A stretch of DNA of 64,000 bases from the NCBI GenBank assembly GCA_002269645.1, contig NIVC01002369.1, positions 1 to 64,000 on the forward strand, read 5' to 3'. Numbering within the stretch: position 1 is the stretch's first letter; every line of letters starts with the position of its first letter. Source of the DNA: Macrostomum lignano (taxonomy: Eukaryota). The notes beneath the pieces were generated by a model, which saw only the letters and a program-made list of their open reading frames with translations, was not told the origin of the DNA and searched no databases. Shown here in pieces: positions 1 through 64,000 of the stretch. A program made the translations under genes and the position numbers.

Positions 1-174
1 TGCTGAATTTGAAGTTATTGATTCAGCCACTTGTGTTTTGAACGGAATTAAAGTGCATAGTGATTTTCTGAGCTGAAACAGAAAATAAGCTAACTCGTAA
101 TTCTTCGATTTCAAAACTGTTGAAGTCTGTGTTTTGTCGAATCACACAGAGTTACATTTTTGGCAACTCCGCAG

Positions 175-3100
175 GGCCTGGCGCAGTCAGGCAGCTGGGG
201 CTGTCTGGACGAGTTCAACCGCATGGATCCGTCCGTGATGTCCGTGGCCGCCCAGCAGGTGTCCCTGGCGTTGGCCTGCAAGAAGGAGCGCCGTCAGCAG
301 TTCGTGTTCACTGACGGCGACACTGTGGAGCTAAATGCCGAGTTTGCCGTCTTCATCACCACGGTGGGTTTGATTAAAGATCTTAAAAAAATAATTGGCT
401 TGATCCATCGACACTCGCGCAGGGTATATCGCATCCCTGACATTCTTATCGTCAAGTTGCTGCCTATGATTCGTGCCTTTGAGGGCCAACCACAGACAGC
501 TCAGCCGCAGCTATTGCGCGGCGCATCTGAAGGCTGCGTACGGCTGTTCAGTCCAAGGACTGGTGGGTCGCCACACACACCCTCAATTACCCCAGCTAAT
601 GCTGGCACCCATTTTACAGCTGGGTGAACTGAAGCAATGCAGAGTTAGGTGTCCTGCTCAAGGACACAAACTGTTCCGAGTCCGACTTTTCAATCGCGAG
701 TCCAACGCTCTAACCACTAAGCTGCAGCCGCCTAACTCAACTGTAATAAAGCAGGGTCCAATGCATTCTCAAACCCTCTGCAAACACAGACTACTTCTAT
801 CTTTAAAAGTCCTCTTTTCCTGCTCCACTCCCCCAGAGCCCCGGTTATCCAGGCAGGCTGGAGCTGCCCGAGAATCTCAAGACCAGTTTCCGACCAGTTG
901 CCATGGTAACCCGGATGCCACTGCGGTACTGCGAGTGCGACTGACGGCGGCCGGCTATCAGCTTCAGGCGGCCGGCCAGCTGGCCAGGAAGACCGTTGCG
1001 CTTCTGCGCGCCTGCGATGATCAGCTGAGCCATCGGCCGCAGTACGACTTTGGCATGCGGACCGCTGTGGCTGCTGGCAGGGCGCTGGTGGCAGCCAGGA
1101 GGGAGCTCCTGACGACTGCTCAGAAACAGCCACCAGTGCAGACCTCAGCCAGGTAAGTTGACTGATTTGAATCCTGTGTGCGTTATATCTTCATTTAATA
1201 TTTTATTGCTTATTGAATTCATTAATTTGTGCATCTGATTACTATTTAATAAATCTACCTACTGCCTGACCAACTGACTCATTAACAGGTTCGATTCTCT
1301 GTCGTTCAACCGAAGGCCGTCGCTCAGCGCCAGCGGCTACCATCAGCTCCAGCAGCTGCAGCAACAAGACTCTGAGCAGTCTGTGGCCGTGCGAGCCCTT
1401 CGCGACGCTCTCCTGCCTCGTCTGGATGAATCAGACGAGCCGCAGTTGCTCAGCCTGCTAGAGGATCTGTTCCCGGGCTGCGGCCCAAGCCCGGACAGGC
1501 GTCCGGCGGCTCCGGATGTTGAAGCGGCCGTTGCTAGGCAAGTTGAGAACCTGGGCCTGACGCCTCATCCAGCTTGGATGCACAAGTGCGCTCAGCTTTA
1601 CGAGACGCAGTTGAACAGGTGAGCAAAGAGTGAAGGAAAGAATTGGGATCTGGGATCATGATGGGTATGGGCGAAGGATCGATCCTCTCTCGCTCCAACC
1701 GGCTCACCGAGCAGACACGGCGTGATCCTCCTGGGCGAGTCCGGCTCCGGCAAGACCAGCTGCGGCGCCGTTCTCCTGCGCGCCCTCGCCGAGTTAGGCG
1801 CCCCGCGCCGCGAGCTGCGCCTGAATCCCAAAGCCCTTGGAGACGGCGCCCCAGCCGAGCGACTGTTCGGCAAGCTGGACGCCGCTAGCAACGATTGGCG
1901 CGACGGAGTTTTCTCGGCGCTTTGGCGCCGGATTCGCCGCGCCAAGAGAGAACAACAGCAGCAGCATCAACAGCAGGCAGCCTGGCTGGTGCTGGACGGA
2001 CCCATTGATGCCGTGTGGGTGGAAAGCTTGAACTCGGTGCTGGATGACAACCGGCTGCTGACTCTGGCTAATGGTGAGTGATTTGCCAAACTCTGGTCGA
2101 ATCGATCGACATTTCGTCACATGCTCTGCTGCGAATTTCTAGCGATAGGTCGACACGCAGCCATGCGTGATGCCCTCTGATCCCCCCATTCCATGCGTGA
2201 TGCCCTCCGATCCCTCCATTCCATGCGTGATGCCCTCCGATCCCTCCATTCCATGTGTGATGCCCTCCGATCCCTCCATTCCATGCGTGATGCCCTCCGA
2301 TCCTTCCATTCCATGCGTGATGCCCTCCGGTCCCTCCATTCCATGCGTGATGCCCTCCGATCTCTCCATTCCATACGTGATGCATTCCGATCCCTCCATT
2401 CCATGTGATGCCCTCCGATCCCTCCATTCCATGCGTGATGCCCTCCGATCCCTCCATTCCATACGTGATGCATTCCGATCCCTCCATTCCATGCGTGATG
2501 CCCCTCCCTGACTTCAGGCGATCGAATTTCCATGGCCCTGGGCTGTCGAGTCCTATTCGAGGTGGACAGCATTCAGAACGCCACGCCGTCCACTGTGTCT
2601 CGAAACGGTCTGGTGCACTTCGGCCCCGGCGTGCTGGACTGGCAGCCGGTGCTGGCGGCCTGGCTGGCTCAACTCCAGGACTGGCAGCGCGCACCTGTTA
2701 AGGCCATTTTTGAAGCCGGCTTTCCTGGCGGACTGGGCTTTGTAATGCAAAATCTGAGGACAAAAATTACGGTGCGATTTCTGATTAATTGATTTCTTTC
2801 TTCGTTCTAGGACTACACGATTATATAGGGAGAAAGACAACAGTATGCGATCAAAGTACTTCCCATTCAGTAGTATTATCTCTTTTTATTCGTCACGGCT
2901 TCCTATTGGTTGAGTCTTCCCACTTTAACTCCCAGTATTTTATTATCTATCCTCACGCTCCAGGAAGTTTGGGTAGGCATGTACGTTGTCCCTGGGCACA
3001 AAGATACCAAATATGTGTCACGTGATTGTCTCTCTGGTTCTAACATCTATCCAACCACTGCAGTTAACAAGAAACTGTTTTAATTCAACGAGCTACACAG

Positions 3101-6100
3101 AATAATCAGGCCAAAGAGCACATGAGATGCAAGTCAGATTTGGTGATTCAGCTGCCTAAGGAGTTCACCAACCGGGTTGGCCATCAGGATGATCGTACAC
3201 AGGAGCGTAGCCAGGGGACACACAACCAGCTGACAGTAGTGTATGCCCCCTTACACTATACGGTTTTTTCATCAGGCGTTACTAAATGACAAATATAACA
3301 TTGTCAGGGAGATTTAGGGTGGGAGGGTTTAGCTGTTGGTAAGTATACAATGCACGCTAATCATACAAACCTTGTTCATTTTTCAGGTCCCAGAGTGCAA
3401 CTACATTCATCAGGCCACAAGCTTATTGTCCAGTCTCATATCTTCCACAGAAGATTCTTCGCCAAACCAGCAACAGCAGCAACAGCAACAGCATCATCAA
3501 CAACACCTAGAGCAGCAGCACCTGCAGAGGCTAGCAATTTTCTCGCTGATCTGGTCTTTAGGCTGCCTTCTGGAGCCTGAACAGCAGCACCGGTTGGAAG
3601 AACACCTGAGATCCTCCGCTGCCTACCCAACTCTGCAGCCGCTGCTGCCTCCGACAACTTTCAACGGCGGCGAAGATGCTTCCACTGCCACTGCTGCCAC
3701 AATATTTGACTTCTACGTTGACTCGGTCAGCGGTGAATGGCTGCACTGGTCGCAACTGCTGCCGGGTCGGCCAAGACCGGCGACTGCGTCGTCCACATCC
3801 GAAGAAGCTCTGCCGGTAGCGAGGCCCGTGACTCACTCGGACGCTGTCAGAATGGACTACCTGATCCGAACGGCGGCTCGGGGCGGCGGCGTCCTTCTTG
3901 TCGGTGGCCCTGGCGTCGGCAAAACCACAGCAGCCCGCGCCTACGGAGCGGCCGCCTGCGATCCGGAGTCGCATCTGTTCCGTCACGTCGCCTTCTCGAG
4001 CGCTAGCACGCCAAGCGCCTTCCAGCGCAGCGTTGAGTCGTACGTCGACAAACGGATGGGAACGACATTCGGCCCCCCGGCTGGCAAGCGACTGACGATG
4101 TTCATTGACGACATCGGCATGCCGGACCGAGACGCCTGGGGCGACCAGCCGACCAGTGAGGCGCTCCGTCAGCTGATGGAGTCAGGCGGCTTCTACAATC
4201 TGAAAAAGCCTGGAGAGTTCACCACCATCGTTGATGTCCACTTTCTGGCTGCCATGGCGCATCCGGGTGCCGGTCGTGGTGACATTCCGGCGAGACTGAA
4301 ACGCCAGTTCCGCATCTTCAATTGCTGCCTGCCCAGTCCGGCCAGCCTCGACAAAATCTACGGCTCCCTGGCTGCCGGTCACTTCAGCGTCGAGCGCGGC
4401 TTTACTGAGGACGTGTGCGCCGTGGCCGAGCGTCTGGTAGCGGCCACGCGGCGCCTGTGGCAGCGCGCACGCATCAAATTGGCGCCAACGCCGGCCAGGT
4501 TTCATTGCCAGTTCACGATGCGCGACCTCGGCCGGGTCTGGCAGGGCATGATGAACGCGGCGCCGAAGACGGCGACCAGCCCAGCCGCTCTGATTGCCCT
4601 GTGGCGTCACGAGTGCGCCCGCTCGATGTCCGACCGCCTGCCGGAGCCGGCCGACCGAGACTGGTTGGAGCGGATGGCCCGCCTCACCGCCGAGGAGGAG
4701 TGCGGAGCCGCCGCAGCGGTTACCGCCGGAGGCGATGCCGGTCTGTTCGTCCACTTTCTACCGAAAGGCGATGCTCCTGGCTCAGAAGCTCGATCATCTG
4801 CAACACCGGCTGAGATTTGGGAGGCTGTCAGTCTCTATCAGCATGCTCGGAGCGACGATCAGTTGACTGGCAGGCTCAGCGACTGCCTTGCCGCATATAA
4901 CAAAGCGGCCAAAGAAGCCGCCGATCCCGTCGGGATGCCCAGCTTGGGCAACATGGTGCTGTTCGACGAGGCTGTCGCTCACCTGGCTCGAGTGTCCCGG
5001 ATCATTCGGACGCCAAGCGGTCACGCGCTGCTGCTTGGGCCACCAGGCTGCGGCCGGAGATCGCTGACCCGACTGGCCGCTTTTGCTGCCGGACAGACCG
5101 TGCGTCGGCCGGACCCCAGCTGCCGGTACAGTCAGGTAAGTGCAGGCTGTATTTTTCATATTCCCAAGCTTCCCAAACACTAAACAATTTAACACCTTTA
5201 AAAACAAAAATTCTAAACGATTGCACATTTCATGCAAGCACATTCATTCCCGTCTTAAGGCCAGCCTCATTGAGGATCTGCGGCAGCTGCACAGAACCGC
5301 AGGTCTGCAGAACAGCGGTGTCACCTTCCTGTTGACTGAGGCCGACCTAAGCAGCGACGATGAAGGCCCGCTTGAGACGATCAACAGTCTGCTGGCTGTC
5401 GGCGAGGTGCCCGGTCTATTTAGCAGAGACGAGCTCGAAGAGATGCTCGGAGAGCTAGTCCCAGCCATGAAGCGGGATTTTCCTCGCAGACAGCCGACAA
5501 ATGAAAACCTGTTGGACTATTACAGCAACAGGCTGAGCCGGAACCTTCACCTCGTGCTGTGCCTGTCGCCACAGGAGCCGCTGCTTCGTCAGCGAGTTCT
5601 TCGCTACCCGGGACTGCTCTCGAGCTGCACGGTGGACTGGTACCGGCCGTGGCCGCGGCCGGCTCTCATTAGCTTGTCGCGCCATTTTCTAGCCAGCCGG
5701 CGAGTGGAGTTCGGCGACGATCTGGAGGACTCTGTGGTGGCGGCAATGGCGCAGTTTCAAGTGGCCGCGGCCGAAGTGGCAGATGAGCAGCTGCGGAAAT
5801 GCGGTCGACGCGGGGACGCCACAACGCAGGTTGGTAGTGCGGGTCAGAGCGGCAGCAGGAGAGAAGGGCAATGTCGCATTTGCACTATTAAAATTTCAAA
5901 ATTATTTAGGATTATCCATGATTTGCTATCCTGGGGTCCGTGCGAGAGGAGAGGAGAGTAGATAGATCGGAATGGGGGAGCGTGACGAGAAGGGAGGAGA
6001 GAATAGTGGGCTAGAAAACTGTTTCTAGCAGTTTCTTCTGAAGCTTTGAGTAGCTTCTCAAACAATTCTTTCCCATCGAACGCAGGCCTTCCTAGGCTTC

Positions 6101-9100
6101 GCGGCTGCCTTCGCCGACGTGTACTCCAGTCGACGCGATGAGCTGGACCTCCGGGCTTCTCGGATGGACACTGGCCTACGCAAGCTGCTGGATGCCGCCG
6201 GCTCAGTCGGCGGTCTGGCGCGTGACCTGTCAGCTAAGGAGGCCGCTCTGGTCGACATCAGCCGAGTGGCTGACGAAGCACTCAAGGAGCTCACTGAGAC
6301 GGCTTCAACTATGCAGGAAATCCGTGAGCAGGTGGATGTGGTCCGCGAGCGAGCCCAATCTCTGGTCGAGGCTATGGACGTGGATCGGGAGATAGCGGAG
6401 GAGAAGCTGGAGGCGGCCAAGCCGGCGCTCGAAGAGGCGGAGACGGCGCTGCAGACGCTGAAGCCGGCCGACATCTCGACAGTGAAGAAGCTGGCAAAAC
6501 CGCCGCATCTCATCATGCGCATCATGGACTGCGTGCTGCTGCTATTCCGACGGCACATCGACCCGGTGACAATGGACCCGGAGAAGAACTGCATCAAGCC
6601 GTCCTGGAGTGAGGCGTTGAAATTGCTCAGCGGAGATTTTCTAGGGGCGCTGCTTAACTTTCCGAAGGTCTGAAGTGTATAAAGCACATTTTCTTAATTA
6701 CAATTTTTGTGTTCTTAATGAGGTGGTGCCTTATTGACCTCAAGAGGGTGTAGCTAATTATAGATTGGTGTTAATTAGGTTCTTTATTGATACACCCCAC
6801 CTGTAACGAGTGGAACCCGGAGATTCGGGTTGGGAAGTTAAGTGACCCTGTCAGGTGTACGAGCTACTTAGTGGAAGTTTTAAATTGTGGCTTGTAGGTT
6901 TGAGTAGCCCCTACCAGGGGTAAACGCATTAGTAGTAGTAGTGGCATATGAGCCGGAGGACTCCAAGAGTACGAGTATCTAGCTGTACAGTGCTCACAAA
7001 AACAATCCTAGGACACAATCAACGGTGAAACTGCCGAGCTGCTGCAGCCCTACTTCGAGATGGAGGACTACACCATGGAGACGGCTCGGAAAGTGAGCGG
7101 CAACGTAGCCGGACTGTGCGCCTGGACCCAGGCCATGGCCACGTTCTACAGCATCAACAAGGATGTCATGCCGTTGAAGGTTGGTGGGACTTTTACCCGT
7201 GTATATAAGATTTTTACTTGCACTTTTAGAAGGTGAGCCAGCCAAACACAAACGGAATCTACGCATATTCTTTTGGTTATTAATAATTAAGATGCCTTGG
7301 ATGTCCGTCGCTTTGTATGAGAATACACACAGATACTATAATTAATAGACTAGATGGACTACTTAGCATATCTACGTGTAAGCTAATTTCGGTTTAGTAC
7401 TCGTAGAAAGTCAAATATCGGATATGTCTGGGGACCGGGAAGGCCAGCGCAGAGTGCGCAGTTGTAGCTGTTCTTTCAGTTGACTAACAGCATCGGCTCG
7501 GTGTGGCGGCGCGTTGTTATCCTGGACAACCCCCAAGTAGCAATGAGCTTCGCGCGTGCCGTAAGTTGCGTCACTCGCAAAGTGAGAAAAATTCATCTCG
7601 ATTGGAGGGTGGAACTTTTGACTGTTGCTGAGTATATATGTATTTAGGAGACTCGTTTATTGACCCTTTTAAGGCTCATTCACACCTACCAAATGAGCCA
7701 AAATCACACGACCAATGTACAAAGGAATCAAATTTGATCTACAAGTTGTGTTTATCACTCGAAATCTGGCCTTATTTGATGGCGGTGCTTAGCAGAACCC
7801 TTCCGGCTTAGTCTTGCTCTTGCCTGAGCAACCGCCCCGCCTCCCAATTTTTATTGCCTTTCTCGGTGCTTCCTGCCTAAGACTGCCTGCCATGTACATT
7901 ATACAGGCTCGTTTATTGACCCTCCTCACCCCCAGCAGAACCTCTTCCGACCCGTACAAAATCTCTACCCCCAACCTGCCGTCCAATTTACAGTGCCTTC
8001 CAAGCCTAAAACTGCCAGCCATGTACATTTCCAGTGGCGCTGGCTAATGTACATTATGACTGCACCAATAGCGCGAGTTGTTTACGTGTCTGCAAGTCAC
8101 GCTTGCTGCCTTTCTTTTTTCATAAAATAGCTTACACATTCCCTCCTTGCTACTAAACTGAAACTATAGAGTAGCAGAGAGTTTTAACAAGCAAACATGC
8201 CTAAGTGGTCTATCTAGTCCTGTGGTATCTGTGTTGAGAATCCATCAAATTGTGCTAATTCATTTATTAATAAATCATAACACAGGACGGCAGCAGGAGG
8301 ATTATGAGCGCCAGCGATCTTAAAGTTCGATATGAAAATTTTCTATTCTATACTTTTACTTTGTTATTCAGTAGTTGATTTTTTTATTGAATCTTATAGT
8401 CAGCTAGAAAACGGCCAAATTCTTCACATACGCTGTGAGTAGCAAGTATCACAAACTAGCTTTTATCATGTAGAGGACAAAAGACGTATTCAATTTCGAA
8501 TAAAATACGATTTTCAACAAGCAACTCTTTGCTCCCCCACGTAGGAGGAAGTGGACGACGAAGAGGAGGCTCAAAAGAGTCTGAGGGTAACATCAGCTTT
8601 CATTTTTTCTAAGCTTAACTGAGGTACTTGAAGACTGCATGCGAGGCGCCAACTTGTTAATCTAAGATGGCTTTCTAGGCTATCGTAGTTTTCCATATTT
8701 CAAAGAGCATGCAAATATTCGGTTCTAAGCATGCGCATGAGCAGTTAAAACCAATGATATCTTACTGACGATATGTATAGAAAATAACTTAATAAAGGTA
8801 AAATTTTGCATGATAAAACTCAATGAATAGCAATAGAAAATTAAAAAAAATTATTTCACTGCAACACCGGAATACGAGATGGCATGCAACTAAAAGAAGT
8901 GAATTTAAAAAATATTGATCTCTATTCAATCAATATATCAAATTTTCCTCTCTGCTACTTGTTACGGTACTCCGCCAACTCCTTGGTACGATGCGTCATA
9001 AAAATGCAACCCAAATAAAATTTCTTTGACCAGGCCAATCTGGCCATTCAGGAGGGCCGCCTCAGCCGCACCCGTCGAGAGCTGCGGCACGCCCAGCTGA

Positions 9101-12100
9101 CCATGGCGGAGCGGGAGGCGGAGCTGGAGGCTGCTCAGGAGCGCTACGACACCGCGGTGGCGCAGAAGCAGACTTTGACAGCGGAAGTTGAGTTCTGCAG
9201 GAAGAAGGTGGGACAGCGAAATTTAAACTTCACCCGGTGTTCGAGGGGCGCCTAAGTAGGAATCGAGGGGCGCCTAAGTAGGAATCGAGGGGCGCCTAAG
9301 TAGGAATCGAGAGGCGCCTAAGTAGGAATCGAGGGGCGCCTAAGAAGGAATCGAGGGGCGCCTAAGAAGGAATCGAGGGGCGCCTAAGTAGGAATCGAGG
9401 GGCGCCTAAGAAGGAATCGAGGGGCGCCTAAGAAGGAATCGAATGGCGACTAATTAGGAATCGAGGGGCGCCTAATTTTGAATCGGGGGACGGCTAATTA
9501 GGAATCGAGGGGCGCCTAATTAGGAATCGAGGGACGCCTAATGAGGAATCTAGGGACGCCTAATGAGGAATCTAGGGACGCCTAAATATGAATCGAAGGA
9601 CATCTAATTAGGAATCGAGAAGCGCCCAATTAGGAATCGAGGAACGCCTAATGAGGAATCTAGGGACGCCTAATTAGAATTTGAGAGACGTCTAATTAAG
9701 AATCGAGGGACACCTAAATATGAATCGAGGGACGTCTAATTGGGAATCTAGAAACGCCTAATTGGGAATCAAGGGACGTCTAATTAGAAATCGAGGAACG
9801 TCTAATATGAATCGAGGGACGCCTAATTAGGAATCGAGAGGCGCCTAAGTAGGAATCGAGGAACGCCTAATTAGGAATCAAGGGACGCCTAATTAGGAAC
9901 CCAGGGACGCCTAATTAGGAATTGTGGGGGCATTCAAATTTAGAGTCTAGGGGCCCCAAATTAGGAATTGAGAAGCGCCTAATTAGGAATCGAGGGGTAC
10001 CAAGAAAGTAGTCACCAGGGCGCCAAAATCAGTACGGGGCACGTAGGGCACAAATATTTAAACGCTGACGGGCCTGATTGACTCCATTCAGGTGCACAAC
10101 GCCACGGCACTAATCGAAGGCCTGTCAGCCGAGCGCATCCGCTGGACCGAAGCCAGCAAAGGCCTGGAAACGCTGCGTCATCGGTTGCTAGGCGACACTC
10201 TCCTAGCAACGGCATTTGTAGCCTACGGCGGACCATTGACAACCGAGTTCAGGGAGCTGGCAGTTCGAGCTTGGAAAAAGGAATTAATGCTGGATAAAAT
10301 TATTTTCACCGATGTGAGTTGCATTGAGTAATGAGAGGGGCTGATTTTATCTGAGCTATCCGTGTGTGCATAACATGAGACAGAAGAATTATCAAAGCAT
10401 CATCAAAGCTAGGGGTGAGAGATTTACCCAAGGAGGGTTAAGGTTGGAGCAGCTCGTTCGACTCTCGCTTCATAGTAGCCCCTGGTTCGATTCCGTTTGA
10501 ACACCCACTCACCCTCCCACTCACCCTCTCACTCACCCTCTCACTGACCCTCCCACTGACCCTCCCACTGACCCTCCCACTGACCCTCCCCCTGACCCTC
10601 CCACTGACCCTCCCACTGACCCTCCCACTGACCCTCCCACTCACCCTCCCACTCACCCTCCCACTCACCCTCCCACTCACCCTCTCACTGACCCTCTCAT
10701 TGACCCACCCATTGACCCTCTCACTGACCCTCTCACTGACCCTCTCACTGACCCTCTCACTGACCCTCTCACTGACCCTCCTACTGACCCTCCTACTGAC
10801 CCTCCCACTGACCCTCCCACTGACTGCTTGCTTGGGTCCACAGAGGGCTATGGATCACCATGGATGCCATCCGGCTCCATCTTCAGGAGCCGAGCGCTCT
10901 GGTCTCCGCTTTGGTCGACCCGACCAGCCAGGACGAGTGGCGCCTCCTTGGCCTGCCCGGCGACGATTCCTCGGCTCAGAGCGCGCTGGTCGTCAGTCGG
11001 CAGGCGGCTGCGGGTCGCTGGCCGCTCCTGGTGGATCCGCACGGTCTCGGGCGCACCTGGCTGCGCAGCTGTCTCGAACAGCGGCACCGAGGCCCGGTGA
11101 CCATCACTGCGCCAAGTCTTCGAGGCTTCCGCGCCGCCCTGGAGGAGGCCGCCACCGCCGGCAGGCCAATCATTGTCGAGGACGTCAGCGGCGGGCGGCT
11201 GCATCCGCTGCTGGCCGGCCTCCTGGCCACCGCAGCCGCCCTCGTCGGTCGCATCCGAATCGGCGAGAAACTCGTCGACGTGGCCGACGGTTTCCAGCTC
11301 TACCTGACTTGCCGACAGGCCGCCCCGGCGCACCCTGCCGATGTCCACGCGCTGACGGCTGTCGTGGACTTCGGCGTGACGCCCGGAGGACTTGAGGAGC
11401 GGCTGCTGGACACGGTGGCCGAGGCTGAGAAGCCGGAGCAGGAGGCTGAGCGAGCCAAGCTGCTGGCCGAGGCCGGGCAGCAGCGTCGCCGACTTGAGCA
11501 GCTCGAGGAGGGCCTGCTGCGCCGGCTGAGCGACACCGACGGCGCTCTCGTCGATGACGCCTCGCTAGTTGAAGTTCTCCGAGAGGCCAAGCAGGCCTCC
11601 GAGGAGGCTCGCGAGCGACTGTCGGCGGCCACAGAAGGCGAGGCCCGACTGTGCCGAGCCCGCGAGGATCTGCGCCCGGTGGCGTCTCGGGGCCGCCTGC
11701 TGTACTCCCTGGTGGCGGACCTGGCCCTGCTCAGCCCGATGTACTCGCAGTCGCTCGACCTGTTCCTGCGGCACTACCGAGCCAGCCTCGCTGAGGCGGC
11801 CAAATCGCCGATCGCTCTGCGCCGCATCGCCAACCTGATTGACAGCTTGACTCGACGAGTCTATCGAGCCACGTCGCGCGGCCTCTACGCCGCAGACCGG
11901 GCCGCCTACAGCCTGCTGCTGGCGCTGCGGCTGCAGACGGCGTCTGGTCACGTGCGGCCGGACGAACTGGACGTTCTGCTGCGTGCCGGAGCCGATGTTG
12001 ACGCCAGCGAAGTCGGCGTCAAGCCGCAACGCCGGTGGCTCTCTGACGCCGTTTGGCTGAACGCACACGCCCTGAGCCGACTGGCGCACTTCAGCCTCAT

Positions 12101-15100
12101 CGTCGATCAGCTCACCAACAATGAACGCGCCTGGCGCGCCTGGTACGAGGAGGAGACGCCAGAGCTGGCCGACCCGCCTGACGGATACGCTCGGCTCGGC
12201 GCCTTCCACCGCCTGCTGCTGGTCCGCTGCCTGGCCCCGGAGCGAACACCCGCGATGGCTGCCCGCTACGTCAGCGAGACGCTCGGCCCGAGCTTTGCCG
12301 ACGAGTCCGCCGACACGTCGGGAAGCGGCGGCGGAGGCGGCCTGGAGGCGCTGGCAGAGGAGGCTGGACAAAGGCGAGCTCCGCTGCTCTGCCTGCTGGC
12401 GCCAGGCTGCGGGGACCCCGTGACGGATGGGGTCGAGCGACTGGCGCGTCGGCAGGGCGTGCCGTGCTCGGTGGTGGCTCTGGGTCGCTGCGAGCAGCAG
12501 CAGCAGCAGCAGCAGCATCCGACGCATTCGCAGCAGCATCCGACGCATTCGCAGCAGCAGCAGCAGCCAAGCAACACTCTGGGCGAGGTCCTCGCCCGTC
12601 GGCTGCTGCACTCGGCGATCACCGAAGGTCGCTGGCTGGTGCTGCAGAATCTGCACCTGTGCAGCGCCGCCTTTCTCGACGAGCTCAGCGACACCCTGGC
12701 CGCTTGGTCGGCGGCCGCCGCAGCTGCTAGCGCCGCCTCAGGCAACAGCGGCGGCGGTGTCGGTGGCAGCGGCGCTGGGACTGGCGGCGCTTCATCCACA
12801 TCCGCCCGATGTCGGGCGAGACTTCCGCGGCAGCTGCGGCATCGGCGGCCGCCACGGCTGCCGGCGGCGACGTCGTCATAGCAACCGCGGCGGCGGCCTT
12901 GGCGTCGGCGGCGGCAGCCGTCAGCAGCGGCACCGGAGGCTCGGCAGGTGGCGGCGGCGGCGGGGTCGACGGTCAGCTGGAGGGCGGAGTCGTTAGCGGC
13001 GGCGGCATCGGCGGCTTCCGCTGCTGGCTGACCTCGGAGCCGCTTCAAGCTTCTGCGGCCGCCGGCTTTCCCGCCGCTCTGATTGGCGGCTCGCTGAAGT
13101 TCACCGCCGACCAGCCGGCCAGCGTCAGGGCCGGGCTGGCGCGCACCTTCGCCCAGATCGGCGCCGAGCAACTGGAGTCCAACGGGACGCCGCAGTGGCG
13201 CCCGATGCTGTTCTGCGCGGCATTTCTCCACGCCGCCGTCAACGCCCGCCTGCGCTTCGGCGCCGTCGGCTGGTCAGCGGAGCCTCGACTGTCGCCGACG
13301 GATCTCGGCGCCGCGCTGCAGGCCCTGCAGAATCACCTGGATGAGGTCGATGCTCGCCGTGGCGTCGCTTGGCCAGCGGTCCGACACATGATCGGCGAGG
13401 TCGCTTTCGGTGGACGATTCCTCGACGACTGGGACCGCCGCCTGCTGAGCGTGTACTGCCGCCTGTGGCTGACGGAGTCCCTGCTGACCGACAGCTTCCA
13501 GTTCGCTCGCGGCGGCTACCAGCTGCCGCGGTGTCGCAACGTCGACGAGTTTCGAGCCTTCGTTGAAGCGCTTCCTGCGATTGACACGCCGGAGACCTTC
13601 GGACTGCACGCCAATGCGGATGTTGGGTGAGCGGCTGCGTGTGCGCCCACTGACCCTCCCCTGACCTTCCACTGACCCTTCCCCAGACCTTGCACTGACC
13701 CTCCCCTGACCTTCCACTGACCCTCCTCTGACTTTTCACTGACCCTTCCCTGACCTTTCACTGACCCTTCCCCAGACCTTGCACTGTACTGACCCTTTCC
13801 CTAACCTTCCACTGACCCTCTCCTGATCTTCTTCTGACCCTCTCCTAATCTTCCTCTGACCCTTTCCCTGACCTTCCACTGACCCTTCCCCTGACCTTCC
13901 ACTGACCTTTACACTGACCCTCCCCTGATTTCCCACTGAACCATTCACTGAGCCACCTACCCATCTAGATGCAGAATCTGCCCTTGTACATCCTTGATGA
14001 TGCGTTAGTCATGCCCTCTTTACACCCTGTGTGAGCGTGTGCTTGCGTACGTAACTGTGTTTCGCTAGCCCCATGCAAGCTCACTAAAAACTTCCGTAAA
14101 CCCTTCCATCCTTCCAGCTGCCAGAGGGTCAGAGCGAATGCCATATTAGAGTCGGTTTGCCTGATGCAGCAGTATCCGCCAAGCCAGCGACTGTCGGGGC
14201 TGGCTGACAGGCGCTCCATCGCGGACATCAGCGAGGATGTGCTGGGAAAGCTGCCGGACGAGTTCGGACCCACAGAGGTAATCCAACACACTTTAACACT
14301 GCCGCAAATCCAGGCCACAGAGGCCTTCCATTCCATCAAAGTATCACCGATCTCATCAAAGTATCACCGATCCCATCAAAGTATCCCCGATCCCATCAAA
14401 GTATCATCGATCCCATCAAAGTATCACCGATCCCATCAAAGTGTCATCGATCCCATCAAAGTATCATCGATCCCATCAAAGTATCACCGATCCCATCAAA
14501 GTGTCATCGATCCCATCAAATAATCACCGATCCCATCCAAGTATCATCGATCCTATCAAAGAATCCCCGATCCCATCAAAGTATCATCGATCCCATCAAA
14601 GTATCCCCGATCTCATCAAAGTATCATTAATCTCATCAAAGTATCCCCGATCCCATCAAAGTATCATTAATCTCATCAAAGTATCATTGATCCCATCAAG
14701 CACCGACTATCCCAGCTGACGTCACTCCTCCAACATCCACATCCGCATTCCACATCCCAGATTCGCGACCGTCTCCGCAAGCTGGATAATCAGCAGCGCC
14801 CGCTGAACGTCTTCCTGCGCACCGAGCTCAACCGAATGCACCGTCTGCTAACCGCAGCCCGCGCCGATCTGGCCGCCTTGGCCGCCTCATCCGAGGACGT
14901 CATCGAAGCAGCCGAATTGGTGGACCTGCCGGACACTCTTCTGGACGTGCTGGAGGCCCTTCGCCAGCTCCGGGTGCCAACTCGATGGCTGCGACTCGCC
15001 TGGGAGGAGGAGTCGCCGTCGGAATCCGTTGAGTCGCCAGGTGGCCTCGCTGTCTGGCTGACGGACCTTCGCGAGCGTCACGCTCAGCTTCGCTCATGGC

Positions 15101-15935
15101 TGGTTGAGGGCCGGCCGCCTGCGGCGCACTGGCTGGCGGGCTACTTCAGGCCTGCGGCGTTTCTTGTCGCCCTTCGACAGGAGGCCGTCAGGGCGAGGCG
15201 CGGATGGTCGCTGGAGACGGTGCATCTCGCCAGCGATGTCACCCGGCTGTCTAAGTGAGTGCAGGAATTCTAAGACGGGGAATTCTAAGACGGGTAATTC
15301 TAAGACGGGGAATTCTAAGACGGGGAATTCTAAGACGGGGAATTCTAAGACGGGGAATTCTAAGACGGGAAATTCTAAGACGGGGAATTCTAAGACGGGG
15401 AATTCTAAGACGGGGAATTCTAAGACGGGGAATTCTAAGACGGGGAATTCTAAGACGGGGAATTCTAAAACGGGGAGTTCTAAGATGGGGAAGTCTAAGA
15501 CGGGGAATTCTATGACGGGGAGTTCTAAGACGGGGAATTATAAGACGGGGAATTCTAAGACGAACCCCTGTCCCCGACAGAGAGGAGGCCCACGCTGCAC
15601 CACCCGACGGCGCCTTCGTCCACGGTCTTGTCCTGGACGGCGCAGGCTGGGATCGCAGGAACAGCCGACTGACGGAGGCCGCCCCCAAGGCCGGGCCGGT
15701 GCAGCTGCCCCTGGTGCACCTGTTCGCCGTGTGCAGCAGCGGCGGCGGTGGAGCGGGCGGAGCTGGCGGAGGTTCGGGCGCGGGTTCAACGGGACTGTAC
15801 GAGTGCCCGGTGTACACCCGCTCTGAGCGGGGTCAGAAGCGTCAGCTGTGCTGCCTGCAGCTGCGCAGTCAGCGCGATCCGGAGCACTGGACGCTCAGAG
15901 GGGTTGCGGCTGTGCTCGGCGACGCTGCGAAATGA
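175..15935 (+). CDS. DNAH5: Axonemal dynein heavy chain, outer-arm gamma type (DNAH5/DNAH8-like), 5'-partial and divergent. Covers AAA1 (part) to AAA4, stalk/MTBD, AAA5, AAA6 and C-terminal domain. Exons: 175-363, 837-1152, 1289-1618, 1715-2073, 2518-2771, 3387-5135, 5260-5829, 6086-6667, 7012-7179, 9034-9207, 10092-10313, 10887-13626, 14118-14277, 14761-15254, 15581-15935
   Basis: Motifs in order: [157 protein letters not shown], then TGA at 15933. All listed junctions are GT-AG with consistent phases, given one-base frameshifts at ~911 and ~12806. Exons 7012-7179 and 9034-9207 are absent from the ORF track and were translated by hand. DNAH5 versus DNAH8 orthology cannot be resolved here. 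Confidence 0.93.
385..732 (-). mobile_element. tRNA-derived SINE with a conserved central domain, inside dynein intron 364-836
   Basis: Minus strand opens with a tRNA-like head (GGCGGCTGCAGCTTAGTGGTTAGAGCGTTGGACTCGCGATTG, A-box-like). It is followed by GTGTCCTTGAGCAGGACACCTAACTCTGCATTGCTTCAGTTCACCCAGCTGTAAAATGGGTGCC, which resembles the CORE/V/Meta-type SINE central domain. B-box degraded; 3' limit approximate. Confidence 0.65.
2161..2505. repeat. 30-bp intronic minisatellite (CCATGCGTGATGCCCTCCGATCCCTCCATT)n, ~11 copies
   Basis: Tandem copies fill dynein intron 2074-2517 and grade into the acceptor region. Confidence 0.95.
7400..7632 (-). mobile_element. Internally deleted Tc1/mariner remnant
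   Basis: Minus-strand [13 protein letters not shown]...[10 protein letters not shown] matches the Tc1 DDE motifs QDNAPxH and WPSxSPDL. Imperfect terminal inverted repeats (11/16 identity) with TA on both sides. Confidence 0.65.
9239..9995. repeat. 25-bp intronic minisatellite (GAATCGAGGGGCGCCTAAGTAGGAA-type)
   Basis: About 30 tandem units in dynein intron 9208-10091, homogeneous at the left end and more diverged to the right. Confidence 0.93.
10502..10825. repeat. 12-bp intronic minisatellite (CTGACCCTCCCA)n
   Basis: Tandem copies in dynein intron 10314-10886. Confidence 0.95.
13648..13950. repeat. Degenerate CTGACC(C)TTCC-based intronic minisatellite
   Basis: Repeating CTGACCCTCCCCTGACCTTCCA-like units in intron 13627-14117, related to the 10502-10825 unit. 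Confidence 0.85.
14330..14705. repeat. 20-bp intronic minisatellite (ATCCCATCAAAGTATCACCG)n
   Basis: Tandem copies in intron 14278-14760; the same unit recurs at 31645-31940. Confidence 0.95.
15262..15562. repeat. 15-bp intronic minisatellite (GAATTCTAAGACGGG)n, ~20 copies
   Basis: Fills almost all of intron 15255-15580. Confidence 0.95.
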
Positions 15936-15969
15936 ACGCCAGAAAATTACGAGCGTAAAATTAAAACAA

Positions 15970-15975
15970 AATAAA
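15970..15975 (+). promoter_or_regulatory. Candidate polyadenylation signal of the dynein gene
   Basis: AATAAA 35 nt after the TGA, followed by T-rich sequence. Confidence 0.5.
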
Positions 15976-16048
15976 AACTTTTACTTTGCATTCCTAAGAC
16001 TCAAACTCGTTTTTAAAAAATCAGATTCCAGTCTAGAGAAATGAGATA

Positions 16049-16208
16049 TTCTTAGAAAACTGATATTCTGTTTTAATTTGTTAAAATAATGTAATTAACC
16101 ATTTTCAAACAAAAATTTAACATTCTTAGAAAACCGATATTCTGTTTTAATTTGTTAAAATAATGTAATTAACCATTTTCAAACAAAAATTTAACAGTCT
16201 TAGAAAAC
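16049..16208. repeat. 74-bp tandem duplication (about 2.2 copies)
   Basis: TTCTTAGAAAAC...AAATTTAACA starts at 16049 and 16123, with a partial third copy near 16197. Confidence 0.85.
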
Positions 16209-16896
16209 AAGATTCAATTATTGAAAATCGAGATTACAATAGTTAATAATTGTGTTTCTAAAAAATACTAAATTCGCATAAACAAAAATAATAAAAAATG
16301 ATATGTAAATTTAAACGTGGATTCTGGGAAAGCGGAGTTATTTTTGTGTTTTAAATAACCATTTAGCCAAGATTTGTTTTTGTTTTTTCATCTATGCAGA
16401 AAAAGAATTCAACTTAAATCTTAATTTGTGTTTTTTTTCAGATTTCTAATCTCAAATCACCGTTTTAAAGTTTTTTCTAATCCGAAAATGATTAAAGAGT
16501 TGCCATAAAAATAGAAATAGAATCTTTGTATTCAACTTGGATATACTCACTCTTCAGTGAAAAAAATAGAATATTTTTCGAACCCGTTAATTAACTCCAC
16601 CTTGTAGGTCTTTGATAGACTGCCTATATTAGTCTTAATATAGCGATAAACATAGAATTGCTGAGGTCATTGCTGGCTTGTGATTATATTCTCTTTGATA
16701 ATTATTTCCTCATACGCTCGAATTCCGTAATTCAGGGAGGCGACTTCCTCGTCACTGTCTGATTTTCTTAGAACTTGCGACTCCGTTCAGGAGGAAGCCT
16801 TACTTCCTTTGAGCAGAATTGGAGAGAGGGATGGCTGAGGGATGAATTTTTCTAAGGTTTGCTTGCAGCTTGAAGCTCAAATCCAATGAACTACAT

Positions 16897-17490
16897 GCCT
16901 CCCAGATCCCCAGTTGCTGGGCCAGCCTCCCAGATCCCCAGTTACTGGGCCAGCCTCCCAGATCCTCAATTGCTGGGCCAGCCTCCCAGATCCTCAATTG
17001 CTGGGCCAGCCTCCCAGATCCTCAATTGCTGGATGAGCTTCCCAGATCCTCAGTTGCTTAGCCAGCCTCCCAGATCCTCAGTTGCTGGGCCAGCCTCCCA
17101 GATCCTCAGTTGCTGGGCCAGCCTCCCAGATCCTCAGTTGCTGGGCCAGCCTTCCAGATCCTCAGTTGCTAGGCCAGCCTCCCAGATCCTCAGTTGCTGG
17201 GCCAGCCTCCCAGATCCTCAGTTGCTGAGCCAGCCTCCCAGATCCTCAGTTGCTGGGCCAGCCTCCCAGATCCTCAGTTGCTGGGCCAGCCTCCCAGATC
17301 CCCAGTTGCTGGGCCAGCCTCCCAGTTCCTCAGTTGCTGGGCCAGCCTCCCAGATCCTCAGTTGCTGGGCCAGCCTCCCAGATCCTCAGTTGCTGGGCCA
17401 GCCTCCCAGATCCTCTGTTGCTGGGTCAGCCTCCCAGATCCTCAGTTGCTGAGCCGGCCTCCCAGATCCCCAGTGTCTGAGCCGGCCTCC
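16897..17490. repeat. 28-bp minisatellite (GGGCCAGCCTCCCAGATCCTCAGTTGCT)n
   Basis: About 21 tandem copies; explains the repetitive ORFs at 16800-17667. Confidence 0.95.
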
Positions 17491-18279
17491 TTTATTTTAG
17501 ATTTAATTTCAGCCAAGCAAATTAAATTTTATAAGCTACCAACAGACGTGCAACACGCAGACACGAAAGTCGAGTTAAGCATGCTTGCCGGATGCTCTGT
17601 TGCATACAAAAAATTTCCCGAACTGACTGGGTGTCCCCTCATGTCTCACCCGTCAGTCAGTTTCTGAATTTCTCAGCTGGTAAAGCAATTTACTTGGCCA
17701 GGAAATCTGCAATTTCATCGGCCACTCCCAATTCTCGCTTGTCGTTGTTGTTACGTAATCAAAATTTGCAAACTCGAAGTGAAAAGTAAACGCTGGAATT
17801 CCCTCGAGCAGCATCGGGTTATGAGAAAAAGCTGAGAGAGAGAGCTGTGGTATTAGGGGGGTCAGGGCGAGACTTGTTGTTGTTCAAGTGGCGCCCTTCT
17901 CTCTCTCTCTCTCTCTGCCCAGCTCGCATTAGTCTCCATCATTTTTGTCGAGTTTTGTTCGCGTCGTACAGCAAGAGTTTCGGAGTAATAATACTGCTAC
18001 AAACTACACCTAGAGATCTGTGCTTTTTTGCATTTTTTTAAGTTAAAATATATCTGATCATGGCAGCGCCAGAACCAATGAAAACTTATTGCACTGCTGA
18101 GGGAAGAGGTTGCTCGTAGGGGGAGGGTTATAGGCGGAGAGAGATTCACGCTTAGATGTAGACTGAGAGATTCACGCTTTGATGTAGACTGAGATTCTAA
18201 GCGTTAAGGAGTCAGATAGTGGATAATGAGAGATAAGAGGCGAGATGGGAACAGAGTGAGAGGAAGAGGGTAACAGAGG

Positions 18280-18757
18280 GAGAGAGGGAGAGAGGGGGAG
18301 AGAGAGGGGAGAGGGAGAGAGAGAGAGAGGGAGGAGGGAGAGAGGGAGGAGGGGAGAGGGAGAGGGAGAGAGGGAGAGAGGGGAGAGGGGAGAGGGAGAG
18401 AGGGAGAGAGGGAAGAGAGAGAGAGAGGGAGAGAGGGAGGAGGGAGAGAGAGAGGGAGGAGGGAGAGAGGGAGGAGGGGGAGAGGGGAGAGGGAGAGAGG
18501 GAGAGAGGGGGAGAGGGAGAGAGAGAGGGGGAGAGAGGGAGAGAGGGGGAGAGGGAGAGAGAGAGAGGGAGAGAGGGAGAGAGGGAGAGAGAGAGAGGGG
18601 GAGGAGGGAGAGAGGGAGGAGGGGAGAGGGGAGAGGGAGAGAGGGAGAGAGGGAGAGAGGGAGAGAGAGAGGAGGGAGAGAGGGAGGAGGGGGAGAGGGG
18701 AGAGGGAGAGAGGGAAAGAGGGGGAGAGGGAGAGAGGGAGAGAGAGAGAGAGGAGGG
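18280..18757. repeat. GA-rich low-complexity tract (GGGAGAGAG-type)
   Basis: Purine-only run; the same unit type occurs at 22410-22500. Confidence 0.95.
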
Positions 18758-18827
18758 CGCCTCCAATCCCGGGCACTGACACGGTAGAAAGTCAGAAAGG
18801 ACTGAAAAAAGTCAATTTAAATTGAGT

Positions 18828-18871
18828 AGCCGATACGAGCTATTTCGAAATTAAATTTCTTCGTCAGGGCT
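18828..18871 (-). ncRNA. Type I hammerhead ribozyme in the PLE 3' region
   Basis: Minus strand: AGCC-CUGACGA-A-GAAAU(UUA)AUUUC-GAAA-UAGCUCGUA-UC|GGCU. Stem I AGCC/GGCU, 5-bp stem II, stem III AUA/UAU, AUC cleavage triplet (cut after 18832). Confidence 0.8.
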
Positions 18872-19296
18872 GTAAGCGAGTGAAGTTTATTTGGCGCGAA
18901 TTGCCATCAATATATAAACGCGATATCGCCAGGGAGAGACGATCGATAAATTGATGTGCTCAAGCACTTAAAACAGTACGCATGGTCAGTACATAAAAAC
19001 GAGTCCGAGACTATGAGAAAAGCGGGGGGTGGCTAAAACTGTACAAGTGGGCCTAGACGACCTTTGAGTGTAGAATAAAAATTGTAAAAATAAATGGCAA
19101 AATAAATAGACAAGGTAAATAAAAATTATTATTAAATGCTCAGAGCAAAAAATGCAGGTGCACCGTACACAGTGTCAGAAAAATGAATAAAAAGCAGAGA
19201 ATAAATAATCTGAATAAATCAAAATAAAGTCAATGAAAAAATCACAGAGGGGAAAAATAGCAGTAAAAGAGCCTTTGTACAGGCGTCAAAAGGGAC

Positions 19297-21585
19297 CTAG
19301 TTGGCAGGATCGAGCCGACTATGAGAGAGCAGAGTTCGGAGGCTTCTCCCCTTGGTGTAGGCGGGCAGCACCGGGGTCTCGCAGTGGCGTATCACCCTGT
19401 CCTTCACTTTGGCAGCCAGGGCGTCGGAGGTCGCACAGTGGGGCAGGATCAGCGGGATGGCCGGTTTGTGCAGTATGCCGGCAAGTTCGTTGGCGCCGTG
19501 TGGAACATGAGTCCTCAGGACCTCGATAAACTTGGCCTCCTGACGCTGACGCCGCTCGTCAGCTCTGGGTCCTGTGCCATCGCGTGTCCAGATGCCGGTG
19601 AAGGCGAAGTTCGTCAGACTGTGGCCACCGCTGGTGAAGTGGCGCGCTACCGGAGTGTCGCGGGTGTGCCGGATGTCACCGATGTGCGCCAGCATGCGAC
19701 CACGGATGCTGTTGGCGGTCTCGCCGACGTAGACCGTGTGGTCGCACCGGCGGCAGAACACGGCATAGACGGCGTTCGTGGCGTTGCAGTCGATCCGCTG
19801 ACTGATGATGAGCTGGACTGTCGTGGCTGCTGATCCGGGGCAGACGGAGGCGAACCTGGCGTGCGCCTGGCAGCACTTGCAGAGTCGGGCCGAGTTGCAC
19901 GGCAGGAAGCCGAACTCCCACCGTCTGGTCGGGTAGAAGCCCAGCTCCGTCAGCACGTCGTACTTGATGGTGCGGAGGAAGCGCCGGCTGTAGCCTTGGT
20001 GCTGCACCAGATTCGACATCAGCCCGGTGCACGCTGCGTCGAAGTCGGCCATCCGGGAGCACCGCCAGGCGTACCTGAGGAGCTGGGACTTTACCACGCC
20101 CCGGAAAGTTCGCTTAGGATGGAAGGAGCCGCGGTGGATGAGGACTCGGCTGTCGGTGGGCTTGAAATATACCCTGGTTGCCAGGCTTTTGCTGTCGCCT
20201 TCGCGGTCCCAGAAGACGGTGGTGTCTAGGAAGTTCACCTCTGTGCTGCTGTAGCTCAGTTGAAGTCGGATGTTGGGGTCGAGGGCGTCCAGGTGTTGAT
20301 GGAACTGGACCAGCTCCGCCTCTGTGCCACGCCACACTCCAAAGACGTCGTCGATGTAGCGGAGCCACAGGCTGGGCTTCTGCGGGCTGGTCTCCAGGCC
20401 TCTCTGCTCCCAGTAGCCCATGTAGATGTTGCTGTAGCTGGGCGTGAAAGACTTCCCCATGGCAGTGCCTTTCACCTGCAGAAAGTACCTGCCGTCAAAC
20501 TCGAAGTCGTTGCGCTCCAGGTTCAGCTTGAGCAGGCTGAGTAGGCTGGCGTCTGGGCGCCGGCTGTGCGGGTGCTCCCTAAACGCTCTTCGCACGCACT
20601 CGAGGCCGGCCTCCGTCGGGATGTTGGTGTACAGGCTGGCGACGTCCATGGTGAACAGGAAGGACTCCTCGGACGCCGCACAGGCGATCCCGCGGATGGC
20701 GGCCTGGAAGTGGTCAGTGTCCCTGATGAAGCTGGGCAGCTGGATGACGATCGGCTGCAGGAAGCTGTCGATGAAGCGGCCGCTAGCGTAAGACTCGCTG
20801 TCCACATCAGACACGATGGGCCGGCCCGGAGGAATGTCGCCGAGCGGCCACGACTCGACGGGCTTGTGGATCTTCGGCAGGATGTAGAAGCACCGCGTGC
20901 GGAACCCCTCCTTCGGGCAGAAGGCGTTGAACTGGCGCCGATCGATGATCCTTCGGTCCAGCAGCGATCTGAAGACGCCGCGGATCATCTGGGCTGTGAA
21001 GCGGCTGATCGGTGCGCTCAGAGGTCGGTAAAACAGCGGGTCTTCCAGCTGACGCAGGCATTCACGGACATAGTCCTGCCGGTCCAGGATGACCAGCTGG
21101 CTGCCCTTGTCGGCCGGCTTGATGACGATGGACTTGTCTGCCCGCAGATCTCGCAGTGCCTTTGCCTCCGCCTGGCTGATGTTTGGAGCGTTCCTGCAGT
21201 CCCGGATGTTCTCCCTGACGTCGTCCAGCTCCGCCAGAGCGGCTTGAATTTCGGGCCGGAGGCGGCTCGGATCGATGCTGGCCGTTGGGCGGCGGGGAAG
21301 CGGCGGGCCGTCGTCCACCGTCAGTTCGCGCTTGAAACCGCGAGCCGCCGACACGGCCAGACGCTCGCCAAAGTCGCGGACGCCGGACGCCAGAGACTCC
21401 GCCGAGGTGCACCGAGGAGCCACTACGAAGGACTGGCCGCGCTCCAGCAGTTGCAGTTCAGTCGGTGCGAGAGCGCGGCTGGAGAGGTTCGTCACCCTCA
21501 GTTGGGGGGCCCATGGCTCGCCCCCGGCCCGCTCAGTTTTTTGGAAGGTCGCCCGCCGTCTCCAGGGCGACGGCGAACGCCCCAT
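19297..21585 (-). CDS. Penelope-like reverse transcriptase + Cys-rich linker + GIY-YIG endonuclease (uninterrupted)
   Basis: VTNLS...LLERGQSF N-terminal motif, GRPIVS, MDVASLYTNIP, QVKGTAMG, WLRYIDD (YIDD at 20347-20358), VNFLD, YFKPTD, PCNSARLCKCC linker, VYAVFCRRCDHTVYVGET...RMLAH...VARHF...E...GAN (GIY-YIG with CCHH). PLE homology begins near 21495; the track's ATG at 21585 may not be the real start. Confidence 0.95.
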   Translation of the reverse strand: MGRSPSPWRRRATFQKTERAGGEPWAPQLRVTNLSSRALAPTELQLLERGQSFVVAPRCTSAESLASGVRDFGERLAVSAARGFKRELTVDDGPPLPRRPTASIDPSRLRPEIQAALAELDDVRENIRDCRNAPNISQAEAKALRDLRADKSIVIKPADKGSQLVILDRQDYVRECLRQLEDPLFYRPLSAPISRFTAQMIRGVFRSLLDRRIIDRRQFNAFCPKEGFRTRCFYILPKIHKPVESWPLGDIPPGRPIVSDVDSESYASGRFIDSFLQPIVIQLPSFIRDTDHFQAAIRGIACAASEESFLFTMDVASLYTNIPTEAGLECVRRAFREHPHSRRPDASLLSLLKLNLERNDFEFDGRYFLQVKGTAMGKSFTPSYSNIYMGYWEQRGLETSPQKPSLWLRYIDDVFGVWRGTEAELVQFHQHLDALDPNIRLQLSYSSTEVNFLDTTVFWDREGDSKSLATRVYFKPTDSRVLIHRGSFHPKRTFRGVVKSQLLRYAWRCSRMADFDAACTGLMSNLVQHQGYSRRFLRTIKYDVLTELGFYPTRRWEFGFLPCNSARLCKCCQAHARFASVCPGSAATTVQLIISQRIDCNATNAVYAVFCRRCDHTVYVGETANSIRGRMLAHIGDIRHTRDTPVARHFTSGGHSLTNFAFTGIWTRDGTGPRADERRQRQEAKFIEVLRTHVPHGANELAGILHKPAIPLILPHCATSDALAAKVKDRVIRHCETPVLPAYTKGRSLRTLLSHSRLDPAN

Positions 21586-22237
21586 CGGCAGACTGTCGCT
21601 CCAGGCTGATCTGGTCCCGTCGGAATGCCAGGTCTTTGGTGTCCAGCGAGATCAGGCTGACAGACCGGTAGCTGCTCAGGAGCTGGTTCGTCTTGCGACA
21701 GTTATTCTTCTGGAGCGCCGGCGCATCGGGTGGGCACACGGTCTGCACCACCCAGATTGACGCACCGGGGAAAGCCTTCCTGATGTTGGTCAGGCTCATC
21801 TTCCAGAGCTTGGCGATGGAGAAGTCGAAGCTCTCACGGTGGAGGTCGTTGTTGCCGGCCCAGACGATGACGCGGCCCGTGTCGGGACTCGCATTCTCCA
21901 CCTTGCTGATGTTCTTCAGGTAGTCCAGCGTGAGGCCCGGGAAGCAGTGCACCTCCAGGTCTGGCGAGGCCAGCTTCACGAATTCCACGTTCTGGTCAGC
22001 GATCACCAGGGTGGGCTTCTGCTTTGACCTCAGCTTCCAGTGCTTCTTGGCTTTGTGGTGGTAGATGACTTTGTTCTCCCGTAAGCTTCTGGCAGTCTTC
22101 AACGGCTGCATGAGGCTACCGGGATCAGGAGAACCAGATGGGGGTCTCTTCCTGGTGGCCACCGGGGTTCCGGAGTCAGCGGCATCTTCACTTGTCCGGG
22201 CGGTGACAGTCTCTGGGACACCAGTAGACGTAGTCAT
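21533..22237 (-). CDS. PLE upstream ORF with a degenerate SGNH/GDSL-hydrolase-like domain
   Basis: First in-frame ATG at 22237; the frame stays open to 22537 but reads through a GA tract. Motifs LVIADQN (block I), HCFPG (block II), VIVWAGNND (block III) and DQISL (block V position) have SGNH spacing. Ends CCA AAA AAC TGA, overlapping the RT frame. Confidence 0.7.
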   Translation of the reverse strand: MTTSTGVPETVTARTSEDAADSGTPVATRKRPPSGSPDPGSLMQPLKTARSLRENKVIYHHKAKKHWKLRSKQKPTLVIADQNVEFVKLASPDLEVHCFPGLTLDYLKNISKVENASPDTGRVIVWAGNNDLHRESFDFSIAKLWKMSLTNIRKAFPGASIWVVQTVCPPDAPALQKNNCRKTNQLLSSYRSVSLISLDTKDLAFRRDQISLERQSADGAFAVALETAGDLPKN

Positions 22238-22409
22238 GGGGAGGGACACCTCCCTGTTTGTCGGAGTCTCAATTGAGGCACAGTTCCGTGTGGATGGCGC
22301 CGTAGAGTTCTCTTCTCGAGCTGACGATGATGACGAGGCCGGCGGCGCGGTCGCCGAAGAGGCCGCCAATGAACCCGCCGGCGCGGTCGCCCTCTTCCCT
22401 CGGAGAGAG

Positions 22410-22500
22410 GAAAAGAGGGGGGAGAGGGAGAGAGGGAGAGAGGGAGAGAGGGGAAGAGAGAGAGGGAGAGAGGGAGAGAGGGGGAGAAGGGGAGGGGATG
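22410..22500. repeat. GA-rich tract at the 5' side of the PLE
   Basis: GGGAGAGAG units as at 18280-18757. Confidence 0.9.
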
Positions 22501-23022
22501 AAGCGGTGAGCGGGCCAGCGCAGAGACGGGCAGACAAGCACTAGTTAGGTTCAGATTGAACCGACCAAAGACAGGGGAAAATTTAAAGAAGATGGAACAG
22601 AACAGAGTAAATAACGGAGGGGGCACAGAGCTGGCCAAGCTGCATGGGAGCGGGTGAGAGCCGTTTAGAACAGCTTCAGAGATTATTGTTGAACGGCGAC
22701 TGTTGAACGCAGCTCCTTATCACGCAAAGCCCATTACAAAAACAATTGCGCCCCTGGCATTGTAAAAGCCAGAATTGATTTGCCGACTGAGAGAGCATCA
22801 TCATAAAACTGCTGCAGGCAAATTATAAAAATGCGGCCCAGTCTGCGGAGAAGCCGACATACTCTGAAGTTTCTCTCACGGTGGGGGACTGCGAGTGCGA
22901 AGGCCCGACGCCATTGGCTGGAAGCTCTCAGCCAATGAGAATCGAGCAGTAGACTAGCATCGTAAATAGTGATGTCCTGACGTTCCGACATGAAGCAGAG
23001 CTTCAAGCAGGCCTCTAAAAGA

Positions 23023-23744
23023 TATTATACTAGTTTTAGACTTTAGATCTCGGCTACTGCATATAAGTTTTACCACACGCATGATGAATGCCCGTGTTTT
23101 TGTCTAAATAATTTTGCTGCTAGCTTAGGTAAGTATTACATTAGGTAAGTATACATTTAATCGTCTGTATATTTTTTCACTAATGCGAGATTAAAAGTGA
23201 ACTTTTCTTTGAGCTTGGCAAACATTAATAATTGATTAAGTCCACGCTCGGGATTAGGGGTATTTGCGTAAGAAAATCTGCTCTCCCGCACTTCCCCCTG
23301 CCCACCAACAGAATCGACAGGATCTGGGATATTAAATTTGCACGAGCCCAGCCTCCAGTCAGCTTCATCAGAGGGGGGGGGTGAGTCAATAGGTTTATTG
23401 CTGCAAAAATGTGTTGAGGAATTTCTCTGATGAGCTGGCTTGTTCCTCAGAAATATTCGATTAAATATGAATTCTTTTCTCCCTTTCTCTCGCCCTCTCC
23501 CTCTCTCACGTCTGCACTCTCCCCTGTCTACTCTCTCCCTTCTCACCTTTCTCCATGTCCCTCTTCTACCCATTTTCTTCCATCTTTTTCAGGCACTTCT
23601 TCCTGTCAATCTACGTACACACGTGCGTTTTTATAAACTTGTTATAACACTAATTTCTGAAAGCAGCACTTCTGTCGCATCTGTTAGAGAAATAGGATTG
23701 TTCATGAGGGGAATTGCAGAAAAAACGAAACAGTCAGCCCTCCA
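23023..23744. repeat. Direct repeat copy 1 (~720 bp), near-identical to 27214-27919
   Basis: Shared from TATTATACTAG to CAGCCCTCCA. I see 3 substitutions and a 16-nt duplication (TTAGGTAAGTATTACA) unique to this copy. Confidence 0.93.
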
Positions 23745-26545
23745 TGTCATGTCAAAAATTAAAGAGCCACCATGTCGAACATAAAAGAGCCACCATGTCA
23801 AACATTAAAGAGCCACCATGTCAGACATTAAAGAGCCACTATGTCAAACATAAAATAGCCACTATGTCAAACATTAAACAGCCACCATATCGAACACTAA
23901 AGAGCCACCATGTCAAACATATATGTGACTCCATGTCAAATATATACGTGACTCCATGTCACACATAAAAGAGCCACCATGTAAAACATATACACATGAC
24001 TACATAACAAACATTAAACAGCCATCATGTCGAACATTAAAGAGCCATCATGTCAAAAATTAAAGAGCCACCATGTCAAACATTAAAGACCCACCATGTC
24101 AAACATAAAAGAGCCACCATGAAAAGCATATACGTGACTCCATGCCAAATATATACGTGACTCCATGTCAAACACAGACGTGACTCCATGTGAAACACTA
24201 GAGAGCCACCATGTCAAACATTAAAGAGCCACGATGTCAAACATTTAAGAGCACCATGTTAAACATAAAGGAGCCACCATGTCGAACATTAAAGAGCCAC
24301 CATTTCAAACATTAAAGAGCCATCATTACATTAAGGTGCCACCAGGTCAAACATTAAAGAGCCACCATGTCAAACATTAAAGAGCCACCATGTCGAACAT
24401 TAAAGAGCCATCATGTCAAACATAAAAGAGCCACTATGTCAAACAATAAAGGGACACCATGTCAGACATTAAAAAAAACCCGAATCAAACATAAGAGAGC
24501 CACCATGTAGAACATTAAGGAGCCACCATGTCAAACATAGAAGAGCCACCATGTCAAACATAAAACAGCCACCATGTCAAACATAAAAGAGCCACCATGT
24601 CAAACATAAAAGAGCCATCATGTCAAACATATATGTGACTCCATGTCAAATATATACGTGACTCCATGTCACACATAAAAGAGCCACCATGTAAAACATA
24701 TACACATGACTACATAACAAACATTAAACAGCCATCATGTCGAACATTAAAGAGCCATCATGTCAAAAATTAAAGAGCCACCATGTCAAACATTAAAGAC
24801 CCACCATGTCAAACATAAAAGAGCCACCATGAAAAGCATATACGTGACTCCATGCCAAATATATACGTGACTCCATGTCAAACACAGACGTGACTCCATG
24901 TGAAACACTAGAGAGCCACCATGTCAAACATTAAAGAGCCACGATGTCAAACATTTAAGAGCACCATGTTAAACATAAAGGAGCCACCATGTCGAACATT
25001 AAAGAGCCACCATTTCAAACATTAAAGAGCCATCATTACATTAAGGTGCCACCAGGTCAAACATTAAAGAGCCACCATGTCAAACATTAAAGAGCCACCA
25101 TGTCGAACATTAAAGAGCCATCATGTCAAACATAAAAGAGCCACTATGTCAAACAATAAAGGGACACCATGTCAGACATTAAAAAAAACCCGAATCAAAC
25201 ATAAGAGAGCCACCATGTAGAACATTAAAGAGCCACCATGTCAAACATAGAAGAGCCACCATGTCAAACATAAAACAGCCACCATGTCAAACATAAAAGA
25301 GCCACCATGTCAAATATAAAAGAGCCATCATGTCAAACATAAAGGAGCCACCATGTCAATCAAAAAAGAGCCACCATGTCAAACTTAAAACAGCCACCAT
25401 GTCAAACATAAAGGAGCCACCATGTCAAACATTAAAGAGCCGCAATGTCAAACATTGAAGAGCCATCATGTCAAACATTGAAGAGCCACCATGTCAAACA
25501 TTAAAGAGCCACCATGTCGAACATTAAAGAGCCACCATGTCCAACATATATGTGACTCCATGTCAAACATTATAGAGCCAGCATGTCAAACATTAAAGTG
25601 CTACCATGTCAAACATAGAAGAGCCACCATGTCGAACAATAACGAGTCACCATGTCAAGTATATTCGTGACTCCATGTCAAACATAAAAGAGCTACCATG
25701 AAGAACATTAAAGAGCCACCACGTAAAACATTAAAGAGCCACCATGTCAAACATAAAAGAGCCATCATGTCAAACATAAAGGAGCCACCATGTCAATCAA
25801 AAAAGAGCCACCATGTCAAACATAAAGGAGCCACCATGTCAAACATTAAAGAGCCGCAATGTCAAACATTAAAGAGCCATCATGTCGAACAATAAAGAGC
25901 CACCATGTCTAACATTAAAGAGCCACCATGTCGAACATTAAAGAGCCACCATGTCTAACATTAAAAAGCCACCTTTTTGAACATAAAAGAGCAACCAATG
26001 TCGAACATTAAAGAACCACTATGTCCAACATAAAAGAGCCACCATGTCAAACATAAAAGAGCCATCATGTCAAACATTAAAGAGCCACCATTTCGAACAT
26101 TAAAGAGCCACCATGTCAAACAGTAAAGAGCCACCATGTCAAGCAAAAAAGAGCCACCATGTCCAACATAAAAGAGCCACCATGTCAAACATTAAAAGAG
26201 CCGCAATGTCAAACATTAAAGAGCCATCATGTCTAACATTAAAGAGCCACCATGTCGAACATTAAAGAGCCACCATGTCTAACATAAAGAGCCACCATTT
26301 CAAACATAAAAGAGCCACCATGTCAAAAATTAAAGAGCCATAATGTCAAACAGTAAAACGCCACCATGTCAAACAATAAAGAGACACCATGTCAGACATT
26401 AAAAAAACCCTGAATCAAACATAAGAGAGCCACCATGTAGAACATAAAAGAGCCACCATGTCAAACATTAAAGAGCCACCATGTCAAACATTAAAAAGCC
26501 ACCATGTCAAACATTAAAGAGCCACCATGTCAAACATAAAATTTA
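23745..26545. repeat. 23-bp satellite (AAAGAGCCACCATGTCAAACATT)n, ~2.8 kb, with a 710-bp higher-order duplication
   Basis: Tandem units throughout; the block starting at 23911 is repeated starting at 24621. Confidence 0.96.
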
Positions 26546-26639
26546 CACAATTTCAAACGTAAAAGTAAGCGTCATGCCAATTTTAAAGGAGCCACTATAG
26601 AGCTAAGGAAATTGTAGCACTAGCTACTTTACTTATTGT

Positions 26640-27050
26640 ATGGTGGATGCTTACTATTTGGGGTGCTTGCTATCTGGGGGATGCTTGCGATCTGGGGATG
26701 CTTGCGATCTGGGGGATGCTTGCTATCTGGGGGATGCTTACTATCTGGGGTCTGGGGGAATGCTTGCTATCTGGGGTCTGGGGAATGCTTACTATCTGGG
26801 GTCTGGGGGATGCTTGCTATCTGGGGTTGCTTGCTATCGGGGGGATGCTTGCGATCTGGGGGATGCTTGCGATCTGGGGGATGCTTGCTATCTGGGGGAT
26901 GCTTACTATCTGGGGTCTGGGGGAATGCTTGCTATCTGGGGTCTGGGGGAATGCTTACTATCTGGGGTCTGGGGGATGCTTGCTATCTGGGGTTGCTTGC
27001 TATCGGGGGGATGCTTGCTACCTGGGGGATGCTTGCTATTTTGGGATCGA
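26640..27050. repeat. 18-bp minisatellite (GGGGGATGCTTGCTATCT)n with variants
   Basis: Tandem units; source of the repetitive ORFs at 26636-27178. Confidence 0.92.
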
Positions 27051-27213
27051 TGCTTGAATGCTGTCTGAGGATGCTTGCTGTCTTGGGATGTTTTGTTTTT
27101 AGAGGGAATGTCTGTTGTTGTTTTTTGAAGGCTTTAGTTCGCTGTCTATTTGTTATTTGTAAAGAACAAGGATTCTAACCAGATGTCCCCCATCGGGGGG
27201 CGAAGATTGCTAG

Positions 27214-27919
27214 TATTATACTAGTTTTAGACTTTAGATCTCGGCTACTGCATATAAGTTTTACCACACGCATGATGAATGCCCGTGTTTTTGTCTAAAT
27301 AATTTTGCTGCTAGCTTAGGTAAGTATACATTTAATCGTCTGTATATTTTTTCACTAATGCGAGATTAAAAGTGAACTTTTCTTTGAGCTTGGCAAACAA
27401 TAATAATTGATTAAGTCCACGCTCGGGATTAGGGGTATTTGCGTAAGAAAATCTGCTCTCCCGCACTTCCCCCTGTCCACCAACAGAATCGACAGGATCT
27501 GGGATATTAAATTTGCACGAGCCCAGCCTCCAGTCAGCTTCATCAGAGGGGGGGGGTGAGTCAATAGATTTATTGCTGCAAAAATGTGTTGAGGAATTTC
27601 TCTGATGAGCTGGCTTGTTCCTCAGAAATATTCGATTAAATATGAATTCTTTTCTCCCTTTCTCTCGCCCTCTCCCTCTCTCACGTCTGCACTCTCCCCT
27701 GTCTACTCTCTCCCTTCTCACCTTTCTCCATGTCCCTCTTCTACCCATTTTCTTCCATCTTTTTCAGGCACTTCTTCCTGTCAATCTACGTACACACGTG
27801 CGTTTTTATAAACTTGTTATAACACTAATTTCTGAAAGCAGCACTTCTGTCGCATCTGTTAGAGAAATAGGATTGTTCATGAGGGGAATTGCAGAAAAAA
27901 CGAAACAGTCAGCCCTCCA
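27214..27919. repeat. Direct repeat copy 2 (~706 bp)
   Basis: Matches 23023-23744; continues into unique sequence upstream of the protocadherin. Confidence 0.93.
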
Positions 27920-29297
27920 GACGCACTGAATTGTGCGAAAATAAGACTTGGGGCTTGAGCCTGACACAGTTCTTGCTAAAATTGACAAATTCTGGTTAAA
28001 AAAATTTACCGTTGGACTGTTGGAAAAATGAGGAAGAGAATGATGGAGCAGATGCAGGACTGGAGCCCGGACCTGCCCGCATCGCACACGGGCTGAAAGC
28101 TGAACTCAGCCTGGTAGGAGGACGGTGTAACACGGGGAATAGAAAAAAAGAAGAGGGGAGAAAGAGGGGTCCGCAAGTTGTCAATCTTTTTAGTGGGATT
28201 GAAAAAAATTGCTCAGTGAGGAGTGGGGATCAGCTTGAGCTAAAGTGGTCGGGGGGAGGCCGCGGGCACAGCGCAGATGCAGTAATATTGTTCAGCATTT
28301 CCTGCCCGACCGACTCCGCCCTCGCCACCACTCAGCTTCCAAATCTTCGCTCCTTCTATTTTGCTTTTGCTAGCGACCTGGAGAGAGTGGATCGCTTTAG
28401 CTAGAGAGATGGGCTTTTGAAGTTGCTAATCGCATGGGCTTTGAGCAAGCTAACCATGCCTATGCTTTTTTGATTAATAAAAGCTATAATGATGGCTGGA
28501 GTGAGCAAAAACGAGCTGTCTCCTGGGTCCGCTGCCGTCTCGACTTTCGCAACGTCGCAAAGGTTCTTTCTTGTACACGCTGCATCTAATAATGACCAAG
28601 TTCCATTGTTTGTGTTCCCCTAATGTCTTGTGTCTTTGGCGAGCATTTACCCGATTAAAGATAAATATGAAATTATTGCACCGTTGAGCAAATACTGCAC
28701 AATCAGAAACCGCAGGTAAATTGTGCTCCAAACTCACGAAAATCATAAGAGCAAGTGACTTGCAGCAATTGGCAGTGATCACTTATAGTGTCTCTCTCGT
28801 GCTTCTCCGCTCGTCTGTGTACACAAATGCAGGTCTAGCCTGAGCAGGGTTTGAGCAGTTTTAGAGACACCCGCCGTTGCCGGACTCTGAAGGTGTCTGT
28901 CAGTTGGTTGAGTTTTATCTCGGAGTGTTTGTGTTTCTGTCTTGGCCCGGCATGGCTGCTAAATGGGGTGACTCTGGCTGCTCGCGCGAGATCAGCTGAG
29001 CAAACAGGTTGGGAGAAAACTCTGACCAAGTCGCTCCTAAAACCAGTTTTGAAATGAACTTCGTGTGGCATAGGCGCGAATGTTTAACTGGTTGGTTAAC
29101 TTACCGAAAGTCAAGGCGACAGGCAACTATGCATGTTTGTACCAAGAACTACTTTACTACTTAATGATCGAGAGAGTCGAGCTTCGATACTTTTGTCATG
29201 AGCCGATTTCAGAAGGTTTTCTACCTCAAATTTCACCCTCTCGAACGCGCCCCAACAATCGCAGGTAATTTTCTGCCAAATTCAACCGAGCCAAACA

Positions 29298-41952
<12,655 letters not shown>

Positions 41953-42664
41953 CAAGCGAACGCATCCCTGAGTTCGACTCTCTTGAGGTTAAAAATATCA
42001 TTTGTTTTAATTCAGCACCCAGTCTGTTATGCAAACCACCCGCACCCAGTAAGTTTGTATATGTTCGATAAAGCTAATTTTCAATTCTCTATGTAGGCCA
42101 AAACAGCCAATTGTATGCGTATTTTCTTTCTTTGTAATTACCAGCTGACACACACCACAATAAATCATATACGAGGCTTAATGCTTTTCCTAAAAAAGGT
42201 GTGACTAAACCCGACAGTTCAAGGATTAGCGCCAAAAAATATGAAATCGAAAGTGAGCAGGGAGTCCTTGGGGGGGAGTCGTGCCTACCTTATTCTAAAC
42301 CTAGGATTGACTCACTGCCAAGCCCTTTTTTGCATTTGTAGCAATTTCTGGGATTTACACGGACTTACGAGTAATAAGCTCTAATCCCCTTTGTGTCCTG
42401 TGCTGGACAAACTATTTCGATTGACATGCTGGCTAGATTAAGCGGCTTTATTCAAAATACGTATTTATGGTTTTTTAAGCAATGCTTCTTTGAGCAATAG
42501 CTAGGCTAAGTTTCTGTCTCGGGATTCTCTTTATTTCGCAAATATAATCCTCCCTTATCAATCTTCCCTATGTCTGCCAGTGAAATGTCACTTGTTAGAG
42601 TTGCAGTATGGAGCTGGACAGCTTCCGCCCGTGTCTTTGCGACAGACTAATCCTGCCTCAAGAT

Positions 42665-43202
42665 GCCTCAAGTGGAGGCAGCGGCTTCTCACTGTGAAGA
42701 AGGACCTCAGGTGGAGGCAGCGGCTTCTCACTGTGAAGAAGGACCTCAGGTAGAGGCAGCGGCTTCTCACTGTGAAGAAGGACCTCAGGTGGAGGCAGCG
42801 GCTTCTCACTGTGAAGAAGGACCTCAGGTAGAGGCAGCGGCTTCTCACTGTGAAGAAGGACCTCAGGTAGAGGCAGCGGCTTCTCACTGTGAAGAAGGAC
42901 CTCAGGTAGAGGCAGCGGCTTCTCACTGTGAAGAAGGACCTCAGGTAGAGGCAGCGGCTTCTCACTGTGAAGAAGGACCTCAGGTAGAGGCAGCGGCTTC
43001 TCACTGTGAAGAAGGACCTCAGGTAGAGGCAGCGGCTTCTCACTGTGAAGAAGGACCTCAGGTAGAGGCAGCGGCTTCTCACTGTGAAGAAGGACCTCAG
43101 GTAGAGGCAGCGGCTTCTCACTGTGAAGAAGGACCTCAGGTAGAGGCAGCGGCTTCTCACTGTGAAGAAGGACCTCAGGTAGAGGCAGCGGCTTCTCACT
43201 GC
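42665..43202. repeat. 39-bp minisatellite (GAGGCAGCGGCTTCTCACTGTGAAGAAGGACCTCAGGTR)n, ~14 near-perfect copies
   Basis: Units differ essentially at one G/A position. Confidence 0.97.
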
Positions 43203-43789
43203 ACTTTATTCACAACTCAATCCAAACATCGCAGTTCAAACGCAGGTGGAGACACAGCAATATTTAGCGATGTCGTGTGCACGCAAAAAATTAACGAAGG
43301 GTCAAAGCAAGTCAACAGCCAGTCATTTTTGGGCCATAAATTCTGCTTCCAGACCCTCCGCCTCTCTCTGAAGGGAAAGCAGGCGACCATCAACCAGTCG
43401 CCACTCTCATCCTCCTTGTTTCCACGATAAACTCGACCACTACCGGTGGTAAAAAAGATGCCTTCCCCCTTCCTGCCCTCGCCTGCCCTCGCTAATGGGA
43501 TAAAGAGGGCAAAAAGAGGGGAGGAGATTTCCAAGAAAGAAAAAAGCCATCAAAACAGGCCTTCCTTCCCATTTAAGCTGAAAGCGGCTTTGTCTGCACT
43601 GCCCGCGTCCCCTCAGCGCGAATCTCAGACCGCTTCCTGGGCGCCGTTCCGGTCTGGCTTGTTAATTGTTCATCTTCTCTCCGCTTGACAACTGATGCGG
43701 GGAGAGGCTCCAGCTTCTCCCGATTTGTTTCGGTGCATCGGTGCGCAGTTCCTCAACTGCTCACAATAGCCTCTGCTCGAGCGCTAATT

Positions 43790-43894
43790 GATTTGTCTGT
43801 CTGCCTGTCTGTCTTGTCTTAGACAGACAGGCAGACAGACACTATCTGTATTAGGTTCTGTCTGTCTTAGTGTCTGTCTTAGTGTCTGTCTTAG

Positions 43895-43943
<49 letters not shown>

Positions 43944-43960
43944 TAGTGTCTGTCTGTCTG

Positions 43961-44025
<65 letters not shown>

Positions 44026-44072
44026 TAGTGTCTGTCTTAGTGTCTGTCTGTCTGTCTGTCTGTCTGTCTTAG

Positions 44073-44133
<61 letters not shown>

Positions 44134-44192
44134 TAGTGTCTGTCTTAGTGTCTGTCTTAGTGTCTGTCTGTCTGTCTGTCTGTCTGCCTGCC

Positions 44193-44245
<53 letters not shown>

Positions 44246-44304
44246 TAGTGTCTGTCTTAGTGTCTGTCTTAGTGTCTGTCTGTCTGTCTGTCTGTCTGTC
44301 TTAG

Positions 44305-44337
<33 letters not shown>

Positions 44338-44364
44338 TAGTGTCTGTCTTAGTGTCTGTCTTAG

Positions 44365-44409
<45 letters not shown>

Positions 44410-44448
44410 TAGTGTCTGTCTTAGTGTCTGTCTGTCTGTCTGCCTGCC

Positions 44449-44509
<61 letters not shown>

Positions 44510-44520
44510 TAGTGTCTTAG

Positions 44521-44551
<31 letters not shown>

Positions 44552-44617
44552 GTGTCTGTCTGTCTGTGTGTCTGTCTATCTGTCTGTCTGTCTGCCTGTC
44601 CGTCTGTCTGTCTGTCC

Positions 44618-44663
<46 letters not shown>

Positions 44664-44685
44664 CTATTTGTCTGTCTGTCTGCCT

Positions 44686-44719
<34 letters not shown>

Positions 44720-44785
44720 CTATTTGTCTGTCTGTCTGCCTGTCTGTCTGTCTGCCTGTCTGTCTATTTGTCTGTCTGTCTGTTA
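43790..44785. repeat. (TCTG)n microsatellite interspersed with TCTTAGTG
   Basis: Visible run. Confidence 0.97.
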
Positions 44786-46344
44786 TCGTCTCTGCTGCCA
44801 CATGCAAACATGTCCAAATTGCATGCTCTGACAGCTTAAGAGGCAAAGCTCGCATGGACGACACGACCGAGGAGTCCCCATCATAAAACGATCCCATGGC
44901 CGGTGTTTTGCATCGTAAAAAAAAGCTGCCTAGCAATAAGCAGCCCCAGCCCGTGAGTGAGCAGGTCTCCCAGCACGCGATCTCTCTCTCTCTCTCTCTC
45001 GCACAGTCTAAAAGAGCGACTCAACTGTCCCGACAACAAAACAGTCGGGCACTCAGCACCGCCATCCCGGACTCATTCACAGATCTGGAGAAGTTTAGAA
45101 AGCGGAGAAAGCTTTAAAAAACCTGAAACTGAGTTTGAGTTCAGCAACTTCCACTCCCCCCCCCCATCCCGTTGTCGTCGCGGTTTCTTTAACAAGCACT
45201 CCCGCCTCCAGTTTGGGTGCGGTGCAGAAAAGTATAGGGACCAAAAGAACTTGATTTTTTCTTCCATAAAAAGCGATTTCTGCTGGGCAAGGAGTGTGGC
45301 GCCTGCAGTGGCTCAATGCGAGTTTGCGTGACTCGGCCACCGCCCACCTCACCGCTGCTGCTTAACCCCAGTCATTGCGGAGGGCGTCAAGTATTCAGTC
45401 AGTTTTTTGAACTGCAAATCTTTAAAGCCATTAGGTGCAGTAGTGAGGGGGGGGCTGTCGCACGCAGGTACTGCTTACTGGTTCGTATTCATGAATTTTA
45501 TATACCTCACATGTTTGATAGGAAATGCGTAGTTGAATTGTGATTTCATTGTAAAATAGTTGAATAAATCAATTCTGATATTCTCTGTTCAAGAAACTTT
45601 CTGTTATTTATAGTTCTCTCATCTTTCATCCCCTCTCCTTTCCCCTCCCGCTTCTTTTCCCTGCCACTATCTCCCCTCTTCTTCCCCTCCATTCTCCCAT
45701 CTTCTCTCCTCTCCTCTCCTCTCCTCTCCATTCTTCTCTCTTCTCATCTCACCCCTTCCTTTCCCAGCTTATAGCCACTTTCCTCTCTCCCCTCTCTCAC
45801 ATGCCTCTATATCCTCTTCTCTCTTCCCACGGAGATTTCTACTCAGTAACTAAATTAAAAAGGCACACTCGAGCCATGTACATCAAGCACATCGAGCGAC
45901 ACAGGGAATCCTCCCAACCTGATGCATCATATAGGAGAGAGCTGAAAAGTGACTAAGACAGAGATGTTACTCCGATGCGAGCCATTAAACAAATATGCTC
46001 CCGGGCTGCTTGCGTACGAAAGTGGGCAAAAGAGCGAGACAGGCCGAGAGCCCCGTGGCTCAATGAAGCGTTGGAAAGCCAGCCTAGATAAGGCACTGGA
46101 GTGGGGGAGGCTGAGGCAGCGCCTCATCATAAGTCTTCGGATTCTCCGATAACCTGGCTTAGTATTAGTACAAGGAGATCTTGACGAGAGCCTGGAGTGC
46201 CAACTCTACCCCCTCAATTTTAGATACAATATTTATTACACAGCAGATTCACTGTGCCTGATTAAAAAAATTGAATTGCTAAATTCTAAGAATCACATGA
46301 TCAATTCAACTTTTGAGAACGGAGAAGTTATTTTTATTTGAACT

Positions 46345-47190
46345 AAAAATAACCTCCTCTCTCCTGTCTACTCTGCCCTCTTCTCTCTAGTCTCCTCTCT
46401 CCTGTCCACTCTCCCCTCTTCTCTCTAGTCTCCTCTCTCCTGTCCACTCTGCCCTCTACTCTCTAGTCTCCTCTCTCCTGTCCACTCTGCCCTCTTCTCT
46501 CTAATCTCCTCTCTCCTGTCCACTCTCCCCTCTTGTCTCTAATCTCCTCTCTCCTGTCCACTCTCCCCTCTTGTCTCTAATCTCCTCTCTCCTGTCCACT
46601 CTGCCCTCTTCTCTCTAATCTCCTCTCTCTTGTCCACTCTCCCCTCTTCTCTCTAGTCTCCTCTCTCCTGTCCACTCTGCCCTCTTCTCTCTAATCTCCT
46701 CTCTCCTGTCCACTCTCCCCTCTTCTCTCTAATCTCCTCTCTCCTGTCCACTCTGCCCTCTTCTCTCTAATCTCCTCTCTCCTGTCCACTCTCCCCTCTT
46801 CTCTCTAGTCTCCTCTCTCCTGTCCACTCTGCCCTCTTCTCTCTAATCTCCTCTCTCCTGTCCACTCTGCCCTCTTCTCTCTAATCTCCTCTCTCCTGTC
46901 CACTCTCCCCTCTTCTCTCTAATCTCCTCTCTCCTGTCCACTCTGCCCTCTTCTCTCTAATCTCCTCTCTCCTGTCCACTCTCCCCTCTTCTCTCTAATC
47001 TCCTCTCTCCTGTCCACTCTGCCCTCTTCTCTCTAATCTCCTCTCTCCTGTCCACTCTCCCCTCTTGTCTCTAATCTCCTCTCTCCTGTCCACTCTGCCC
47101 TCTTCTCTCTAATCTCCTCTCTCTTGTCCACTCTGCCCTCTTCTCTCTAATCTCCTCTCTCCTGTCCAATCTGCCCTCTTCTCTCTAATC
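46345..47190. repeat. 38-bp pyrimidine-rich minisatellite (TCTCCTCTCTCCTGTCCACTCTGCCCTCTTCTCTCTAA)n
   Basis: About 22 tandem copies. Confidence 0.95.
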
Positions 47191-47654
47191 TCCCCTCTTT
47201 TCTCTCGTCTGCCCCCCATGAAATTGTATTTCAAGCAGAAGATAACCAACCCTACAGCGTATGAAACTGCTAAAAGGCTGAAAAGCCTCTCCGCATGAAA
47301 ACTCTTTTACTGTCCATTTGGAGAATGTATAGCTATTTGGTGTTTTGACGGATATTTCTTCATTCATGAAATTTAATGAAAATAACGGTTAGGAGGGAAG
47401 AGTCGCTACTCCAATTTCTCTCTCGAATTCTCCTTGCCTAGTCTCGGCGAGGCTCACTCATACGTATCAGAGTCACCGTCTTCAGTCTTCTTCTTCTGCT
47501 TCTAGAGGCAAAATATTTTCCTAATTTCATGCGCAACCAACCGCGACTTCAGGATCCGCATCGCAGCATAGACGGTCCCTCCAGTAGAATCCTCAGCCAA
47601 CTTTTTAGTCTAAGTGTAGCAATTTATTTTTCAGGGTTAGGTACTTAGCTGTAT

Positions 47655-48385
47655 GGATGGAGAAGTCTACTAGGAAGGTAGACAGGAGAAGTATGCTATA
47701 GAGGTAGACCGGAGAAGTAGACTAGAAAGGTAGATCGGAGAAGTATGCTATAGAGGTAGACTGGAGAAGTAGACTAGAGAGGTAGACCGGAGAAGTATGC
47801 TATAGAAGTAGACCGGAGAAGTAGACTAGAAAGGTAGATCGGAGAAGTATGCTATAGAGGTAGACTGGAGAAGTAGACTAGAGAGGTAGACTGAAGTAGG
47901 CTACAGAATTAGACTGGAAAAGTACATGTAGGATACAGAGGTAGACTTGTGAAGTAGGCTACAGAGTTAGACTTGAGAAGTAGGCTCGGCTGGTAGACTG
48001 GAGAAGTAGGCTCGGCTGGTAGACTGCAGAAGTAGGCTCGGCTGGTAGACTGGGGAAGTAGGTTAGGAAGGTAGACTGGAGAAGTAGGCTCGGGTGGTAG
48101 ACTGGAGAAGTAGGTTAGGAAGGTAGACTGCAGAAGTACGCTCGGGTGGTAGACTGGGGAAGTAGGTTAGGAAGGTAGACTGGAGAAGTAGGCTCGGGTG
48201 GTAGACTGGGGAAGTAGGTTAGGAAGGTAGACTGCAGAAGTACGCTCGGGTGGTAGACTGGGGAAGTAGGTTAGGAAGGTAGACTGGAGAAGTAGGCTCG
48301 GGTGGTAGACTGGAGAAGTAGGTTAGGAAGGTAGACTGGAGAAGTAGGCTATAGAGGCAGACAAGAGAAGTAGACTGAACAGGTA
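47655..48385. repeat. ~26-bp purine-rich minisatellite family (GGTAGACTGGAGAAGTAGG...)
   Basis: Alternating variant units sharing GTAGAC...AGAAGTA. Confidence 0.88.
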
Positions 48386-49199
48386 GACAGAAGTTTTGTC
48401 CAAAACCGGACACCCATGAAGATCAAACTTTAACGATGGCAGAGCAGGCACGAGAGAGACAGAACGCCGCAGGGGAAGAGCGAGGTGACGGAGATAGGAG
48501 GAGAACCTGGAAGGCACAATGGGATCTGCGCATAGTAAGCATTGACAGCCATCAAGCGACAGAATCGTCAGCTTTTTTCTCTTGCACCGGAGACGCGCAG
48601 GGAGCCACCAGCAAGTTCCGGCGTGTTAGCCACATCCGCATTGAAGTTGGAGTTTGACCCAACACGGATCAGAGTGGATGAATGGGCAGCAGCTGCAGCA
48701 TCTGCAGCAACAATGGCTCCCCCATCGCCTATTATTTAAAAGCCGATCGCAGAGAGCAGAGCCAGCCCAATGGACTCTGGTCAGAGGAAGAGATGGGGCT
48801 GAAGGCTATGGCAGCTGGAGTAGGTAAAAAAGTGAGCTAAAGGAACAGCAGCTGCCCGAGGATGAGGAAACAGGATGGGACGCGTGAAGCGACTGCAAAG
48901 TTTGGGGAAAATTATTCTGCTCAAGTTCAGCTTGGCTCAGGACTGATGAAGATTATCCTGAATTCCCGTGTAGTAAATGATTAATTAAGTGTTAACAAGG
49001 ACTAATTAACATAATTCAAATTAGTAAAAGCACTCAGTATTGCTGCCTGATTAAGCTAACAAATTTGTACCTGTATATTATTTAACACTTTCAATGTTGA
49101 AATATCTGCATTATCTGCATAAAAAGGCAGATAATGACGATTCTGGCTGAAATGTAATTTAGTTCTAATTAGACTCAATGTAAATTTGCCTCTACTAGC

Positions 49200-49830
49200 T
49201 CTAAAGGGCACTCACTCATTCATTCTAATCAACTCCAATGTACATTCATTCTTATCAAATCCAATGTACTTTCATTCTTATCACCCCCAATGCACTTTTA
49301 TTCTAATCAAACCAAAGTACATTCATTCCAATCAACTCCAAAGTACATTCATTCTAACCAACTCCAAGTACATTCATTTTTATCACTCTAATGTACATTC
49401 AGTCTAATTAACTCCAAAGTACTTTTATTATAATCAATCCAATGTACATTTATTCCAATCAACTCTAATGTACAGTCAGTCTAATAAACTCCAAAGTACT
49501 TTTATTACAATCAATCAAAAGTACATTCATTCCAATCAACTCCAAAGTACATTCATTCCAATCAACTCTAATGTACAGTCAGTCTAATAAACTCCAAAGT
49601 ACTTTTATTACAATCAATCAAAAGTACATTCATTCCAATCAACTCCAAAGTACATTCATTCCAATCAACTCTAATGTACAGTCAGTCTAATAAACTCCAA
49701 AGTACTTTTATTACAATCAATCAAAAGTACATTCATTCCAATCAACTCCAAAGTACATTCATTCTTATCAACTCTAATGTACTTTCACTCTTATCGACTC
49801 CAATGTACATTCCTTCTAATTAAATCCAAT
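49200..49830. repeat. ~26-bp AT-rich minisatellite (TCCAATCAACTCCAAAGTACATTCAT) with higher-order copies
   Basis: Visible tandem units; longer blocks recur at ~49450-49750. Confidence 0.85.
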
Positions 49831-50305
49831 TAGCTCTCATGTACATATATTTTAATCAACGCTAATGTACATTACATACAAGCATTTGATTTTTGATAAC
49901 CAAAGTTATCCATTATCAAAAGAAACCGAGTTACGAGAGCTGAAGTATTTCGCTTAACAAAAGAGTTAATTTTATATACACTTTAAAAACAGCTAACTAG
50001 AAAAACAACTCAAAATACATAATCATAAAAGTACAACACTGCAGTCGAATGAATGTGTATTACATAGGTACAACAATTGATAAAAGAACCCTGACCAAAA
50101 GGCAATCTAAAAAAGTAAAAATATAAAAAAATCTTTAAAAAACCTCAATATTAAGTTGTCAAAGCCAAAAAATCTGTCCACTCAAAACCTGATTACATCT
50201 GTACAAAGCACGCACCAAAATATCAATAAAAACAGATCTTATGTACACACGAGGAAGTTTGTACAAATTAACTTGTATTATAGAAAATTCTAGCAAGAAA
50301 AAATT

Positions 50306-53300
50306 CTAGCGAGTACTATTGTTACTACTGGTACTAGTAGTATTAGTAGTAGTGCTACTGCCGTAGTTTCCGCTGACAAGAATATCAGAGAGGTCCGGCT
50401 GCGATTCCAGTTGGAGATTCTGAAATAAATCCGGATTAATCACTAACTAATAATTATTATGCTGATAGTTTAAATAATAAGGTTTCGGTTTGCATCAATT
50501 ATTAAATAGCACTGGATGCTAATCTGTTTGGCTACCAGTTTAGCTACCATTTTATCTACCAGACTAGCTACCATTTTATCTACCAGTTTAGCTACCATTT
50601 TATCTACCAGTTTAGCTACCATTTTATCTAGCAGTTTAGCTACTATTTTATCTACCAGTGTAGCTACCATTTTATCTGCCAGTGTAGCTACCATTTTTTC
50701 TACCAGTTTAGCTACCATTTTATCTACCAGTTTAGCTACCATTTTATCTACCAGTTTAGCTACCATTATATCTACCAGTTTAGCTACCATTTTATCTGCC
50801 AGTGTAGCTACCATTTTTTCTACCAGTTTAGCTACCATTTTATCTACCAGTTTAGCTACCATTTTATCTACCAGTTTAGCCTCCATTTTAGCCACCAGTT
50901 TAGCCAATCCAGAACGCACCTGTTCCCCCGCCAAGTGCAGCAGACAGTTGAACACCAGCTGAACCGAGAGCTCGCCACCAGAGCAGGCGCCAACAGCCGC
51001 CGGTATCCCTGGCAACTGTTGCAACAATTGCGTAAAGGAAGACGATTGCAAACTTGTAGTAGTTGACTGGGATGATGGGCCCCCACCGCCGCCAACCAGC
51101 TGCCACATTGCTCGTTTGAGTCGTTTAGCATCGACTCGTTTAGCAGTTCGCGCGTAGGCCAGATCAAGCCGCGCCACCTTGTACGGCGGCTCCAGCACGC
51201 CGTCGGCAAACGGATCTCTGGTTGTCGACACTTCGACAGACGACGCTTCGTCCGACAATAGCGACGCCGCGGCCGCTTCAGCCTCGGCCGTTGTTGTTGA
51301 CGACGAGACAACTTCGGTTGAATCGTCAGCAGCCGCGGCTTCAAGGATAGCGTCGGTATGTTCTTGTTCGTCAAGATCTTCGTCTTCGTGTTGTTGAACA
51401 ACATCAACAGCAACTGGAGTCGGCGCGACATCGACTGCCGCCGCATCCTGACCAGCCAACCGACGACTCCGCCGTCGGCCATCTGGAAAAGCCGACGAAG
51501 CGGACGAATTCAAAGCGTCGGCCGTGGCAGCTTCGGCCAGTCGGCGCTGTCGACGCTTCGACACTAATTCCGACCGGCGTCGGCGCTGCTTCGAACAACT
51601 TGACGGCGGCTGCTGCTGCTGCTGGTCACCCTTACTCTGGCTAACGCTAGAACCGACTGGCGACAATAAACCCTCACCAATACTGCTACTACTACTATGA
51701 GTAGCAGTAGTAGCAGCAGCAGGTTTTAACAACAACCGACGCAACGGCATAGCAGACTCAGAGGCGCCGGGCCACCAGGCGCCCAGACGCAACAGTTGAG
51801 TCGATGTCGATGCCGACTCATTGTCCGTTGTCGTTGACAACAAATTCCCGTCGGACAGGCCGAGGAATCGACGAAGTCCGCCAGCAAAATCGGCGATAGA
51901 AGCGGCGCGATTAGCGACAATCGTTGCCGGGACAACCGCGGCGTCGCCATCTGCCGTAGCCAGCTGCGCCTGCCAGTGATCGACATCATCATCATCATCA
52001 GCATCATCATTGTTGGCAAAGTGATCATCAATGTCGACAGAGGCTGACGGCAGTCGCAGTTCTGACAACTCGCAGCACAACTGCAAATCCTTGGCCAGCT
52101 TCCTATCGGACAAGCGCTGCAGAGCCGGAGTGAAGACTCCGCAATCAGCCGCTGCTGTGGAGGCGGAGTCTTCATCGGCATCGCCAATGCGCAATCGGGC
52201 GTCGGAGTCCAGCAGGATCTCGCAGTCGTTGTCGGCAACCCTGGCAGCATTGAGTCGCAGCTCCCAAGCTGCCGATTCGTCGTAGGCGGCTGCCTGCTGG
52301 TGGAACAGCGGGTCCAAGTCGAAGCGCAGACTGGACGGCTTCAAGCGGATGCGAGCCAATCGGGCCGGATCCACCGACTTCCGGCTGCGAGGCTGCTGAT
52401 TGGCCTGCGAGGTTCGGCTGCGCTTTGGTGCCACCGGCTCGCCGCTGCCGCCCTCTGCTGGAGGCAGATGATGGGATATTTGTAGGCTGATGAGGGGATA
52501 TTTGTAGGCAGATGATGGGATATTTGTAGACAGGTGATGGGATATTTGTAGGCTGATGATGGGATATTTGTAGGCTGATGATGGGATATTGTAGGCTGAT
52601 GATGGGATATTTTTAGGCTGATGGTGGGATGTTTGTAGGCAGATGATGGGATATTTGTAGACAGGTGATGGGATATTTGTGGGCATATTATGGGATATTT
52701 GTAGGCAGATGATGGGATATTTGTAGACAGGTGATGGGATATTTGTAGGCAGGTGATGGGATATTTTTAGGCTGATGATGGGATATTTGTAGACGGGTGA
52801 TGGGATATTTGTAGGCAGATGATGGGATATTTGTAGACAGGTGATGGGATATTTGTAGGCAGGTGATGGGATATTTTTAGGCTGATGATGGGATATTTGT
52901 AGACGGGTGATGGGATATTTGTAGGCTGATGATGGGATATTTGTAGGCTGATGATGGGATATTTTTAGGCTGATGATGGGATATTTGTAGGCAGTTGATG
53001 GGATATTTATAGATAGATGATGGAGATATTTGTATATATGCTGGGGATATTTGTAGATATGATGGGGATATTTGTAAGTAGATGATGGGGATATTTGTAG
53101 GTAGATGACGGTGATATTTGTAGGTAGATGATGGGGATATTTGTAGATATGGGGATATTTATAGATAGATGATGGGGATATTTGCAGACATGATGGGGAT
53201 ATTTATAGATAGATGATGGGGATATTTGCAGACATGATGGGGATATTTATAGATAGATATGGGGATATTTGCAGACATGATGGAACAGTGAAGACTAACC

Positions 53301-53639
53301 ATCTTCAACGCCAGAGTCCACTCCACCCGCGGCAGTTGCCGAAGACCTGCCCAGCTCGGCCATGACTTTATAGGCCTCTCGATGCACAGCATCCACCCGG
53401 CCGGCATAGATCTTGGCTCCGGCATCCAGAGAACTGCTGGCTAATTGAAAATTAGAAAACTCACAGTCTCCCTTCACTAGGCCTTCTAAATAGTCGATTA
53501 AATTTAATGCGAAGGCATTCTTCGCGGATATTTTGCCTTCAGCCGATAGCCGCATGCAATTCTCATATTCACTGAGCTGTCGGGCAGACAGGCGCCGGGT
53601 CAAGGTCAGCGCCGTGGGGCCCTCGCCAGCGCTCGCCAT
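50306..53639 (-). CDS. NCAPH: Condensin I complex subunit H / barren / Cnd2 kleisin, 663 aa. Exons 53639-53300, 52457-50920, 50419-50306
   Basis: KISAKNAFALNLIDY, NFQLASSSLDAGAKIYAGRVDAVH, DPLF, YARTAKRVDAKRLKRAMW, LSVQLVFNCLLHLAGEQ|NLQLESQPDLSDILV. GT-AG junctions in phases 1 and 0; total 1992 nt ending TAG at 50308-50306. The last exon was translated by hand. Confidence 0.93.
50525..50905. repeat. 24-bp intronic minisatellite (TTTAGCTACCATTTTATCTACCAG)n
   Basis: Fills NCAPH intron 50919-50420. Confidence 0.95.
52462..53282. repeat. ~20-bp intronic minisatellite (GATGGGATATTTGTAGGCAG-type)
   Basis: Fills NCAPH intron 53299-52458 almost end to end. Confidence 0.95.
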
Positions 53640-54170
53640 TGAGGAGCTGGCAGCAGAATGAGCGACTGATGAGGACAGCAAGTTAAGATTGAAATGGCAG
53701 TATAAAAGTTATGACCTTGCTATTAGCCTTGACTCAACAGAAGTCTATGGACAAAAGCTGAGAACATTTCTTTGCATATGCAAATTTATTCAATAATACT
53801 AACATCTAAAGTTAGTGTTCCGCCATCATGACAGTTACAGCAAATGATGAGTGGCACTTTTGTAGTCATATTTTTCATTACAGTTATGACTACAGAGAAA
53901 TTTTATACTCTGTTACCAATTACAAGATGCCTATTTTTTATATGCCTAAAGATGCCTACAACCACAACCTATTTTTATTGCTTTAGCAGAAAATTAGCAC
54001 ATAATATGAATAATGATTACAAAAAAACTTATAATTCATTATATACGCTCGTATATCAAACAAGTTACAAACATTTAAAGTTACAACTGTCATTATTTCT
54101 GAAAAATTTTAACTGGTATCTTAACTGGTTGACTTATTGTCATAACTATTAATATACTAATACTATAATA

Positions 54171-54371
54171 GTATAAAATTACTAATATTGTTTTTAATAT
54201 TATAATTACTCATTTTTATGTAACTGATTTAGATTTTAAAGCTAAATCAATATTCAGCTTTTTTCTATTCAGCTAAAGCTGAATATAAATCAATATTCAG
54301 CTTTAAAATCTAAATCAGTTACATAAAAATGAGTAATTATAATATTAATAACAATATTAGTAATTTTATAC
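54171..54371. repeat. ~73-bp inverted repeat with ~55-bp spacer (hairpin, MITE-like)
   Basis: GTATAAAATTACTAATATTG...GATTTAGATTTTAAAGCT (54171-54243) pairs almost perfectly with AGCTTTAAAATCTAAATC...CAATATTAGTAATTTTATAC (54299-54371). Confidence 0.88.
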
Positions 54372-55589
54372 TAATACCAAATTAATACCAAACTGATTTG
54401 GTTTTTAATACCAAACTGATTTAGATTTTAAAGCTAAATCAATATTCTATATACTAGGATATACTTTCGCTCAAAATAAACCCAAAGATACACAGTATTG
54501 TGTGAAACACATCATTAAATTAAATTTAATGTTGATTTTCACTTTTCTATTCTTCATATTTATTTACTTCTGATCTCACTCGTTTCTTTCGCTCAAAATA
54601 AACCTGAAGATGCACAGTACTGTGCAAAATGCATTATTAAATTAAGTTTATGTTGATTTTTGCTTTTCTAGATACTATTAGTAACAATATAATAATAATA
54701 ATTATAATAATATAGTTAATATTGTAATTATTTATTTTTATGTATACAATGGGGCAGATAACAATGTCATTAGTATAACTACTATGGCATTAAAGGCGCA
54801 AAAGGTGTACATATGGTGTAAATATGTGCATTTCCAAAATTCTAATGCACACTGTATACCTTTTATGCACCTCTATTGCAGTGCAACTTTTGTCCACCTT
54901 TCACTTTACCAATACCCTTAATTTCTACTTTGTTCACCTTTTGTGCTCCCAATGCACACTGTGCCCCTACCACCTATTTTGTGCTTTAAATTCACCTTTT
55001 GACCTTGCCAAGGCACTTAGATAAACATGTAGCATAAAAATATTACAAAATAGACATAAGCAAGGCAAAAGTGGGACAGAAAGTACAAAACTCTTCACCT
55101 TTTATGCCTATTACTATAAAAGTCTAAATCTAACAATATGTAACTAAATATACTATGTACACTCTTTGTTATACACTTGTTGAAACTATCATAATGCATG
55201 CAATACAAGATTTCAAATTTGCTCCTTGGCAGGTATTAGTATTTATTAAAAGGCAGTACTTATTCCAATACTGTAGGAATAATTTCTATCTTATTCTGCT
55301 TATCCACATGGCACACTTACAAGATAGCTGCCTAGTCTTCTATATATGCTATGGGAATAATTTTGCTTGCAGCTGAATAGTCAGGTGCTGACCTTAAAGA
55401 AAGACTACAATTGCTTGCCAATCTCAAAAAAACTATTAGGCAGCACAAAAGCATGTCATTCTAAATGTGATGATACTATACAACATACATCAGATTGGTA
55501 TATGTCAGTCTAGCTGTTAGCAATGCCTTTGGCCAATCCAAGTTGTGTACTGATCTTCAAGCCAATGTAGCAAGAAATATCTTTGACCA

Positions 55590-56300
55590 ATCAAGTTATG
55601 CACTGATCCTCCAGTCAACACTGCAAAAAACACCTCTGACTAATCCAAGTTGTGCATTGATCTTCCAGCCAACACTGTAAGCAACATCTCTGACTAATCC
55701 AAGTTGTGCACTGATCTTCCAGCCAACACTGTAAGCAACATCTCTGACTAATCCAAGTTGTGCACTGATCTTCCAGCTAACACTGTAAGCAACATCTCTG
55801 ACTAATCCAAGTTGTGCACTGATCTTCCAGCTAACACTGTAAGCAACATCTCTGACTAATCCAAGTTGTGCACTGATCTTCCAGCTAACACTGTAAGCAA
55901 CACCTCTGACTAATCCAAGTTGTGCACTGATCTTCCAGCTTTTCCAGCTTGTTGCACTAAGCAACAACACTGTAAGCAACACCTCTGACTAATCCAAGTT
56001 GTGCACTGATCTTCCAGCTTTTCCAGCTTGTTGCACTAAGCAAAAACACTGTAAGCAACACCTCTGACTAATCCAAGTTGTGCACTGATCTCCAGCTAAC
56101 ACTGTAAGCAACATCTCTGACTAATCCAAGTTGTGCATTGATCTTCCAGCTAACACTGTAAGCAACACCTCTGACTAATCCAGGTTGCGCAATGATCTTC
56201 CAGCTAACACTGTAAGCAACATCTCTGACTAATCCAAGTTGTGCACTGATCCTCCAGCCAATGCTATAAGCAACATCTCTGGTTAATCCAAGTTGTGCTC
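55590..56300. repeat. 54-bp minisatellite (CTGACTAATCCAAGTTGTGCACTGATCTTCCAGCTAACACTGTAAGCAACATCT)n
   Basis: About 12 copies with variants. Confidence 0.93.
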
Positions 56301-56365
56301 TTTGACTATAATCCTTTTCCCAACTGTCTTTACAAGTCAAGCAAGTATTTGTACACTAGCCAATC

Positions 56366-56650
56366 TTATGACAAGTGATGATTATTTATAAAAAAGGTAG
56401 CACATGCACTCATAATATCAAACTTTAGCCTCATGATGATAGTTGCTGTCTTCTTTGTGATATTTCTATAATATACATTGCAAGTGTTTGTTATCTCTCT
56501 ATTGTTGTGCACCATTAGGTAAAATGCTTTGTCCTTAGGTGAAAGATGCTCAAAGTTTGGGACAATGTTTGAGATTTCTCTAATAAACCTATTTTGAATT
56601 GGAATATACAATGCTAAGCTGCATTTAAAAACAAAATGAGTATACAATGA
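56366..56650 (-). mobile_element. Possible 3' tail of a non-LTR retrotransposon ORF2 (CR1/L2-like)
   Basis: HFVFKCSLALYIPIQNRFIREI...FEHLSPKDKAFYLM resembles the HFLLxC...K..YLM terminus of such ORFs. Short and weak. Confidence 0.35.
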
Positions 56651-57161
56651 CTATCATAGTTAAAGTATCTATATTAAAAATACATTGATATGATCAATTT
56701 TATATTTTAGAATAAAATATTTTATACACAGGCATTTTACAAAATTATCCTTTTTTTCATTTCAAAAAATCACCACTGGAGGTAACTTGAATATTATTTT
56801 TTTCATTTTATTTCTACTTTACTTTTGAACTATTGAGCCACATATAAGTTTGAAGTAATATACTTGCAGTTGAATAACTATACATTGTATCATTAAAGCA
56901 AAATAACATATATATACATACATACATAATAATCTAGAACTGATTTGAGTTTATAGATTAACAGCTTCTTAGTATCTTCAAGTTCCTTTATAATAAGCTA
57001 TGAACTATTCATATACAGCATTAGAAGAGTATACAAATTCTAAACATGATAATGCACTGTTGAATGCATATATAACTCTTATGAACCTATCAAGCTACAT
57101 TTAAATAAGATTTTGCATGTTCAGAATCAAACTAAATATCCACTCATTTGCAAGCATTGTA

Positions 57162-59400
57162 ATGGGTTATAAGTGCTATGTATTTGGCTGCAAATCTGGC
57201 TAAGCATCAGAGAAGACAGAAAATGAGAACTATTATGCTTTTCCTATTTAGACACCAATTTGCAACAGTGCTAGCTTTGCACCATTCCAAATGATGATTT
57301 GAATGCTTCTGAATTTCAATGCACTTACTTGAAGCATTTTACTGAATCCAGAAGAAAGAGTTCATTGGATCCAGAAGAAATTTATGCTTTTCTACATTTG
57401 AATTGACTCAAAGATGAGTTCCATTTCAATTTGAAGGCTTGCTAAGATATCTAATCAAGCCTATTACATAGGTAAGAAGTTAAATGCTACTTCCACTATG
57501 TGCTTCATAGGAGACCTTAGATAAAGAAATCAACAACTATCTTGGCTCCAATGAGTTACACAATTTCAGCAATTTGATTCAAAAGCTGGCACAAGCTATA
57601 ATTCCCTCTGGATTTGTCAGAAGTATAGAAGCTGATTTTTGATAAAACTTAATAAAAAGATCTGACTCAATTTGAGCTCCTTGTTCAGCTCTATGATAGT
57701 ACTGCAGGACTCTTCCAGGACTTTCCAAGTCTTCATCTCTGGCCTTTCTTTCTTATTGCCTTGCCAATGACAATAAAATGACCTCTTCCATTTTTGCCTT
57801 TCTAATCAAGTCCATTGGTACATCCTATCAGGATATGGTTTGTCTATCTCCTATTAACTGCTTGACCACTTTGAAATTATATAGCATGGCCAAAGAAGTG
57901 ACTGTGGCTGTCACAAAGAGAGTGGATTTGAAGTTGTTGCATTGTCTTATGACAAATCTTGTGAACTGAAAGTTTTACTCAATGTCAGCTATACCAGAAC
58001 ATGGGCTGTCTATGCAACATCTGTGTGACAATCAGAAAGAAATATTCATTGCTGATAGACACTACTCACAACATTAATGTGTATAACAACTTTCAAAGAT
58101 AAGGTCTATTTTACTGTCTAGCATTTGACAATGGCAGCAACTTTATGGCTAGGTTCAATGATATTGTGACTTTTTTTAATCAAAAGAGGTCAGATATCAA
58201 AGATTGTTTTCTATCTGACAGAGAAGGTTTATGTCCTCTTAATGTTTAGAGAACTAGTGCTTCATTGGTTGCAACTGCTTTTGGTAATACAATAGTTTCT
58301 ATACTCAGACTATATTCAAACACAAAGAGCATAGAAATAGACACTTTAACGTTCAATAGCATAGCCAATTTTTTGTCCATGATCAGGAAGCTATGGGCAA
58401 TATTGAATGTTAAAAAGCCATTTGCAGGTCAATATAAAGAAGATAGGAAATTGAGCCATTGACTAATATGCAAGACTGGCAGCTCCAATACAGTGTACCT
58501 TACTGACTTTGTTGGCTTCCTAGAGAATTGGCAAATGGTATCAATAGGTGTAGATAGTGTAATAAACAAGACTTTTGGTAGCCTTATTCAAACATGTTCA
58601 GCCATTCTACTATTATATGCAAAACTTTTTCTATTGGCCACTTTGACTACATTTTGCTAGGAAAGTTTTTGTCTGATCCTCTTAAAAGACAATTTGGAAA
58701 GCATAGGCAAATATCCAGTACATTTGTATTTTATCAGTGCAAAGCAAGTCATTCAGTCTGAGAATAAACTTTAAATGACTTCATTGTTTAAACATTCAGA
58801 AATAGACTTGCTATGCCTAAAGAAGTCTTTCATAAAGGATATTGAGCAGGACACTGACATTAGTCTAAGAGCAGCAAAAATCTTTGCCAATGTATTAGAT
58901 AAGCCATGCATGACCTTGCATAGTAACAAAATAGGCTGTTTGAAAATGATGTTCTACATAGCAAGCTACTTTTCAAAGTCTATCAGCAAGGAATATTCTG
59001 ATTGTAGAGAATTTTTGGTGAGCAAAGACAAGGTCCTTCTAGTGGAAGCGACTCTTGACAATGCTTTTAATTGTGATTTCCTAGTCTATTAGCTATCACA
59101 AGGAGGACTATGCTATCTATATAATTACTACTTTTGTTCTCTACATGACAGTGTTCAATTCATTTGAGCTCATCAAAGGTTCTAAATAGCTGTTGCAGAA
59201 GCTTCTTAGCTTTAAACAGCATCAAACTTTTGCACAGTCATGATAGTAAAAACTTAAAATTGTGCCACTTTTCTGGCTTATTGCTTCCCTATCTCAAATC
59301 ATTCAATAAGACAAGTCATTTGGCAGTTTGCTTTCTAACTCCTAAACTGTTTTCTAAATAACCTTCTTTCTGAAGCTAACTGCCCATTTGCTATTGGCAA
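57162..59400 (+). pseudogene. Decayed THAP-domain / P-element-type (THAP9-like) transposase
   Basis: ATG at 57162 gives MGYKCYVFGCKSG*...YAFP, then IPNDD...C...KHF (THAP fold). At ~58640-58715, FDYILLGKFLSDPLKRQFGKHRQ matches the P-transposase Y.L...(Q)DPLE..FG..RQ motif. Many stops and frameshifts; right boundary approximate. Confidence 0.7.
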
Positions 59401-61802
59401 TAGGAACCACAACACTAGAAATTCTTGTATCTACAGATATGGGGAAGCAAAAAGGTAGGGATATTTTCAGCATCTGCATGAATTTTAAAATAAACTTAAC
59501 AAAGTCAAGTTTTCCCATTTTGTACTTTGTAATTATATAATTGAACTTTAATTATAGATGATTTGTCTAACATAATTTGGAAGTTCAAATTGAACTAAAG
59601 AAATAATTGTTTTCATTTTTATAACATTATATGTTTCAATTTTTTGACTATTTGCTGATTTAAGACATATTAGTTTTGCTTCTAGTTTTCTAATATTTCC
59701 AATATTTAAGCATGCAACAATAGTATTAGTAAGATACTATAGTGGTTGTTTATCTAAGACACTTGAATTGTATCTAAGATAGTTAGAATTAGAATTCATT
59801 AAAAACTTCAATAGTTTTATTTAGTTTCATTTAGACTCATTGGAATATTCTCCAATTCTATTGTTCCAGAAACCATGAAGTTTTCTCCCAAAAAATCAGT
59901 GTTCCCACTTAGCAACCTTTATTTTTTGAGCCAAGCCATTCATTTTTGCACCATAGATATTTTTGTGCCATTATCACTCTACCTCTAAGGCTCTAATGCA
60001 GTGTGATATCCTTTGAGATATTTAAAAACTCATACCTAACATCCAGGGACCTAGATCATAAATCATCTAATTTTGGACAAGATAAGACACTACAACTTGG
60101 CAAAAAATAGCAACAACAGCATGAGTATCAGACTATTAATTTCTCTAAATCAATATTGCAATTAAAACATAAAAGTTCTATCCAACACCATCAAGGTTGG
60201 CTTTGTTATTCTATTGGTATATAAAAAGTATGCTTGTTCCTCATATTAGCAAAAAGGATGTTAAGAGAATTTTTAATTAGCACTAATAATATCATGCAAT
60301 ACCCATAGCTATAGATTATACTTAGTCCCTTGGAAAAGATAACCAGCACTATAGCAAAATAAATGTAATAACAATAGAGTATAATTTGTATAATAAAACA
60401 TATAGAAAATGGAAAAAATAGGTAAGAAGCCAAAAAGGCAACATAAAAGGCACTGTTTAATTCCTACAATCTCAACAGATAGCTATTACGGTAGATCAAG
60501 AAAAAAAGGTGCAAATATGCAATGCATGTCTCACTTTTGATAGAATTTGGAATATCATGTATGCAAACATATTCAATCATAGATTCCAAATGGGGACACC
60601 TCAATATCTAAACTTTAAAATACCTAACAGGCTCTTACAATTATATCTAGCCTTGTATCTATCCTTAATACCAAAAATGGTATCAAGATAAGGTTAGGTT
60701 CAGGGTTAGTATTGCATGTCAATCTAGATTGCAGTGTGGATTTTTTAAATTATGCTCATGGTCATGGCACATAATGTTACAATATAATTATTTATATTAT
60801 GCTCCCAACCTTATAAATATCTAATAATTATTACTACATGCTGATAGGCAATTTATGATTGAGGATATGAAAGTTTAATGTAATTTGGAAAATGACAAAA
60901 ATAAAAAGAATAAATCTTGTATTGCTGTCTCTACTGCAGATGAAACTTCTTACTCTATATGCTTTTAAGCAACCTTTTGCCTGTCAAAGAAGACAACAGA
61001 ATGTTGCTAGCAACACACTTAAGTATAGACTTAATTATACAAAGATTTTCTTTTTCTTTCTTCTTTAGAAGCTTCGCTTGCTCACATCATAAATCTTCCT
61101 ACTCCTTGTCCATTGACTACATATTTTTCTGTGCTGTCTCCTTTTCTCTTTTTTGGCAATCTTGTGCTCTATTTCACTAGCCTTTATCTATAGCGCTAGT
61201 GCCTCTTTAGCATTGCAGAATGTCTTGCTGGTCCTCTTCTCAGATTCAACCTTCAGAATTAAAGCTTCTTCCAGTTGCTTTTAGTGGGCCTCTTCAGCTT
61301 CCTTTTTCTTATCTTTCATGTGTTGGTTATACGCAGCTCTGGCAAAAGAGCAAAAATTTATCAGCTTTGCTGTTACTCAAAGCAAGGCTGCAATCTAGTT
61401 CTTGACATTCAAGCATTATTGTGTTACTATCAAAGCCTAAGTAATGTTAGGCGTAAGTAGTGAACACTTCTTGGTGATGATTATGTTGGTGTAGGACCAA
61501 GACAAGAAGATTCGCCAGGGGTTAGTAAAATGGGTGGCAATGCTTTCTCGCTGTTTCTAGACACACAGAGCCCCCTGCAGTAAGTCAAGTAGGACCAAGA
61601 CCGCCACATACAAAGACCACTACACTTAGGAGCTAGGAGAGGAATTTGGCTCAATGTGTTATTAAATGGTGCTAGAAAGAAGATGAGTCAGTAGGAAAGC
61701 CAATAGGACAAGCCTGCAAGAGAGGAACCTATGACTAGGCCTATAAGAGGAGGAATAGCAATGATTAAAGATTGGTAGGCTCCTTGATACCAATAGCCAA
61801 TA

Positions 61803-62585
61803 GTGCCAACCAAGCCCTGTAAGCCTGGAGGCAAAACCAAGAGATCACCCCCGGCTACTACAAATGAAGAACCGAGACTCAAGTGGGCTGCTTTGTTAGC
61901 TTCTCAAGCCACGGCACCAGTACAATCGATGGTAGTGAGGGCTACCCCGCCAAGCAGCAGCCGTACAATCCAAATTGAAGCACCGGCCAAAGCACCGACA
62001 GCTCGAGGTTCAAAGATGCCGCATCAAAGCACGCCTGCGTCTGCAGCCACCGCAGCACCGATATTGTCACGGCTGGGACCAAGAACATCGCCTTGGCGAA
62101 GCCCAAGACGATCATCACCATGGAGCCAGGGAGCTTTGCTGCCGAGCCCAAGAGTGTCACCATGGAAGAGCCTGTCGCCAAGACAGCAGAGACGATCGCC
62201 GCCAAGGGAGGCAGCCGACTTTCGTAGAATAGTACGCAGATTGATCGAAACCCACGGCGCCGACATCGAGAGGCTGCACTATAATTTTTGGCAGTACATG
62301 CTTTACCAAAGCTTACCACTAGCACTAGCTTACCTTCATCTGGACATACGCCAGCGACTGCCGCAAGCCTCCAAGGTCTGGCCAAGTGTCAAAATTCTGC
62401 GGGAACAGTACTCCCATCAGGAAGCAGTCGCCGTCCTCCAGGATGTGGCTGACCAGTTGCACCAGAACTTCCGCAGTGACCGTCGACCACCCAACCACCA
62501 GCTGATCAACGCCGAGATCGATTGGCTTTTCGGCCAAATCAAGTGGCCGTACTACCGTGACCTACCGCATCCCTGCCAGTTTTAA
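61803..62585 (+). CDS. Orphan ORF (260 aa): Ser/Pro/Arg-rich low-complexity N-half, helical-looking C-half; function unknown
   Basis: GC- and CpG-rich island within CpG-poor DNA. The frame extends upstream to an ATG at 61761 through three stops (TAG, TGA, TAG). No family recognised. Confidence 0.45.
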   Translation: MPTKPCKPGGKTKRSPPATTNEEPRLKWAALLASQATAPVQSMVVRATPPSSSRTIQIEAPAKAPTARGSKMPHQSTPASAATAAPILSRLGPRTSPWRSPRRSSPWSQGALLPSPRVSPWKSLSPRQQRRSPPREAADFRRIVRRLIETHGADIERLHYNFWQYMLYQSLPLALAYLHLDIRQRLPQASKVWPSVKILREQYSHQEAVAVLQDVADQLHQNFRSDRRPPNHQLINAEIDWLFGQIKWPYYRDLPHPCQF

Positions 62586-63365
62586 GGACTGAATGTCGAG
62601 TGATCTTAACAATTTGCACTATAAACAATTTCTTTCTTATGCTGTACTCTTTATTAATGTTGTACTTTTAATTTTAGCACTATTAGTTGAAATTTTTGCA
62701 CTTAAAATTCATAATATTACTTTTGCGTTTAAAAATTTCTTTCAGAGGAGGAAAGTTGTGCTAGTGTATGTTCCTGTTAATTACCTTTACTATTCTTTGT
62801 GCCTGATAAAATGCCTATTACAATTCATACATATAAATTAGCCGATTTATGACCATGTTAAATTCGCATGCAAACTAGAAACTAATTTTAGCATTTGTTT
62901 TATTATGCAAAATATTATCAATAAATATTTTTGTTATAATCATAGCCATCTAAAACAGTATATATAATACGAGTGATTTTGCCAAATAAAAGTAACCTTT
63001 TCTTGCTCTCGAAATATATGTGCGCTATAATATTGGTTTGTTCTATATTCTCAGATAAACCTTGAAATCTTGTTGAGTTAGTTATTTTAAGGAAAGGGGA
63101 GTGACAGTGCTCAGAAACTTACTAAGAGAAGGGATTGGGAAAATATTACAAAAGGGAAATTCAGAGAGTTGTGCTGTGACCCTCTAATCCCGGTGAACAC
63201 CCGACTAGGACAATCTAAAAAGTTCATGTACTAGTACTAGACCGCTCAGGCCATACAAAGATGCTACCAGACTAATACATAAGACACTACATCAGACTAA
63301 TACATAAAACGCTACCAGAATATTCAAATGAAATTCTAAGAAACAGGTAGAAACATTAAGGAAGA

Positions 63366-63620
63366 TTTGGTTACAGGTTATAGCAGTAGGATTTTGTATC
63401 GTACGGGAACACCCCTGCGACAACTTTGGTGTCAGCAGTAGAATTAGTGAGATAGTATTTAGAAGGAAGAATAAGCCCTGTTACAACTTTGGTGGCATAA
63501 CGGTGGAATTTTATAGAGAGCCAAAAGGCCCGTAACAACTTGGTATCAGGGGTTGTGATTAAAATTGATAAAGTAGGAGGTAAAACACCTGTTACAATAT
63601 TGTGCAGTAGTAGTAGAAGC
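63366..63620 (+). other. Tandem array of five LTR-terminus + tRNA-Leu primer-binding-site-like modules
   Basis: Anchors ending in ACA at 63375, 63422, 63485, 63537 and 63596. The three central ones are followed after 3-4 nt by TGGTGTCAGCAGTAGAATT, TGGTGGCATAACGGTGGAATT and TGGTATCAGGGGTTGTGATT; the outer two are degenerate. Confidence 0.7.
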
Positions 63621-63686
63621 AATCAACTTGGACTGTTTCTAATGCTGTTTCCAAGCTAAAAAGTCGAAAGGCGAAGAAAAAACCGA

Positions 63687-64000
63687 ATGACTAGTGGCAT
63701 GGACATGAAGCCCAAAGTAGTGTTAATTAACCCCTTTAAAAACCTTGATAAAGGTTAGAACGTTACGTCTAAGGGGCTAATATCTTTAGACCCTATGCAT
63801 GCTAAGTCAACGCTAAATGAATTTGATGGAAAAAAAACTTGGCACGAACAGCAAAAAGTAGCGAGGAACATTTCAACCGCCATCTTTGACCCAGCACGCC
63901 TTAGCGAGAGTACTGAACTGAAATCAATCGCTCTGTCAATTTCCCAGCCTTATGAGTAGGCTTGAGTAGTAATTCGTCTTATTGATAACACGATGGATAA
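63687..64000 (+). pseudogene. Start of a decayed gag-like ORF, runs off the window
   Basis: ATG at 63687: MTSGMDMKPKVVLINPFKNLDKG*NVTSKGLISLDPMHAKSTLNEFDGKKTWHEQQKVARNI...QPYE*A*VVIRLIDNTMD. Stops are TAG/TAG/TGA. Position just after the PBS array and an EFDG..W motif fit a Ty3/gypsy-type gag. Confidence 0.45.

Follow-up and report, generated by a model that had tools for sequence, protein, structure and literature searches.

The junction between the two open reading frames (ORFs) of a Penelope-like element (PLE) from Macrostomum lignano very probably holds a real -1 frameshift signal that is widely conserved at the family level and was encountered here in a dead copy; a ribosomal slip at this signal would fuse ORF1 to the reverse transcriptase (RT) and endonuclease (EN). 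Judged by its sequence motifs, the element is a two-ORF, endonuclease-bearing, Neptune-like PLE. The copy in question occupies the minus strand of the analyzed DNA, a 64,000-nt stretch of contig NIVC01002369.1 (the window), and its features are collected in Table 1. On that strand the junction reads CCA AAA AAC TGA. The original prediction that an in-phase A AAA AAC directly precedes the ORF1 stop codon was exact in its coordinates, and A AAA AAC TGA was found at all 30 loci of this family taken from the genome of the window (G000). Downstream of the TGA lie a G5 run (21525-21521) and a C6 run (21509-21504). ORF1 is open from 22540 to 21533 and the RT frame from 21651 to 19297, which in the assembly places the RT at +1 relative to ORF1. 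It had been stated that the assembled -1 frame closes after 12 codons and that the RT lies one base further off; this was borne out, the 12-codon closure being common to copies with C6. No RT would be made from the window copy, since it lacks its 5' part as well as one C.

Table 1. Features of the element copy and its surroundings in the window
Feature	Position	Strand	Basis
Slippery heptamer A AAA AAC, in phase	21536..21542	-	Unchanged in 30/30 loci
ORF1 stop codon TGA, abutting the heptamer	21533..21535	-	Sequence; copies in the genome
G5...C-run segment, hairpin possible; most copies have C7 where the window has C6	21504..21525	-	Folding; copy comparison
ORF1 3' remnant; 5' pseudo-LTR (pLTR) and ca. 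420 N-terminal codons missing	21533..22391	-	Match to full copies starts at 22391
SGNH/GDSL-hydrolase-like C-terminal domain of ORF1	21536..22036	-	Pfam PF13472, E 7e-4 (below cut-off); Foldseek
RT-thumb-linker-GIY-YIG ORF, starting at conserved V-x-N-L-S, no ATG before the motif	19297..21495	-	Motifs; Pfam families of homologues
C-x5-C-x-x-C linker Zn finger ahead of GIY-YIG (Neptune/Nematis trait)	19870..19899	-	Sequence; definition in the available part of PMC8557442
3' pLTR	18725..18870	-	Full copies carry 18865-18725 upstream of ORF1 as well
CT-rich microsatellite flank, also at ca. 22400-22500	18260..18750	-	Sequence; copy comparison

Conservation of the signal was examined in metagenomes. 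The best 78 of 400 confirmed loci were retained; nine had no usable RT N-terminus, leaving 69 that could be assessed. Among these (drawn from the best 78 of 400), 56/69 had an ORF of at least 100 aa ending just upstream of the RT in the -1 layout. Such ORFs were often 450-850 aa long and often ended in an SGNH-like domain. The remaining 13/69 were cut by contig ends, broken, or single-ORF, and a +1-layout ORF of more than 120 aa occurred at none of the 69 loci. The 56 loci with a -1 ORF1 were grouped into 44 lineages at 60% identity, which share ancestry, so that the counts do not represent independent events. In this sample from the best 78 of 400 loci, a strict heptamer directly preceded the stop codon (0 codons) in 24/44 lineages, compared to 0.15 expected. 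The heptamer and stop were to be sought in homologues as a check on the original prediction, and they proved to be kept across families and organisms: a strict heptamer fell within two codons of the stop in 33/44 lineages (0.44 expected) and within 20 codons in 38/44 (2.95 expected). The background rate in related ORF1 bodies was 0.0022 in-phase strict heptamers per codon, and out-of-phase controls in the same 44 lineages gave 0 directly before the stop and 1 within two codons. The motif is present at the end of ORF1 far above chance.

These headline counts refer to the strict heptamer set; a relaxed set includes G TTA AAC, which was added after inspection of the data. With the relaxed set, the 44 lineages comprised TTTAAAC (24), GTTAAAC (5), TTTTTTA (5), AAAAAAC (4), TTTAAAT (2), three types seen once each, and one lineage with none (L113), which counts against the signal. 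Where ORF1 terminates in L-N, the leucine codon was TTA in 32/35 cases, compared to 11/102 L-N pairs in ORF1 bodies, and the encoded amino acids change along with the heptamer type. These two observations indicate that selection at the heptamer acts on the DNA, not on the protein.

A set of 50 sites was assembled from the 43 metagenome lineages with a relaxed heptamer and seven sites from G000. A stop codon immediately followed the heptamer at 33/50 sites (the heptamer nearest the stop was chosen, which favors this count), and the next base was T at 41/50. The -1 frame opened at least 600 aa at 44/50 sites, whereas an ATG preceded the conserved NLS motif of the RT at 5/50 only. A rival account is that the RT is made from its own start by splicing, trans-splicing, or reinitiation, with the heptamer being incidental; the junction does hold the sequence GCCATGG, and introns are possible in PLEs according to the available part of PMC4209133. 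This account is improbable. The ATG of GCCATGG is in the RT frame in 2/29 genomic copies (those with C8), but it is out of frame in copies with C7 and is replaced by GTG in three copies. Across the 50 sites, the first Met has a median position 103 aa past the shift site, compared to 17 for the conserved NLS. No splice joints were seen in short-read contigs of seven runs (the marking of some of them as RNA is a guess), and in 20 of the 33 cases with an adjacent stop, that stop is TAA or TGA and so offers no AG acceptor.

Layout, conservation, and the missing RT start thus all speak for the gag-pol-like expression that had been proposed for this class of elements, usually called single-ORF, with frameshifting as the inferred route. 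Because the heptamer is conserved across lineages and the RT mostly has no ATG ahead of its conserved start, two-ORF Neptune-like Penelope elements likely rely on gag-pol-like -1 frameshifting as a rule. In canonical -1 frameshifting, an in-phase, conserved X XXY YYZ is accompanied by a downstream ORF in the -1 frame; the former is present here, and the latter is found in the majority of the family but not in the window copy.

The phase of the junction was compared among copies in G000. There were 38 matches, of which 30 were taken as loci and 29 span the junction. The layout was -1 in 15 copies, that of the window in 10, and in frame behind the stop codon in 4; hence 14/29 assembled copies, the window among them, are not in the -1 layout, which counts against the signal. 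The A run was unchanged in 29/29 aligned copies and the G5 run in 28/29. Of the two single-base insertions that had been predicted to restore the -1 layout, only that of a C was realized (C7 is the majority form); an extra G in G5 was not. The major short-read contig carried the extra base (C7) in all seven distinct runs (4/4 plus 4/4, with one run shared). An A5 consensus, equivalent to a single fused ORF, had been named as the outcome contrary to the prediction; no copy had A5, nor does the element display the one ORF with its own start that characterizes a canonical single-ORF EN+ PLE. A minor C6 contig was present in run X9 (depth of 24, compared to 231), and the two copies closest to the window copy likewise have short C runs. 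On these grounds, the C6 of the window copy may be real decay rather than error. Together with the 10 copies in the window phase, the same observations could be cited for the C6 layout as the working form, read by way of a +1 or -2 shift. We consider this very unlikely: in a control, the C7 run inside ORF1 was one C short in 9/26 readable copies and had no indel in short-read contigs, which marks such runs as unstable or mis-assembled, the 69 metagenome loci yielded no long ORF in a +1 layout, and the window copy is truncated.

Further families in G000 were identified by protein searches, and 60 places were examined. Their RTs are 36-46% identical to that of the window family, and their ORF1s are ca. 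27% identical or less. The junction of family B reads CAA AAA AAC TAG, with the modal -1 length in 8/13 copies (one of these with a broken heptamer); that of family C reads CAA AAA AAC TTG TAG (modal -1 layout in 15/18), and that of family G reads ACT TTA AAC TAG, i.e. T TTA AAC (17/17). Two single copies, L050 and L067, have A AAA AAC TAA. The RT is in the -1 frame in each of these families and in both single copies. Family E/F is decayed: two copies have a substituted heptamer and two are one A short, and none of the four combines a perfect in-phase heptamer with the -1 layout, which counts against the signal.

It could also be supposed that the polymerase, not the ribosome, brings about the fusion by slipping on the A run and giving RNA with an extra base; families A, B, C, H, and I do have runs of 6-7 A. 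There is very little to recommend this, as TTTAAAC, the commonest heptamer, lacks a long run, and the short-read contigs that were examined had no indels in the A run. Least probable is that assembly error or decay has split what was one ORF, a reading that could appeal to the description of canonical EN+ PLEs as single-ORF (PMC8557442, available part) and to one copy each of families B (L037) and C (L068) that appear fused through shorter A runs, but that was already refuted by an A run and TGA unchanged in 30/30 loci, by concurring short-read contigs, and by the same layout in 44 further lineages.

The GC-rich segment downstream of the window junction had been proposed to be structure-prone. 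It is GC-rich, but a role as a conserved stimulator found no support, with neither excess folding nor a conserved pseudoknot. The segment folded no better than shuffled sequences (z = -0.55), and the same segment from a C7 copy gave z = +0.42. A conserved 3' hairpin was not evident at the 50 sites: the mean z at +5 to +64 was -0.18, compared to -0.24 to +0.04 in six flanking windows, and many of the downstream regions barely fold. Simple H-type pseudoknots were sought in a crude scan with approximate stacking energies; their mean energy over the 50 sites was -5.25, compared to -5.65 for shuffled sequences, and p<=0.12 was reached at 6/50 sites, compared to 7 and 8 in control windows.

A_AAA_AAC and U_UUA_AAC rank among the most shift-prone heptamers (PMC5009743, available part). 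In the proposed mechanism, ribosomes would slip back by one base on A AAA AAC through tandem tRNA slippage and so bypass the adjacent stop codon, yielding an ORF1-RT-endonuclease fusion as a minor product. Most ribosomes would terminate and release the ORF1 protein while a minority would shift, giving a gag-pol-like ratio. As no conserved 3' structure was detected, the pause might arise, at least in part, from the stop codon itself. We put forward as a tentative idea, with the odds somewhat against it, that a large branch of EN+ PLEs performs -1 frameshifting without a 3' pseudoknot, the heptamer being set against the ORF1 stop and both tRNAs slipping while termination is pending. Alternatively, stimulators may be long-range or protein-bound, or low-level slippage may be unstimulated. 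If the idea is correct, animal cells would possess a -1 signal that is widespread, structure-free, and termination-coupled. The frameshift at the junction as such would, for one large branch, shift the picture of EN+ PLEs from single-ORF to gag-pol-like, with the esterase-domain ORF1 protein produced in excess over RT. It would also explain why RT genes have been annotated without a start and ORF1 overlooked. The ca. 50 natural -1 sites, with heptamers of the coronavirus/retrovirus type and seemingly without 3' structure, would make the role of the adjacent stop testable in reporters.

For PLEs, a figure legend (Fig. 1 of PMC8557442, available part) mentions that a frameshift with a pseudoknot can set ORF1 apart. 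The two cases share a proposed frameshift between ORF1 and a PLE RT; here, however, the element has an endonuclease, is non-telomeric, and has an ORF1 that ends in an SGNH domain, the heptamers are A AAA AAC or U UUA AAC, and a pseudoknot was not detected. PLEs with an ORF1 frameshifted in that way are probably the rotifer Athena/Terminon elements. With retroviral and LTR-retrotransposon gag-pol (PMC5009743, available part), the element shares an in-phase heptamer ending ORF1 and an enzyme ORF in the -1 frame with no separate start. It differs in having no LTR, Gag, protease, or integrase, in that no conserved 3' structure was found, and in that the stop usually abuts the heptamer. Esterases have been described in Neptune-like or Penelope elements, with no frameshift in the relevant passages (PMC5408684 and PMC3905857), and esterase-bearing Neptune-clade EN+ PLEs are reported from fish, molluscs, and others (PMC5408684, PMC3905857, and PMC8557442, available parts). 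Thus, esterase-bearing Neptune elements and, from the legend in PMC8557442, a frameshifted PLE ORF1 have already been mentioned, whereas the available parts of the published accounts of Neptune EN+ PLEs do not describe a slippery heptamer at the joint between the esterase ORF and the RT. The first 300,000 characters of PMC5009743 make no mention of 'Penelope', and the available parts of PMC3846280, PMC6431247, PMC5718144, and PMC4209133 hold nothing on programmed shifts in PLEs. No paper that links Penelope elements to a slippery site, or to programmed frameshifting and an ORF1, came up in the literature search; an earlier description, for instance in Repbase reports, is possible.

The assignment to Neptune-like EN+ PLEs is based on several features. 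Like Neptune-clade elements, the family has an RT, a linker Zn finger, a C-terminal GIY-YIG domain, a pLTR with a putative hammerhead-like core, and an SGNH esterase-like domain upstream of the RT. The window ORF contains the PLE RT motifs and a GIY-YIG with its CCHH motif (VYAVFCRRC...YVG...H...H). Its homologues carry RT and GIY-YIG Pfam accessions, although no RT match resulted when the window ORF itself was scanned against Pfam; the closest named match is an M. lignano gene model (82% over 49% of the query). The linker Zn finger conforms to the CX2-5CxxC of the Neptune clade, and by eye, its spacing is nearer to the Neptune than to the Nematis rows in the text of Fig. S2 of PMC8557442 (available part). 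The pLTRs are present in full copies, and the window copy retains the 3' one only. A hammerhead-like core, CTGACGA...GAAA, was located by eye at 18870-18829 (minus strand); it was missed by Rfam, a pattern search, and MFE folding, and Rfam returned nothing real over 17-24 kb of the window. Also by eye, this core has seven extra bases that would give a helix III with three pairs and a loop, whereas in the full-length copy L169 the core takes the minimal palindromic form known from PLEs. The CT microsatellite is likely the insertion target.

In full-length copies, ORF1 lies behind the 5' pLTR and measures ca. 700 aa from the first Met (699-704 aa in L169, L170, and L171); in L169, a 704-aa ORF1 is accompanied by a 748-aa -1 frame. 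Between 22391 and 19310, the sole indel between the window copy and L169 is one C. The model of the ORF1 C-terminal domain had a pLDDT of 72, and its top Foldseek matches were SGNH hydrolases (best E 5e-6). The window ORF1 has the SGNH hydrolase fold but not the catalytic Ser, as ADQN replaces GDSN, and D-x-x-H is absent; the domain is probably catalytically dead. Unlike in esterase-bearing Neptune elements, the catalytic motifs are degenerate in the M. lignano families.

Several further observations were made. Neither SGNH catalytic motif was intact at any of the seven G000 sites, and with a simple pattern, both were matched in 21/43 metagenome ORF1s; at the G000 sites, esterase activity would appear to have been lost and the frameshift site kept. 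The ORF1s of L169 and L170 consist of a conserved N-terminal domain, a long, variable Ala/Ser/Thr/Pro repeat, and the SGNH domain, and the N-terminal domain matches a profile of the metagenome ORF1s (E 3e-17). Homology between the ORF1 N-terminus and the N-terminus of single-ORF relatives was unsupported (best E 0.9). In an RT tree of 82 sequences, which had no named Neptune/Nematis references, L132, L154, L162, L163, L164, L165, and L168 fell into a single clade (support 0.999), separate from the two-ORF elements. Six of these (L163 was not assessable) have an in-frame extension or an ATG upstream of the RT and lack a -1 ORF1; the linker Zn finger was seen in three of the seven. Viral contigs contained no relative of the element. 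One PLE RT homologue, P0074, is labelled as a hypothetical protein of Epulonipiscioides/Epulopiscium bacteria and is likely host DNA in those assemblies. Family C also forms head-to-tail tandem arrays with a period of ca. 4502 bp (G000:C29:1361434-1376387; also C1095 and C668), and in L065 and L066, the RT N-terminus is separated from the RT core by an additional ca. 1.7-1.9 kb.

Elsewhere in the window, two ORFs at 14671-15935 (plus strand) bear a possible resemblance to the C-terminal end of a dynein heavy chain; minisatellites with 15-nt and 20-nt units lie close by. A duplicated segment of ca. 600 bp (23157-23784 and 27332-27929) flanks a 23-nt minisatellite region.

Follow-up and report, generated by a model that had tools for sequence, protein, structure and literature searches.

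A variable array of att/primer-binding-site modules in the U5 of a Ty3/Gypsy lineage of Macrostomum lignano

What is a row of LTR-end and primer-binding-site (PBS) junctions doing at one locus of the Macrostomum lignano genome, and how did it arise? The row lies near the right end of a 64,000-nucleotide stretch of contig NIVC01002369.1 (forward strand), which we call the window. An earlier note, made from the letters alone, described five such modules matching different tRNA-Leu isoacceptors in a leader followed by a gag-like frame. Its unit letters and spacings of 47, 63, 52 and 59 nt are correct, as is its recognition of the units as LTR-end plus PBS junctions complementary to tRNA-Leu. The position assigned to them was wrong. 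The array is the U5 (right) end of the 3′ LTR of a 5′-truncated Ty3/Gypsy element rather than part of a leader before gag, and in relatives it sits in U5 inside both LTRs. The features of the locus are as follows.

61797..62585, plus strand: ORF3-like frame, 262 aa from stop to stop; homology with relatives starts at about 61802
62744..62755, plus strand: polypurine tract (PPT); the same PPT precedes the 3′ LTR in C2404, L134, L137 and L155
62757..63596, plus strand: 3′ LTR, 840 bp, TG...CA, placed from genome matches and the PPT
63253..63319, plus strand: short tandem repeats of 23-25 nt containing anti-PBS 7-mers, the complement of the first 7 PBS bases (63263-63269, 63311-63317)
63368..63422, plus strand: module 1, type G; decayed PBS (63368-63392) with a 7-nt duplication, spacer, att-like end
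63427..63485, plus strand: module 2, type F; decayed PBS (63427-63444), spacer, att-like end
63490..63537, plus strand: module 3, type A; decayed PBS (63490-63509), spacer, att-like end
63541..63596, plus strand: module 4, type B; decayed PBS (63541-63559), spacer, att used for integration
63597..64000, no strand: host flank, outside the element, containing no gag; common to the homologous locus L017, which has no element

The module plan is a PBS-like stretch of 18-25 nt, a spacer and an att-like end in ACA (ends at 63422, 63485, 63537 and 63596), and type A is the commonest module type among the arrays of relatives. Four modules are present where five had been counted. The supposed fifth PBS, from 63600 on, is host flank that is also found at the element-free locus L017, and the stretch taken for the first LTR end (63369-63375) heads a PBS-like copy that has a 7-nt imperfect duplication (compare L068 and L144). 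Nor does a gag-like frame follow the array; past 63600 no stop-free stretch exceeds 66 codons, and the frame opened by the ATG at 63688 ends after 23. A genome search with the array region gave 67 matches from 40 scored of 397 candidates, many of which end at the last att-like end. At the upstream limit, 17 of the 62 genome matches share an exact start at 62756/62757, just after the PPT, which makes the array the last 230 bp of an 840-bp LTR. Among 15 window-family LTRs examined, 5 of them without a parsed array, solo LTRs have a 4-bp target-site duplication (TSD) in 7 of 9 parsed cases, 3 of the 7 sharing one flank. Two window-family solo LTRs are interrupted by 0.6-0.85 kb of other DNA (L019:5858-6447; L041:2132-2985).

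The window copy retains only the 3′ part of an element. No second LTR copy or 5′ LTR was found in the 64-kb window, and the copy's own TSD is unreadable because the 5′ part has been lost. Its own gag and pol are absent; it is tied to the gag-pol relatives L149 and L157 by its LTR (about 73%), PPT and ORF3. The last shares 36-43% identity with its counterpart, the third ORF, in gag-pol and in gag-only relatives. ORF3 (in L149, positions 7985-8764) is low-complexity and Ala/Ser/Pro-rich with a conserved C-terminal block, and it occurs in autonomous and non-autonomous members alike; neither ORF3 nor the short gag of relatives gave a Pfam match. Contigs from four public runs span the array, with module-skipping and go-back joints, which argues against an assembly artefact; we regard it as near certain that the array is real and that these structural facts hold. 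The locus has a 99% twin with the element (C420) and an 86-98% homologue without it (C3057), consistent with a redundant or polyploid assembly. Positions 1-57000 of the window are rich in minisatellites and microsatellites (141 TRF rows), for example a 23-bp unit repeated 122 times at 23748-26541.

Arrays of this kind are found throughout the relatives of this remnant. The intact element L066 (5.8 kb, identical 1022-bp LTRs, 4-bp TSD) carries the same six modules in both LTRs and has a working PBS after the 5′ LTR only. Its short gag, used as a query, gave 150 matches, and from these we hand-picked 65 elements across score groups, duplicated loci included, so that counts from this set are not independent. 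All 65 carry 1-7 internal modules. Eleven had no usable 3′ array and were left out of the two-LTR comparison; of the remaining 54, whose arrays could be read in both LTRs, 50 copies are symmetric, and a 4-bp TSD flanks 46. The set spans 4.6-10 kb of coding elements and comprises gag-only members and 8-9 kb members with gag, pol and ORF3. The pol order is PR-RT-RH-IN in L149 and L157, and RT is 86-95% identical to that of L149 in the 11 elements tested. Non-autonomous partners with an open gag of about 200 aa (L066:3570-4175 and relatives) and ORF3 but no pol are abundant, and they share LTRs with different autonomous lineages. Tandem whole elements sharing LTRs were also seen (L122-L123 on C1833, three copies; L149-L150 on C2404, two; L200; L218/L229; L230), and the PBS form differs by one base between the C1833 repeats.

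The resemblance to tRNA-Leu that the earlier note had proposed is real but loose. Units 2-4 lie 3-5 edits from host Leu 3′ ends, compared to 6-10 from host Lys or Val, and unit 1 stands at 7-8 edits from Leu because of its 7-nt duplication. The PBS of module 2 is 3 edits from Leu-CAG and 4 from Leu-AAG/TAG and Leu-CAA; that of module 3 is 4 edits from Leu-AAG/TAG. At the same loose threshold, single sites number 33 on the plus strand and 37 on the minus strand of the 64-kb window, which leaves the att-anchored cluster alone as exceeding chance. The LTR holds 3 sites, compared to a mean of 0.1 (maximum 2) in 60 shuffles. The host set compared consisted of Leu-AAG/TAG (12 loci), Leu-CAG (15 of 19 loci), intron-bearing Leu-CAA, Lys-TTT and Val-CAC, and it is incomplete in that a true Leu-TAA gene was not recovered. 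Calls of 73-nt “Leu-TAA” genes were set aside, as they lack the long variable arm. At L078-L080, tRNA-like genes of 73-76 nt (Leu-TAA and Ile-TAT according to ARAGORN) resemble each other and are likewise without this arm; they are possibly tRNA-derived repeats or pseudogenes. L116 holds a tRNA with a Leu-CAG body and an AAG anticodon. A search of the window for a tRNA gene found none.

The primer in use is tRNA-Leu(AAG/TAG). Its 11-nt core survives in the working PBS of 63 of 65 elements, followed either by a lineage-specific bulge and GGAT or, in 17 of the 65, by the rest of the perfect 18-nt complement. Perfect sites are scattered over the gag groups and the gag tree (which left out one of the 65 elements), and perfect and bulged forms coexist in every lineage (L147 versus L134, L145 versus L066). 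In 5 of the 17 perfect sites base 19 is a genomic C where the tRNA would template T, indicating that copying stops after 18 nt. A stop at this place is expected from the known block at m1A58 (PMC12657518). We conclude that the flip between bulged and perfect 18-nt complements is the mark of plus-strand strong-stop DNA copying the primer; the retained GGAT would let the plus-strand 3′ end pair after transfer. The perfect form accounts for 26% of working sites (p=1.5e-4 against 0.5, with copies that are not independent). As in retroviruses (HIV, MLV, mouse ETn/MusD), copying takes in the 3′ 18 nt of the tRNA, and perfect PBSs are found alongside imperfect ones over the whole tree. Retroviruses are described as inheriting the tRNA copy of the PBS 50:50, and Ty1 and Ty3 as inheriting only the genomic PBS (PMC7472051), which makes inheritance of the tRNA copy in a Gypsy lineage retrovirus-like.

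The internal sites look like decayed copies of one PBS rather than sites for several isoacceptors. Among 104 distinct internal strings, one keeps the AAG/TAG 11-nt core (this is the perfect 18-mer) and one the CAG core; the closest tRNA is AAG/TAG for 46, CAG for 18 and CAA for 5, with 35 ties. The changes are mostly G>A and CpG-type. Positions 1-4, 7-8, 13 and 17 are kept in 0.92-0.98 of strings, partly through detection bias. The last module is 3.7 edits away from the tRNA and the third from last 4.7, and decay increases away from the 3′ end (rho 0.34 over 149 string-rank pairs, which are not independent). It has been suggested that the modules form a multi-primer leader in which each primes from a different tRNA-Leu isoacceptor. 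The strings closest to Leu-CAG and Leu-CAA, including the one that matches CAG over 11 nt, could be read in this way, and L143 and L195 may represent internal priming. We nevertheless consider a multi-primer array extremely unlikely, given that the internal core survives in only 1 of 104 strings. In 50 of the 54 two-LTR copies priming took place at the last module, where these copies also end; neither internal nor terminal sites include a perfect CAG or CAA 18-mer; both possible cases of internal priming use the AAG/TAG sequence; and position 6 is often A (25 strings), which fits none of the three recovered Leu types.

The spacers between these sites belong to a pool common to the lineage. In the first set of arrays, 135 distinct spacers fall into 32 types. 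As the earlier note held, they are not a plain tandem repeat (between-type identity 0.475, compared to 0.443 ± 0.005 in shuffles, over 406 pairs), and module number and order differ among copies. Elements with near-identical gag carry unrelated module strings (L142, C; L143, LCI; L145, NDIBA; L144, IGAH). Both orders occur for 17 of 95 co-occurring pairs of spacer types, 12 of 24 multi-copy types are seen both terminally and internally, and one spacer can bear several PBS heads. The idea that the spacers are captured leaders found no support, as 0 of 30 types match a leader better than shuffles do (p<0.05), and spacer order shows no CRISPR-like polarity (shared prefix 74, shared suffix 87); a gradient of PBS decay is present. 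Exact tandem module copies also occur, with four A-type units in L069 and two in L126.

Five elements (L128, L143, L155, L195 and L048) contain perfect internal 18-mers, and their spacers have decayed heads elsewhere. In L128, L143, L155 and L195 the att and linker before the perfect 18-mer equal the terminal end of other copies (L131/L142; L147). Two of these are asymmetric and flanked by a TSD: L195 (4 versus 2 modules) and L143 (3 versus 2) have extra modules on the 5′ side only, from the perfect copy on. L155 and L128 have the perfect-headed modules in both LTRs. L132 (4 versus 5) is one module short on the 5′ side, and the junction there falls within att homology; L146 (3 versus 1) is uninformative because it has no TSD. 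As a rule it is the last att, immediately ahead of the working PBS, that serves for integration, and at most 2 of the 46 TSD-flanked copies end at an internal att.

The range of the phenomenon was examined in more distant elements. In a sister lineage (RT 53-60%), modules of 64-86 nt headed by a perfect or near-perfect PBS are present in 8 of 19 elements. In L216, for example, an 86-nt unit stands twice, with identical sequence, in each LTR; L228, of the same family, lacks such modules. Elements at RT 63% have one upstream PBS-core copy in 4 of 4 cases, and short-LTR elements that use the same tRNA (RT 37-39%) have a single PBS in 5 of 5, from 20 control loci of which seven were without a valid LTR pair. 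Within the sister lineage, L207, L219, L232, L233 and L237 have working PBSs bulged differently (1-2 nt after position 5-6) beside perfect forms. One exact pattern scan of metagenome contigs gave 0 matches, a result that says little of other animals.

One interpretation of the array is that it is a degenerate minisatellite of about 52 nt spanning the LTR end and PBS, changed at the DNA level by tandem duplication, unequal recombination or gene conversion. The exact tandem copies in L069 and L126, the slight residual identity between spacer types and the abundance of G>A and C>T changes, some of them at the CpG of positions 10-11, would all be in keeping with such an origin. It leaves unexplained why perfect 18-nt tRNA copies replace decayed heads exactly at junctions, why LTR pairs that are 100% identical hold lineage-mixed arrays, and why asymmetries end on att with a clean TSD. 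The perfect-headed gains on the 5′ side and the modules of the sister lineage weaken it further, and we consider it very unlikely.

We favor, with a probability of roughly 60%, a strand-transfer model in which reverse transcription is the step at which U5 modules, each with a spacer of about 30 nt, are gained, lost and exchanged. With the minus strand primed at the last site, the whole array would be copied into U5. Plus-strand strong-stop DNA, ending in an 18-nt tRNA copy, could anneal to any PBS-like minus-strand complement, and this tRNA-templated end may sometimes land on a PBS copy inside the array, in its own genome or in a co-packaged one. The modules that lie downstream in the donor would then be added on the 5′ side, behind a newly made perfect PBS, and the next cycle, primed at the last site, would fix them in both LTRs. 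Alternatively, the fresh internal site may itself prime, which would leave a short 3′ LTR. Slips between similar att ends or PBS copies would duplicate modules, as perhaps in L069 and L126, or delete them, as perhaps in L132. Once two sites were present the process would feed itself, and internal sites would lose the 11-nt core by mutation. In the sister lineage, internal sites are predicted to pair with an anti-PBS located in the spacer of the same module, and priming would thereby stay at the last site. Of the origins offered in the earlier note, repeated strong-stop events come closest to the evidence.

Some observations fit this model less closely. L195 and L143 fit internal priming at a refreshed site equally well as gain by transfer, and the identical gag of L155 and L195 makes it plausible that a parent already carried the extra modules. 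Spacer order shows no 5′-old/3′-new polarity. The roughly 32 spacer types match neither leaders nor, clearly, each other, and the transfer model leaves their first origin unexplained. We take the array to be mostly a self-feeding, tolerated by-product that acts as a recombination cassette. Its presence in 65 of 65 elements, the retained PBS positions and the anti-PBS motifs, however, amount to more order than a neutral by-product needs.

This order could instead reflect a selected structure, in which helices between internal PBS copies and anti-PBS motifs, or binding of tRNA or 3′-tRFs, shield or time the working PBS; modules may then arise by strand transfer and yet be kept by selection. We hold this to be possible, although rather unlikely. 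An anti-PBS 7-mer is present in 1-6 copies in 63 of 65 elements (about 0.2 expected), nearly always upstream of the array and sometimes within the first module. Folding predicts, at p>0.5, that the motif pairs with one PBS copy or another in 40 of the 45 distinct leaders (an internal copy in 32, the working PBS in 16), but complementary motifs pair in any fold by construction. Similarly, a PBS-core copy followed by a complementary CTAC(C) stretch lies upstream in 19 of 19 sister elements (RT 53-60%) and in 4 of 4 at 63%. Imperfect PBSs have been proposed to persist in mouse ERVs by evading 3′-tRFs, a trade-off set out in PMC7472051. Only 17 of 65 working PBSs are perfect here, as expected if perfect sites are silenced, but a 26% share could also be a repair bias. 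The number of anti-PBS motifs is unrelated to the number of modules (rho 0.08), which itself ranges from 1 to 7. Positions 14-16 of the PBS, the would-be miRNA-like seed of a tRF, are among the less conserved (0.67-0.71), which argues against a tRF decoy, and the lack of polarity in spacer order argues against a tuned one. The window U5 is no more stable than its shuffles (folding energy -86.8, compared to -90.4 ± 5.9), and L147 and L066 are more stable by about 2 and 3 SD, respectively. A conserved att-PBS hairpin was considered and rejected, since it could be seen by eye at some ends only and is not general.

The anti-PBS 7-mer in the short LTR tandem repeats of the window and its relatives mimics the tRNA 3′ end. 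In many lineages a 6-mer complementary to PBS positions 8-13 stands just before these repeats (63241-63246 in the window). One more speculative reading, which we consider unlikely, is of a selected U5 cassette in which disabled primer sites and tRNA-end mimics soak up tRNA-Leu 3′ fragments or gate the primer site, re-diversified every few cycles by tRNA-templated transfer between co-packaged families. If true, it would be an evolvable counter-defence array written by reverse transcriptase.

How does this lineage compare to known elements? Of the named Gypsy clades Gmr1/Osvaldo, Mag, CsRN1 and Mdg3, the first would be our guess, by elimination; a pol comparison matched an identical Macrostomum lignano sequence and returned no clade-defining names. 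With canonical Ty3/Gypsy elements (Metaviridae) it shares TG...CA LTRs, a PPT, a tRNA PBS 2-6 nt after the 5′ LTR and a 4-bp TSD. It further shares gag and PR-RT-RH-IN pol and gag-only non-autonomous partners; the comparison includes the families catalogued in this host (PMC12801592). It is unlike them in that U5 ends in 1-7 shuffled att/PBS modules rather than in one junction. The word tRNA is absent from the main text of that catalogue, and a search of its supplement 5 for a gag-start stretch gave no match (PMC12801592).

The closest parallels concern primer sites and strand transfer. Aberrant second-strand transfers are documented in HIV-1 (PMC12657518). Those of HIV lead to defective deletions, whereas here they appear to build a heritable array. 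The HIV-1 culture mutant of Li et al. 1997 reportedly maintained a dual PBS stably; that was a laboratory virus with two sites for two tRNAs, compared to a natural, lineage-wide array in both LTRs here. The second PBS of Drosophila gypsy and yeast Ty3, for which tRNA bridging has been proposed and which is dispensable for cDNA synthesis in gypsy (PMC1635307), is one site at the 3′ end of the genome, without att ends and neither arrayed nor shuffled. Helenus and Cassandra TRIMs likewise hold small-RNA-related sequence within their LTRs, but they are miniature and non-autonomous and have a tRNA- or 5S-like Pol III promoter (PMC10886601). The lineage described here has 18-nt complements of a tRNA 3′ end only, and its autonomous 8-9 kb elements also carry the array. 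Membership in Helenus/TRIMp3 was rejected, as the window has no tRNA and relatives are 4.6-10 kb and coding. In the literature searched, which did not extend to subscription journals and Repbase reports, we found no account of att/PBS arrays in U5. The lineage is not a new element class but a lineage-wide dynamic variant of Ty3/Gypsy LTR architecture.

Textbooks and LTR annotation tools treat the U5/PBS junction as a single fixed landmark. Here the junction is a variable array over dozens of young copies, and states of gain, loss and fixation are visible in one genome. The genomic evidence indicates that the tRNA copy of the PBS is passed on in a Gypsy-type element as it is in retroviruses, and that some three quarters of the copies nevertheless retain a bulged site. 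This makes the proposed trade-off between priming and tRF silencing testable in natural variants of a laboratory flatworm. Module strings could in addition mark which families share particles. If, as is likely, the modules were stacked by mis-landed strand transfers, each LTR would record past copying errors and partner swaps.
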